Shown here piece by piece: positions 1-56,301 of a stretch of 56,301 nt of DNA (position 1 is the first letter of the stretch; every line of letters begins with the position of its first letter). The DNA is from an uncultured Ignavibacteriales bacterium. GTDB taxonomy: Bacteria > Zixibacteria > MSB-5A5 > GN15 > FEB-12. Made by a program: the position numbers and the translations under genes. The stretch lies in the NCBI GenBank assembly GCA_964464605.1, contig CAYXJN010000010.1:1-56301 (forward strand), given 5' to 3'. The notes beneath the pieces were generated by a model, which saw only the letters and a program-made list of their open reading frames with translations, was not told where the DNA came from and made no database searches.

Positions 1-372
1 CTGTCCCGGCGCACGGTTAGGAAACGGCATAGCGAACTCTTCGATTTTTTCAATCACCCACCCCCCGCCCGGCAAACAGTGTTTTGGTGAGTGAATCTGG
101 CTGCCGTATTTCTGCGATGAAAAATAGGCAATAAACAACCAAAGCGAGGCGCCGTTGGTCCCCTTGTATAAACGAAGGGTCGTGGTATCTGCTTTTAATA
201 CATCGTAGCTCGCTTCGGAAAAACGACGCTCTTCACCGAAATAGCCGCCTCCTTCCATCGGGATTACAGAGAATGAGGGTGGTTTATCAGGGTCCTGACT
301 GTTGTAGCGCAGGAAATTACCGAACGACCCGCCGATAACCAGCACGATTATGGCAATGAGTACCGGCTTCAT
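1..372 (-). CDS. epsI: EpsI family exosortase-associated protein (3' end runs off the window)
   Basis: Not in the ORF track; translated by hand as MKPVLIAIIVLVIGG...LFIAYFSSQKYGSQIHSPKHCLPGGGW. The HSP..CLPG.GW motif is typical of EpsI. Its start overlaps the exosortase stop (ATGA). Confidence 0.88.
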   Translation of the reverse strand, partial: MKPVLIAIIVLVIGGSFGNFLRYNSQDPDKPPSFSVIPMEGGGYFGEERRFSEASYDVLKADTTTLRLYKGTNGASLWLFIAYFSSQKYGSQIHSPKHCLPGGGWVIEKIEEFAMPFPNRAPGQ

Positions 373-1223
373 TTGAATATCCGTTTCAGTATCGCGCCGA
401 ATATGAACAGCATAATGAACGCGACAACAAATACCATCATCCCCATAATCGAATGCACCGGTTCTTCAGCCGCTGCCGGCGAAATGGTGTAGACTAAAAT
501 AGAAGTGACCAACACCCGAAAGACATTCGCGATTACGGCAATAGGAATAGTTGAAATGAACAATAACGCTTTCGGTACTAATTTTTCCTGCGTGGAGTGT
601 GCATACAAAGCACCAAGCGCAATGAGCGCCATCAGGGAACGAACACCGGAACAGGCTTCGGCGACTTCCAAAGAATAATCGGCGATATGAATGATATTCC
701 CCTGCTGAATAACCGCCGCGCCCAAAAATTTCAACGCAACGACGGTGATTTTTGTAGCGAGCATCTGCATTGGAAAGGCGACTGAGTAATACAGCACGTA
801 TGGAATCGGAATCATAAATAACAGGAAAAAGCACTCAAACCAGATTATCCGTATCAGTTTGCCACCGAAGAAGTACCAGAGCAGACCGGTCAGGCACATG
901 ACAAAGGAAACACGAAGGGTAAAATACTCTGCAGCTCCGTTGGCAACGACGAACAACAGCATGCCGGCGATGACTAAAAAAAGCCCGCGCGAATCGATCT
1001 GTTTGGGAAGGGCGGCGATCTCTTTTCGTTTCCCCCATGCCAGATAAGTGCAGACGACCGGAATGAGAAAGCCGTGGGAATAATTGTCATCGGTCGCCCA
1101 GGTAATAACGAGTTCCTGCAAAGCAGGCAGATAGATGACAAACAGCAAAACAAACGGTATTCCCCATACCCACCAACTGAGCGAGGAAACCGGGTTTTTG
1201 CTTTGCGTTTCTGACATATTCAT
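369..1223 (-). CDS. Exosortase (EpsH/Xrt family)
   Basis: Multi-TM protein with YSHGFLIP, VAEACSGVRS (catalytic Cys), ANVFRV (Arg) and VH (His) motifs; adjacent to epsI. Confidence 0.93.
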   Translation of the reverse strand: MNMSETQSKNPVSSLSWWVWGIPFVLLFVIYLPALQELVITWATDDNYSHGFLIPVVCTYLAWGKRKEIAALPKQIDSRGLFLVIAGMLLFVVANGAAEYFTLRVSFVMCLTGLLWYFFGGKLIRIIWFECFFLLFMIPIPYVLYYSVAFPMQMLATKITVVALKFLGAAVIQQGNIIHIADYSLEVAEACSGVRSLMALIALGALYAHSTQEKLVPKALLFISTIPIAVIANVFRVLVTSILVYTISPAAAEEPVHSIMGMMVFVVAFIMLFIFGAILKRIFK

Positions 1224-1326
1224 AGGTAGTGCTAAATAACATAGACCGAAGCCATTTGTTCAATCAACCAGTTTATCGGCAGTAAAAGCGTTGAGGCACG
1301 GGGCAATACAGCATATATTTGGGGCT

Positions 1327-2274
1327 ATGTATCGCCGCAAACGTACCCAGAAAGCCAGCCGGTTTCATTACCTGCTTTTGCTCAATACCGGCTCGGCCAA
1401 ATACTCCCCGAACGATTTAGCCCCTCTTACGGCCGCTATTAAGCAAAAAGGGGGATTTTACACGATCTGCGAGGGGAAATCGGTAGCCGAAATGCTCGGA
1501 CAGGCCAAGACGATAATCGGCGCCGACGGCAAAAAGGAGCCGGATGACTCGGAAGTCGGCAAGCGGGGGAAAATCACCGATCTGATAGCCTGCGGCGGGG
1601 ACGGGACAGTCAATGCCGTAGCCAAACTCGGGCTGGATATGGGCATCCCGATGGGTATTCTCCCGATCGGCCGCTACAACAATGTAGCAATGGGACTGTA
1701 CGGGAAACTCAAAGAATCCGAAATGATCGAGCGGTTACTCAACAGAACCTACCGCCCGGTCGATGTCGCCACAGCCGCCGGACAGGTATTTACTGGGGTG
1801 GTTGGAATCGGTATTATGAGTGAGCTGGCAAAACTATTGAATGACCGCCGTCTCCCCCGTTTCAGTTTCGGCTGGTCGAGTTTGGGAAACAAAGCGGTTG
1901 CCGCGCTACAGCCGCGGGAATTGACGGTAACGGTTGATGCGTTCCGATTCAATATCTCCCCGCTTTTGCTAACCGTCCACCTGCTCCCGCAAACGTTCGG
2001 GCTCCGTTTAAGCCCGGCATCGGTCAACAATGACGGTAAATTCGAAGCAATTATGCATTTCACCGGCGGCGGCAAAGAGGTAGTGCAATTTCTCAAACAG
2101 GTCTATAAAGGGAATTATGTGTTCAACGGAGATATCCGTCAATTCCGTGGGCGAACTATCGTTATAACCGGTACAAAGGGTATGGAGCTCTATGTTGATG
2201 GTGATGTTATCCCGCTCATGACCAATACGGTTGAGATCAAAATGCTCGACAAGCAACTGCAGGTACTCGGATGA
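1327..2274 (+). CDS. Diacylglycerol kinase-family (DAGK/YegS-like) lipid kinase
   Basis: ACGGDGTVN motif, LPIGRYNNVA, and C-terminal YVDGD. ATG 1327 preferred over TTG 1291, which coincides with a -35-like box. Confidence 0.85.
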   Translation: MYRRKRTQKASRFHYLLLLNTGSAKYSPNDLAPLTAAIKQKGGFYTICEGKSVAEMLGQAKTIIGADGKKEPDDSEVGKRGKITDLIACGGDGTVNAVAKLGLDMGIPMGILPIGRYNNVAMGLYGKLKESEMIERLLNRTYRPVDVATAAGQVFTGVVGIGIMSELAKLLNDRRLPRFSFGWSSLGNKAVAALQPRELTVTVDAFRFNISPLLLTVHLLPQTFGLRLSPASVNNDGKFEAIMHFTGGGKEVVQFLKQVYKGNYVFNGDIRQFRGRTIVITGTKGMELYVDGDVIPLMTNTVEIKMLDKQLQVLG

Positions 2275-2861
2275 GGGTACTTTCGTACCTTTTGTTTTTC
2301 ATTTGCTTCAGCACAACGTTTTGCTGGGCGGATGGCCCGCTTCCCCTGCCGAATGACAGTACGCCGATCGTTGATACGTTGTTGTATTCACCCGACAGCA
2401 GCTTTGCCGATGCCGCTCCGGTAACGAATGAAAAGAACTACGAGCAAAATCTTACCCAAAACCCGACAGTTGCATTATTCAAATCTATGATATTACCCGG
2501 TCTGGGACAGATCGGGAATAAGCGGTATTTCAAAGCAGTGTTGTTTGCCGGATTCGACAGCTGGTTTATCTATTCAGCCATCAAACATGGCAACGACGCA
2601 TCCGATTTGAAAAAGCAGTTTAACGCCGCTACTGATGAAGGTGAACGTAATGACCTACATGACAAATACGAAGATAAAGCGGGAACACGAAATTTTCATA
2701 CCTGGATGGCGGTGGTGACCACGGTCGTGGCGATGTTCGATGCCTATGTCGACGCGCATCTTTCCGGCAGCCCGACGGATAAACGCCAGCGCGCGGTTTC
2801 ATTCAACGTACCGCCTCCGATCGACGGAACATTGGCTGCATCGGTTCAGATCAACTTTTAA
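2271..2861 (+). CDS. DUF5683-like membrane/exported protein
   Basis: Signal peptide, NPTVALFKSMILPGLGQIGNK motif and DAYVDAHL; start overlaps the kinase stop. Confidence 0.7.
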   Translation: MRVLSYLLFFICFSTTFCWADGPLPLPNDSTPIVDTLLYSPDSSFADAAPVTNEKNYEQNLTQNPTVALFKSMILPGLGQIGNKRYFKAVLFAGFDSWFIYSAIKHGNDASDLKKQFNAATDEGERNDLHDKYEDKAGTRNFHTWMAVVTTVVAMFDAYVDAHLSGSPTDKRQRAVSFNVPPPIDGTLAASVQINF

Positions 2862-4300
2862 TCGTGTAAAATAAACTGGCGAATGTCGAGGCCATACCGT
2901 TTCGGATCGACATGGCGGACGATTTGCCGGTGTTCGTTCCCCGGTGACGCCAGATCAACCCAGCTTGGCACACTGAGCAGACCTTCTTTGTTACCGACGA
3001 TTTTGACACATGGGCGGGAACGCTGCTCCTCGTTGTTCGTAATCACCAACGCGAGTTCATCGGTAGATAACGAAACCAGAGAACCAACCGGATAGACGCC
3101 GATAATATCGGTGAAAATTTTCAACAGGAACGGATCGAATTTAACAGCCATCTGATATTGCATTTTTTTCAATACTTCGTCCGGCGGCAAAGCTTTGCGC
3201 AGATAGAGCCGTCCGGAACTGAGGGCATCGAATGAATCGACAATCGCAATAATCTTGGAAAAAAGCGTCGGTGTCCGCTTGGTATGTCGCAGACTCGGAT
3301 AGCCGGTAAAATCATTATTGATATGATGCTCAAATGCGCCGCGTGCCGCACGGGCGATATAGGTATCGAATTTCAGGTTGCGTAAAACGGTTTTTGCGCC
3401 CAAAAGCGGATGACGCTGCATTTGCACCCAGTCATTTTCATCATAAGCATCCGGTTTAGCGATCAAATCTTTCGGGAGCTTTACTTTACCTACGTCATGG
3501 AACAATGCCGAAAACCCTAACTGTGCCAACCGGGGGCGGTCAAAACCTAAGCGTACGCCGACAGTCAGCGAGTAAATACAGACGTTGGTGGAATGAGCGT
3601 ACGTGTAATCGTCATAATCCTTAATTGCGGCAAGCTCCAGAAGGGATGCTTCATCCTTTATCAGATGATCAATCAGCCCATGCACGACGCGCTTGGTTTT
3701 GGAGACATTGATGTCCCTGTCCTGATTGGTGAAGGATACTATTTCCCCTACCGCGCTCATTGCTTTTGAGAATGTTACGCGAGCCGATACGCGGAATTGC
3801 TGATGACGTTCCAGCGACGATACTACCAGATTCGCGCCGACTTCATGCAACGCCAACAATTGAATCGCAGGAAACCGGGCGGATTTGAAGCGTTCATTCA
3901 ATGCTGCCGGAGTGGTATTGTTTGGCCGGGCGGACGACAGGAAAACGATAAAGCGATTCAGTTCTTCCGGTTCAATTGCGCCTTTGAACATGACACCGCC
4001 AATTCCGAGTGTTTGCCAATCGGCAATGACGGATGCGGCATTGGTCGGACCGGAATCATCAAAGCGAACCAACTGATCATTTACAAAATAACGCCCTTCA
4101 AAAGCTTTAATAGCAATTTCCGAATTGCTTGCAAGCAGGGCATTGAGCGCAGTGAGGAATGTTTCGCTCTGCAGTTTAAACGTCGCATTGTTTTCATCAT
4201 GAATTCTGGCGGTCTTAAAGAAAAGGAAGAATGATACGACCAGCTTTTCTTCCGCCGGTCCGCCAAGAATACGAGCAGGAGCTTCAGCAACATGACTCAT
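2858..4300 (-). CDS. HD-GYP domain cyclic-dinucleotide phosphodiesterase
   Basis: DDYTYAHS, LFHDVGK, EHHINNDFTGYP and IVDSFDAL motifs. Confidence 0.9.
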   Translation of the reverse strand: MSHVAEAPARILGGPAEEKLVVSFFLFFKTARIHDENNATFKLQSETFLTALNALLASNSEIAIKAFEGRYFVNDQLVRFDDSGPTNAASVIADWQTLGIGGVMFKGAIEPEELNRFIVFLSSARPNNTTPAALNERFKSARFPAIQLLALHEVGANLVVSSLERHQQFRVSARVTFSKAMSAVGEIVSFTNQDRDINVSKTKRVVHGLIDHLIKDEASLLELAAIKDYDDYTYAHSTNVCIYSLTVGVRLGFDRPRLAQLGFSALFHDVGKVKLPKDLIAKPDAYDENDWVQMQRHPLLGAKTVLRNLKFDTYIARAARGAFEHHINNDFTGYPSLRHTKRTPTLFSKIIAIVDSFDALSSGRLYLRKALPPDEVLKKMQYQMAVKFDPFLLKIFTDIIGVYPVGSLVSLSTDELALVITNNEEQRSRPCVKIVGNKEGLLSVPSWVDLASPGNEHRQIVRHVDPKRYGLDIRQFILHD

Positions 4301-6330
4301 TATGCGCCTCCATACAGATATTCGCGACGCTTCTTGATCGATTCGACTGCTTTCGCTTTGACATCCGTCCGCCAGCTTCGGCTTAAGCGAATCAAGGCAT
4401 CCCCCGCCTGATCGCTGCTGTTCATAGTCAGCGCGGTGAAGGCAGCTTCACGGAAAAAGGAAACATTCTGGTCATTGGCGATATTCAAACGCTGGGCAAG
4501 CCCGACCAGATATTCAACCGAGCTTTCTTCACCCAAAATAGAGTATGCGTTCATCAATTCCTGCTGTTCGGACCGTTCAAGCTCACCAAACCGCTCACTG
4601 TTGATAATCGTGGTGACGGCATCCAAAGCATCCGCCCCTTTCCGTTTCACCAGCGTGGTAACTGCGGCTGAACGCACTTCCGCATCTTTATCCTGCGCCG
4701 CTTCTTTGAGAATTTCGATCGTCCGTCGTGACGCACAATCACACAATGAGGTAACCAGATGCAACCGAACGCTCTGGTCATCATGTTTTAATGCATGCCG
4801 GGCATAGCCGATAGCATGGTCGGTGCCGATTTGTACAAGAATGGTAATCGCGTTACGGACCGAGTCGGCCCGCTTTTCATGGATTCCTTTGGCCACGATT
4901 TCCACGTGACGACCACCCAAGCGGGCGAGCGCTTCACTGATAACCTGTTTGTGCTGCGGATGAATCAGTTCGGCCATCATATCGGTAATACCGGCAAGCG
5001 CTTCCCAGCCGAATTGTTCGATATACTTTTTGATTTCGATCGTTCCTAAATCCGGATGATCATTCATCGCCTGCGCAAGCCGTTTAAGTTTCTCACGCGA
5101 TCCGGAAGTAGTCACCGCATCTTTCAACCGTTCCGCCCAAAGCGGACGATCTTTGCGGATACGGTCATCAAGTTCTTTCATATACGATAGAATCTGCGAA
5201 GCATGAATCAGTTTTCCCTGTGCAATGAAATCGCCCATGACTTTTTCACAAATACTGACCGTTTCATAAAACTCCTGCATCTGCGGTTCCTGCAGAAGCA
5301 TCTCTTTCAATAATTCAACCGTCGATTCGTAATCGTCGAACTCTGCGTCTTCGCGCAGAAGCTTGGTGATAATCTCCTGCTCTTCTTCCGAGAGTTTGAA
5401 TTGGTCATTAAGAATCAGCTTGGTATCGGGAAGATTGACCGGATTGACACGGGAAGTAGCGATGTCGCTTATACCCATTGCATCAGCCAATTCAGAAATG
5501 CGCAGTCGCGAAGATTCATCCGGCGAAACCGAGAACAGCAATTCAGAGGCGCTTTCAGCAGAAATACTTCCACCACCGCCGCTAACGGACCGTCCACCCG
5601 ATACGCCACTTCCCGAACCGCTACCGCCTGAACGACCGCCCCCAGAGCGCGGTGCAGCGGTGCCGCTACCCTGACGGGAAGGAGCATCCGAAGTATCCGG
5701 TGAATCGACTTTGGAAGAATCAGCAAATGAAATTTCGTTCGCTTCTACTTCCCGTCCATTCTTCGGCTCAAATATCTGTTCGTAGGACAATGCCTGGTCA
5801 TACCCGAACACTGACCGTTTGATTCCCTGCGAATCTTTGCTCATTCCGCTTTCCATAACGCGGAATTCACCGTCAAACTCAGCAAGCTCGATATCCTGTG
5901 CGGTGGTAAAGCTAAATCCAACTATTTCCGCTTCCCACAACAGCGAGGCCATATCTGCCGTTTTACCGGGAGTATTCAGATATTTTTTGATCGCATCCAA
6001 AAAGCGATAGACACCGACACAATCAAATCCACCGGTGAAAGAAAGGCCGGTTACACCTGTGTCAAAAAATATCCCGGCGAGCGCTTCTTCTTTGGATTTG
6101 TCATGGAACACAACTGTGTCGCCAAGTTTGAGTTCCTCTTTTTCGACATACAGATGCAGATCACCGTAATCGATAATCGTCCGTTCGAATTTTTCGGCAA
6201 AGGACTGGCGAAGCGACTGCGGAAGCGGATTGCTTTCCGGGTACATTGAGACCACTTTGATAACTTTCAGCAAGTCCTTCAAAAGCAGGCTGACGTCTTT
6301 GATTAATTTTTCTTTTTCGTGTTGTTCCAT
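4300..6330 (-). CDS. HEAT-repeat protein with a Gly/Ser-rich linker
   Basis: C-terminal HEAT/PBS-lyase-like repeats (DSVRNAI, QSVRLHLV, AEVRSAAV). ATG 6330 follows GAGGAAGG. Stop overlaps the HD-GYP start by 1 nt. Confidence 0.8.
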   Translation of the reverse strand: MEQHEKEKLIKDVSLLLKDLLKVIKVVSMYPESNPLPQSLRQSFAEKFERTIIDYGDLHLYVEKEELKLGDTVVFHDKSKEEALAGIFFDTGVTGLSFTGGFDCVGVYRFLDAIKKYLNTPGKTADMASLLWEAEIVGFSFTTAQDIELAEFDGEFRVMESGMSKDSQGIKRSVFGYDQALSYEQIFEPKNGREVEANEISFADSSKVDSPDTSDAPSRQGSGTAAPRSGGGRSGGSGSGSGVSGGRSVSGGGGSISAESASELLFSVSPDESSRLRISELADAMGISDIATSRVNPVNLPDTKLILNDQFKLSEEEQEIITKLLREDAEFDDYESTVELLKEMLLQEPQMQEFYETVSICEKVMGDFIAQGKLIHASQILSYMKELDDRIRKDRPLWAERLKDAVTTSGSREKLKRLAQAMNDHPDLGTIEIKKYIEQFGWEALAGITDMMAELIHPQHKQVISEALARLGGRHVEIVAKGIHEKRADSVRNAITILVQIGTDHAIGYARHALKHDDQSVRLHLVTSLCDCASRRTIEILKEAAQDKDAEVRSAAVTTLVKRKGADALDAVTTIINSERFGELERSEQQELMNAYSILGEESSVEYLVGLAQRLNIANDQNVSFFREAAFTALTMNSSDQAGDALIRLSRSWRTDVKAKAVESIKKRREYLYGGA

Positions 6331-6390
6331 GCCAGGTATTCCTTCCTCTAGATATCGGCGTATCGGCATGGGTTGTACAGGATTCTGCCC

Positions 6391-6423
6391 AAATAAAAAC
6401 GCCCTCGCGTAAACGAGGGCGTT
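6391..6423 (-). terminator. Rho-independent terminator after the nucleotide-sugar genes
   Basis: 10-bp stem AACGCCCTCG/CGAGGGCGTT, 6-nt loop, then a T-rich tract on the minus strand. Confidence 0.8.
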
Positions 6424-6452
6424 AAACCTATGTGCAAAAATTGAACAGCGAT

Positions 6453-7796
6453 TTAGAGCAATTCTATCCGCTGTTTATTCTTGGTGACGTTCTTGGTCGC
6501 GTTACGGGTGTCGAACACCAGTTTCGCGTGTTCCGCAATCCAGGCATAATTGTATTGCGAATGGTCGGTCAAAATCACCGTCAGATCGGCGCTTTTGAGC
6601 ACCTGTTCCGTCAGTTTTTTCGACTTATGCACCGCACCGTTCCAGGTGATTTCCGGAACGAACGGGTCATTGTAGGTGATATTGGCGCCATGGTCCTCAA
6701 GAATCTTGATAACATCAAGCGCCGGCGATTCACGGGTATCTTTGATATCCCGCTTATATGCTAATCCGAGCACCAGAATATTCGACTTGTTGACCGCTTT
6801 GGCGACTTTGTGATTCAACAGCGAAGTAATCCGCTCGACCACATACTCAGGCATATGGCTGTTGATTTCACCGGCCAATTCGATAAAGCGGGCATAATAA
6901 TTCAATGATTTCAGCTTCCACGACAGATAATGCGGGTCAATCGGGATACAGTGTCCGCCGAGTCCCGGGCCCGGATAAAACGGCATAAATCCGAACGGTT
7001 TGGTAGCGGCGGCATCGATAATTTCCCAGACATCCAACCCGAGCCGGTCGCACATCAGCGCAACTTCATTGACTAAGCCGATATTCACTGCGCGGAAGGT
7101 GTTTTCCAACAGCTTGACCATTTCGGCAGCCTGTGTTGAGGAAACCGGATAGATATTCGGAATCGTCTGTTCATAAAATGCATGGGCGATCTTGGTGCAG
7201 CTTGGGGTAATACCACCAACCACACGCGGCGTATTTTTCGTCGTGTATTTTGCATTGCCAGGATCGACACGTTCCGGCGAGAACGCCAAAAAGAAATCCT
7301 TACCGACTTTGAAATCAGGGCGTTCCAGTAAAGGCAAAATCAATTCTTCGGTAGTACCGGGATAGGTGGTCGATTCAAGAACAACCAGCGTTCCCTTTTT
7401 GACATACGCTTTCACCCATTCGATTGCGGCGAGAATGTAGGAAACATCCGGGTCTTTCGTTTTCGAAAGCGGAGTCGGCACACAAATAGAAATCGTATCT
7501 ACTTTGGCAATCAGTTTCGGATCGGTGGTGGATATAAACTTCCCGGCATTGACTGCACCTTTGACTGCGGAATCCGGTACATCATCGATATCCGATTTTC
7601 CGGCATTGAGCAGTTTGACTTTTTCCGGTGAAATATCAAACCCGATAACATTGAATCCGGCAGCAGCCAGTTCGATCGAGAGCGGCAGGCCGACATAGCC
7701 TAAACCGATAACTCCGACAGTCGCTCTCCGGTCCTTAATTTTTGCAAACAACTCATCCGCTGCGCTTTTACTTCCCTGTGCCGTCTTCTTTGCCAT
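6453..7796 (-). CDS. UDP-N-acetyl-hexosamine 6-dehydrogenase (WbpA/WecC/TviB family)
   Basis: GLGYVG Rossmann motif, ICVPTP, ESTTYPGTT, FSPER, KLLENTFR and GGHCIPIDP. Confidence 0.93.
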   Translation of the reverse strand: MAKKTAQGSKSAADELFAKIKDRRATVGVIGLGYVGLPLSIELAAAGFNVIGFDISPEKVKLLNAGKSDIDDVPDSAVKGAVNAGKFISTTDPKLIAKVDTISICVPTPLSKTKDPDVSYILAAIEWVKAYVKKGTLVVLESTTYPGTTEELILPLLERPDFKVGKDFFLAFSPERVDPGNAKYTTKNTPRVVGGITPSCTKIAHAFYEQTIPNIYPVSSTQAAEMVKLLENTFRAVNIGLVNEVALMCDRLGLDVWEIIDAAATKPFGFMPFYPGPGLGGHCIPIDPHYLSWKLKSLNYYARFIELAGEINSHMPEYVVERITSLLNHKVAKAVNKSNILVLGLAYKRDIKDTRESPALDVIKILEDHGANITYNDPFVPEITWNGAVHKSKKLTEQVLKSADLTVILTDHSQYNYAWIAEHAKLVFDTRNATKNVTKNKQRIELL

Positions 7797-7817
7797 CTTT
7801 TTCTATCTCCTGACCGG

Positions 7818-8792
7818 TCAGGCAGCTGTGCCGACCGAAATTCTGTTTCTCCAGTAGTGTAACGTATCAGACAACGTCTGCTCCAAGCTATATCGGGCAC
7901 GAAAGCCAACTGCTTGAACCGCTTTTCGGTTACTTCCGCGAAGCATGGGGATATCGCTTTTACGCAAACGCGCCTTGTCTACCTGAACTGTTATTTTTCT
8001 TTCCGACTGTTTCACTAAACAGTGCAAAACCGACTGAATCGTGACCGCCTTGCCGGAACAGAGCTGGTAAATTTCGCCTGCTTTTCCCTTTTCCGCAAGT
8101 AGGCGGTAACCACGAACAATGTCCCGAACATCGGACAAATCCCGTTTTGCGCTCAAATCTCCAACCGAAATCACCGGCTTTTGCTGGCCGGCCTCGATAG
8201 CCGCCACCTGGCGGGCAAATGATGCCACCACAAAGTCCTCCCGCTGGCGGGGTCCGGCATGGTTGAAAGCCCGTATTAACACCACAGGAAGGCCATTGTT
8301 CCGGAAATAATACCGACACAGAGCCTCGGCAGCCGCTTTGGAAATCCCATACGGAGATATCGGGTTAACCAGCTGTTTTTCGGTCAACAGCTTGGTTTTC
8401 GGGGCAAAAACCCCGTAAATATCGGCTGAGGAAACAAAGAGAAATTTTTTCACATTGGCATGTACGGCCGGCTGCAGCAGGTTGAGTGTCCCTTCGACAT
8501 TCACCCGGAATGTCATCCGCTCCATTTCAAACGATCTTCCCACCGAGGCAACCGCGCCGAGATGGTAAATATAATCCGGCTTTACTTTCTGAATCAGCTT
8601 GGCGCAGTTGTCTTCATCTAAAAGATCAAGCTCGGTCATACGGATGCGGTTTACCAGATGCTCGATATTGGCAAGTGAGCCGCCTTTGATATCGACTCCA
8701 CACACCTCATATCCCTGTTCGAGTAATTCTTCGGCGAGAAAACTACCGGCGAAACCGGCAATACCGGTAACGAGTGCAACCGGACGCTTCAT
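7818..8792 (-). CDS. rmd: GDP-4-keto-6-deoxy-D-mannose reductase (GDP-D-rhamnose synthesis)
   Basis: Extended SDR with GIAGFAG, YGISK, RAFNHAGPRQ and RDLSDVRD; directly downstream of gmd. Confidence 0.8.
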   Translation of the reverse strand: MKRPVALVTGIAGFAGSFLAEELLEQGYEVCGVDIKGGSLANIEHLVNRIRMTELDLLDEDNCAKLIQKVKPDYIYHLGAVASVGRSFEMERMTFRVNVEGTLNLLQPAVHANVKKFLFVSSADIYGVFAPKTKLLTEKQLVNPISPYGISKAAAEALCRYYFRNNGLPVVLIRAFNHAGPRQREDFVVASFARQVAAIEAGQQKPVISVGDLSAKRDLSDVRDIVRGYRLLAEKGKAGEIYQLCSGKAVTIQSVLHCLVKQSERKITVQVDKARLRKSDIPMLRGSNRKAVQAVGFRARYSLEQTLSDTLHYWRNRISVGTAA

Positions 8793-8795
8793 ACA

Positions 8796-9764
<969 letters not shown>

Positions 9765-9842
9765 CTATGTCCCTTTCTTACTTGGGTGAATGTAATGCAC
9801 TCTTCTACCCGCCGTCCCGGCTTCCGTTCCGGCGAGATTGTG

Positions 9843-9871
9843 AATATATGAACGAAGTATCGGCTGGTCAA
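9843..9871 (-). promoter_or_regulatory. sigma70-type promoter for gmd-rmd-dehydrogenase
   Basis: TTGACC-N17-TATATT on the minus strand. Confidence 0.6.
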
Positions 9872-9940
9872 CGGCTTTACTGAACCGGGGTTATTTGCTT
9901 GATTCATAGTGGAAAAAAGGTACTTTGGGGTATAACTCGT

Positions 9941-10732
9941 ATGAAAAACCTGTTTCTGGTAATTCTCCTTACTGTCATTGCCTCAACTGCTCTGGGGCAA
10001 AGCTCCGGCCATCCTTTAGGGGTGACACCCTGTGAAGACACGCTGACGTTCGGTCTGGCAGGATTGGATAATGATTCGATGTATGTGGTCAAGCTGATGC
10101 CGGACAGCTACCACAAAACAGCGTCACTGTTTTTAACCCGCGCCAATATCATGAAAATCAGTCAGGTCTGGAAAGTGGACAGCGTTATCGGCCATGGAAA
10201 GAGCTTCACGGAAGTGCAATTGCGTCTGCAAGCGACAGAAGGAACCCGCAGAGTACGGAAAATGATTTTCTGTGTCGCCGGTGGAAAGTTGCGTACCGCT
10301 TTAGATATTTTCGCCGGTGAAACCGGGCATCCGGATGGATTCATCGATGCCACCAAAGACAGCATGCTGGTGTATGACCAAACGCTCGATTATAACATCG
10401 CAATCAGTATCGGTTCAGCGAGTGATGGATCGTATATGGCATCACTGCATGAAACAAGAAAATTAGAAGCGGTTAAGAATACGGCGGTGAATAGTTCATT
10501 CGAACGCACCTACGATCTTACGTTCGATACTGAGCACCATGTCTTTTATGATTCGCTTTTGACGATGAAAGATCGATACACCCTTGTATCTTCAGCCTAT
10601 ACCACACCGAAAATTTCAATCGATACTAAAATCCCTTCCCTTAAACTCTATTATCCAGAGCGTTACTACTTCATCAACGACGGGTGGTACACGGCCTACG
10701 ACGGCGAAACGACGCTTACCCTAAGACCCTAA
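9941..10732 (+). CDS. Hypothetical exported protein
   Basis: ORF with signal peptide MKNLFLVILLTVIASTALG from ATG 9941; no family recognised. Confidence 0.65.
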   Translation: MKNLFLVILLTVIASTALGQSSGHPLGVTPCEDTLTFGLAGLDNDSMYVVKLMPDSYHKTASLFLTRANIMKISQVWKVDSVIGHGKSFTEVQLRLQATEGTRRVRKMIFCVAGGKLRTALDIFAGETGHPDGFIDATKDSMLVYDQTLDYNIAISIGSASDGSYMASLHETRKLEAVKNTAVNSSFERTYDLTFDTEHHVFYDSLLTMKDRYTLVSSAYTTPKISIDTKIPSLKLYYPERYYFINDGWYTAYDGETTLTLRP

Positions 10733-10828
10733 ATATCAGCGACTTACATCGGCGTAATACTCCGGAAGAATTCACAACCTTTTTTGTATTTACTCTGAAG
10801 CCGCGAGGCTAAGTGAAAGGTTGTAACC

Positions 10829-11254
10829 ATGAAACTGCCGCACATTCTTTTATTCGCTTTCGTTCTTGGCTTGGGTGCCTATCCGGCGCAAGAAAAACAG
10901 AAAGCCGATGAAACAAAAACGGCAAAAATCAGCATCCATTTTATGGAATGGAATAGCAGAACTTTTGCACCCATCACCTGCGAAGCGCTCCCTGATTCCA
11001 TACTGGTAACTGATTCTGCTGTTGTCGAACAGTTTGATGCGATACTTGCCTCAACCTATCGCTCGACTGCTTTGGGCATGAACAACGTTGACGTAAGAAT
11101 CTGCTGTACCTATCAAAACGAAAAGGACAGTGTCACACAGCATGTGACGTTTGGTCTGTCAGCAATGTCGGTCAATGATTCGGTGTATACGTTGGATCCT
11201 GAATTTCTTGACCTGGTGGTATCATGCATACCCGGCTATTCACTGAAGCCGTAA
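10829..11254 (+). CDS. Hypothetical exported protein
   Basis: Signal peptide and GAAAGG SD; no family recognised. Confidence 0.6.
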   Translation: MKLPHILLFAFVLGLGAYPAQEKQKADETKTAKISIHFMEWNSRTFAPITCEALPDSILVTDSAVVEQFDAILASTYRSTALGMNNVDVRICCTYQNEKDSVTQHVTFGLSAMSVNDSVYTLDPEFLDLVVSCIPGYSLKP

Positions 11255-11308
11255 AATTTTTGCGCATCTTCTTTGACCTCTCCTCCTTTTTCCCATATCT
11301 TCCCCCTC

Positions 11309-12208
11309 ATGTCCACGGAAGAAAAAACTGCGGCTACCTTGCTTGATGCGGCCGATGCTGTCTTTCAGCAGCGGGATTACCTGCGCGCGCGTGAGATTTA
11401 CAAAGAAACGCTCAAACTCGCTCGGGAAGAGTTCAACCCCTCTGTCGAGGTCGAAGCGCTCTGTCAAATATCCCGAACCTATCTGACACAAAATCAGATC
11501 GAAGAATGCCGCCCATGGCTTGAAGAAGCGGCCAAACGTGCCAAAGAATCCGACCCGATGGGATGGACACGCTATTTGAGCGTCAAAGGGCGAATGGAAT
11601 GGAAAGAGAAAAACCTCGACACCGCAAAACAGACGTTTGAATCCATGTACAATTTTTCGGTCGAAAATAGTCTGCAGGGGCGCGCAGTTGATGCGGCTCA
11701 TATGATCGCGATCGTCACGGAAAACCATGACGAGCAAGTCAACTGGATTAGAAAAGGAATTGAGATGGCCGAAGCAGGTGAAGCTGAAAACTGGCTTGGG
11801 CCGCTTTGGAATAATCTTGGTGTCGCATACTCCGATAACGGAAAAATCGCCGAGGCTCTTCCCTGTTTTGAAAAAGCCCGTCATTATCATTGGCTTTATT
11901 CCGCCGAAGGCGCAAAACTGTTCGCGGATTACCATATCGGGATGACTCTCCGCCACCTCGGTCGGTTCGATGAAGCGCTGCGCTGGCTTCGCCCAGTACT
12001 GGCTTGGGCACAGCGGCTGGAGAACCATTCGGCTATCGCGCAGGCTTTGGATGACATCGGAGAGATCAGTATCTCCCGAGGGGATGTGAAAACCGGTCTG
12101 GCCGATTTAAAGCAGGCACGGGAGCATTTTCGCCTTGCCGGGTATGAACAGGACGCCCCGGAAATCTGGCGGCGTATTAATGACCGTATAACTTCGCTTG
12201 AACGCTGA
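11309..12208 (+). CDS. Tetratricopeptide repeat protein
   Basis: TPR patterns (WNNLGVAYSDNGKIAEALPCFEKA, YHIGMTLRHLGRFDEAL). ATG 11309 preferred as start. Confidence 0.82.
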   Translation: MSTEEKTAATLLDAADAVFQQRDYLRAREIYKETLKLAREEFNPSVEVEALCQISRTYLTQNQIEECRPWLEEAAKRAKESDPMGWTRYLSVKGRMEWKEKNLDTAKQTFESMYNFSVENSLQGRAVDAAHMIAIVTENHDEQVNWIRKGIEMAEAGEAENWLGPLWNNLGVAYSDNGKIAEALPCFEKARHYHWLYSAEGAKLFADYHIGMTLRHLGRFDEALRWLRPVLAWAQRLENHSAIAQALDDIGEISISRGDVKTGLADLKQAREHFRLAGYEQDAPEIWRRINDRITSLER

Positions 12209-12282
12209 TTTTACGTCTTTTTCACTCTAATTTGTGATTCTTGAGTTGTTGACGAGCCGTTCTCTGACGATACTTTCACCAG

Positions 12283-14031
12283 ATGAAAAACACGCTCATT
12301 AGAACCCGCACCGAAAAGCTCTTACTGGAGGCAGCCCGGCTGTTGAATAACACGCTGGAGTATGAAGTCTTAGTCGAAGAAGTGTTGAAATTAGTGATGA
12401 CCGCCGCCAAATGTGAAGCGGCGCTTATTTTCCGCGTCGATCACCAGCGAACCGACCTGAAATTCCGGTTCATGAAAACACCGGAATACGTCATGCAAAC
12501 CCACCTGCGTGATTTCGGAAACGGCGTACCGAAATTCATCGAACAGTTCCGCGAGCCGGTCATTATCGACGATGCAGCGAGCGATCCGCGCAACGAGCAT
12601 GATTTAGAAAATCTCATGGGCATCAAAATCCGTTCACTCGTCTCTGTACCGCTCGTCGGAAAAGGGCAGATGATCGGCGTCATTATGGTGTTCAATAAAC
12701 TGGAAGAGATTTTCACTGCCACTGATGTCGATATGTTAGTCGGGCTTTCGCATCAGATTGCCGTGGCGGTCGATAATGCTTCATTGATTCGCGCTATCAA
12801 ACGGGAAGCACTTGAAAAAAACCTGCTTTACGAAATTGGTAAAAAGCTTTCCAATCCGCTTGAAGTCGAAGACCTGCTCACCGAAACGCTCGAACTGCTC
12901 AAACAGGTTGTGCAGTATGATGCTGCGGGTGTATTCCTTATCGATTCCGAGGGTGTCGCCATGGAATCAACCGCTACGTTCGGTTACGAAGAAGAGGATG
13001 ACCGTTTAGAACTTAAAATCGGCCAGGGGTTGATCGGAACAGTTGCAAAAAGCGGCGAAGCGGTGATTGTGCCGGACGTGTCGAAAGATCCGCACTATGT
13101 CAACGCGCATGATTCCACCCGCAGTGAAATTGTGGTGCCGATCCGGTTAAACAATCGTGTAATCGGTGTTTTCAATCTTGAATCAGAAGTGTTGAATGCC
13201 TACACCAAGCATGATCTGGATTTGCTGGAAGCCTTCGCTTCTCAGGCAGCAGTATCAATCGAACGGGCGCGGTTGCAGCGCCGGTTGATGACCGGACGCA
13301 TTATCGAGCAGCAGTTGAAAATTGCACGCGACATTCAGCGGACATTTTTACCGGATGATGATCCGAAAATCGCCGGGTACGATATTGCCGGTCTTAACGT
13401 TGCCTCCGGACAGGTCGGTGGTGACTACTATGATTTCATTCGCATTGTCGATCATCAAACCGGCGTAGCGATTGCCGATGTTTCCGGCAAAGGAATTCCG
13501 GCCGCCTTGATTATGGCTTCGTTTCGCGCCTCAATGATCGCCGAGATTCGTAATAACTACTCCATTCGCACGATCTGTCAGAAGGTAAACAATCTGATGC
13601 TCGAATCCTTGCAGCCCGGCATGTATGTCACCGGCGTGTACGGCGTGCTCGATTCACGGAACCATATTTTTACCTTCGCGAACTGCGGACACAATTTGCC
13701 GATTTTGCTGCGCGCCTCGGGTGAAGTAGAGTACCTGCGCGAAGGCGGACCGATTTTGGGTATCGCCAAGGATGCTGTCTACGAAGAGCGCCCCATTTTT
13801 CTGTTCCCGAATGATATCGTCATGCTCTACACCGACGGCGTTATCGAAGTCTTCAATGAAAAAGGAGAGGAATTCGGCATGGAGAGACTCATTAAAATCG
13901 TGCAGGAAAATCGGAGCAAAACCGCCGGAGAAATCGAAGAAATTGTCCATGCGGCGGTGCGGGAGTTTGCCGCCGAAGAACATCAGTTTGATGATTTAAC
14001 GATGATCGTTATGAAACGTCTGCGTAACTAA
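12283..14031 (+). CDS. GAF-GAF-SpoIIE (RsbU-like PP2C) phosphatase
   Basis: Two GAF domains, then VGGDYYD, IADVSGKG, NCGH, LYTDG and DDLT. Confidence 0.93.
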   Translation: MKNTLIRTRTEKLLLEAARLLNNTLEYEVLVEEVLKLVMTAAKCEAALIFRVDHQRTDLKFRFMKTPEYVMQTHLRDFGNGVPKFIEQFREPVIIDDAASDPRNEHDLENLMGIKIRSLVSVPLVGKGQMIGVIMVFNKLEEIFTATDVDMLVGLSHQIAVAVDNASLIRAIKREALEKNLLYEIGKKLSNPLEVEDLLTETLELLKQVVQYDAAGVFLIDSEGVAMESTATFGYEEEDDRLELKIGQGLIGTVAKSGEAVIVPDVSKDPHYVNAHDSTRSEIVVPIRLNNRVIGVFNLESEVLNAYTKHDLDLLEAFASQAAVSIERARLQRRLMTGRIIEQQLKIARDIQRTFLPDDDPKIAGYDIAGLNVASGQVGGDYYDFIRIVDHQTGVAIADVSGKGIPAALIMASFRASMIAEIRNNYSIRTICQKVNNLMLESLQPGMYVTGVYGVLDSRNHIFTFANCGHNLPILLRASGEVEYLREGGPILGIAKDAVYEERPIFLFPNDIVMLYTDGVIEVFNEKGEEFGMERLIKIVQENRSKTAGEIEEIVHAAVREFAAEEHQFDDLTMIVMKRLRN

Positions 14032-14441
14032 AACTGATACAGCATCAAGTAGACAATTACTCCCGAAACAGACACAAACATCCAGACCGGCCAGAGCCAT
14101 TTGACCAGCTTGCGGTGTTTATCGAATCTCCCCCGCAGCGCATGCCAAACCGCGATAAGAATAAACGGCGTCATCACCGCAGCTAAAATGACGTGCGGAA
14201 TCAGAATGGTAAAATAGATCGGACGGGTCCAGTCATGCTTCGGGTACGGTACCGAACCGACCGCATAGTGATAGATTAAGTAGCTTGTTAAAAACGCTGC
14301 AGATACCGCTAACGCCCCAAACATGATTTTCTTGTGAAGTTCCCGTTTCCCTTGCTTGATAGTAATAAACCCAAACAACAAAAGTACAGCAGCGATACTG
14401 TTAAGCGTGGCGTTCAGTGCTGGTAAATCAGTCAGACTCAT
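14028..14441 (-). CDS. DUF420 / CtaM-like oxidase assembly membrane protein
   Basis: LPALNATLN, HKKIM, FLTSYLIYH and W.FVSVSGVIVY.MLY motifs; last gene of the oxidase operon. Confidence 0.88.
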   Translation of the reverse strand: MSLTDLPALNATLNSIAAVLLLFGFITIKQGKRELHKKIMFGALAVSAAFLTSYLIYHYAVGSVPYPKHDWTRPIYFTILIPHVILAAVMTPFILIAVWHALRGRFDKHRKLVKWLWPVWMFVSVSGVIVYLMLYQF

Positions 14442-15046
14442 GGGTACAACTTTGCTAATTCCCGCAACTGGGCTTTGAGTACATCGACCGAGGCAGCATC
14501 GAGACCGTCATAATAGCCGCGTATTTCCGCGTTACCATCGACCAAAACGAATTTTGTCGAATGTCCGCCCGGTAAACCATCGGCGGTGAGTTTGAACCCA
14601 CCTTCCATCAATAACGCGACATTATCGAGCGACGACCATAAGAAACGCCCAGTCGGAGCAATTATGCCCAAGGAATCGGCGTAATGCTTCAACACCGACA
14701 CAGAATCATAATCCGGATCAACGGTCACTCCGATAAAGCGTAAATTCGGAGAGGTCGAAAATCCCTGATACAAATCCTGATATTGTTTCATCATAATCGG
14801 ACATGCCCCGGGACAACGGGTGAAAATAAATGCAACGACACTCAGTTTACCGTTCAATGAATCAGCAGTAAACGGTACGCCATTTTGATCCGTGAACGTA
14901 AAGGCCGGTACTTTCCCGAGTATCGGCAGATCACGACGGGATAAATCCGCCTTGTGCGTTACGACTAACGCAAGAATGATGAGCGCCATCACCACGAAAG
15001 ATGACAACGCAATCCAGATAATCGATTTACCGGAAACTGTAGTCAT
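14438..15046 (-). CDS. SCO1/SenC copper chaperone
   Basis: N-terminal TM, FTRCPGACP motif, conserved His (GHST) and IRGYYDG. Confidence 0.9.
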   Translation of the reverse strand: MTTVSGKSIIWIALSSFVVMALIILALVVTHKADLSRRDLPILGKVPAFTFTDQNGVPFTADSLNGKLSVVAFIFTRCPGACPIMMKQYQDLYQGFSTSPNLRFIGVTVDPDYDSVSVLKHYADSLGIIAPTGRFLWSSLDNVALLMEGGFKLTADGLPGGHSTKFVLVDGNAEIRGYYDGLDAASVDVLKAQLRELAKLYP

Positions 15047-16023
15047 GAGCGTTCAACTCGTTTCGATTCACAATACATGATAAACACCGCCCCAATGTAC
15101 ATCGAAGCGATCCATAAGTGAAACAATTGTAGTATAGATGTCATACCAATTGAAACAAATCCAACTCCCAAGGCAAGCTGAACGGAAACCAAAATCAGCG
15201 CAAAAGCGGTCGCTTTTTTCAGCAAGCCGGATATCTGCTCTTTGCTTTGCAATTGCAAAACGAAAACGGCAAAGGTAGCACAGACTACGATCAACCCTAA
15301 AAACGTATGCACATGCTTGATAGCACCGAGCCGGGTTAATACCTCCACTCCGGTTAAAAGCGGAAACATCTCGACAATCAGCTCTAATTCCTCCCGCATT
15401 TCGGTACCGACCAAAATCTGCAGCATGCCGATTACCCAGAGAACAATAGTAAAACGAATCAAACGGGCCTGCTGGATGGACTTTTCTTTGGGAAAACTTT
15501 CAGGCGGATAATGCACCCGATGCGCTACGAAAATTAAGATACTCATCAGCACCAATGCCAAAAGCATATGAACCGTCACGATTACCGGTTCTAACTCGGT
15601 GGCAACCACGACACTTCCCAGCCACCCCTGAAAAGCGACTAATATGAGCGATAGAATGGACGGCACAAAAATATCACGACGTGTTTTAAACGTCCGGTAT
15701 GCTTCAACAGCCAGCCAGATAAGCACAAAGCCGAGCAATGCTCCACCGACGCGGTTGAAGTACTCGATCCATGCCAGAGTAAAATTAAATTTTGACGGGT
15801 CAATGTCGGGTGGAAGCTGGCTTATTGAAGTCGGCGGAATCCATCGGCCAAAGCATTTCGGCCAGTCGGGGCATCCTAAACCGGCACCGGAAACGCGAAC
15901 CAAACCGCCCGCGAAAATCACGATGTAGGTAAAAAAGACTGAGAAAATAGCAAGCTGCTGAAATCGCCGAACAGCACGTTCTTCGGCTATATCTGACCGT
16001 CCCCCTGATGGTGTCGCGGTCAT
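15043..16023 (-). CDS. ctaA: Heme A synthase
   Basis: GGLVRVSGAGLGCPDWPKC, WIEYFNR and His-bearing TM helices. Confidence 0.92.
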   Translation of the reverse strand: MTATPSGGRSDIAEERAVRRFQQLAIFSVFFTYIVIFAGGLVRVSGAGLGCPDWPKCFGRWIPPTSISQLPPDIDPSKFNFTLAWIEYFNRVGGALLGFVLIWLAVEAYRTFKTRRDIFVPSILSLILVAFQGWLGSVVVATELEPVIVTVHMLLALVLMSILIFVAHRVHYPPESFPKEKSIQQARLIRFTIVLWVIGMLQILVGTEMREELELIVEMFPLLTGVEVLTRLGAIKHVHTFLGLIVVCATFAVFVLQLQSKEQISGLLKKATAFALILVSVQLALGVGFVSIGMTSILQLFHLWIASMYIGAVFIMYCESKRVERS

Positions 16024-16065
16024 ACCAATGAACCTATAGATGTTTCCTGAGAGAATTACCTGTTG

Positions 16066-16569
16066 CTAATGTCCGGAATCAACAGGTGCCGGTTTCAGCG
16101 TATCGGTAGGCGCTGCTTCAGGGGTCGCATGATGCACCGCCGAATCCATAACCGCCGGTGTTTTCGCAGCCCCTTCCGAACTCTTTTCATGTTCATGAGC
16201 GGGAGTCGCGCCGGCATTGGGGAGCACAACCTGCGGAACAATCGGATGGGTTTTGATTTCGTCAACCCGCCCGCGGAATTCGGTATCGACTAAGGTCAAT
16301 ATGAAAAACACTGCAAGACAAAGCACAGAAATGAGAAAGGCAAGCAAATAGAGTTTGTTGTCATATTTCAAGTGCATGAAAATAGCGGCTACCGCAATCG
16401 CCTTGGCGGCTGCGACTAACATGGCTACCACGATATTGAACGGTCCTAAATGCACCAGCGAAACGGCGACTGTTACCACCGTCATCACAATTAAAAACCC
16501 GAAAACCGCCAGATAGGTTTTAAGCGGTAAAATATGATGATGGCTCTGTTCTGATGAGTGCTGGCTCAT
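16066..16569 (-). CDS. ctaF: Cytochrome c oxidase subunit IV with C-terminal extension
   Basis: KA.AVAAIFMHLKYD motif and 3 TMs; follows subunit III. Confidence 0.85.
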   Translation of the reverse strand: MSQHSSEQSHHHILPLKTYLAVFGFLIVMTVVTVAVSLVHLGPFNIVVAMLVAAAKAIAVAAIFMHLKYDNKLYLLAFLISVLCLAVFFILTLVDTEFRGRVDEIKTHPIVPQVVLPNAGATPAHEHEKSSEGAAKTPAVMDSAVHHATPEAAPTDTLKPAPVDSGH

Positions 16570-16573
16570 ATCG

Positions 16574-17233
16574 CTATCCTATCAGGTAAAAGAGTGGGAA
16601 CAGGAAAATCCAGATCAAGTCGACTAAGTGCCAATACAACCCGGTCATCTCGATCGGTACATAATAATCCGGTGAAAATTCACCTTTATTCACGCGCCAA
16701 AGAATCCAAGAAATCACGGCGATACCGCACAATACGTGGAACCCGTGCAGTCCGGTCATCAGGAAGTATACGCTGAAGAAAACGTGCGGGTTGGTTCCTT
16801 CGATTCCGGCGAAGGTGTAGAACTTACCGGGAAGCTGGCCGAGATGAATCTTGTGGGTGTATTCGAAGTATTTAATAACCAAGAACCCGCAGGCCAACAG
16901 AATGGTCAGTATCAGGTTTACTTTGGTCAATGACCGTTTCCCCAGCTGCATGCTGCGAATCGCCAGCGCCATGGTGAGCGAACTGGTAATGAGCAATATC
17001 GTGTTAATGGTACCCATCGTGATAGACAACTCTTTGTGGGCGTTGTAGAACATATCCGGATACCAGGAGCGGTAAATGACATATGCACAGAACAAACCGC
17101 CGAACAACAGGACTTCAGTTAACAGGAAGAGCCACATACCCAGCTTGGCTGATTCCTTTTGCTGGTCGAGATCGCTGAAATGGTGCGCAAGATACGCCGG
17201 GTGATCGTGCGCTTTATCGGTCGAATGGCTCAT
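16574..17233 (-). CDS. ctaE: Cytochrome c oxidase subunit III
   Basis: [26 protein letters not shown] and [11 protein letters not shown]. Confidence 0.95.
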
Positions 17234-18861
17234 GTTTTCACTTTCTTCGGTTGCTCAGCGGTCGATGGAATAAGCATGGTGTCGTAATCATACGGACCAT
17301 GATCAAATACCGGTGTCTCAATAAAGTTTTCCGGCGGAGGCGGTGAAGAGGTCGCCCATTCAAGGGTAAGCGCACCCCACGGATTATCACCGGCCGGACG
17401 ACCTTTGAAGATCGCATGAATCAGCGTGACACCCATAATGATAAACCCAAGCGCCATAATCCAAGAGCCGTACGTTGAAAAGGCGTGCAGCGGCTGATAT
17501 TGATCGAGATACGTGTAGTAACGGCGCGGCATACCCTGTGAGCCAAGTATGAACTGGGTGAAGAAAGTAACGTTGAAGCCGATGAACACCAAAACAGCGC
17601 TTGTGCCGCCCCAGAATTCATTGTACATCCTTCCCCAAATTTTCGGCCACCAGTAAAACAAGCCGCCGAAGAAAGCCATAACGGTTCCACCGAGCATTAC
17701 ATAGTGGAAGTGTGAGACGACATAATAAGTGTCGTGCAAATGCACGTCGAGTGACAGCGTTCCGAGCACAATGCCGGTAAAGCCGCCGATACAGAAGAGA
17801 ATCAGGAATGATATGGTCCATAACATCGGCGTCGAAAGGGAAATCGACCCTTTATACATGGTCGCAACCCAGTTGAAGACCTTAATACCGGACGGTATGC
17901 CAACAAAGAAGGTTAGAAATGAAAATACGACCGCGGCAAGTTCCGACTGGCCGGACACAAACATGTGGTGTCCCCAAACTAAGAATGACACCAGTGCAAT
18001 ACCGAGCGATGAATACCCGATAGCTCGGTAACCAAAAATTTTCTTGTGGGAAAACACGGCTATTAATTCGCTGATAATGGCCATCCCCGGAAGAATCATG
18101 ATATACACCGCCGGATGGGAATAGAACCAGAAGAAGTGCTGATACAATACCGGATCACCACCGAGCGCGGGGTCAAAAATACCGATACCGAACGCCCTCT
18201 CCATACTAAGCAATATCAGCGTGATACCAATAACCGGAGTCGCCAGCACCTGAATAAGGGCGGTAGCGTACATACCCCACACAAACAGCGGCATATTGAA
18301 CCAGGTCATTCCCGGTGCACGCAATTTGTGAATGGTCACAATGAAATTAAGACCGGTAAAAATAGATGAAAAGCCAAGAATCACTACACCGAGCGTCATA
18401 GAGATAACCGAGGTACTTGTTACCGTACTGTATGGCGTGTAGAAAGTCCAGCCGGTGTCGGCGGCATTAGTAACCATCGAATAAACCGTGAATGATGCCC
18501 CGATTACATATATATACCAACTGGCCAGATTAAGTCGAGGGAAGGCTACATCCTTTGCCCCGATCATCAGCGGAAGCACAAAATTACCGAGTGCCGCCGG
18601 GATCGAGGGGATAATAAACAAAAAGACCATCACCGCGCCGTGCAGCGTGAACAACTGATTGTATTGATCGGCGGTAAAGAGCTGCTGGCCGGGATGCAAA
18701 AGTTCCAGACGGACTAAAATCGCAAAGGTGCCGCCCAACAGAAACGCTCCCATGATGAGGAACAGATACATTATCCCGATCCGCTTGTGATCAAGCGTAC
18801 CAAGCCAGGACATGATTCCTTTCGGCTCGGTCAGATAATTACGTGTGGGTATGGTACTCAT
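17230..18861 (-). CDS. ctaD: Cytochrome c oxidase subunit I (A2-type)
   Basis: [20 protein letters not shown] (the YS motif marks A2 type), VWGHH and HFHY. Start placed at ATG 18861. Confidence 0.97.
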
Positions 18862-18868
18862 ATTTTGC

Positions 18869-19810
18869 TCACTTATTCTGTAGCGACTTAATATACGCAA
18901 TTAACGCATCCAATTGACGATCTTTCAATACTCCCTGGAACGTCGGCATCACCGGCTCATACCCGGCAACAACCTGCGATTGCGGGTCAAGAATCGATTG
19001 CCGCAAATAATTTTCATCGATGTTAACCGTCTGGCCATTCTTTAACAGTACCGGCGTACCGAAAATTCCCTGGAAGCTCGGCCCGGTGTTTTTCGAACCG
19101 TCGACACTATGGCAGGTTTTGCAGGCCTTAGAGACATACAATTTAGCGCCGAATTCTTCAAGGGACATTCCTTCGCCGCTGGTACTCTTCTCCATCCAGT
19201 CTGCATATTCTTTTTCAGATACCACCCGGTATCGGCCGATCATTTCAGAGTGTCCTTTACCACAATATTCAGTACAGAAGATATTGCCTTCTCCCGTACC
19301 TACCGGTTCAAACCAGGTAACGGTGTACCGGTTCGGCAATACGTCCATTTTCATGCGCATGTCCGGAATGAAGAAGCTATGGAGAACATCTTTTGATGAC
19401 ATCAAAAGCTTAATCGGTCTGCCGCTCGGCACTACGAGTTCATTGACCGAGTTTGCGCCTTCCGGGTAATCAAAAGTCCAGAACCAGCGCTGGCCGGTGA
19501 CTTTGATTTCCATTGCATCATGAGGAACGACAAAACGCTCTAAAAAGTCACGGAATCCCCAGACAAAAATAATCATGACGACAATGGTCGGAATGACCGT
19601 CCAGGTAATTTCGATCGCCAAATTATGATCGCGCCCATCCGTCCGCGTGGCTGCGCCCCGGCGGCGGTATTTGATCGCAAAATACAGTATCGCGCCGACA
19701 ACAAGCACAAACAGCACGATCGAGCAGTAATACACGAAATAGTATAGCGCATCCTGATCGGCAGCGTATGTCGAGCCTTGTGGCGGAAACCAAAGTGAAG
19801 AACCGTTCAT
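18869..19810 (-). CDS. ctaC: Cytochrome c oxidase subunit II with fused cytochrome c (caa3)
   Basis: DVLHSF, CuA site [13 protein letters not shown]-terminal CKTCH and MP. Confidence 0.96.
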
Positions 19811-19816
19811 GAACTC

Positions 19817-20692
19817 TTATCTTTCCTTCGCATAAGGGCGATGAATGTATGATGACCAGCGGTTGCTGCCGCCGCGGCGTTTTTCCCAACGCCACAATCC
19901 GTACACCAGCGATCCGGTGAATAACAATATCAGCAAGCCACCAATTTTCATGATTGTTCCGGCTAACACGACATATCCTTTTGCATCCGGATCGTAGTGA
20001 TAGCAATACAGAATCAATTTATCGAGCGTAGTGCCGACCTTTCCGTCAGATGCTTCCACCAACGCAAGTTTGACATCTTTTTCTTCAAACTGAATCCCGT
20101 ACAGATACCGCGTTAGTTTCCCTTCCGGTGAAAGTACAATCACCACAGCCGGATGCGCATATTCCCCCCGTTCTGCATCATAGTAGTAGCGGAACCCGGC
20201 GGCATCAGCCAAACGCTTGGAGGATTCTTCGGTAGCAGTCAAAAACGCCCAACCCGGATCATTCGCCGGACGATTGAGCAATTCCATATAATTCGTTTTC
20301 TTCGCAGTTGCCAACTCAGGGGTTTCCGACGGTTTGATACTCACGGTAACAACCTGAAAATCCTTCCCCATCGCAAACGACAGACTGTCTATTCCCTGTA
20401 CCACGCCGTTCATGACCAAGTTACAAAGCATCGGACACTGGTAGTAGGCAAACATGAGCATGACCGGACGTTCATCGTGAAAGTAATTTTGTAACGTAAC
20501 CACTTTGCCGGTTTCATCGACGAGCGGTACATCCAGCGGGAGCATCGCACCGAGTTTTTCATCGACATCGATTCCGTCCAGCGCCGGATCATGCTCTTTT
20601 ACCACCTGTGCAGAAACAACTCCGGCAGAAAGCCAGAGCGCGAACAGACACAAAAGGGTAAAAGTGTAAAACCGTTTGATCATATCAATCAC
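19817..20692 (-). CDS. SCO-family protein associated with ACIII/caa3
   Basis: YYQCPMLC, YAHPA, LLYCYHYDP-like motif (LILYCYHYDP) and C-terminal TM. Confidence 0.88.
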   Translation of the reverse strand: MIDMIKRFYTFTLLCLFALWLSAGVVSAQVVKEHDPALDGIDVDEKLGAMLPLDVPLVDETGKVVTLQNYFHDERPVMLMFAYYQCPMLCNLVMNGVVQGIDSLSFAMGKDFQVVTVSIKPSETPELATAKKTNYMELLNRPANDPGWAFLTATEESSKRLADAAGFRYYYDAERGEYAHPAVVIVLSPEGKLTRYLYGIQFEEKDVKLALVEASDGKVGTTLDKLILYCYHYDPDAKGYVVLAGTIMKIGGLLILLFTGSLVYGLWRWEKRRGGSNRWSSYIHRPYAKER

Positions 20693-21060
20693 TTGTTCGT
20701 TTCAACCTGTTTGGCAAAAGCGCTGTCGGCCATCAACTGCATCGCTTTATCAACCGGAATGCGGTATATGTTTTTCGTCGAATCAACCACGGCATAGGTA
20801 GTCAAAATTTCCTGATCCCGGGCACGAACATCACGCAGCAGATTCGACTGCGGCGCCAGCTGTGAGTGGTACTTGTCCGATTCGACCGAAAAATTAAAAT
20901 ACTCATTAATAAAAACTAACGTCAGCACCATGAACACAATGAACACTAACGACAGCCAAACACCGGTCATGCCGTTAACATCCTGATGTTCGTAGCCATC
21001 CTTAACGCTGGGATGGTGTGATGCGTTGTGCGGGTCGTGACTCATAGATTTATCCGACAT
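20689..21060 (-). CDS. actG: Alternative complex III small subunit, ActG-like
   Basis: Single TM, C-terminal LTTYAVVD...YRIPVDKAM motif, and position after actF. Confidence 0.65.
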   Translation of the reverse strand: MSDKSMSHDPHNASHHPSVKDGYEHQDVNGMTGVWLSLVFIVFMVLTLVFINEYFNFSVESDKYHSQLAPQSNLLRDVRARDQEILTTYAVVDSTKNIYRIPVDKAMQLMADSAFAKQVETNK

Positions 21061-22234
21061 TCACAAATTGTTTCGAGGCCTGTAATCCCGGGTCGCCGAT
21101 CGGAATAACCGGAGCGGAAGTAAATTTTCGCCAAAACAACCAAATGAATATGCCGCCGATAGCAAGCATCGGAGCAAAATTAATCCAAGAGAAATCCGCA
21201 CCATGATGGTTGTGATTGGGCATGACGATCCAGTACAAATCGACATAGCGCATTAATAGAATCCAGATGGAAACGGCCATCAGCCACTTCAGACTCGCTT
21301 TCGCGATTCTCGATACCAAAAACAGGAATGGTAAAGCAAAGTGACCAAAAATGATCGTCAAGCTGACCGCTTTCCATGTTCCCTCCCAGCGATGGAGGTA
21401 CCAAATCGTTTCTTCCGGTATATCCGCATACCAAATCAAGAAGTACTGCGAAAAGGCCATATAGGCCCAGAAAATTATGAAGGCAAACATGAATTTGCCG
21501 TAGTCGTGGTAATGGTGCGAGGTAATCTCTTTCATCAGTATCCCCTGACCGCGCAAATACATAGAAAACAGCGTTACAAAGCAAATCGTACCAAGAAATC
21601 CTCCGGCAAACAAGTACACACCGAAAATGGTCGAATACCAAGCCGGATCGAGTGACATCAGCCAATCGAATGCAGCGAATGTCGTGCTCAACGCGAACAG
21701 GAACAGACCCGGTGCACTTATGCGGCGGGCAGTGGCGGTTATCGATGGCGTATGGTTAACATCCTGTCGTCGCGACAATCGATAGAGGAAGTACGCTAAT
21801 GTCGACCAGATACCGAAATACAATACCGCTCTGAGTACAAAGAAGGTGATATTCAAATAGCCGGTCTTGCCTGCAACAAGATGATCAGCCGCCAAAACTT
21901 CGGGACGAGTCCAGGGAAACAAAGTTGTCATACCCAAAACCACCGGAATAAACAATATGGCCATCCAGGGCAATACTGACATCAGCGTTTCCGCAATACG
22001 ACGCACCACGATACTCCATTTGGCATCGACCATGTGGTGCAGCATCGTGAAAAACAATCCGCCCAAACCGATCGCGAGCCAGAACATGAATGCTATCAGC
22101 CAGGAAAAATAAAATGTCTCATGGTCGACTGCATAAGCAACGCCGCTTAACACAAGACCAAAAATGCCGATTACTAACGCGATCTGCCCGAGTTTTCCGG
22201 GATTCGTAATCTGGTATGAATTACTGAGCTGCAA
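21050..22234 (-). CDS. actF: Alternative complex III membrane subunit F
   Basis: About 10 TMs; FDWLMSLDPAWYSTIFG and SQYFLIWYADIPEE. Confidence 0.92.
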   Translation of the reverse strand: MQLSNSYQITNPGKLGQIALVIGIFGLVLSGVAYAVDHETFYFSWLIAFMFWLAIGLGGLFFTMLHHMVDAKWSIVVRRIAETLMSVLPWMAILFIPVVLGMTTLFPWTRPEVLAADHLVAGKTGYLNITFFVLRAVLYFGIWSTLAYFLYRLSRRQDVNHTPSITATARRISAPGLFLFALSTTFAAFDWLMSLDPAWYSTIFGVYLFAGGFLGTICFVTLFSMYLRGQGILMKEITSHHYHDYGKFMFAFIIFWAYMAFSQYFLIWYADIPEETIWYLHRWEGTWKAVSLTIIFGHFALPFLFLVSRIAKASLKWLMAVSIWILLMRYVDLYWIVMPNHNHHGADFSWINFAPMLAIGGIFIWLFWRKFTSAPVIPIGDPGLQASKQFVNVG

Positions 22235-22244
22235 AACAGTATCC

Positions 22245-22880
22245 TTACTTCAAAGTTCTTCGAATATCATCCGGTACTTGCGAGGCCGGAGTGTTTTGGC
22301 TCTTCTGCAACGCGCGGATATAGGCGATTATCGCCCATCTATCCGCTACCTGTACCTGATGTTTATATGACGGCATATTGCGTACGCCGTTGGTAATCGC
22401 GTCAAACATTTGCCCGTCCGGCATTTCCATCAATCTTTGGTCATGGTAATTGGAAGGCATAATCGGCAAACCGCGCTTGAATACGATTCCCTGACCATCC
22501 CCGGCCCGGCCATGACACGGCGCGCAATAAATGTTGTATCGCTCCTGACCATGTTTCAACAGATCAAGAGTAAGTGGCACCGGTGATGTTTTAACAAAAT
22601 CGCCACCTTCGACAACACGACCGGTGTAATATGGTATGTTCTCATTCAAATGGCCGCGCGCGACAGTACCGGGAACAAGGGTACGCATCGCTGCTGAATC
22701 AGCAAAAAACTCCGACTGTTTGAGCGGTTTGTATTTCGGCTGCGTATCCATGTTCGGATTAATATGCACTGGCGGCTTTTCTGAGTAGCTTCCCTGAAAA
22801 CAGCCAGCCTGAACCAGCACAACGGCAATTGCTGCGCACAGAACAACATTTTTGCGTATCAGGAATTTCATCATCTGCAT
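22245..22880 (-). CDS. actE: Alternative complex III monoheme lipoprotein subunit E
   Basis: Lipobox QAGC, NMDTQPK, CAPCH, MPSY and RWAIIAYIRALQ. Exact start uncertain among three nearby ATGs. Confidence 0.92.
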   Translation of the reverse strand: MQMMKFLIRKNVVLCAAIAVVLVQAGCFQGSYSEKPPVHINPNMDTQPKYKPLKQSEFFADSAAMRTLVPGTVARGHLNENIPYYTGRVVEGGDFVKTSPVPLTLDLLKHGQERYNIYCAPCHGRAGDGQGIVFKRGLPIMPSNYHDQRLMEMPDGQMFDAITNGVRNMPSYKHQVQVADRWAIIAYIRALQKSQNTPASQVPDDIRRTLK

Positions 22881-23422
22881 TATTCGTCCCGCAATTCCTC
22901 GATATGTTTTCCGCCGATTGCGGCAAGAAACTGGCGCGTCGTGTCGCTGTTAAACAGTGGATCGGTCGATTCAATCGACAAAAAGAATTTGTCGTCGGTT
23001 ACTTTTTCAAAACGGGCGCTGTTGAACAGCGGGTGATGCAGGCGCGGAATACGGTTGATATGGAACATTCCAAACACCGCCGTCAGAGCAGCCGAGAGAA
23101 TCGTTATTGCAAACAACGGCGGAACCCACGCCTGAAATGAGCCAAACGGTTTGCCGGAAATAATCATCGGGTAGTCTTCCACCGAAAGCCACCAGACAAA
23201 CCCGAAGAAAGAGGACAATCCCAAAAGAGCGACAGTAAACACTATATACCCAAGTGGGGATCGCTGCTCACCCATTGCCACATCCATGCCATGAACGGGA
23301 AAAGGTGAATGACAATCGAAGTGTTTGTAACCGGCATCGCGGGTCTTTTCCGCAGCGTGCAAAAGTGCGGCGGTGCTATCGAACTCGGCCAGCAAAACCG
23401 TCATGGCTTTTTTGTCGCTCAT
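22880..23422 (-). CDS. actD: Alternative complex III subunit D (DUF3341)
   Basis: AEFD, SPFPVHG, IISGKP and TDDKFFL. Start placed at ATG 23422, which overlaps the actC stop. Confidence 0.9.
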   Translation of the reverse strand: MSDKKAMTVLLAEFDSTAALLHAAEKTRDAGYKHFDCHSPFPVHGMDVAMGEQRSPLGYIVFTVALLGLSSFFGFVWWLSVEDYPMIISGKPFGSFQAWVPPLFAITILSAALTAVFGMFHINRIPRLHHPLFNSARFEKVTDDKFFLSIESTDPLFNSDTTRQFLAAIGGKHIEELRDE

Positions 23423-24810
23423 CAGTGATGCGCCCCTTCTTTTTGGTGCATCGGGTGATGCGGGTCGGCTTCCGGCAATACCCCTTTCACTTCGGCGATG
23501 GACACCATCGGCAGGAAGCGCAGGAATAACAAAAAGAGCGTGAAGAACAGACCGAAGGAACCAATAAGAATACCGATATCGTTCCACGTCGGACGAAAAT
23601 ACTGCCATGCAGACGGTAAAAAGTCATTCGCTAAGGTCATAATAATAACGAATCGTTCGAACCACATACCGATATTGATAAAGATAGAGGCGATAAACAT
23701 GACCACGATATGCGTACGCAGTTTCTTGAACCAGAACAGTTGCGGCACAAGCACGTTACAGGAGATCATAATCCAGTATGCCCAGCCGTAATCACCGAAG
23801 GCACGGTTAAAGAAAGTAAACTGTTCGTACGGGTTGCCGGAATACCAAGCCATGAACATTTCCATTGAATAGGCGTAACCAACCATCGATCCGGTCAAGA
23901 GCATAACGATATTCATGCGCTCGAGAGTACGAATCGTGATAATGTCTTCAAGTCCCCACACTTTACGAGCAATAATCGCAAGCGTCATCACCATGGCAAA
24001 TCCGGAGAAAATAGCTCCGGCAACGAAGTAGGGCGGGAAAATAGTCGTATGCCAACCGGGAAGCACCGAAGTAGCGAAGTCGGTCGAAACGATTGAGTGT
24101 ACCGACAATACCAACGGTGTTGAAAGACCAGCCAAAATCAAATAGGCTAATTCATAATGTTTCCACTGCTTGTTGCCGCCGCGCCAGCCAAGTGAAAGAA
24201 TGCCGAATACCATCTTACGCACCTTTGTTTTGGCTCGATCACGAAGCGTGGCTAAATCCGGAATCAAACCGGTGTACCAGAACAAAAGAGAAACCGTAAA
24301 GTACGTGCCGACCGCAAACATATCCCACAACAGTGGTGAGCGGAAATTCGGCCACATTGACATCGAGTTTGGAAGCGGCATTACCCAATACAGAAGCCAC
24401 ATACGGCCAACGTGAATGGTCGGGAACATAAGTGCGCAGATAACGGCGAAAATAGTCATCGCTTCGGCGAATCGGTTAATAGAGGTACGCCAGCGCTGAC
24501 GAAGCAAAAAGAGAATTGCGGAAATAAGCGTTCCGGCGTGACCGATACCGACCCAGAACACGAAATTGGTAATATCAAACCCCCAGCCCACTGGAACCTG
24601 AAGGCCCCATACACCGATACCTTCCCATACGAGAATACCGATACAGACACCAAGCATTCCGGTCAAAGCAACGGAAATGCCGAACAGCAACCACCACCAT
24701 TTGGAAGTAGCCGCTTCAACAACGCCGCTGATCTTTTCAGTCAGGCTGTTGTACGTCGGGTTACCGGTTATCAGTTTTTCCGGTTCGATATATTTGTGCT
24801 GGCTATCCAT
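23422..24810 (-). CDS. actC: Alternative complex III quinol-binding subunit C (NrfD/PsrC family)
   Basis: [39 protein letters not shown] and [11 protein letters not shown]. Confidence 0.96.
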
Positions 24811-24823
24811 GTTCTCTTTTCAA

Positions 24824-27793
24824 TTATCCGTGGTGAGCGGCATTTTCAGCTTTCGGTGTTTCAAGCTCCGGGTTCGGATTACGCAGTTTCGCCAGGAACG
24901 AAGTGCGCGGCTTGGTATACAGTTCCGCCAGCAGATCGTAATTACGATCCTGTTTTTTCATTTTCGAAACGGCGCTTTCCGGATCAAGGATATTTCCGAA
25001 CGTGATCGCGTTGGTCGGACAGCTCTGCTGGCAGGCTGTCACCAATTCGCCATCTTTCACCGTGCGATTTTCCCGTTTGGCTAAGAGTTTCACTTCGTTA
25101 ATGCGCTGGACGCAATAGGTGCATTTTTCCATAACACCGCGGGAACGGACGGTAACATCCGGATTCTGCGCCATCTTGATCGTTTCATGATAATCTTTGG
25201 TGTAATTAAAGAAGTTGAACCGGCGAACTTTGTACGGGCAGTTGTTTGAACAATAGCGCGTACCGATACAGCGGTTGTATACCATCACGTTCAGGCCTTC
25301 TTTATCATGGTTGGTAGCGGCAACCGGGCAAACCTGTTCGCACGGCGCCATTTCGCAATGCTGACAGGCCATCGGCTGGACGACCATTTCCGGTTCATCC
25401 ACATTCGTTCCGCCGAAATAACGGTCGATACGAATCCAGGCCATTTCGCGACCGCGACGCACCTGTTCTTTACCAACAACCGGAATATTATTCTCACTCT
25501 GACAGGCAATTGCGCAGGCATTGCAACCCATGCAGACATTCAAATCAATCGCCATTCCCCATTGATAGCCGGTGTCGTACTTATGTTCATTCCACAGCGC
25601 TTTAAGCGGCGGATGATGCACGGCCTCCGGCGCAAATTTCGGATCTTTCCGGTATTCTTCAAGCGTCGCTTCACGAATAATCGGACGTCCTTCCATGCTG
25701 CCATGATTCTGTGTAACGGCAATCAAGTAGGTGCCGCCGGTTGGTGAGACTGAAAGACCGGCATCAATATATGGGTGTGCTGAAGTACGAATTTTGTGCA
25801 CGTTGAAACCGACACCATTGCCGACTTGTCCGGCGGCAGTGCGGCCATAACCTATAGTCAAAGCGATTGAGTTATCGGCCTGACCCGGTGTAACCCAAAT
25901 CGGTCCTTCAACGCTGCGACCATTGAGCGTGAGTCTGACGACATCTTCATTTTTCACGCCGATACGTTCGGCAGTCGAACGGCTGATAATGACCACATTA
26001 TCCCAAGTAACTTTAGTTACGACATCGGGGGCTTCCTGCAGCCAGCCGTTATTGGCAAAACGTCCATCGTATACGGCAGGTGAAATATGGTACGTAACTT
26101 CGATATCTCCGGATGCCAGCGATACATGCGATTGCGCGGCATTGGCGACAGCCATCGTATTGATGGTTATCCCGGTCGCCTGAGTCGCGCTGTCGGTCAT
26201 AACACCATCATGAATCACTTTGCGCCATTTCGCTTCGAATCCGGTCTGGCCTAAAACAGGAGTCCAGGTTTCGCGGACTAATTCATATCCTTTTTTCTCA
26301 GCCGCGGTGGAAAGTACATGCAACAACTCACCTGCGGTGCGACCGTCATACATCGGCGCAATAAGCGGCTGAATGATACTGAGTGTGCCGTCATTGGAAC
26401 GTGCATCCCCCCAGCTTTCCAAATAATGCGCGTGCGGTAAATGCCAGGCAGCTAGCTGAGAGGTTTCATCAATATGTGAACTCAAATGCACCGAGAACGG
26501 AACCGCTTTGAGCGCAGCTGCAAAATCAACATCGGCCGGTGCAGTGTACACCGGATTGCCGCCTAAAATCGCTATGGCTGTAACACTTCCTGATTTCATA
26601 CGGGCGGTTAGCTCGGCAAATGCGCTGGTATCCGGAAGCATGGTATCAACCGGTTCATGGTAAGAAACGGTTGTACCGGTATTCCCTAAGGTATGGTTAA
26701 TCGCCGCAACAACTGCATGCACCCATGCCGGTTGGCGATATCCCGCCACGACAAGGCCTGTGCCTTTGTTGGCGGTTAAATCTTTGACTAAGACATCAAG
26801 GAATTTTGCATCGAAATCGGTCGACCCTGAGCCAACCGAAAGACCCAAACGGGAGGCTAAGGCCAACGCGAAATCACCAACTTTGTGCGCCTGTAACCGC
26901 AAACGGTGATCCGCCATTCCGCCGGTCGTTGAATACGTGCTTTCGACCACATACAAACGGTTCATTTCATCTTCAACAGTGGCAACACGACGACCATCCG
27001 CGAATCCGCGTGAGTTGCGGATACTTTCCGCTTCGGTCTGACCGAAATCGGAATCGAGGGCGAGAATTATTTTTGCTTTGCCGAAGTCATAATTCGGGAA
27101 TGCCGTTTTGCCGGTTGCGATAGCGACGCCATCATAGATATTGCGATCACTGACTGATTCATACGCCACGACCGATGCATTCGGGAAAGTCTTCTTGAAT
27201 TCATTCACTAACCGCATTTGTGTCGGCGAAGAAAATGATTCGGTCAGCACCGCTAATCCCTGTCCTTTATTAGCAAGGAACTGAGTGTATTGTTCGCGCC
27301 AGGCGGCGACAAAATCTTCGAATGTCTTATCAGCCCCTTTGAGCGTCGGAATCGGAGAGCGATCCGGGTCATATAAATCGAGCGTACTGCCGTAACCGAA
27401 AATAGTAGCTGCACCGAGTGATGACGGATGCAGTGTGTTCCCTTCAACCTTTGTCGGGCGTCCTTCATGACTTTCCACGACCAATCCGGTAGCTGATAAT
27501 CCGAGCGGCATGGTGGTAGCGAAATTAAGCGGCATGCCGGGGATGACTTCTTCCGGCTGCTTTACATACGACACTGCTTTGTATTCAGGACGACGGCAGG
27601 CAGCTAAACCGGCAAGGGCGAATGATGCGCCCATCAGTGCCAGGAAATTGCGGCGAGTCCATGAATTATCTAATTCTGAAGCATGCGCCGGAAATTCACG
27701 ATGCAGGATTTCCTTGAACTCCGGGGTATCCGCCATCTGTTCAAGCGAGCGCCAATAGGTGCGGCCGGTTTTTTTATCTTTTAACGGTGACAT
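24824..27793 (-). CDS. actB: Alternative complex III subunit B (molybdopterin-oxidoreductase-like domain plus Fe-S domain)
   Basis: YWRSLE, Tat motif TRRNFL with lipobox LAAC; Fe-S motifs [42 protein letters not shown] and CQQSCP. Confidence 0.96.
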
Positions 27794-28428
27794 CCTGAGC
27801 AATCCGTCGGAGGGTTAATATTTTTTGCCTGTTTCAACTGAGCCGCCAGTTCCAACTGATTATCCGGCGCGACCCATTTCATATTGGTAACATCTTCTGT
27901 TTTCCGCAGATGCATATCGGGATTACGGTGGCAATCCAGACACCACGCCATACTCAACGGCTGTGAAATTGCGACTTCTTCCATCTGTTCGATATGACCG
28001 TGACAGCTGACACAACCAACACCGGCGCGAATATGCGCGCTGTGATTGAAATACGCGAAGTCAGGCAGCTTATGAACCTTCACCCATTCGATCGGTTTGC
28101 CGTTCATCCAGCTTTCCCGAACCGGTAAAAGCTTTTGACTTTCAGGCAGTACCAACAAGTGACAATTCATACAAGTTTGGGTCGGGGGAATAATTGAAAC
28201 GGCAGATACTTCAACAGAGGTGTGGCAATACCGACAGTCCATACCCAAATCGTCTGCGTGAAGCTTGTGGCTGTATTTCACCGGCTGATGCGGACGATAA
28301 CCGACTTCATAATAGTTGGGGGAACCGTAATACCAAATAAAACCGACTGCAGAGCTGCCGCCACCCAGTACGATGGCTGCGATTATCAGCGGAAGTTTAT
28401 TTGTCCATTTGGGAAATATTTGAGCCAT
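27781..28428 (-). CDS. actA: Alternative complex III pentaheme cytochrome c subunit A
   Basis: N-terminal TM and five CxxCH motifs (CRYCH, CMNCH, CVSCH, CLDCH, CSGCH). Confidence 0.96.
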   Translation of the reverse strand: MAQIFPKWTNKLPLIIAAIVLGGGSSAVGFIWYYGSPNYYEVGYRPHQPVKYSHKLHADDLGMDCRYCHTSVEVSAVSIIPPTQTCMNCHLLVLPESQKLLPVRESWMNGKPIEWVKVHKLPDFAYFNHSAHIRAGVGCVSCHGHIEQMEEVAISQPLSMAWCLDCHRNPDMHLRKTEDVTNMKWVAPDNQLELAAQLKQAKNINPPTDCSGCHR

Positions 28429-28442
28429 GGTGTCGAATTAAC

Positions 28443-28460
28443 TTGTTACAAAATTCACAA
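28443..28460. promoter_or_regulatory. Rex-type operator just upstream of actA
   Basis: TTGTTAC-AAAA-TTCACAA, 12/14 match to the Rex consensus TTGTGAA-N4-TTCACAA. Confidence 0.6.
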
Positions 28461-28585
28461 GTTGATGTTTGAAATTATCCGGCGAACTTCCGCTCGGCGG
28501 ACACAAAACATTCCCTTCCTTGATCAAGCGATCAATCACACTAACACGTATCATCATTTACTACGTTTAAGAACGACTGGGCGTT

Positions 28586-28614
28586 AGCATAAATCTGTGC
28601 CGGTACAGTGTCAA
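28586..28614 (-). promoter_or_regulatory. sigma70-type promoter of the act-cta operon
   Basis: TTGACA-N17-TATGCT on the minus strand. Confidence 0.7.
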
Positions 28615-28682
28615 CAGAAAACTGCCCGTTTTGTCTCTTTAACTGCATTAATCACTTACGGATAAGTAAAGTATTCCACGTT

Positions 28683-29552
28683 TTAGGCGGAGGCAATGAA
28701 ACCATCAATGATGACGGCGAGAAAGAGCGCGAAGAGATAAACTATTGAATAACCAAATAGTCCACGGAGTTTTTTGTGATCGGGATTGCGGCGGGCATCA
28801 ATCGCTTTCCAGACAAACCAACCACCCAAAAGAATAGCCGAAACAAGGTAAACTATTCCCCCACCGTACGCCATTAAGAGAAAACTGAAGAGCACGACGA
28901 TGATCGTATAGATAAGAATATAATTGAGCGTCGCTTTTTCCCCTTTAATCACCGGAAGCATCGGCAAATTGACTTTTTCGTAATCATCCTTGCAAACCAT
29001 CGCGAGTGCCCAGAAATGCGGCGGAGTCCATAAAAAGATAATCGCAAACAGAATTACCGGTGCAATCGCCATCTGCCCGGTCGCGGCAGTCCAGGCTCCA
29101 ATCGGCGCCATTGCTCCCGCAATTCCGCCAATGACAATGTTTTGCATCGTGCGCGGTTTCAGCCAAAGGGTGTAATACAAACTGTAAAACAGAATCGTTC
29201 CGAGCGCCAAAGCGGCGGTCAGCCAGTTAAAGAAGAGAGCAAAAACCAAAACTCCAGCCACGCCAATCGCGATTGAAAAGGACAATGCCGCTTGCGGGGT
29301 GATTTGGGATAACGGAAGCGGACGACGTTTTTGCGTCCGGCTCATTTTGGCGTCGATATCCCGCTCGAAGTATTGATTGAGCGCGTTCGCCGATCCACCG
29401 GCTAAAAACAAGCCCAATAATACAAGCAAGAATTTCCCCGGATTGTCGGAGAGACTCCCTTCAAGCGCAAGCGATGCTGTCCCGGTGAAAATCACCAGCA
29501 GCATGATGCTCGGTTTCGTGAGCTGGATATATGAGTTTACTTTGGCGAACAT
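28683..29552 (-). CDS. ctaB: Protoheme IX farnesyltransferase (heme O synthase)
   Basis: LTKP, NQYFERDIDAKMSRT..RPLP, YTLWLK, WTPPHFWAL and DY..V.LPMLP. Confidence 0.96.
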   Translation of the reverse strand: MFAKVNSYIQLTKPSIMLLVIFTGTASLALEGSLSDNPGKFLLVLLGLFLAGGSANALNQYFERDIDAKMSRTQKRRPLPLSQITPQAALSFSIAIGVAGVLVFALFFNWLTAALALGTILFYSLYYTLWLKPRTMQNIVIGGIAGAMAPIGAWTAATGQMAIAPVILFAIIFLWTPPHFWALAMVCKDDYEKVNLPMLPVIKGEKATLNYILIYTIIVVLFSFLLMAYGGGIVYLVSAILLGGWFVWKAIDARRNPDHKKLRGLFGYSIVYLFALFLAVIIDGFIASA

Positions 29553-29590
29553 ATTTTTTTACACACCGATGCCTTTGGCACCGGGCACCT

Positions 29591-29619
29591 AATGTATAGG
29601 GATATACGGATTGTGACAA
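29591..29619 (-). promoter_or_regulatory. sigma70-type promoter for ctaB
   Basis: TTGTCA-N17-TACATT on the minus strand. Confidence 0.55.
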
Positions 29620-29665
29620 GCGAATCGACGGAATCTTTTTTGCCCTTAGCTATCTAGTGTTCCAG

Positions 29666-30226
29666 CTACTTGGGATTCTTTTTTGTGGTTGTCGTTGGTT
29701 GACCTTGCGATTCCTCACTTTTGTAAGGAATACCCGGAGGCGGATTACGTTTGTAATAGTTCTCAATCAGATACCGAGGATCAGTTGTAAAAGTTTTGAA
29801 GGAATCAGTTTCTGGAACCCACCATCTATCTATCTTTTTGGGAAAGCGATCTTTCCTGTTTGTTTCAAGGTAACAGTTAATTCCACAGGTATCCGCTTTG
29901 GGTAAGGATAATAAAATTTCAAAAACTATCGGACCTTTTGAGCCAACTGTTCTTGATAACTCCATCGGTCCTGAATACGTAAATTTTAAGGTATCCTGAA
30001 TAACTAACTTGATTCGGTGTATCGTTGTATCAAAAACAGTATCGATAGTGATTTGCAGTGTTAGGTTTCCACCTTTGTAGATTTCGGGAATTTGTTTTAC
30101 AGAATATTTACACCATCCAAAGCCAGCAGTACTTACCTGCGGTGGCGTCCCTCGGCTTTTACTTATAGACAGCGCAACCGCTATAAGCGTAAGCATCATG
30201 AGTTTTGAGAATTGATTCACTTTCAT
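29666..30226 (-). CDS. Hypothetical exported protein (AT-rich)
   Basis: GGGGAG SD and signal-like N-terminus; no family recognised. Confidence 0.6.
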   Translation of the reverse strand: MKVNQFSKLMMLTLIAVALSISKSRGTPPQVSTAGFGWCKYSVKQIPEIYKGGNLTLQITIDTVFDTTIHRIKLVIQDTLKFTYSGPMELSRTVGSKGPIVFEILLSLPKADTCGINCYLETNRKDRFPKKIDRWWVPETDSFKTFTTDPRYLIENYYKRNPPPGIPYKSEESQGQPTTTTKKNPK

Positions 30227-30361
30227 TTGTCGTCTCCCCTATTACAATCCTGCACATAACAGAATTAGCCCGGATACCCAACCGGTGCCACACCTTCATG
30301 GCACAGTATAAGTAATAGACGCGATAAAATCTAAATTGTTAAATGACTTTTAGAGCACCTC

Positions 30362-30913
30362 TTACTCAAAATCCTGGTCGTCGCGGCCTTTGAGTGTTTT
30401 CAGGCGCGCGATGCTTGAATCGATCCATTGAAATAATGAATCCTGTTTCGCGCCTTCGATCTTCGTGCACCAATGCATCAGCCGATACGACAACAGCGGC
30501 ATATTGCCGGATTCAACTTCTTCCTTAATTTCCCTCAGCATGTCGATCTGTGAACCCTCACCGATAAACGGAAAATCAACCGACAGATCCAGATGTTTGA
30601 GTCCATGTTCGACATCTTCATCGATTAATCCCTTTACACCGGGGATAACATGATACCAGGGATATTCGGTTTTGTTGCTGTGACAATCGAAGCAGCTGTA
30701 TTCGAGAATCGGTTTTATTATCAGATACTCTTCATTGATTTGCTTGTACACAGCCAACCGTTCCGCTTCCGGGTTTTGCGCCGGTGATGTTGTCTGCGGA
30801 TCTTCCATCATGGATGTGCTGTCGACCGGTTGTGACGAATCATCATGTGCAAAACTAAGAGACATCAGTACTCCCAAACAGAGAAGCGGCAGCGCTACTT
30901 TTATCCATTGCAT
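30362..30913 (-). CDS. Periplasmic monoheme c-type cytochrome (Haem_bd-like)
   Basis: Signal peptide, SCFDCHSNKTEYPWY and MPL..Y..MH; GGAGG SD. Confidence 0.85.
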   Translation of the reverse strand: MQWIKVALPLLCLGVLMSLSFAHDDSSQPVDSTSMMEDPQTTSPAQNPEAERLAVYKQINEEYLIIKPILEYSCFDCHSNKTEYPWYHVIPGVKGLIDEDVEHGLKHLDLSVDFPFIGEGSQIDMLREIKEEVESGNMPLLSYRLMHWCTKIEGAKQDSLFQWIDSSIARLKTLKGRDDQDFE

Positions 30914-30940
30914 ATCATACCTCCCGTGACTTCTATACGA

Positions 30941-31876
30941 TTATTTTCTCGTAAGTAATGAGTCTCCCACGACTCGCCGTAAAAATCCATCTGCATTCGT
31001 CAGTAAATTACGCGCCTCTTCAGCAGAACAATTTTTCGCACGCATCACCAATGCCAGTTTCACCGAACCGTTTGCTTTGGCAAGCAAGGCATCTGCTTCT
31101 AACATATCAATTGACAGTAACTCCATTAATAATCTTCGTGATCGCGCCGCCAGTTTTTCTGACTTTGCCTGCAAGTCGACCATTCGATTGCCGTAGGTTT
31201 TCCCAAGCAGAATCATTGCGGTGGTAGAAATCATGTTAAGTGCCAGTTTTTGCGCCGTGCCGGATTTCATGCGCGTCGAACCGGTAATAACTTCCGGTCC
31301 AACCGGCAATGAAATGAGAATATCAACCGGCAGTTTTTCACCCGATGGTGGATTGCAAATAATGAATGCTGTTTTACAGCCCAATGATTGCGCGTAGTGC
31401 AACGCAGAAATGGTATACGGAGTTCTGCGAGAAGCCGCAATTCCGATGACCATATCAATAGAGGCAAGTTTCTGCTGCTTCATATCTGCAACAGCAGCTT
31501 CGGTGTTATCCTCCACCCCTTCTTTTGAAAGTATCAGCGTATCATAGCCGCCGGAGATAACGCCAAGGATCTGCTTCGGATCGGTTCCATAAGTCGGAGG
31601 ACATTCGGCCGCATCCAATACGCCTAATCTTCCCGATGTTCCCGCACCCACATACAATATTCTTCCACCCCGTTTCAGTGTTGCGGCAAACTCTTCTGCT
31701 GCCTGCGCGATTGCGGGTAATGCTCTGGCTACCGTTTCAGCGACGGTTTTATCTTCATCATTGATTCGTTTGGTGATGTCTATAGCTGAAAGCTTGTCGA
31801 TATCGACCGTTCGCGGGTTGACCGCTTCGGTTTCTAAAGCGCGGAGTTCATCGATGACTTTGTCGAGATTGCTCAT
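30941..31876 (-). CDS. murQ: N-acetylmuramic acid 6-phosphate etherase
   Basis: GAGTSGRLGVLDAAECPPT, GPEVITGSTRMKSGTAQK and GNRMVD. Start placed at ATG 31876. Confidence 0.96.
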   Translation of the reverse strand: MSNLDKVIDELRALETEAVNPRTVDIDKLSAIDITKRINDEDKTVAETVARALPAIAQAAEEFAATLKRGGRILYVGAGTSGRLGVLDAAECPPTYGTDPKQILGVISGGYDTLILSKEGVEDNTEAAVADMKQQKLASIDMVIGIAASRRTPYTISALHYAQSLGCKTAFIICNPPSGEKLPVDILISLPVGPEVITGSTRMKSGTAQKLALNMISTTAMILLGKTYGNRMVDLQAKSEKLAARSRRLLMELLSIDMLEADALLAKANGSVKLALVMRAKNCSAEEARNLLTNADGFLRRVVGDSLLTRK

Positions 31877-31942
31877 GGACAAATAGTACATCGCAGCGCT
31901 TGATGACGCCACTTTAATATGAATTGAAAATGCGGGTAAGAA

Positions 31943-32743
31943 TTAGTTTTGCTGAACGACACGAACCGTATCGAGGAACGTGACCATAATCGTACCGAAA
32001 CGGCCGTCTAAGTCAGAACGGTCGATATTATCCGGCAATTGGCTCGGAAACGGAACGGGAAGAATCATTTTGGAAAGCGCGCTGTCCGGCACTCCCCAGT
32101 ATGCGTAGACATATAAATTGTAAAGCCCGGGGTCAGGATTGATACCGTCATTTGCAAGAAAAGCTTCCGGCGGAATCGTTCCGGCATTACCGAAGGTCTG
32201 CACATAGCCGCTCCAACCGGTACCGGTATAGGCGCTGTCGGTTTTGACTGCTGCCATCACAAAACCGGTAGCGTTGGTCGCAACACTCCAGCTTAACGTG
32301 GCAGTACGCGGGTCTCCGGCAATCTGACGGTTAAACGGCGCGACAGAGGTAATGACAAAACTATCGGCGAGGCTTATGAGCGCTGAGTCGCGGAAGCCGT
32401 TCATGTCATCGATATAGACATAATGATTTCCGGCCGGGAATTGTAAGTAGGGACGATCGTCAAAATAGAAAACACTGTCACTGGAATATGGTGTCAGACT
32501 CGGCGCAAACACTGAGTCATCAAAACTAACTTCAACCGTGGTGACAACATCATCCTCTTTTTCCACCTGAATGATGGCGCGGACAGTATCTAAATTGGGA
32601 TCACTGACAAACACCCCTTCAAGCCGGAATGAACCGAACGGAAATGGCTTGTTGTTACCCGGTGCGCTTTCGCAACCAAAGTTACCAACTATGAAAAGTG
32701 CGGTTAAGGCGGTCAGAATTGATATGGAAAAACGTGTTTTCAT
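31943..32743 (-). CDS. Hypothetical lipoprotein (beta-rich)
   Basis: MKTRFSISILTALTALFIVGNFGC signal peptide with lipobox-like Cys, from ATG 32743. Confidence 0.7.
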   Translation of the reverse strand: MKTRFSISILTALTALFIVGNFGCESAPGNNKPFPFGSFRLEGVFVSDPNLDTVRAIIQVEKEDDVVTTVEVSFDDSVFAPSLTPYSSDSVFYFDDRPYLQFPAGNHYVYIDDMNGFRDSALISLADSFVITSVAPFNRQIAGDPRTATLSWSVATNATGFVMAAVKTDSAYTGTGWSGYVQTFGNAGTIPPEAFLANDGINPDPGLYNLYVYAYWGVPDSALSKMILPVPFPSQLPDNIDRSDLDGRFGTIMVTFLDTVRVVQQN

Positions 32744-33165
32744 AACTGTCTTACTCTTTATCGGTCGCGTTCGCCCAGATATTAACCCGGCTTTTTCCGT
32801 ATTAAAGAGATTGCCGGATAAGGGGTTCTGTAACAAACCAAGACAAAAGTGCAAAATTTTGAGAAAGTCGGAACATTTTTCAAAAAATCCTGTTAGAACT
32901 CAGTACAGTAACTAACTGGCGGCCATATTTAGTGTCAGCAGAATCATGTACACCATTGAGACCTAAGTACGGCCGCTACGTTAAATACTTGAACGCCCTC
33001 GCTCCATGATTGTCATCTGGTCCTTCACCAGGCTGCCAGTAGCATACTAACTTACCGGTAGCCAATATGTTAGACATCTCGCACAAAAGAAAAAACAGGT
33101 GTTAGTCGCTTAAAAATTTGGCGGCTCGTTTGACTTCCTTGAACTTCATCTTGCTGCCATACACG

Positions 33166-33207
33166 GTCCCGTGCTGATTCTCCCTCCCCCGGCGCGGGAC
33201 TTTTTTT
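33166..33207 (+). terminator. Orphan intrinsic terminator with a C-rich loop
   Basis: 11-bp stem GTCCCGTGCTG/CGGCGCGGGAC with two G-U pairs valid only on +, loop ATTCTCCCTCCCC, then T7. Confidence 0.6.
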
Positions 33208-33460
33208 ATCCAAAATCAGTACAAATTTTATCTGTTTGTTCCCCTACGGTCAGCATTGTACCGGTACGTTCAATTAACTCAGAGTCAGTATCCTCGATAT
33301 AACACAAATCAATGTCAGACAATGACATTACCTGTGGGCATTTCATTTGCCAGCGATAATTGCAAACGACACGCAGGGGAGGTGTCGCACACAAAAGTAA
33401 ACGGGGAGCTTGTTGAGCAGTTAGTTCACTGATTGATGAGCTTTTCCCTCTCTGAAAGCG

Positions 33461-33486
33461 AGGCGGGTAGGCAACTACCCGCTTTT
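33461..33486 (+). terminator. Hairpin terminator with GCAA tetraloop, possibly bidirectional
   Basis: GCGGGTAG-GCAA-CTACCCGC-TTTT; abuts the stop of the minus-strand GT4 gene. Confidence 0.65.
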
Positions 33487-33487
33487 G

Positions 33488-34555
33488 CTATTTCTGCAAA
33501 CGCAAAGTTTGCGCGATTTTGAGAATCCGGTCGACATGATCATGTACCGATAGATGATTTCTTTGCGCGAAATCCGAGCTCGGCAGAATCGGATTGGCGA
33601 TCATTGCTTTAATCGCGGTTACCCAATCAGCAACTTCGAAACTTGAAACGACTTTTCCTTCTTTCTCCGTTACTAATTCCTGCGCTCCGACCATATGGGA
33701 AATCATTACCGGTGTTCCGCACAAAATCGCTTCGCTTACCACCTGGCCATACGGCTCATAACGGGCAGGAAGAATAAAAATATCAGAAGCGGCATACAAA
33801 CACTCGGTATCAGTCACAAACCCGACATACCGGACATTCGATGGAGCATCTTTGACCTCATTCGGTCCGGCAACTAACAACTCAACTGGTATCGATTGGT
33901 TTTGCAGCTCCTGAAACACCTTTAGCAAAAGCTGCAATCCTTTTCGCCAATGAGAAACCGAGACAAAAGAAAAGACAGTTGTATTCGGTTTACAACCGAA
34001 TCGTTGGCGGTATTGCTGCTTGTTTGCTTGTAATCCGGAGTGAAACCGCGCGGTATCTGTTGGTGGATAGAGTAATTCTATTTTGTTTGCAGGAACTTGG
34101 TAATACGTAATGAGTTCTTCCTTCATCATTCGTGATGCTGCCAGTACGACTTTCGATTTATGAAACGCCCGCCGTTCGCTGAGAATGTCGAGACGGTCTT
34201 TTATGGTCCATCGCTCTTTATTGGTGGCGTGCAAAAACCCCAAATGATTCCCCGGCGCCAAGACAGCATCCTGATTCGATGTTTTCGTCAGCGACAACAC
34301 AAAATCGAATTTTTCCTTCTTAATGATTTTCTTTAACCGCCAATCGAGCCAGAAATCACGAAAGAGTTTCGGAATAAAACGCATATCAACACGAATGATG
34401 CGTACATCACTGGGTAATTGCACATCCGCCCCGACTTTGTAGGTAATAACCGTTACCGAATGCCCCAGCTCCCGCATCCGCGCGATGTAGGAAAACAGCC
34501 GTGTCTCCAACCCGCCTAACTGATAAAGTCGATTATGAACTAAGGCAATGCGCAT
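33488..34555 (-). CDS. Glycosyltransferase family 4 (WaaG/RfaG-like)
   Basis: GGLE, RKGL and YEPYGQVVSEA (EX7E motif). Confidence 0.9.
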   Translation of the reverse strand: MRIALVHNRLYQLGGLETRLFSYIARMRELGHSVTVITYKVGADVQLPSDVRIIRVDMRFIPKLFRDFWLDWRLKKIIKKEKFDFVLSLTKTSNQDAVLAPGNHLGFLHATNKERWTIKDRLDILSERRAFHKSKVVLAASRMMKEELITYYQVPANKIELLYPPTDTARFHSGLQANKQQYRQRFGCKPNTTVFSFVSVSHWRKGLQLLLKVFQELQNQSIPVELLVAGPNEVKDAPSNVRYVGFVTDTECLYAASDIFILPARYEPYGQVVSEAILCGTPVMISHMVGAQELVTEKEGKVVSSFEVADWVTAIKAMIANPILPSSDFAQRNHLSVHDHVDRILKIAQTLRLQK

Positions 34556-35826
34556 TAGTCTTCGCTGAACGGTTTTTTGGACGAGAATTGTCTCTTGCTC
34601 GCATTGTAAATCATGGGTGTCAATGCCGCTAATAAAATGTGTTCAAGCAAAATCAATAGCCCAGATCCAATACTAACAGCAAGTTTAGGATCAGCAAGTT
34701 TGGGAATACTTGAAAAAGGTAAATACGTCAATAGCACTCTAAAAAAATCTGGAACGGTCAGATCAGCAGAAACTACACCTTCACCCAAAGGAATTTTCAC
34801 TTTCATCAAAGTCAAAACAAATGAAAACAGAAATCCTATCAGTAAAAACCAGAGAATCGACTTTAATAGAGACGTATCATAACTTGATATTAGCTGGTGT
34901 AACCAATTGAGAAATTTTTTACTCCTGCTTAACCCGGGGCTGTATCTTTGACAAATCATATGTCTCACGTAGGCGCGATCTGCTCGGGCATAATCCATAT
35001 GCTTTAAAAAGTAACGTTCAAGAAATTTATATGCCTTAACTACATTCAGAGGATTGATACTATGACCAGATACTTCCTGCCTATGTTTAATTAACTTTTC
35101 ATCAATAATCTGTTCCGGCCATTCTTCAATTTCTTCAAACTTTGTTTTCTCAAAATTCAGAAAACTAAACAGAAGACCTGATAAGTCGGCCCCCTTAAAT
35201 TCCGTAACACCTTTGCTAAAATCAATGATAGATGGGCACAAAAATTGGGTTTGAGAAAATGTAATATCTGTCCCAATACGTTCCTTTCTAGTAAATTCCA
35301 GATTGGCATTTTGCTTTTCAAAAAAGATAGCTTTTTTGAAAGAAAATTGATCGCCCAAAGAGGCTTCTTTAAAAGAAGCACCTGATAAAAATTTCGCGTT
35401 CTCAAAACGAACACTACCTTGAAAATTGACAGATTCAAAATTTGCAAACTTCCTGAAAGTTGCATTTGAGAAATCTGCTAATTCTCGTATTTGTAAACCA
35501 CGAAATAAGACGAGGTCATTGAATTCACATTGTGAAAATAACGCTCTTGCAAATAGAGCTCCATCAAATGCTATTGGTTTATCGAAGTGCTTCCCTTTGA
35601 AATAACCGCCTAAAGTTTGCGGAAAAAACCAGTGGCTAAAATCAATAACAGCCGAATTTTGAATTTCATCGTCTATCAACGGCATCATACCATCGACATT
35701 TTTGGTATGGCTTTTTTGATGGCCTATACACCTAAGTTCTGATTCGATTGGCCATTTACAATGCTTTTTTTCAACTCTTCCGTCTGGCCAAACTAACTCC
35801 CACTCAACAGTACATGTTTCCGCCAT
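34555..35826 (-). CDS. Pentapeptide-repeat protein with C-terminal membrane domain (AT-rich)
   Basis: A.F..A.F repeats (ADFSNATF, ANFESVNF, VRFENAKF, ASFKEASL) followed by TM segments. Confidence 0.75.
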   Translation of the reverse strand: MAETCTVEWELVWPDGRVEKKHCKWPIESELRCIGHQKSHTKNVDGMMPLIDDEIQNSAVIDFSHWFFPQTLGGYFKGKHFDKPIAFDGALFARALFSQCEFNDLVLFRGLQIRELADFSNATFRKFANFESVNFQGSVRFENAKFLSGASFKEASLGDQFSFKKAIFFEKQNANLEFTRKERIGTDITFSQTQFLCPSIIDFSKGVTEFKGADLSGLLFSFLNFEKTKFEEIEEWPEQIIDEKLIKHRQEVSGHSINPLNVVKAYKFLERYFLKHMDYARADRAYVRHMICQRYSPGLSRSKKFLNWLHQLISSYDTSLLKSILWFLLIGFLFSFVLTLMKVKIPLGEGVVSADLTVPDFFRVLLTYLPFSSIPKLADPKLAVSIGSGLLILLEHILLAALTPMIYNASKRQFSSKKPFSED

Positions 35827-35847
35827 AATACCCCTTAATCATTTCCC

Positions 35848-37245
35848 TTAAAACTTCGCCCAGCCTGGAACACGGGGGAACGGAAGGACATCGCGGATGT
35901 TCGCCATGCCGGTGATATACATCATCGCCCGTTCAAAGCCCAAGCCAAAACCTGAGTGCGGCATGCTGCCGTATCTGCGAATATCCAGATACCAATAATA
36001 CGCATCTAAGTTGGTCATCCCTTTTTGTTTCATCCGCTCGACCAATACGTCGTAGCGTTCTTCACGTTGTGATCCGCCAATAATTTCTCCCACACGCGGC
36101 ACTAACACGTCCATTGCGCGGACTGTTTTGCCGTCATCATTAATGCGCATATAGAAGGATTTGATTTCTTCCGGATAATCATACACAATCACCGGCTTGT
36201 TAAAGAGCTTCTCGGTCAAAAAGCGCTCATGCTCGGTTTGCATATCAAGCCCCCACTTGACCGGATAATCGAATTTCTGTCCTGACTTTTCCAGCAGCTT
36301 GATCGCTTCGCTGTACGATACCCGTTCAAAGTTTGAATTAACTACTCCTTCCAGCATACCTCGCACTTCTTTATCCACCCACTGGGCGAAGAAGTCCATA
36401 TCATCACCGCATTTTTCAAGCGCAAACTTGAACAGGTATTTCAAAAAGTCTTCCGCTAAATCCATGTTGTCTTCAAGCTCCGCCCACATCATTTCCGGCT
36501 CGATCATCCAAAACTCGGAGGCATGCCTCGCGGTGTTGGAGTTTTCAGCGCGGAAGGTCGGTCCGAACGTGTAAATATCCCCAAGCGCGCTTGAGACCAA
36601 CTCCCCTTCTAATTGTCCGGAAACAGTCAGGTATGCTTCGGCGCCGAAGAAATCGGATTCCCAATCGATCTTTCCCTCTTTTTTGGGAACATTGTGAAAA
36701 TCGAAACAGGAAACACGAAACAGATCACCGGCTCCTTCACAGTCAGATGTCGAAACGATCGGCGTATGCGCATACACAAAGCCGCGTTCCTGAAAGTAGG
36801 TGTGAATCGCGTAGGAGAGCTGGGAACGCATCCGGTTTATCGCGCCAAACGTATTCGTGCGCGGACGTAAATGCGCGATATCCCGCAGGAATTCGTAACT
36901 GTGCCGTTTTTTTTGAAGCGGGTAGCTGGCATCCGCCGCGCCGATTAAGGACAATGAACTCACAGCAACTTCATATTTCTGCCCTTGTCCCTGCGAGAGG
37001 ATCAGTTTTCCGGCCATGCGCACCGACGCACCGGTAAGAATCTTATCCAAATCCGGATGCGATTCCGGATTGCTCAACACTCCCTGAATGCTTTTGAAAC
37101 AGGAACCGTCGTTGACTTCAACAAATGCGACCTCTTTGCTGACTCGCACGGTTCGAACCAGACCGAGGATGATAACCTCAGTGTTAACAGGAACTGAATC
37201 TTCAACCAGTATTTTGGAAATTTTTGTTCGGTGCTTGTAATCCAT
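35848..37245 (-). CDS. asnS: Asparagine--tRNA ligase
   Basis: YPLQKK, HLRPRTN, DCEGAG, LTVSGQL, FRAENSNT.RH and GFGLGFER. ATG 37245 has a GGAG SD. Confidence 0.97.
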   Translation of the reverse strand: MDYKHRTKISKILVEDSVPVNTEVIILGLVRTVRVSKEVAFVEVNDGSCFKSIQGVLSNPESHPDLDKILTGASVRMAGKLILSQGQGQKYEVAVSSLSLIGAADASYPLQKKRHSYEFLRDIAHLRPRTNTFGAINRMRSQLSYAIHTYFQERGFVYAHTPIVSTSDCEGAGDLFRVSCFDFHNVPKKEGKIDWESDFFGAEAYLTVSGQLEGELVSSALGDIYTFGPTFRAENSNTARHASEFWMIEPEMMWAELEDNMDLAEDFLKYLFKFALEKCGDDMDFFAQWVDKEVRGMLEGVVNSNFERVSYSEAIKLLEKSGQKFDYPVKWGLDMQTEHERFLTEKLFNKPVIVYDYPEEIKSFYMRINDDGKTVRAMDVLVPRVGEIIGGSQREERYDVLVERMKQKGMTNLDAYYWYLDIRRYGSMPHSGFGLGFERAMMYITGMANIRDVLPFPRVPGWAKF

Positions 37246-37473
37246 CGACTGCTCCAGCGCTATCTTGGGGTGTAACCTGTCATTGCGCATAATAAACGTG
37301 TCATATGCGCGCCTGGCAAGCGACAGTCACATGCGCCAAAATTGACGAAAATTAACAAAACGGGTGAAACTTTACGTAAGAAAAACTGGTATAAGAGTTA
37401 GAACAAACGAAGAAAACAGTAGAGCCGTTGTCTTCGAGAGTTTTTTAGTTCCCTACCTATCACCTATCATCAG

Positions 37474-37511
37474 TGATGTCCGGTTCTCTGAGCCGGGCAT
37501 CATTATTTTTT
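37474..37511 (+). terminator. Orphan plus-strand intrinsic terminator
   Basis: 13-bp stem TGATGTCCGGTTC/GAGCCGGGCATCA with G-U pairs valid on +, followed by TTATTTTTT. Confidence 0.55.
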
Positions 37512-37558
37512 GTCTGCATGTTCGGGCTGAAACGTACAGCTGGCACGGGGAGATTTTA

Positions 37559-37630
37559 TGAGGGCGGAAGGTATCGAACCTTCGACCACTTGCTTAAAAG
37601 GCAAATGCTCTACCACTGAGCTACGCCCCC
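37559..37630 (-). tRNA. tRNA-Lys(UUU), CCA not encoded
   Basis: Cloverleaf GGGGGCG TA GCTC AGTGGTA GAGC A TTTGC CTTTTAA GCAAG TGGTC GAAGG TTCGATA CCTTC CGCCCTC A. Upstream TTGACT-N17-CATTTT at 37711-37683. Confidence 0.95.
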
Positions 37631-37821
37631 ATGTGCCAGAGGGCATATTTGAACGCTACCGAGCGTCCTAATTGAGGTCGCTAAAATGAGTCCTTAGGCG
37701 GGCTAAGTCAACCGGTTTTTCGCCTATTTCCTTATCCGACTGTATAGTAACGGATTTTCTGCAACCTGCCGATATTCTTAAGGTCTGTCCAACAGCCAAA
37801 TCACAGGGAAAAGGGATAGCA

Positions 37822-39936
37822 ATGGTCGAACAAAATAAGCAGGGTGAAGTTTTTGTAACACCGACAGCCGAGGATTTAGCGGCACTCGCCATGCGCAGCA
37901 TGGAAACCTACAATAAGGTGGTTTGCCTGGTGGATGCCCGCCAGATCGACCTGCCGCTTGTGTATGTCAACCGGGCGTTTGAAACATTAACTGGTTATCC
38001 CGCCAAAGAAGTTCTCGGAAAAAATATGCGGTTTTTACAAAAACAGGATCGCCCGCAGTCCGGCCATATGCCACTTTCCCACGCCCTCAAAACAGACCAG
38101 CCATGCACGGTAATATTCCGGAACTATAAAAAGGATGGGACATTATTCTGGAATGAAATTTCTATCAATCCGCTTTTTGATGAATCCGGAGCACTGACGC
38201 ATTATTTGGGCGTATTGCATGACGTAACCGAACGGAAACAGATCGAATCATTCCAAAGTATTCTTTTTCATATCTACCAAAGCTCGGCAATCGCGCAAAC
38301 GCTGGAAGATTTTTTGTATCTGTTTAACCAGCCGATAGACCACGCTATTCCCGGCAAAGAATTATTCATGGCCACCTACGATCCGGTTACGCAGCGCTAT
38401 TCCGTTCCCGGCTTCGAGCCGCATGGAGACCCGTTTTGGGAATGGAACGGCGAACGGCTTAAGAAAACATTGATTGATTATGTGCGCCGCAGCGGCAAAC
38501 CGTTTATTGCAACAGAAGAAACACAACGGCAATTAGCGGCACACGGAGAAATTCAGCTAACCGAATCCGTTCCCCCGATCTGGCTGGGTGTGCCGATCAT
38601 TCACCATGAAACGCTGTACGGCGTACTGGTTGTGCAAAATCTGAAGATGCCGCTTTTATTCGCTACGCAAAACTTGCCGCTGATTCATACCGCCGCCGAA
38701 CATCTGGCGGTCGCCGTTAGGCAAAAAGTAGCACATGAAGAACTTGAACTGGCACGACAAACGGCCGAAGGTGCAGTGCAGGCTAAAAGCGTGTTTTTGG
38801 CGAATATGAGCCATGAATTCAGAACACCGCTCAATTCGATTATTGGGTTTTCCGATCTGCTCTTGCAACCGGGGATGGACGCCTTAACGGAACGGCAGCA
38901 ATCGTATCTTCGAACTGTATCAAAAAGTGGGAAACATCTGCTGACGCTTATCAACACGATTCTTGATCTGGCGAAACTTGAATCCGGAAAAACGTCGCTT
39001 GAAATGCGGGAGCTTTTCCTTGCCGCCTTAGTCAGAGAAGCATGTGAAATTGTCCGTGCTGATTCAGACAAAAAACGATTGAGTTTCGTTGCCGATGTTG
39101 ATCCGCAAATCCGCGTTACCGCGGACCGGCGGGCGTTATTACAGGTCCTGTTGAATCTCATGGCGAATGCAATCAAATTTACGCCGGAAGGGGGAAAAAT
39201 CGGCGTGACGGCGACACCGCAGGGAACCGATGTTGCAATCTGTGTTTGGGATACCGGAATCGGTATTGCGCCTGAAGATTGCGAGCGGATTTTCGATTCA
39301 TTCCAACAGGCCGATAACTCATTCACTCGTCAATATCAGGGCACCGGACTTGGGCTGACCATTTCAAAGAGCTTAGTTGAATTGCAGGGTGGAGCGATTT
39401 GCGTGAAAAGCCGAGTGGGTGAAGGAAGCAAATTTATTTTCACGCTGCAGGCATCAATTCAGTCTCGGACAGGTGAAGAATCACCACAGGAGATCACCAA
39501 ACATTCACGTAAAACGCAAACGGAAGCACTCACCGTTTTAGTCATTGACGATGAACCGCTGAACCGAATGCTCTCACGGGAAGTATTAGAGCGGGCGAAC
39601 TGGAAAGTTCATGAAGCTTCTGACGGCGTAGAGGGAATACGCACCACAGAAACCAAAAATCCCGATATCATTCTTTGCGATATTCAGATGCCGATTATGG
39701 ATGGTGTTACCGTTTTGCAGCAGCTTCGTTTACAACCGGAGCATGACCACAGGACAATCATTGCGCTTACCGCGTACGCCATGACCGGAGACGCCGAAGC
39801 GCTCTTGGAAAAAGGATTCGACGGATATTTAAGCAAGCCGATAAACATTCCTACCTTTGTCGATGATATTAAGAAAATTCATCAACAGCGTCTCGCCTCA
39901 CTTTCCACTCCGGATAAAAAACTTGAACGTGTATGA
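37822..39936 (+). CDS. Hybrid sensor histidine kinase (LOV-like PAS, GAF, HisKA, HATPase, REC)
   Basis: GKNMRFLQ and NYKKDG.LFWN PAS motifs; FLANMSHEFRTPL; NAIKFT, DTGIGI, GTGLGL; REC with DIQMP and KP. Confidence 0.93.
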   Translation: MVEQNKQGEVFVTPTAEDLAALAMRSMETYNKVVCLVDARQIDLPLVYVNRAFETLTGYPAKEVLGKNMRFLQKQDRPQSGHMPLSHALKTDQPCTVIFRNYKKDGTLFWNEISINPLFDESGALTHYLGVLHDVTERKQIESFQSILFHIYQSSAIAQTLEDFLYLFNQPIDHAIPGKELFMATYDPVTQRYSVPGFEPHGDPFWEWNGERLKKTLIDYVRRSGKPFIATEETQRQLAAHGEIQLTESVPPIWLGVPIIHHETLYGVLVVQNLKMPLLFATQNLPLIHTAAEHLAVAVRQKVAHEELELARQTAEGAVQAKSVFLANMSHEFRTPLNSIIGFSDLLLQPGMDALTERQQSYLRTVSKSGKHLLTLINTILDLAKLESGKTSLEMRELFLAALVREACEIVRADSDKKRLSFVADVDPQIRVTADRRALLQVLLNLMANAIKFTPEGGKIGVTATPQGTDVAICVWDTGIGIAPEDCERIFDSFQQADNSFTRQYQGTGLGLTISKSLVELQGGAICVKSRVGEGSKFIFTLQASIQSRTGEESPQEITKHSRKTQTEALTVLVIDDEPLNRMLSREVLERANWKVHEASDGVEGIRTTETKNPDIILCDIQMPIMDGVTVLQQLRLQPEHDHRTIIALTAYAMTGDAEALLEKGFDGYLSKPINIPTFVDDIKKIHQQRLASLSTPDKKLERV

Positions 39937-40697
39937 AAATACTGGTAGTCGATGATGCTCCCGCTGATTTACTGCTCTTGATGGACATTCTGTCGCTGCA
40001 TGGATATACAGCGGTGGAAGCATCCTCGGTCGCTAAAGCCGAACGGATTCTCCATGAAGATCCGGGTATTGGATTAGTGCTGCTTGATTTGATGATGCCG
40101 AAAGAAGACGGTTTTGCTTTTCTGCAATTCTGGCGGCGGCACCCGATTCTTAACAATATTCCGGTCATTGTTTGTTCCGCAGCCGGAGACAGTGAGTCGG
40201 TGCTTCAGGCGAACAAAGCAGGTGCGGTTGATTTCCTGGTAAAACCGGTAACAACCGAAGTGGTTATCGCTAAAATTCAATCGGTGCTTTCCCGTGTACA
40301 GGTACGGGGATGCGTTTTGGTGGCAGACAGTGAACAGGTGCTGAGCAGTTTGATCGGTGAAATCGTTCGCCGTGCAGGATATCGCTGTTTATCGGCTTCC
40401 ACCGGACAGGAAATATTAGAAACGCTCGGCAAAGAAACAGTCAATTTGATTATCACTGATAGCCAGCTATCGGATATGGGTGGGAAAAATTTGGTAATGG
40501 CGATTCACAAACAGGCACCGAATATCCCGGTTATTTTTACCGGAAACATCCAAAAAACGAGCGTATCAGGCGCCCGATCGCAGGGAGCGGTAGATATTAT
40601 TTTCAAACCGACGACCAATCTTGACATCTTAAGCAAATTAGCTAAGTATCTCCCGAAAGAGATTCGACCGCAGGAAACACCCGTACCTGACAAATAA
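39933..40697 (+). CDS. Tandem (dual) REC response regulator
   Basis: ILVVDD..LDLMMP..KP, then VLVADSE..ITD..KP; no output domain; overlaps the kinase stop. Confidence 0.88.
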   Translation: MKILVVDDAPADLLLLMDILSLHGYTAVEASSVAKAERILHEDPGIGLVLLDLMMPKEDGFAFLQFWRRHPILNNIPVIVCSAAGDSESVLQANKAGAVDFLVKPVTTEVVIAKIQSVLSRVQVRGCVLVADSEQVLSSLIGEIVRRAGYRCLSASTGQEILETLGKETVNLIITDSQLSDMGGKNLVMAIHKQAPNIPVIFTGNIQKTSVSGARSQGAVDIIFKPTTNLDILSKLAKYLPKEIRPQETPVPDK

Positions 40698-40724
40698 AAA
40701 AGCGGAGCTGTGACCTGCTCCGCT
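40695..40724 (-). terminator. Intrinsic terminator between convergent genes
   Basis: AGCGGAGC-N8-GCTCCGCT with a T-tract on the minus strand. Confidence 0.7.
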
Positions 40725-40746
40725 CATACATGCGTTATTAGAAAAC

Positions 40747-41364
40747 TTAGTGGGAGCGTTCCGGCTCGGTTACTGCCAAGAGCGTTATCTCGTAAACTAA
40801 TCCCATATTAGGTGGAATCATATCACGAAATCCCTGGGCGCCATAGGCAAGCTCCGGTTTAATAATCAACGTTCGCTTGCCGCCGACTTTCATTCCGGCG
40901 ATTCCTTCCTCCCATCCTTTGATCGACATCCCGCGTCCGAGTAAGAACTTAAATGCCTGTCCGCTTTCGATCGAGGAAACAAACTTCTTTCCTAAAATCC
41001 CTTTATCGTAGAACCATCCGACATATTGCACTTCTACCATTTTGCCGGGGGCCGCAGCCGAACCTGTGCCGACTTTAGTATCGATATATTTCAAACCGGA
41101 TTTGGTGGTCACGGTATCCTGTTTAGCCTTGGCTGTCGGTTGCTTGGTAGTCACCGTATCCTGTTTTGTTTTTGCTGTCGGTTGTTGGGTGGTTTTTCCT
41201 TCTTTTTTTACAATGTTCCCTTTGGTATCCGCTTTTATCCTCGGCAAATCTGCTTTGTTCGCCGGAATCGAATCAGCATCTGGAACCGGTTTTGGGGATT
41301 GCGTCTGGCCGTTCACTGACAGCAGCATGACAATCATAATACTGACTACAACTCTAATGTGCAT
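40747..41364 (-). CDS. Exported FKBP-type peptidyl-prolyl isomerase
   Basis: Signal peptide; SGLKY, V.Y.G, IKGWEEGI.GMKVGGKR.L.I.PELAYG and IPPN. Confidence 0.92.
   Translation of the reverse strand: MHIRVVVSIMIVMLLSVNGQTQSPKPVPDADSIPANKADLPRIKADTKGNIVKKEGKTTQQPTAKTKQDTVTTKQPTAKAKQDTVTTKSGLKYIDTKVGTGSAAAPGKMVEVQYVGWFYDKGILGKKFVSSIESGQAFKFLLGRGMSIKGWEEGIAGMKVGGKRTLIIKPELAYGAQGFRDMIPPNMGLVYEITLLAVTEPERSH
41102..41193. repeat. 42-bp imperfect tandem repeat inside the FKBP gene
   Basis: Just over two copies encoding TT(Q/K)QPTAK(T/A)KQDTV. Confidence 0.85.
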
Positions 41365-41391
41365 CGTCTGTTGTTTCTCCGTAACTATGTA

Positions 41392-42666
41392 TCAACACAT
41401 AATTGTTTCGACACGTTTGGCGCCTGTCGACACCAGCAAAATTTCAACACCTAAGTCCTGAGCCACATACTGCAGGTAATTGCGGGCGGCTTCCGGCAGG
41501 GATTTGTAGGTCGTCAAACCGGTAGTATCACAGTTCCAGCCGGGCATTGTCTTATACACAGGTCGGACATGTCCGAGCGCAGCTAAATCGAGGGGGACAT
41601 CTTCTATTTGCTCCCCGTTCAGTTCATAGGCATGACAGACTTTGATTTCCGGAAAATTGTCCAAAACATCCAATTTCGTAACCGCTATGGAATTAACGCC
41701 GTTAATGCGCATGGTATGCCGCAAAGAGACCAAATCCAGCCAGCCGCAGCGGCGTGGGCGGCCAGTAGTAGCTCCATATTCATCTCCCTGATGCCGCAAT
41801 TGCTCGCCGACTTCATTGACCAATTCGGTCGGGAATGGACCAGCCCCTACACGGGTGGTATAGGCTTTGATAACACCGACGACATCATCGATCATCCGGG
41901 GGCCGATTCCAAGTCCGGTCAACGCCCCGCCAGTAGTGGTATTCGATGAGGTGGCAAACGGGTAGGTTCCCAAGTCGACATCCAGCAAACTGCCTTGCGC
42001 TCCTTCAAACAGAATCGTTTTTCCTGCTTTGTGAGCATTATACAAATAACGGGCGGTATCGATAACGAGCGGTTTAAAGAGAGGCACCAACTCCATAAGG
42101 TCACGGTAAATTTTTTCCAAATCGGCACGGGGGTCGGTGGAGCCGTCCAAATACCGTTCCTTGATAGTCTGCTGATACTCCAGTCGGCGTTTGAGGCGTT
42201 CGGGAGCAAACAAATCAATCACCCGGATACCGTTGCGGGCGACTTTGTCGACATATGCCGGGCCGATTCCACGGTGAGTTGTGCCGATAGAATCCGTCCC
42301 GCGATTCCGTTCATCGACGGCATCTATCAACTGATGATACGGCAGCACCAAATTGGTAGCAGCTGACACCCACAAGCGCCCTTTGTAGCTGATTCCCTGA
42401 GATTCGAGTAAGGAAAGCTCCTGACGAAAGGCGAACGGATCAAGCACAACACCGTTGCCGATGACACATTCTTTGCCGGGATGAATGATACCGGAGGGAA
42501 TCAGATGCAGTACATACTTGACATCATCCACGCGGATGGTATGTCCTGCATTCGCGCCGCCCTGAAACCGCGCGATGACATCCGCATCCGCAGCCAGCAA
42601 ATCGACGATCTTCCCTTTTCCTTCATCTCCCCATTGACATCCGATAATGACCCGATTTTTTCCCAT
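41392..42666 (-). CDS. purA: Adenylosuccinate synthetase
   Basis: QWGDEGKGK, GGANAGHT, EGAQG and GATTGRPRRCGW. Confidence 0.98.
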   Translation of the reverse strand: MGKNRVIIGCQWGDEGKGKIVDLLAADADVIARFQGGANAGHTIRVDDVKYVLHLIPSGIIHPGKECVIGNGVVLDPFAFRQELSLLESQGISYKGRLWVSAATNLVLPYHQLIDAVDERNRGTDSIGTTHRGIGPAYVDKVARNGIRVIDLFAPERLKRRLEYQQTIKERYLDGSTDPRADLEKIYRDLMELVPLFKPLVIDTARYLYNAHKAGKTILFEGAQGSLLDVDLGTYPFATSSNTTTGGALTGLGIGPRMIDDVVGVIKAYTTRVGAGPFPTELVNEVGEQLRHQGDEYGATTGRPRRCGWLDLVSLRHTMRINGVNSIAVTKLDVLDNFPEIKVCHAYELNGEQIEDVPLDLAALGHVRPVYKTMPGWNCDTTGLTTYKSLPEAARNYLQYVAQDLGVEILLVSTGAKRVETIMC

Positions 42667-42675
42667 ATGTATATC

Positions 42676-43272
42676 TTACTGGTTAGAGTTTTCGTAGTAA
42701 TCCTGTACCAAACCGCTGACCGCACCGAGCAATTCACGTTTGCCTACGCCGGTGGTCGTGGAGGTAGCAACTGCCATCAATCCAAACTGTTTTTCAATCG
42801 CTTTAATTTTTTGCGTCGTTTCGTTCCGGTTTATTTTATCCGCTTTGGTAATGGCAATCAAGGAGGGTAATTTCCGTTTGCTGAGCCAACCCAAAAGCTG
42901 TGAATCCTGTTCGGTCGGTTCCCGGCGACTATCCAAGAGCAAGATCATCCCGGCCAATTCAGCGCACCGGGTAAGGTACTGTTCGATCATTACTTTCCAA
43001 TTGTCCCGCACCGACTCCGGTACTTTTGCGTACCCGTAGCCGGGCAAATCCGCGAAGTAAAATTTATTGTTTATCAAAAACAGATTGATCGTTTGCGTTT
43101 TACCCGGCGTCGCCGAAACCTTGGCCAGCCCTTTGCGGCCCATCAGTTTGTTCAGCAAGGATGATTTCCCGACGTTTGATCTTCCTGCGACCGCCACATG
43201 CGGCCGTTTATCACGCGGCAATTTGCGTACATCGACAAAGGAAGCGACAAACTCGCAGCTTTCAACACGAAT
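42676..43272 (-). CDS. engB: Ribosome-biogenesis GTPase EngB/YihA/YsxC (probable ATT start)
   Basis: GRSNVGKSS, PGKT, DLPGYGYA and TKADK. The frame is open upstream of TTG 43221 to ATT 43272, which lies 6 nt after AAGGAG. Confidence 0.93.
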   Translation of the reverse strand: MRVESCEFVASFVDVRKLPRDKRPHVAVAGRSNVGKSSLLNKLMGRKGLAKVSATPGKTQTINLFLINNKFYFADLPGYGYAKVPESVRDNWKVMIEQYLTRCAELAGMILLLDSRREPTEQDSQLLGWLSKRKLPSLIAITKADKINRNETTQKIKAIEKQFGLMAVATSTTTGVGKRELLGAVSGLVQDYYENSNQ

Positions 43273-43284
43273 GGCGAGCTCCTT

Positions 43285-45708
43285 TCATCGTGCCGTATGC
43301 GCCCGCGATTTTAACGCCGATCCGGAACTTATCCGCCGTTGCGCTGCCGTCTTTTTCACGAATGGTGATGACACCAGCGTTAACAGCAACACTTCTTTGG
43401 CGGTTTTGACATATTGAAGCGTTAATCCCTTAACCAAATCAGTTGGAAGCTCTTCAACGGTTTTTCGGTTTTTGTCAGGCAATACCAACCGGGTAATACC
43501 AAGTCGCTTTGCGGCAAGTAGTTTTTCATTTAACCCGCCTATAGGAAGCACATCTCCGGTGAGTGTTATTTCTCCCGTCATTGCCGTATCGACCCGGCAG
43601 GGAATACCGGTCACGGCGGAAACGACGGCACTTAATACCGTAATACCGGCAGATGGGCCATCTTTGGGAACCGCACCTTCAGGGAAATGCACATGTAATT
43701 CCAAGTGCTCGAAGAAATCTTCCGCCAGTCCGAAATCGGCAGCATGCTGGCGAATGTAGGAAAGCGCAGCGGTTCCTGATTCACGCATCACTTCACCCAA
43801 AGAACCGGTAAGCGTGAGTTTCGATTTCCCTTTCATAGTCGCGACCTCGACCGGCAGCACCTCGCCGCCGACTTCTGTCCAAGCGAGTCCAACAGCGTAG
43901 CCGGGGGTCGGTTCGGTACGAACAGTGGTACCGACATATTTCCGTGCACCCAACAGCGTTTGCACAGAGCGTTGATTGAACACAACCTTCTTGGAGCGTT
44001 CCCCTTCGGCCATTTTGACGGCATGTTTGCGAAGCATGCTGCTTAACTGCCGCTCTAACTCACGAACACCTGACTCACGAGTGTAGTAGCGGATTAACTC
44101 CTGAAGGGCGGCATCATCAAAAGTAATCTGCACGCCGCTCAAGCCGAGTTCTTTGCGTAGTTTCGGAACAAGATACTGCCGCGCAATTTCCGCCTTTTCA
44201 AAATCGAGATACCCGGGAAGCGAAATTGTTTCCATACGGTCTTTAAGCGGCAGCGGAATTGAGTTTACGTTATTGGCTGTGGTAATAAACAAAACATTCG
44301 ATAAATCAAATTCGACTTCTAAATAATTATCCGTAAACGTTGTGTTCTGTTCCGGGTCGAGCACTTCCAAAAGTGCAGAGGACGGGTCGCCGCGAAAATC
44401 TTTACCGAGTTTATCGACTTCATCCAAAAGAAAGACCGGATTGGATGAACCAGCTTTTTTCAACGATTGAATAATCCGTCCCGGCAATGCGCCGATATAG
44501 GTGCGGCGATGACCGCGAATTTCCGCTTCATCATGCATCCCACCCAGCGACATCCGCACAAATTCACGACCAAGCGCGCGGGCGATAGAGCGGCCGACTG
44601 AAGTTTTACCGACACCGGGAGGTCCGACTAAACAGAGAATCGGCCCTTTCACTTTTCCGGCGAGTTTCATTACCGCGAGATGTTCAATAATCCGTTTTTT
44701 CGGTTTTTCCAATCCAAAATGGTCACCATCGAGAATCGAACGCACCTCTTTGAAATCTGTGCGGTCTTTGCTGAGCTTCCCCCAGGGCAAGCAAAGCAGC
44801 CAATCGATGTATGAGCGCACCACCGAGGCTTCCGCCGAAAATGGATGCATCTTCGAAAGTTTTTTGAGTTCCTCTTCCGCTTTTGCTTTGACCTGCTCTG
44901 GATAATCACCTGTTTCTAATTTGTCGTACAGGTCATCGACATCAGCGCCGGCCTCTTCTCCCTGACCAAGTTCATCCTTGATCGCTTTTAACTGCTGTTG
45001 CAAATAAAACTCACGCTGCGAACGGGACATCGATTCCCGAACGGTCCCTTCCAGTTCCTGTTCGAGGCGCAGAATTTCGATTTCCTCGGTAAGTACCTCA
45101 CCTAAAACATGAAACTGATCTTTGGCGGTGAGCGCTTCGAGAATCCGCTGCTTGATTTCTACTTTATGTAAAATATGCGCAGCGATAGTGTCGGCGCGTT
45201 GATGATATTTTTCAATCGATGCCAGTGACACCAACACATCATCAGGGATGCGTTTATTCAAACGAACATATTCGGTAAACTTTTCTGAGATCGAACGAGA
45301 AAGTGCTTCGAGTCCTAAATCCCGTTCTTCCGCTTCCGGCAAAACTAAACGAATCCGAGCGGATAAATGTCCAGTGAGGGTTTCGACTTCATCTACTTCT
45401 GCCCGCACTATCCCTTCAACAAGCACTTTGAGGGTTGCATTCGGCATTTTGAGTACTTGCAGCACACGGGCGACCACGCCGACTGAGTACAAATCGGATG
45501 CACCCGGCTGATCGGTGCTGGCGCTGCGCTGGGCGACAAGCAGAACCTGTTTGTCACGCCGCATCCCCTCTTCAAGCGCCTTAACGGTAAATTCCCGACC
45601 CACCAAAAGGGGGTAAATCATGTGCGGGAAAACGACGACATCCCGAAGCGGGATAACCGGTAAGCGGGATTTGATGTCGATTGCTTCTGAATTATGGTAA
45701 ACTTTCAT
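43285..45708 (-). CDS. lon: ATP-dependent Lon protease
   Basis: LPVIPLRDVVVFP, GPPGVGKT, LLDEVDK, PKDGPSAG and GGLNEK. ATG 45708 has a GAAGGA SD. Confidence 0.98.
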   Translation of the reverse strand: MKVYHNSEAIDIKSRLPVIPLRDVVVFPHMIYPLLVGREFTVKALEEGMRRDKQVLLVAQRSASTDQPGASDLYSVGVVARVLQVLKMPNATLKVLVEGIVRAEVDEVETLTGHLSARIRLVLPEAEERDLGLEALSRSISEKFTEYVRLNKRIPDDVLVSLASIEKYHQRADTIAAHILHKVEIKQRILEALTAKDQFHVLGEVLTEEIEILRLEQELEGTVRESMSRSQREFYLQQQLKAIKDELGQGEEAGADVDDLYDKLETGDYPEQVKAKAEEELKKLSKMHPFSAEASVVRSYIDWLLCLPWGKLSKDRTDFKEVRSILDGDHFGLEKPKKRIIEHLAVMKLAGKVKGPILCLVGPPGVGKTSVGRSIARALGREFVRMSLGGMHDEAEIRGHRRTYIGALPGRIIQSLKKAGSSNPVFLLDEVDKLGKDFRGDPSSALLEVLDPEQNTTFTDNYLEVEFDLSNVLFITTANNVNSIPLPLKDRMETISLPGYLDFEKAEIARQYLVPKLRKELGLSGVQITFDDAALQELIRYYTRESGVRELERQLSSMLRKHAVKMAEGERSKKVVFNQRSVQTLLGARKYVGTTVRTEPTPGYAVGLAWTEVGGEVLPVEVATMKGKSKLTLTGSLGEVMRESGTAALSYIRQHAADFGLAEDFFEHLELHVHFPEGAVPKDGPSAGITVLSAVVSAVTGIPCRVDTAMTGEITLTGDVLPIGGLNEKLLAAKRLGITRLVLPDKNRKTVEELPTDLVKGLTLQYVKTAKEVLLLTLVSSPFVKKTAAQRRISSGSALKSRAHTAR

Positions 45709-45906
45709 CTTTGTTCCTTCATCGCGGGTTGAGGGCGCTCTCCCCTGAACACCAGCACACAAAATACGGCTAATTTTCAGGCGGCGAAAGAGGAATTTGC
45801 CATGTGGTACATGGAACCTTTCGCTTCGCGCTACCCTATCCTACGCGGATAAGTGATTAAGATTTCGACTGTTGCCGGAAGGCTATATGAGGGGGAATTT
45901 GAGTCG

Positions 45907-45929
45907 CCCACAGCTTGCTGTGGGGTCAA
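45907..45929. repeat. Palindrome resembling an IS200/IS605-end or REP hairpin
   Basis: CCCACAGC-TT-GCTGTGGG followed by GTCAA; no transposase nearby. Confidence 0.4.
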
Positions 45930-45942
45930 TTGGAAAAGAAAC

Positions 45943-46851
45943 TTAGCTGTGCGTGCCCAAAATATACCAGAGCACGATCAGCAATCCGACTAATACCGAC
46001 ATCATCAAGTACTGGCGCGGGCTGGCATCCCTTTTCGGTACTTCAACCGGCTCGACATGATTTTCAGCGAACGCAGCAACCGCTTTGACACTGACCGATA
46101 AATCAGCCGCGGTTGCGAAGTTTTCTTTGGCATCTTTGAAGAGTAATTGACTGATAATCAATGCTCCGCCGCTGTGGAGTCCGTACTCCTGCAAATCGAG
46201 CGGGTCGGGCGCTTGCGGGCTTTTCCATTCCTGATCGGTAATCGTTTTGAACACTATCTGCCCCAAACTGCGCAGGTCAGCGGAATGATCGATCAGCAAT
46301 CCGGAATCAACGAATGGAGATTCGGTAAAGGTTGGCGCCGTGATATTAAAACCGGCATCGGTGAGTTTGACTAACCCATCCGCGCTTAAAAAGAAATTTC
46401 GTTCATGCAGATTGCCATGTTCGAATTCATGGCGATGCAGCGCCGACAACCCGGCAGCCGCCTGAATGAGCAGATCATACAACCGAAACTCGGCGATACG
46501 ACCATGTGCAAAGAGCGTATCTTTGAGCGAAACTGATTCGATATATTCACGGACAATCACAAAACCGGCATCGGCGTACACGAGCGAATAGATTTTGCAG
46601 AGATTCGGATGATCTATCCGTTTCAGTTCCTGAAAAGCAGGTTCGATAACGGTCCGGAAATGATCGCTTCGGCAGATACTGTTCGGGATAACTTTAATTG
46701 CGACTTCATTCTGTTCTTTGTCCCGGCCGCGATAGACCACCCCGTTCGGCCCAGAGCCGAGAGATTCGAGGATTTCATAGTGTAAAATCCGTTCCGGTAT
46801 GCTGACAGTAGTCATATTCATTTCTATATCGGCAAAAACCGGCAATTTCAT
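45943..46851 (-). CDS. Hanks-type Ser/Thr kinase-like protein (probable pseudokinase) with C-terminal TM
   Basis: LGSGPNGVVY, VAIK, HPNL; HGNL in place of HRDL and DAG in place of DFG. Start may be 46821 or 46815. Confidence 0.8.
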   Translation of the reverse strand: MKLPVFADIEMNMTTVSIPERILHYEILESLGSGPNGVVYRGRDKEQNEVAIKVIPNSICRSDHFRTVIEPAFQELKRIDHPNLCKIYSLVYADAGFVIVREYIESVSLKDTLFAHGRIAEFRLYDLLIQAAAGLSALHRHEFEHGNLHERNFFLSADGLVKLTDAGFNITAPTFTESPFVDSGLLIDHSADLRSLGQIVFKTITDQEWKSPQAPDPLDLQEYGLHSGGALIISQLLFKDAKENFATAADLSVSVKAVAAFAENHVEPVEVPKRDASPRQYLMMSVLVGLLIVLWYILGTHS

Positions 46852-46930
46852 TGACTGTATATGTTTGGCAGGGTACAGAGGTCAAAAAACGGTGAAAAAA
46901 CAGGTGTCGTTTTCGGGAATGTTATCACCC

Positions 46931-46960
46931 TTGACATTTGGGGGGAATGGGGACTATACT
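46931..46960 (+). promoter_or_regulatory. sigma70 promoter of tRNA-Glu
   Basis: TTGACA-N18-TATACT followed by a GC-rich discriminator (CCGGC). Confidence 0.7.
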
Positions 46961-47007
46961 CCGGCTCTGATTTCGGCGGGTAACTGCCGGAATCGACATT
47001 CTGCAAT

Positions 47008-47082
47008 GGCCCTATCGTCTAGTGGTTAGGACATCGCCCTTTCACGGCGGTAACACGGGTTCGAGTCCCGTTGGGGTCACCA
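47008..47082 (+). tRNA. tRNA-Glu(UUC)
   Basis: Cloverleaf GGCCCTA...TCGCC CTTTCAC GGCGG...ACGGG TTCGAGT CCCGT TGGGGTC ACCA. Confidence 0.97.
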
Positions 47083-47085
47083 ATT

Positions 47086-48711
47086 TTATTCCTTCTTCAA
47101 AATCCCTATTAGACCGGCACCTAAAAGTGTACTGAGTATCCAACCTGCGATAATATAGAACCAATAAAAAATCCTATAAACTAATTGGTATGGGACGTCT
47201 ATCATGGTTTTTTGCTTATTGATTTCCACAATTTGTTTCACTGACGGAGTCCAATGCTTATCTTGATCCAAGTCTATAATAGGAAAAAATAAATCGATAG
47301 AATAAACAAAAGGGCAAAAATTACTTTCAAGTAATTCCGGTTTGCTCCCTTTATCACCAAGCTGCAATGCGCCTTGCATATGAGCCGAATGAAACATTAC
47401 AGTTCCAAGAATAATAAACCCTAGCATCCAAATTAAGGTTATTCCCGGCTTATAACCATACCCAATTGTAACTCCAAGTACTCGCTTCCAAAGCTTTGAC
47501 CATAGGTTCAGTTTACCATACCGGAGACGCCATTCTTCTTTATGAATGAGAACTTTCCTTGTAGCCTCTTCATCACCCATCTCCTAGTATACTTTTGCGA
47601 GTTGTTGCCATGGATGTGAATTAAAATGCTCTGCGGATTGTAATTGCAGCCATTTAAGCCGTTTATGCACTGGAACATAAGGACGGTTAGAAAATCTATC
47701 GTACCTTGAAAATACAAATCCTGATAAATCGAGCTTACCAGCTTTAGGCCAACTTGTTTCATCATCGCAAAAAGTAATGCAATGAACATCGCACAGACTT
47801 ACACCTACGTAAGACAAAGACAGAATATTCACAAGGAAAAGTCGTTTGATCAAAGCCCCTTCGAGTCGCAAGTAATATTGCGCCTTTTCGGAGCATAAGA
47901 ATTTGGCATTCATAATAGCGCAATCATTTCCGACTTTCGTCAGCGCAAGATTGAGCATTGGCTTAGGAAGATCTTGGATACTGGCTGCATTCGAAACAGG
48001 CAGAATTTTGTCTGTCCCTACAATTTTAGAAAGATCAAAATGTAAACTTCTTTTTATATCGGCATTTTGAAGTTCAATGACATTCCCAAAACGACATCGT
48101 TGAAAAAGCACACTTCCATCTACCGTAATTCCTTGAGCATTGACACAAGATTCGCTATTCGATCTTTGAATTACTTCCTTCAAACAAAATTCGGTTTTTA
48201 AGTAACTACTTGAAATGTTTATGCATCCTCTAATACGACATTTCTCGAATTGGAGAACTCCTTCAAAGTGTGCCCTTTCTGCAAAAATTTCTCCTAACTC
48301 ACAATTAAGAAATGCTACGTCTTTGGTAGTAGCATTCCACATCCATATTTTCTCTTTTATGACACAATTCCAGAATGTAAGAGAAAATCCGAGTGAAGCT
48401 TGGGTGAGATTTACTTGCCCAACTATTTTGACAGATTGAAAATTCAAACCGTTTGGATTTATTTGTTTAACTATTACTGGATCGCGAAGCAACCATTCCA
48501 GTAATGGGGCTCTAATTATCCGTTCATCACCCCATTTAAACCGCCGCTTAAAATCAATTTCATGATTTGAGGTTTGCTCCAAAGGAAAGTTAATAAAACC
48601 ATCTGATCTATAACGTACGAGAAGAATTTCCTCAGCCGTATGTAGTTTTCGACCTAACTCGTCCCACAAATAATGCGGAATGGACTCCCGAAGCGACTGA
48701 AACTGATCCAA
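47086..48711 (-). pseudogene. Beta-helix/pentapeptide-like repeat protein with C-terminal membrane domain, interrupted by one in-frame TAG at 47584-47586
   Basis: ORFs 47584..48711 and 47086..47580 share a frame and are separated only by TAG GAG, reading QQLAKVY*EMGDEEATRKVLIHKE. C-terminal GYGY.P, YSID...P.IDL.Q and GW.LSTL motifs. Visibly AT-rich. Confidence 0.72.
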
Positions 48712-48873
48712 TAATTACCCTCCTAAATTAATATACAGTACCCATAACTGAAAAATAACACGTTCTCGAAATATCAACAAGTAGCTTCCTTTCTTGCCCT
48801 CTTTCAGTCTACCGCTTATGTTCTATGCCGTATACCCAAGTTGATTTGAAATATTAGCTATAAAGAGGTTTCC

Positions 48874-50496
48874 ATGTCCAACTATCGCGTACCGAGTCCG
48901 ACGAATGAGCCGGTAAAAAGTTATGCGCCCAATTCCCCTGAGCGGGCGGAGCTGCTTGCGGCGCTCAAAGAACTCAAGTCCAAGCAGATAGACATTCCGA
49001 TGATTATCGGCGGTCAGGAGATTCGCACCGGCAAAACGAAACAGATAACGTCCCCGCACAACCATAAACAGGTACTCGCCACGTTCCATGAAGGCGGTGA
49101 AATGGAACTGCAGCTCGCGATCGACAAAGCGGTCGCCGCACAGCAACAATGGGCGGATATGCCGTGGGAACACCGCGCTGCGATTTTCTTAAAAGCTGCT
49201 GATCTGCTCGCCGGACCCTACCGCGCAATTTCCAACGCCGCTGCGATGCTCGCGCATTCCAAAAACATTTTCCAGGCGGAAATAGATGCGGTCTGCGAAC
49301 TCGCCGACTTTTGGCGGTACAACGTCCACTTCGCAGAGCAGATTTACAATATCCAGCCGAACAACGCGCCGCAAATTTGGGATCGCACCGACCATCGCCC
49401 GCTTGAAGGGTTTGTCTGCGCCATTACCCCGTTCAACTTCATTTCGATTAACGGCAACCTCCCGACCGCGCCCGCGATTATGGGAAATGTGGCAGTATGG
49501 AAACCGGCGAATACCGCGGTGTATACCTCATATTTCATCATGAAAATTTTGCGCGAGGCCGGATTGCCGGATGGCGTTATCAATATGGTTTTCGCACCCG
49601 GCGCATTAGTGAGCAAATTAGTGTTTACCAACAAACATTTTGCCGGATTGCATTTTACCGGATCGACCAACACGTTTCAGACAATGTGGAAAACAATAGC
49701 CGAAAATCTACCGAACTATCGCGCCTATCCGCGTATTGTCGGTGAAACGGGAGGAAAAGATTTTATTCTCGCGCACCCATCGGCTGATGTCGACACCGTC
49801 GTAACCGCGATCGTCCGCGGCGCCTTTGAATTTCAGGGACAAAAATGTTCTGCCGCTTCCCGCTGCTATCTGCCGAAATCATTATGGCCGCAGATGAAAG
49901 ATAAACTTGTCGAGCAGGTCAAAGGGCTTAAGATGGGTGATCCGGAAGATTTCACCAACTTCGTTAATTCCGTTATTGATGAGAGCGCGTTCAAATCGAT
50001 TACCGGCTATATTGATCATGCCAAGCAATCCGCCGATGCGGAAATTATAGTCGGCGGTGAATATGACGGCGCAGCCGGATGGTTTATCCGCCCTACCGTT
50101 GTTGTTACCACCAACCCGCACTACAAACTGTTAGAAGAGGAAATCTTCGGCCCGGTGATAACTATCTATGTCTATGATGACGCCAAATACGAAGAAACAA
50201 TCCGACTTATCGACTCAACTTCGCCGTATGCCTTGACCGGCGCGGTGATTTCGACTGATCGTCAGGCGATTATTATGGCGGAGCATCATCTGCGACATGC
50301 CGCCGGTAACTTTTATATCAACGACAAACCGACCGGCGCAGTGGTTGGCCAGCAGCCGTTCGGTGGCGGAAGAGCTTCCGGCACGAACGACAAAGCGGGC
50401 GGTATTCAGAACATGCTGCGGTGGACATCGCCGAGATCGATTAAAGAGAACTTTGTCCCGCCGAAGAATTACAAGTATCCGTTCATGGAAAAATAA
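48874..50496 (+). CDS. pruA: 1-pyrroline-5-carboxylate (L-glutamate gamma-semialdehyde) dehydrogenase
   Basis: NEPV.SYAP, QAEIDA.CE, ITPFNF, FTGST, GETGGK, FQGQKCSA and GGRASGTNDKAG. Confidence 0.96.
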   Translation: MSNYRVPSPTNEPVKSYAPNSPERAELLAALKELKSKQIDIPMIIGGQEIRTGKTKQITSPHNHKQVLATFHEGGEMELQLAIDKAVAAQQQWADMPWEHRAAIFLKAADLLAGPYRAISNAAAMLAHSKNIFQAEIDAVCELADFWRYNVHFAEQIYNIQPNNAPQIWDRTDHRPLEGFVCAITPFNFISINGNLPTAPAIMGNVAVWKPANTAVYTSYFIMKILREAGLPDGVINMVFAPGALVSKLVFTNKHFAGLHFTGSTNTFQTMWKTIAENLPNYRAYPRIVGETGGKDFILAHPSADVDTVVTAIVRGAFEFQGQKCSAASRCYLPKSLWPQMKDKLVEQVKGLKMGDPEDFTNFVNSVIDESAFKSITGYIDHAKQSADAEIIVGGEYDGAAGWFIRPTVVVTTNPHYKLLEEEIFGPVITIYVYDDAKYEETIRLIDSTSPYALTGAVISTDRQAIIMAEHHLRHAAGNFYINDKPTGAVVGQQPFGGGRASGTNDKAGGIQNMLRWTSPRSIKENFVPPKNYKYPFMEK

Positions 50497-50528
50497 GTGG
50501 CGTCGCCACTTTTGTTTTGACACGAATC

Positions 50529-50557
50529 AAAGGCGTTCCAGCAGTGGAACGCCTTTT
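50529..50557 (+). terminator. Intrinsic terminator after pruA, preceded by a smaller hairpin at 50495-50511
   Basis: AAAGGCGTTCCA-GCAG-TGGAACGCCTTT-T. Confidence 0.8.
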
Positions 50558-50617
50558 CATTTTTATGCACAAAGTTGAAAGCTTGACTGACTTGTTCAAC
50601 TGGTCGATACTCTCCCT

Positions 50618-51934
50618 ATGCTTCGCTCTTCCCGGCTGTTTCTTATATCCATATTCACCGTTCTGCTTATTCTGGTCGTCAATATCGCCTGGTGGCTGTT
50701 TTACCAGCGGACAGAACAGTTGCTCGACCAGCAACTGAGCCGGCGGCTCACCGCTTCAGCCAATATTATCAGCACGAGTATTTCAGCAGAACGGGTTGAT
50801 TCTCTTGAAATGAGAGATATCCGCTCTATCGCTTCGATTGCTGCATTTTTAGAGCAGGTGCGTTCGACCGATTCATTGAGCGAGGTATTTGTAGTAGACC
50901 AGCAGTATCGCTATATCGCGACGACTGCCGAGGAAACCGATCCCCGCTACTTTTTGGCCAATCTGAACGGGCAATACATAGACTCGATTTTTTTCAACGA
51001 GCTCCCCCGCGCACTGGCAACGCAGTCATATCAGACCGGAAACTTATATCTCAAATCCGCCTTTGCGCCGCTCTTTGACAGCCGTGATGCGGTGGTTGCG
51101 GTTATCGGCGTGGAAGCGAATGTCGATTATTTCGATGTATTAAGTAATCTGAAACAAAATCTCTATTACGCTTCTGCGCTTTCTATATTCGGCGGATTGC
51201 TTTTCGGATTGCTCTTTTTCCTTTTCCAGTACCGGCTCGCGAAAGCGGAACGGAAATTGGTATCCGAAGAAACGAATGCATTCTTAGGGCGGATGGTTGC
51301 GGTTGTTTCGCATGAAATCAAAAACCCGCTGGCGATTATTCGCGGTTCCGCCGAACGCGCCGCCAAAAAACAGGCTTCCACTGAAACGACCTTTATTCTT
51401 GAAGAAGTCGACCGATTGAACACAATTGTTTCCGGCTATCTTGATTTCGCGCGCTCCGGCGGTGCAATGCCCGCGACCGAACAGCCGGAATCGTTTGATA
51501 TGCATCAGTTGATCACCGAGCTATACAAAAACGTCGAAGAAAAATACCACGGTAACAGTATTGCGTGGCTGTCGCAGCCGTCCGGTGAGTTTGTTGTCAC
51601 CGGATATAAACGCGCGCTCCGTCAGGTGTTACTTAATTTGTTGTTCAACGGCGTCGATGCCTGCCTTGATGCGAAAAAACCTGTCAAAGTCAGCGTAACT
51701 GTTACACGAGCAAACAATAGTATTATTATCACAGTTATCGATAACGGGCCCGGTATGTCCAAAAAAGAGGTGCGCCGCGCGATGGAACCATTCTACACCA
51801 CTAAACAAAGCGGCTCCGGGTTGGGGCTTTTTATCAGCCGAAAAATCATTGAGGGAATGCACGGAACTCTCGATATTGCCAGTGATGTCAACATCGGAAC
51901 AACCGTGACCCTAACAATACCGGAGAAACGCTGA
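50618..51934 (+). CDS. Membrane sensor histidine kinase (NtrB/ZraS-like)
   Basis: Two TMs flanking a periplasmic domain; SHEIKNPL, NLLFNG, DNGPG and GSGLGL. Confidence 0.92.
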   Translation: MLRSSRLFLISIFTVLLILVVNIAWWLFYQRTEQLLDQQLSRRLTASANIISTSISAERVDSLEMRDIRSIASIAAFLEQVRSTDSLSEVFVVDQQYRYIATTAEETDPRYFLANLNGQYIDSIFFNELPRALATQSYQTGNLYLKSAFAPLFDSRDAVVAVIGVEANVDYFDVLSNLKQNLYYASALSIFGGLLFGLLFFLFQYRLAKAERKLVSEETNAFLGRMVAVVSHEIKNPLAIIRGSAERAAKKQASTETTFILEEVDRLNTIVSGYLDFARSGGAMPATEQPESFDMHQLITELYKNVEEKYHGNSIAWLSQPSGEFVVTGYKRALRQVLLNLLFNGVDACLDAKKPVKVSVTVTRANNSIIITVIDNGPGMSKKEVRRAMEPFYTTKQSGSGLGLFISRKIIEGMHGTLDIASDVNIGTTVTLTIPEKR

Positions 51935-51936
51935 TT

Positions 51937-53292
51937 ATGGCGACGATTTTAGTCATCGACGATGAACCGAAAATGACTTCGCTTATCTGCGGCACCCTTG
52001 AGGATGCGGGACATACGGTTCACACCACAGTCAAACCGGACGAAGCCTTACAACTAATCGAACAACGCTCGTTTGATATTGTCATTACCGATTTATCGAT
52101 GCCCGGTATTTCCGGTATGATGGTATTAGAAAAAGCGCTCGCCAAAGACGGCACCGAAGTAGTCATGATGACCGCCCACGGTACCGCCGAAACCGCAGTG
52201 AAAGCGCTCAAAGCCGGGGCGGCCGATTATTTATTAAAGCCATTCTCTCTCGATGAACTGGAAGTGTTAGTTAATCGGCTCGTGGAAAAGCAACGGCTGA
52301 AATCACTCAGCACCCATTACAGCGAAGAAGCGGACAAGCCATACAAACGAAAAGAAAAGGATGCGGCAACGACTGATTTTGTCGGCTCATCGCAAGCAGC
52401 AAAAAAAGTAAAAGAGCTTATTACCCGGGTAGCGCCGACCGATGCTACCGTCTTAATCACGGGTAAATCCGGCACCGGCAAAGAAGTCGCCGCGCGGATG
52501 ATTCATGATCTCTCCAACCGCGCCAAGCAGCCGTTTATCGCGGTCAATTGCGCCGCAATCACCGAAACATTATTGGAATCGGAACTATTCGGCCATGAAA
52601 AAGGTGCCTTCACCGGCGCAGCCGCCCGCAAACGGGGGCGGTTTGAATTAGCGCAGGGAGGCACGATTTTCCTGGATGAAATCGGCGAAATGTCGCCGGG
52701 GATGCAATCGAAACTGCTTCGTGTTTTGGAAGAGAGGAAACTGGTCCGGGTGGGTGGTGTTGATTTGATTTCGGTCGATGTCCGCGTTGTAGCAGCGACC
52801 AATCGGGATTTAAAAAGCGGCATCGCCGCCGGAAACTTTCGCGAAGATTTGTATTTCCGCTTGAATGTTTTCCCGATTCCAATGCCGAGTTTAGCCGAAC
52901 GCACCGAGGATATCGGTGAACTGGCGATGCATTTTCTCAAGCGAGCAAGCTATTCGCACCCGCAGCTCAATGAATCTGTTCTTACGCTTTTGAAGCAATA
53001 TGACTGGCCGGGGAATATTCGTGAGTTGCGCAACGTGCTTGAGCGCGCCGCAATTTTAGCCGGTGGTGAGCCGCTTTCGGCTGAAGATTTCTCATTGGAG
53101 ATGGATAACGCGCCAATTGTTAGAAGTGGCGAGGCCACGCTTCATCCGCAAGGATTGGAAACCGCCGAAAAAGAGATGATTTTAGAAGCTATCAAAAAAG
53201 CGGATGGGAATAAAACCGATGCCGCTAAACTGCTCGGGATTACCCGACGGCGCTTGTATAGCAGAATGAAGGTTCATGGAATTCCGGTCTGA
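51937..53292 (+). CDS. sigma54-dependent response regulator (NtrC family)
   Basis: REC domain, GKSGTGKE, ESELFGHEKGAFTGA, FLDEIGE, WPGNIREL and Fis-type HTH. Confidence 0.96.
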   Translation: MATILVIDDEPKMTSLICGTLEDAGHTVHTTVKPDEALQLIEQRSFDIVITDLSMPGISGMMVLEKALAKDGTEVVMMTAHGTAETAVKALKAGAADYLLKPFSLDELEVLVNRLVEKQRLKSLSTHYSEEADKPYKRKEKDAATTDFVGSSQAAKKVKELITRVAPTDATVLITGKSGTGKEVAARMIHDLSNRAKQPFIAVNCAAITETLLESELFGHEKGAFTGAAARKRGRFELAQGGTIFLDEIGEMSPGMQSKLLRVLEERKLVRVGGVDLISVDVRVVAATNRDLKSGIAAGNFREDLYFRLNVFPIPMPSLAERTEDIGELAMHFLKRASYSHPQLNESVLTLLKQYDWPGNIRELRNVLERAAILAGGEPLSAEDFSLEMDNAPIVRSGEATLHPQGLETAEKEMILEAIKKADGNKTDAAKLLGITRRRLYSRMKVHGIPV

Positions 53293-53314
53293 TGAGCGAG
53301 TCGGTTCAATGAAT

Positions 53315-53358
53315 TTGTACCTCAGGGTACAACAGGGCAGTTTTCCCTTTTGGGACAA
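53315..53358. promoter_or_regulatory. Tandem palindromic upstream activator sites
   Basis: Perfect TTGTACC-TCAG-GGTACAA (53315-53332) and related TTTTCCC-TTTT-GGGACAA (53341-53358). Confidence 0.6.
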
Positions 53359-53401
53359 GTACCAACTGTTTGCCGGACAAGAAGGTTCGGATTTAGGGAA
53401 A

Positions 53402-53418
53402 CTGGCACAGGATTTGTG
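53402..53418 (+). promoter_or_regulatory. sigma54 (-24/-12) promoter
   Basis: CTGGCACAGGATTTGTG gives GG-N10-GT (variant -12), upstream of a GAGGA SD and ATG 53441. Confidence 0.6.
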
Positions 53419-53440
53419 AGAGTATTGTCAGAGGAAACGG

Positions 53441-54484
53441 ATGAAAACAGCGCTAACACTTATACTCACAGTCGGATTGCTCCTCGGTTTCGCGGTTCCC
53501 TTTAGCGCCGCGCAAAACGGCGGAAACCGGCAGAACCTTAAAGAAAATGTCCGTAAAGATTTGGAACGGACAGATGCGGTTATCGAGCGCGCGAAGCAGG
53601 CAATCGAAAGATCCAACGCACCTGTCGCCAATCAGGCTTTGACCTCTGCAGTTTCTGTTCAGGAAAATGCCTGGCAGCAGTTTCAACTTGATTATTTTAG
53701 AATCGCCCGCCAGTTGACGCTTGAAGCCCGTGAATTAGCCAAACAGGCAATGTCCCGTGCCCGTGTTGTCGAACAGGGTGAAGAGGAGCTTTCCCGCAGG
53801 CTTGACCGGGCGGAAGAAGCCCTGGCACGAATTGCTGAAATTCACACCCCAAACGATAATTCCCCTTTTGGCTCACTCTATTTGCTGACCAAAGAAAATC
53901 TTCGTCGCGCCCGTGAGTTTTATAACGATAAACAGTACCTCGCGGCCTTTCGTTTGGTTCAGCAGGTTGAACGCTCGATTTGGCGCTTAACCCGTGCCGC
54001 CAACCGGGATGGGCGCTGGTTTGAGCAGTATGAAAACCGGGCAATGCAGGTTGCCGATCTCATAGACCGCGTAAAAGAGCAGCTTGCAGAGTGTGGAGTT
54101 TCTTCTGCCGAGACATTGTTATCGCAAGCCGATGGCGCTTTCAAGCGAGCTGAAGAACTCGCCGACAACGATCAACTGAAACCTGCACTGCAATCGCTGC
54201 AGCAGGCGCAGGAACTGGCCAATGAGGCCGCCAGCCAGTGTCAAGGCTCAACGAGTCTTGAAAAAACCTACGAGCGCTTGCTCGCAAAAGCAGAACTCCT
54301 AAAAAGCCAGCTTTCTGCGAAAGATGAGCAGGCCAGGCTGCTGATAGCTCAGGCAGAGGAGCAACTTGTTCTCGCCCGACGGCACCTGGAATCTGATAAT
54401 ACCGAACAGGCTGCTGTCGCTTTGCGTGCAGCACAGCTTGCTCTTAGACAAGCAGAAGAATATCTTACCGGCAATGAACACTGA
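53441..54484 (+). CDS. Secreted alpha-helical repeat protein
   Basis: Signal peptide (…FSAA/Q), four related helical modules and one Cys pair. Confidence 0.8.
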   Translation: MKTALTLILTVGLLLGFAVPFSAAQNGGNRQNLKENVRKDLERTDAVIERAKQAIERSNAPVANQALTSAVSVQENAWQQFQLDYFRIARQLTLEARELAKQAMSRARVVEQGEEELSRRLDRAEEALARIAEIHTPNDNSPFGSLYLLTKENLRRAREFYNDKQYLAAFRLVQQVERSIWRLTRAANRDGRWFEQYENRAMQVADLIDRVKEQLAECGVSSAETLLSQADGAFKRAEELADNDQLKPALQSLQQAQELANEAASQCQGSTSLEKTYERLLAKAELLKSQLSAKDEQARLLIAQAEEQLVLARRHLESDNTEQAAVALRAAQLALRQAEEYLTGNEH

Positions 54485-54504
54485 CAACTCAAGCCGGAGC
54501 GGAT

Positions 54505-55767
54505 TTGAGGGTCAAAACGCGTCTGCTGCTCGCTGCAGCATTTTTATTTCTCGTTAGCCAAAGTCTACTGGCAACATCCCCATTCCATTTTCGTGCGGGA
54601 GTCGGGTATGACTATCTCTCACAGGAGTTTTTTCAGGATTCATTGGTGGCAAGCGGAGCCGATTCCAGCTTTGTCAGTTTCCTGCTGCGGAATGAATACC
54701 TAAACGACCCCAAGGGGATTTTTTCCATTCGCTATACCCCTGAAAAAAGTCAATTTGAGGCTGCCCTAACCTATGAGCAGACACATGACCGCTTGCGACT
54801 CGTTGGAACACCCAATTTCAAGTTTTTGCTTGGCCGGACAAAACTACAGATAATGAATGAACTGGAGTGGCGGGATAATATCGGCTCTGATACCGACGAA
54901 AGCAGTTACCTATTCGGCAACTCACGAACAGGATTGACCACCCCGCTTTCGGAAAAGATGAACCTCTTGGCGCAGGTTTCCCTGGATGGGGTAACGTTCA
55001 CCGACCAAAAAGAAAGTGGAATCGACTACTACCGGCTCGGCGCCAAAACCGGGATATCTTACTCCTTCTCTGAAATGACCTTTTTGGAAGCCCGCCTTTT
55101 GACCGCCAGCCGGCAGGTACCGGATTCACAGAAACTGGAATATCTGGCGTTCGGCGGAGATATCAGTCTGTACTATTTCGGAGAAAATATCAGCCTTGAC
55201 CTGTACGGGTTTGTCGAAAACAAAAACTACCAAGCCGAGCCGGAACAGGATGACCTAACCCACATCGACCTCTCCAACCGAACCCAAGCTTACTTTTCGG
55301 AACACTTTTTTGGAGTTTTAGAACTGGACGGGGAGCTTGACCTGTTTCACAAAAGCGACCCGTTCAATAACAATACCGGCCGGATCCAAACCGCTGTTTT
55401 GGGTGGCCTGAACAAAGGGGTATGGTCAATCGCGGTTGGTCCGGTATCCGAAATGCTCAACGAAGCCGGGAGCTCGGCCTCGGTTGAGGACTACACCGAG
55501 ATCGGTGGTCGGATTGATATCGAGGCGATTTCGGGGACCAATTTTTTTGTCTCATGGCGGGGGTCTATTGGGCGTCGGGATGTGCTCCACGAGGATGATA
55601 TCCGGTCCGATTTCACCTATGGCCGGACAAATTTGATCGCAGATTTTAAGCTTCTGGAACAGCTTCGGCTCAACGGACTCTTGTCCCTCGACCGGGAATG
55701 GAGTGACCTCGAAGAGGCCAGCAGCACGACCTACATTCTCTCCAGCTCACTCCTCTTTGAGTTCTGA
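54505..55767 (+). CDS. Putative outer-membrane beta-barrel protein
   Basis: Signal peptide, alternating amphipathic beta-strands and C-terminal ...LLFEF (BAM-type terminal Phe). Confidence 0.75.
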   Translation: MRVKTRLLLAAAFLFLVSQSLLATSPFHFRAGVGYDYLSQEFFQDSLVASGADSSFVSFLLRNEYLNDPKGIFSIRYTPEKSQFEAALTYEQTHDRLRLVGTPNFKFLLGRTKLQIMNELEWRDNIGSDTDESSYLFGNSRTGLTTPLSEKMNLLAQVSLDGVTFTDQKESGIDYYRLGAKTGISYSFSEMTFLEARLLTASRQVPDSQKLEYLAFGGDISLYYFGENISLDLYGFVENKNYQAEPEQDDLTHIDLSNRTQAYFSEHFFGVLELDGELDLFHKSDPFNNNTGRIQTAVLGGLNKGVWSIAVGPVSEMLNEAGSSASVEDYTEIGGRIDIEAISGTNFFVSWRGSIGRRDVLHEDDIRSDFTYGRTNLIADFKLLEQLRLNGLLSLDREWSDLEEASSTTYILSSSLLFEF

Positions 55768-55779
55768 GGCATGCATAGA

Positions 55780-55797
55780 TTGTGAACTCTTTCACAA
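55780..55797. promoter_or_regulatory. Perfect Rex-type operator, first of four similar boxes
   Basis: TTGTGAA-CTCT-TTCACAA. Related boxes at 55890-55907, 56113-56130 and 56199-56216. Confidence 0.7.
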
Positions 55798-56301
55798 TTA
55801 GATGATTACTCCTGCAACTCGCCGTCGCTAATCTTGAGTTACAGATGTGGAGTTTCCCACTCGCAGGAATTCAAAACCCAGCTGTCAGATTGTTCTGTTT
55901 TTCACAATCCTGAGGGGCCGGACAGGCTGGTAAGATCAGTTAACAATTTTTAGGCCTGTTGGGTATCCTGCCTGACGATCTGAAATCGACAGTAAACAGG
56001 GTCGGTTTTCGGGAAAGCAAACCTTGAATAACTTGCCATTCTCCCTGCCACGATACCCTTATAAGAAGCTACGCTGCCTTGATTTTACGATGACCGCATA
56101 GCGGGCGCAAATTTGCGCTTTTTTTCACAAATAGCTATTTACGCTATACCTGTTGCTGTTTCAGGCTATCTCTCACGAGTAGATTTGGAAATGGCTATTT
56201 GTGATTTTATTCACCATCTCATTACCGGATAGTATCGCGTTAAACGCCGGCTTGGTCAGTTCCTGCGACATGTGGGGTCAGATTTGATCAGTAAAAAGCG
56301 A

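Follow-up and report, generated by a model that had tools for sequence, protein, structure and literature searches.

LOV domains are the main blue-light tools of optogenetics. Accounts of how they work usually centre on a cysteinyl adduct and a glutamine switch. In bacterial LOV histidine kinases, such as Brucella LOV-HK and the engineered YF1 and SB2F1, an N-terminal LOV domain drives a HisKA/HATPase kinase. The LOV* proteins of Yee et al. (2015; PMC4682037), including the halobacterial BAT-LOV with its Pro, lack the adduct Cys but keep most LOV residues and the Gln. They are proposed to act through flavin reduction, and Cys-less LOVs are described there as signalling through the neutral semiquinone; the Cys replacements named in the accessible part of that paper are Ala, His and Pro, and Met is not named there. 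Dietler et al. (2022; PMC9098866) report about 350 natural Gln-less LOVs (LOV-deltaQ, such as the M. loti LOV-GGDEF-EAL protein), which have a hydrophobic residue, mainly Leu or Ile, at the Gln site. One natural LOV-deltaQ protein responds to blue light, and as we read the accessible text of the paper, these receptors keep the Cys and its thioadduct.

Laboratory constructs come closer still. The Q513L substitution retains light responses (PMC9098866). AsLOV2 C450A:Q513L and C450A:Q513D lack both Cys and Gln: C450A and C450A:Q513L yield little semiquinone, C450A:Q513D gives a small response only, and a weak light response remains in a Cys/Gln double variant. LOV1 of C. reinhardtii phot with the engineered C57M change still folds and takes up FMN, with which its methionine irreversibly forms an adduct radical (PMC12232321). 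A sequence-only reading of the locus described below had stated that Cys-less LOVs can signal by flavin photoreduction, that Gln-less LOVs can signal and that an engineered Cys-to-Met LOV1 forms an unusual flavin adduct; all of this is in print, in the accessible text of PMC4682037, PMC9098866 and PMC12232321, respectively.

A hybrid histidine kinase with an N-terminal LOV homologue

The kinase studied here is encoded in a window of 56,301 nucleotides, the whole stretch of DNA that was analysed. Its source is an uncultured sediment-type bacterium. The locus contains the following features:

37822..39936, + strand: hybrid sensor histidine kinase gene, 704 aa, LOV(PAS_9)-GAF-HisKA-HATPase_c-REC (ORF list, Pfam)
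37876..38265, + strand: LOV module with flanking helices (AlphaFold2 model, Foldseek, phmmer)
38452..38718, + strand: GAF domain, aa 211-299 (Pfam, E 8e-6, above cut-off)
38785..39453, + strand: kinase core, HisKA with H331 (SHEFRTPLN) and HATPase_c (Pfam)
39535..39867, + strand: fused receiver with D576, D577, D620, T650 and K672 (Pfam Response_reg, E 1.7e-26; residues via alignment)
39933..40697, + strand: dual-receiver protein, 254 aa, without an output domain (ORF list; Pfam Response_reg twice, E 1.3e-41)

Every Pfam domain of the kinase exceeds its cut-off: PAS_9 (43-137, E 4.3e-21), GAF (211-299), HisKA (322-389, E 1.6e-20), HATPase_c (435-544, E 2.6e-28) and Response_reg (572-682). With H331 in HisKA, HATPase_c and a fused receiver that carries an acceptor Asp, the protein is a hybrid two-component histidine kinase. 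Compared with the bacterial LOV histidine kinases, it has a GAF domain between LOV and DHp, plus the fused receiver. The order PAS_9-GAF-HisKA-HATPase_c-Response_reg is absent from the architectures listed in the accessible part of Yee et al. The dual-receiver gene lies directly 3' of the kinase gene and overlaps it by 4 nt, its ATG start sharing bases with the kinase stop (ATGA), which suggests translational coupling. The GAF-kinase-REC arrangement behind the LOV domain and the dual-REC gene, both anticipated from the sequence, are borne out by Pfam. The phosphorelay proposed with them is not: Pfam finds no Hpt domain in the kinase or the adjoining gene, as a His-Asp-His-Asp relay would need, and the sole Hpt match of the genome lies in a 571-aa frame on a different contig (C6).

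The N-terminal PAS domain is a genuine LOV homologue, far beyond chance. Its module is composed of an A'alpha helix (about aa 19-29), a PAS core (aa 33-137) and a J-alpha helix (about aa 136-148), with D134-V135-T136 as a 'DIT-type' exit motif. The AlphaFold2 model (model residue i is aa i+15) has a pLDDT of 91.8; residues 4-14 and 121-133 of the model are helical. The best Foldseek matches of this model are all LOV structures, with a TM of 0.89 to LOV crystals. Against PDB chains, phmmer places residues 34-137 on LOV domains without a gap (top match 8c05_A, E 2e-29; 150 chains at E<=0.001). The LOV domains of the bacterial histidine kinases, with Pseudomonas short LOVs compared as the sensor module, share 30-43% identity with the domain and align to it without gaps. 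The PAS fold and the LOV-type similarity thus appear in the PAS_9 match, in phmmer and in the model; alignment to the LOV/PAS_9 HMM had been suggested as a check of the original reading, and the domain matches PAS_9 well above the cut-off. We regard the homology and fold, the residue identities, the intact kinase and receiver motifs and the operon layout as established.

The flavin pocket and its substitutions

Counted from the translation, the relevant residues are G66-K67-N68-M69-R70-F71-L72-Q73, N101, N111 and L132. The conserved residues given for AsLOV2 in the accessible part of PMC11151830 are G447, N449, C450, R451, F452, L453, Q454, N482, N492 and Q513. Eight of these ten are kept, as G66, N68, R70, F71, L72, Q73, N101 and N111, so that all flavin-contact positions from G447 to N492 are occupied as in AsLOV2. 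The spacings from N449 (+33, +43 and +64) are identical from N68 to N101, N111 and L132. The gap-free Avena LOV2 numbering of the sequence-only reading therefore holds, in agreement with the phmmer alignment, and direct counting confirms its match of N68, R70, Q73, N101 and N111 to flavin-binding residues. By the list of Yee et al. (YtvA G59, N61, R63, F64, L65, Q66, N94, N104 and Q123), eight of nine residues are present and the Gln is missing; the accessible text requires 'at least 9 of the other 10' while listing nine, which makes the threshold ambiguous.

The departures from the usual pocket are placed as follows:

38026..38028, + strand: codon 69, ATG (Met), at the adduct-Cys position (sequence; phmmer alignment)
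38065..38118, + strand: F-alpha helix and G-beta stretch with the rare pocket residues H82, S86 and F99 (column frequencies)
38065-38067, + strand: H82 codon; V/L/I 0.89 at position 82 in 117 Cys-type LOVs
38077-38079, + strand: S86 codon; R 0.62 and S 0.02 at position 86 in 117 Cys-type LOVs
38116-38118, + strand: F99 codon; L 0.71 and F 0.01 at position 99 in 117 Cys-type LOVs
38215..38217, + strand: codon 132, TTG (Leu), at the active-site Gln position (sequence; phmmer alignment)

M69 aligns with the Cys of solved LOVs and Leu132 stands under their Gln, just as had been read for the C450 position (GKNMRFLQ, codon 38026) and the Q513 position. The adduct-forming Cys is therefore lost, and no cysteinyl adduct is possible. 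The kinase differs from the bacterial LOV histidine kinases in both residues and in H82, S86 and F99. Unlike the LOV* proteins it lacks the Gln, and unlike the LOV-deltaQ receptors, for which the Cys requirement is our reading of the accessible text, it also lacks the Cys. It carries the same Cys-to-Met change as LOV1 C57M and shares the absence of both residues with the AsLOV2 double variants, all of which are laboratory constructs.

The two replacements are not equally rare. We tallied 129 LOV-signature domains taken from a representative-library search. Very large multi-PAS proteins, whose scores are sums over several domains, made up most of its top matches, and the search served only as a source of domains. 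At the Cys site, 117 of the 129 have Cys and three have Met. The other non-Cys residues include Leu (three) and Phe (two), and Met, being no commoner than these, is perhaps not special there. At the Gln site, Gln occurs in 84 of 129 and Leu in 22 of 129; Leu is thus ordinary among natural LOVs.

ATG differs from TGT and TGC at all three bases. On its way to Met the codon must have encoded other residues that were not Cys, and throughout this the buried polar contacts to the flavin were preserved, which argues for continued selection on the pocket. We rejected a sequencing error or a recent mutation as the origin of M69, given the three base differences and a Met at the same site in an orthologue, P0001.

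H82, S86 and F99 were not noticed in the earlier reading and are a new observation. H82 is equivalent to V463 and F99 to L480, while S86 stands in for the second phosphate Arg. K74 and V33 are likewise unusual against the 117 Cys-type LOVs, with K74 also present in some canonical Cys LOVs. In 14 other natural Met-LOVs, position 86 is R or A, position 99 is L or I, and position 82 is aliphatic in 13 and Arg in one.

Orthologues and natural Met-LOVs

A whole-protein search returned only two orthologues, P0001 (95% identity) and P0002 (85%, without the N-terminus). P0001 also has Met at the M69 site, where P0002 has no residues; L132 is retained in both, and so is every key residue that can be read. 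P0002 has Leu at position 99. The random variation among homologues that would have pointed to a degenerate domain is absent, M69 recurring in P0001 and L132 in both (n=2); with two such close relatives, this conservation is weak and shallow evidence.

The LOV core differs from P0001 at 6 of 105 positions, all changes being conservative, against 2-4.5% for GAF, CA and REC. Compared with P0002 it differs at 6 of 46 positions, against 11-18% for the helical linker (138-210), GAF, CA and REC. The linker 546-571 differs by 19% (P0001) and 60% (P0002), the N-terminal cap by 25% (P0001 only), and the DHp region at 0/90 and 1/90 residues in the two orthologues. The LOV core thus appears to diverge like the other folded domains, with no sign of relaxed constraint in these comparisons. 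In the genomes of 40 relatives we found no orthologue, only matches to the kinase core. A scan of metagenome contigs for LOV with GAF gave no orthologue and four canonical Cys LOVs. The 284 further genomes examined from this phylum yielded only three canonical LOVs.

Met seldom replaces the adduct Cys, yet the substitution recurs. A pattern scan of species genomes gave at least 12 real Met-LOVs among the 119 loci listed, in nine named lineages; these numbers set a minimum and should not be taken as a rate. P0129 and P0372 add to the set. The pockets of these recurring Met-LOVs are otherwise canonical, as in the proteins of Haloarchaeobius baliensis (L129) and Methylocystis (L099). In a maximum-likelihood tree of LOV domains (111 columns, 135 rows), one five-member clade keeps Met with an SH-aLRT of 100. 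The Met rows are otherwise scattered, with eight changes, on a poorly resolved tree (69 of 132 inner branches have SH-aLRT <80), and the strongly supported branches are compatible with a single Met origin. On this tree the kinase LOV appears to be a secondary derivative and not a relic. Our literature search, in a collection with few subscription journals, turned up no paper that names a natural Met-LOV.

The kinase LOV is the only LOV-like domain of its genome, in which we found neither BLUF nor PHY domains. The same genome encodes two heme-copper oxidases along with a photolyase-type protein (FAD_binding_7), which suggests that light and oxygen are relevant to the organism. The genome is zixibacterial: of the 120 best PurA matches, 11 carry an organism name, and each of these is Zixibacteria or GN15.

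Possible modes of signalling

Most likely, if tentatively, the domain is a LOV that holds a flavin and uses its reduction as the signal, driven by light, by redox state or by both. We infer that flavin is bound, what the stimulus is, in which direction the kinase is regulated and which partners take part in phosphotransfer. The PAS domain would be a derived LOV that still holds flavin, with Met69 and Leu132 in place of the adduct Cys and the active-site Gln, and its signalling event would be flavin reduction with protonation of N5. Reduction might occur by blue light, the donor possibly being the Met69 thioether or an outside reductant, or chemically in a reducing cell. With the Gln absent, water and the beta-sheet may relay the change to J-alpha and the exit motif D134-V135-T136, and from J-alpha it would go through GAF to the DHp coiled coil, where it would shift the kinase/phosphatase balance. 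The fused receiver would then accept phosphate, as would the dual-receiver protein, whose translation is probably coupled to that of the kinase. A Met near the flavin lifts the midpoint potential by up to 40 mV, and a Met within LOV reduces photoactivation (PMC11151830, accessible part). Among published Cys-less LOVs, poor photoreduction or insensitivity to light is frequent: BAT-LOV shows inefficient photoreduction and weak flavin binding (PMC4682037), and the C73A variant of E. litoralis LovK does not sense light.

The main rival reading sees a degenerate LOV without flavin, which would act as a dimerisation or helical-linker module or bind an unrelated small ligand, with GAF or another input doing the sensing. 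Many PAS domains are cofactor-free, and we consider this outcome somewhat unlikely but worth real weight. Five pocket-facing positions (M69, H82, S86, F99 and L132) leave the Cys-type consensus together, with M69 and F99 taking up more room than the residues normally found there; the second Arg that would bind phosphate is gone, and the family is tiny and confined to a single lineage. With eight of nine residues, the domain is borderline or fails the filter of Yee et al., as far as the accessible text defines it. However, the buried polar residues N68, R70, Q73, N101 and N111 are kept and have no obvious flavin-free role, and the LOV core seems free of relaxed constraint. Of the Cys-type LOVs, 38% have a residue other than Arg at position 86, and K74 is also found in canonical Cys LOVs. 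Position 99 is Leu in P0002, and LOV1 C57M binds FMN (PMC12232321).

Two further readings keep the flavin. Blue light could produce a covalent, long-lived or irreversible methionyl-flavin adduct or radical as the signalling state, which we think improbable; the protein would then act as a dose-integrating 'fuse' that only protein turnover resets. Here Met sits at exactly the position of C57M, whose FMN-Met radical adduct forms irreversibly under blue light and is air-stable (PMC12232321), and Met-LOVs recur naturally, one clade retaining the residue. But irreversibility is costly in a sensor, Leu and Phe are about as frequent as Met at the site, the Met rows scatter over the tree, and the literature within reach of our search described no natural Met-LOV. 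Little probability goes as well to a pure dark redox sensor, with flavin bound and light irrelevant in the habitat, reporting cellular or environmental redox state like the PAS-FAD domains of NifL and Aer. The zixibacterial origin fits it, as do the proposed descent of LOVs from redox-active flavoproteins, the response of BAT-LOV to chemical reduction (both PMC4682037) and the effect of a nearby Met in raising E0 (PMC11151830). The kept photolyase-family gene argues that the organism meets light, and the domain falls within the photoreceptor LOVs of Cys type rather than with NifL/Aer-type PAS domains; a dark redox sensor also overlaps with the flavin-reduction reading and does not exclude it.

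Dietler et al. proposed a 'primordial LOV' free of both Cys and Gln (PMC9098866). It is conceivable, though rather unlikely, that Met-LOVs are an unrecognised, recurrent class of flavin sensors in bacteria and archaea, using Met-assisted photoreduction or a methionyl-flavin adduct, and that the zixibacterial kinase is a working counterpart of that proposal. Its signalling would then need nothing beyond reduction of the flavin and a relay through water.

In laboratory work either Cys or Gln can be removed, and both together only with a weak response. A natural kinase without both would be a ready test case; the scattered Met-LOVs of the nine named lineages offer others. Together they could show whether such domains sense light, redox or both in cells, and whether nature uses C57M-type methionyl-flavin chemistry. 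If the domain is cofactor-free, it would be an ordinary case of PAS-domain decay. A functional Met-LOV could be a source of components for optogenetic switches that are gated by redox state or integrate light.

Identity and setting of the LOV domain

The domain belongs to a hybrid kinase, and the ORF list and Pfam give the following features at its locus.

37822..39936, + strand: hybrid kinase ORF of 704 aa, with PAS_9 (residues 43-137, E 4.3e-21), GAF (211-299), HisKA (322-389), HATPase_c (435-544) and Response_reg (572-682)
39933..40697, + strand: ORF of 254 aa with two receiver domains, without an output domain
37558-37631, opposite strand, upstream of the kinase: tRNA-Lys(UUU)
Upstream of the kinase, opposite strand: class II aminoacyl-tRNA synthetase gene (tRNA-synt_2), presumably of the asparaginyl-tRNA synthetase type

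The kinase stop codon is overlapped by the ATG of the dual-receiver ORF, an arrangement that probably makes the pair a single unit with coupled translation. The GAF-kinase-REC and dual-REC layout described in the sequence-only reading is present; the phosphorelay proposed with it, taken strictly as His-Asp-His-Asp, is unsupported at the locus, the single Hpt match of the genome lying on another contig. Downstream of the pair are FKBP isomerase and adenylosuccinate synthetase genes; the flanking genes are housekeeping ones, uninformative on the function of the kinase. A hairpin with a 15-bp stem, followed by a T-run (37472-37504, +), lies between the start of the presumed AsnRS-type gene and tRNA-Lys(UUU) and is not the terminus of any + strand gene. 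A 423-aa protein with pentapeptide repeats (34555-35826, -; Pentapeptide_3), its C-terminal part seemingly hydrophobic by eye, adjoins a GT4 glycosyltransferase; G+C dips there to 0.405 (34001-36000), against about 0.48 elsewhere.

The key residues are G66-K-N68-M69-R70-F71-L72-Q73, N101, N111 and L132, with codon 69 being ATG (38026-38028) and codon 132 TTG (38215-38217). From N68, the spacings to N101, N111 and L132 equal those of the conserved AsLOV2 residues from N449 (+33, +43 and +64; PMC11151830). Residues 34-137 align gap-free with bona fide LOV domains in a phmmer search against PDB chains (top match 8c05_A, a LOV-activated diguanylate cyclase, E 2e-29), with Met69 in the Cys column and Leu132 in the Gln column. 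The AlphaFold2 model of residues 16-149 (pLDDT 91.8) has a PAS core with a helix at either end, the C-terminal one J-alpha-like, and its best Foldseek matches are all LOV structures (TM ~0.89). The initial assignment of Met to the Cys site and Leu to the Gln site, with flavin contacts kept, is confirmed by residues, codons, spacings and phmmer; the PAS_9 profile match agrees.

Natural LOV domains with methionine at the adduct site

From 1152 PAS-domain matches in 388 proteins we kept the 129 domains carrying N68, R70, Q73, N101 and N111, a non-random sample because the proteins were chosen by similarity to the query. Position 69 is Cys in 117 of them, Leu in 3, Met in 3, Phe in 2, and Ser, Gly, Trp or Ala in one each: Met seldom occupies the Cys site. 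Position 132 is Gln in 84, Leu in 22, Ile in 5 and other residues in the remainder. Leu there is therefore ordinary, and the Gln-to-Leu change alone is unremarkable; the count accords with the survey of Dietler et al. (PMC9098866), in which most of ~350 natural Gln-less LOVs carry Leu or Ile and one of them responds to blue light.

A scan of one genome per prokaryotic species with the back-translated pattern N-M-R-[hydrophobic]-[hydrophobic]-Q-x27-N-x9-N returned at least 119 loci, at least 12 of them true LOV homologues (tblastn, E 3e-20 or better) from nine named lineages, with otherwise canonical pockets. The hosts are an uncultured gammaproteobacterium, a member of the Steroidobacteraceae, two Methylocystis (L099, L081), an alphaproteobacterium, Azospirillum, Pirellulales, Verrucomicrobia UBA1319 (L083), Armatimonadota, Nitrospirota, a Deferrimicrobiaceae MAG (L100) and the archaeon Haloarchaeobius baliensis (L129); the remaining seven of these 12 loci are L033, L041, L078, L092, L097, L109 and L125. 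Their outputs vary (GGDEF-EAL, SpoIIE phosphatase, HisKA_3 kinases). Gln is also absent in 5 of 12 among the matches listed (replaced by Leu in two and by Cys, His or Ala in one each) and in P0129, a further Met-LOV protein (Met/Ile). Our literature search found no paper naming or describing natural Met-LOVs; Yee et al. (PMC4682037) report ~70 natural Cys-less entries and name Ala, His and Pro as replacements, the supplement text giving architectures only, not residues.

On a maximum-likelihood tree of 135 LOV domains, built from only 111 columns, Met rows are scattered and 8 changes are needed; a single origin of Met may be compatible with the well-supported branches. The window domain pairs with its orthologue P0001 (SH-aLRT 99), and the next-nearest neighbours are P0129 and Cys-type domains, which makes this Met-LOV a derivative of ordinary LOVs rather than a relic. 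Five Met rows group in a clade with SH-aLRT 100. L100, L081, L099 and L092 fall into one clade (SH-aLRT 100) on very short branches, although their records are labelled as different phyla; recent transfer or mis-binned MAGs may be the cause.

Conservation and pocket

Only two orthologues were found. P0001 (95% identity, 704 aa) has NMRFLQ, H82, S86, F99 and L132; P0002 (85%) lacks the N-terminus and has L99 and L132. The NMRFLQ motif, sought among homologues, is thus present in the one orthologue that retains its N-terminus. Divergence of the LOV core (5.7% of positions in P0001, 13% in P0002) is similar to that of the other folded domains, whereas the N-terminal cap (25%) and the linker at 546-571 (19% and 60%) have changed far more, so that at this shallow depth the core appears free of decay. 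The genetic code makes a stronger argument for a kept pocket: TGT and TGC match ATG at none of the three bases, and codon 69 therefore went via other non-Cys residues with the buried polar flavin contacts kept.

Pocket positions of the window domain against column frequencies in 117 Cys-type LOVs
Position; usual residue; window
33; Gly 58%; Val
42; Pro 62%; Ile
74; Gly 79%; Lys
82; Val/Leu/Ile 89%; His
86; Arg 62% (Ser 2%); Ser
99; Leu 71% (Phe 1%); Phe

By offset, the AsLOV2 counterparts of H82, S86 and F99 are V463, R467 and L480, of which R467 is phosphate-binding. Across 14 other Met-LOVs (12 scanned, P0129 and P0372), position 86 is Arg with one Ala, position 99 is Leu or Ile, and position 82 is aliphatic in 13, with Arg in P0129; K74 also occurs in canonical Cys LOVs. 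V463 and L480 are inward-facing flavin neighbours (PMC11151830).

Genome context and possible signalling

Among the best 120 PurA homologues, all 11 organism-named matches are Zixibacteria/Zixiibacteriota or GN15 (72-76% identity). The genome, complete-looking at 2.8 Mb, encodes a single LOV-like domain, the one in this kinase. The sole other candidate flavin-based light-responsive protein among those sought is a photolyase/cryptochrome-family FAD_binding_7 in a 503-aa frame (G000:C1:162367-162930, +); a whole-genome search for BLUF, PHY and cytochrome bd found none. There are two heme-copper oxidase subunit I genes, one on contig C5 and one in the window:

17458-18783, - strand: COX1, E 2.7e-150

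In the phylum, 26 of 285 genomes match the LOV query at E<=1e-15. Nineteen loci other than the window's were inspected, seven weaker matches being left out: three are canonical Cys/Gln LOVs (~40% identity) and 16 (L138-L153) are of a different PAS class. LOVs are rare in the phylum, and the window gene is without close kin there. The L138-L153 class is the most frequent among PAS relatives of the phylum and has G-x-N-P-R-I-L-K, Tyr82, Trp86, Glu111 and Lys132 at LOV-equivalent positions, often in multi-PAS frames of 1100-2100 aa.

The original proposal of a non-canonical flavin redox or light sensor is plausible from the sequence. We tentatively favour a domain that still binds flavin and would report its reduction and N5 protonation, with blue light and/or a reducing environment as the trigger. 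Signalling would run by way of the exit motif (D134-V135-T136), the J-alpha helix and the GAF domain to the DHp, and the kinase (H331) would transfer phosphate onto its fused receiver (D620) and onto the dual-receiver protein. In published work, Cys-less LOVs signal via the semiquinone (PMC4682037), Q513L retains light responses (PMC9098866), LOV1 C57M binds FMN (PMC12232321) and Met close to the flavin raises E0 (PMC11151830); an AsLOV2 Cys/Gln double variant still responds weakly. Caution comes from other published findings: C450A and C450A:Q513L photoreduce poorly, LovK C73A is light-blind, BAT-LOV is a weak flavin binder and slow to photoreduce (PMC4682037), and Met within a LOV desensitises the domain (PMC11151830).

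The main ground for doubting flavin binding is the extra pocket changes (H82, S86, F99 and others), and a cofactor-free PAS, against which the retained polar contacts speak, is a lesser though serious prospect. Covalent photochemistry specific to Met seems improbable, as does a purely dark redox sensor. With flavin-based sensing as the tentatively preferred reading, the interest of the domain lies in its Cys-to-Met change, the pairing of this change with loss of Gln, and the scattered occurrence of natural Met-LOVs.
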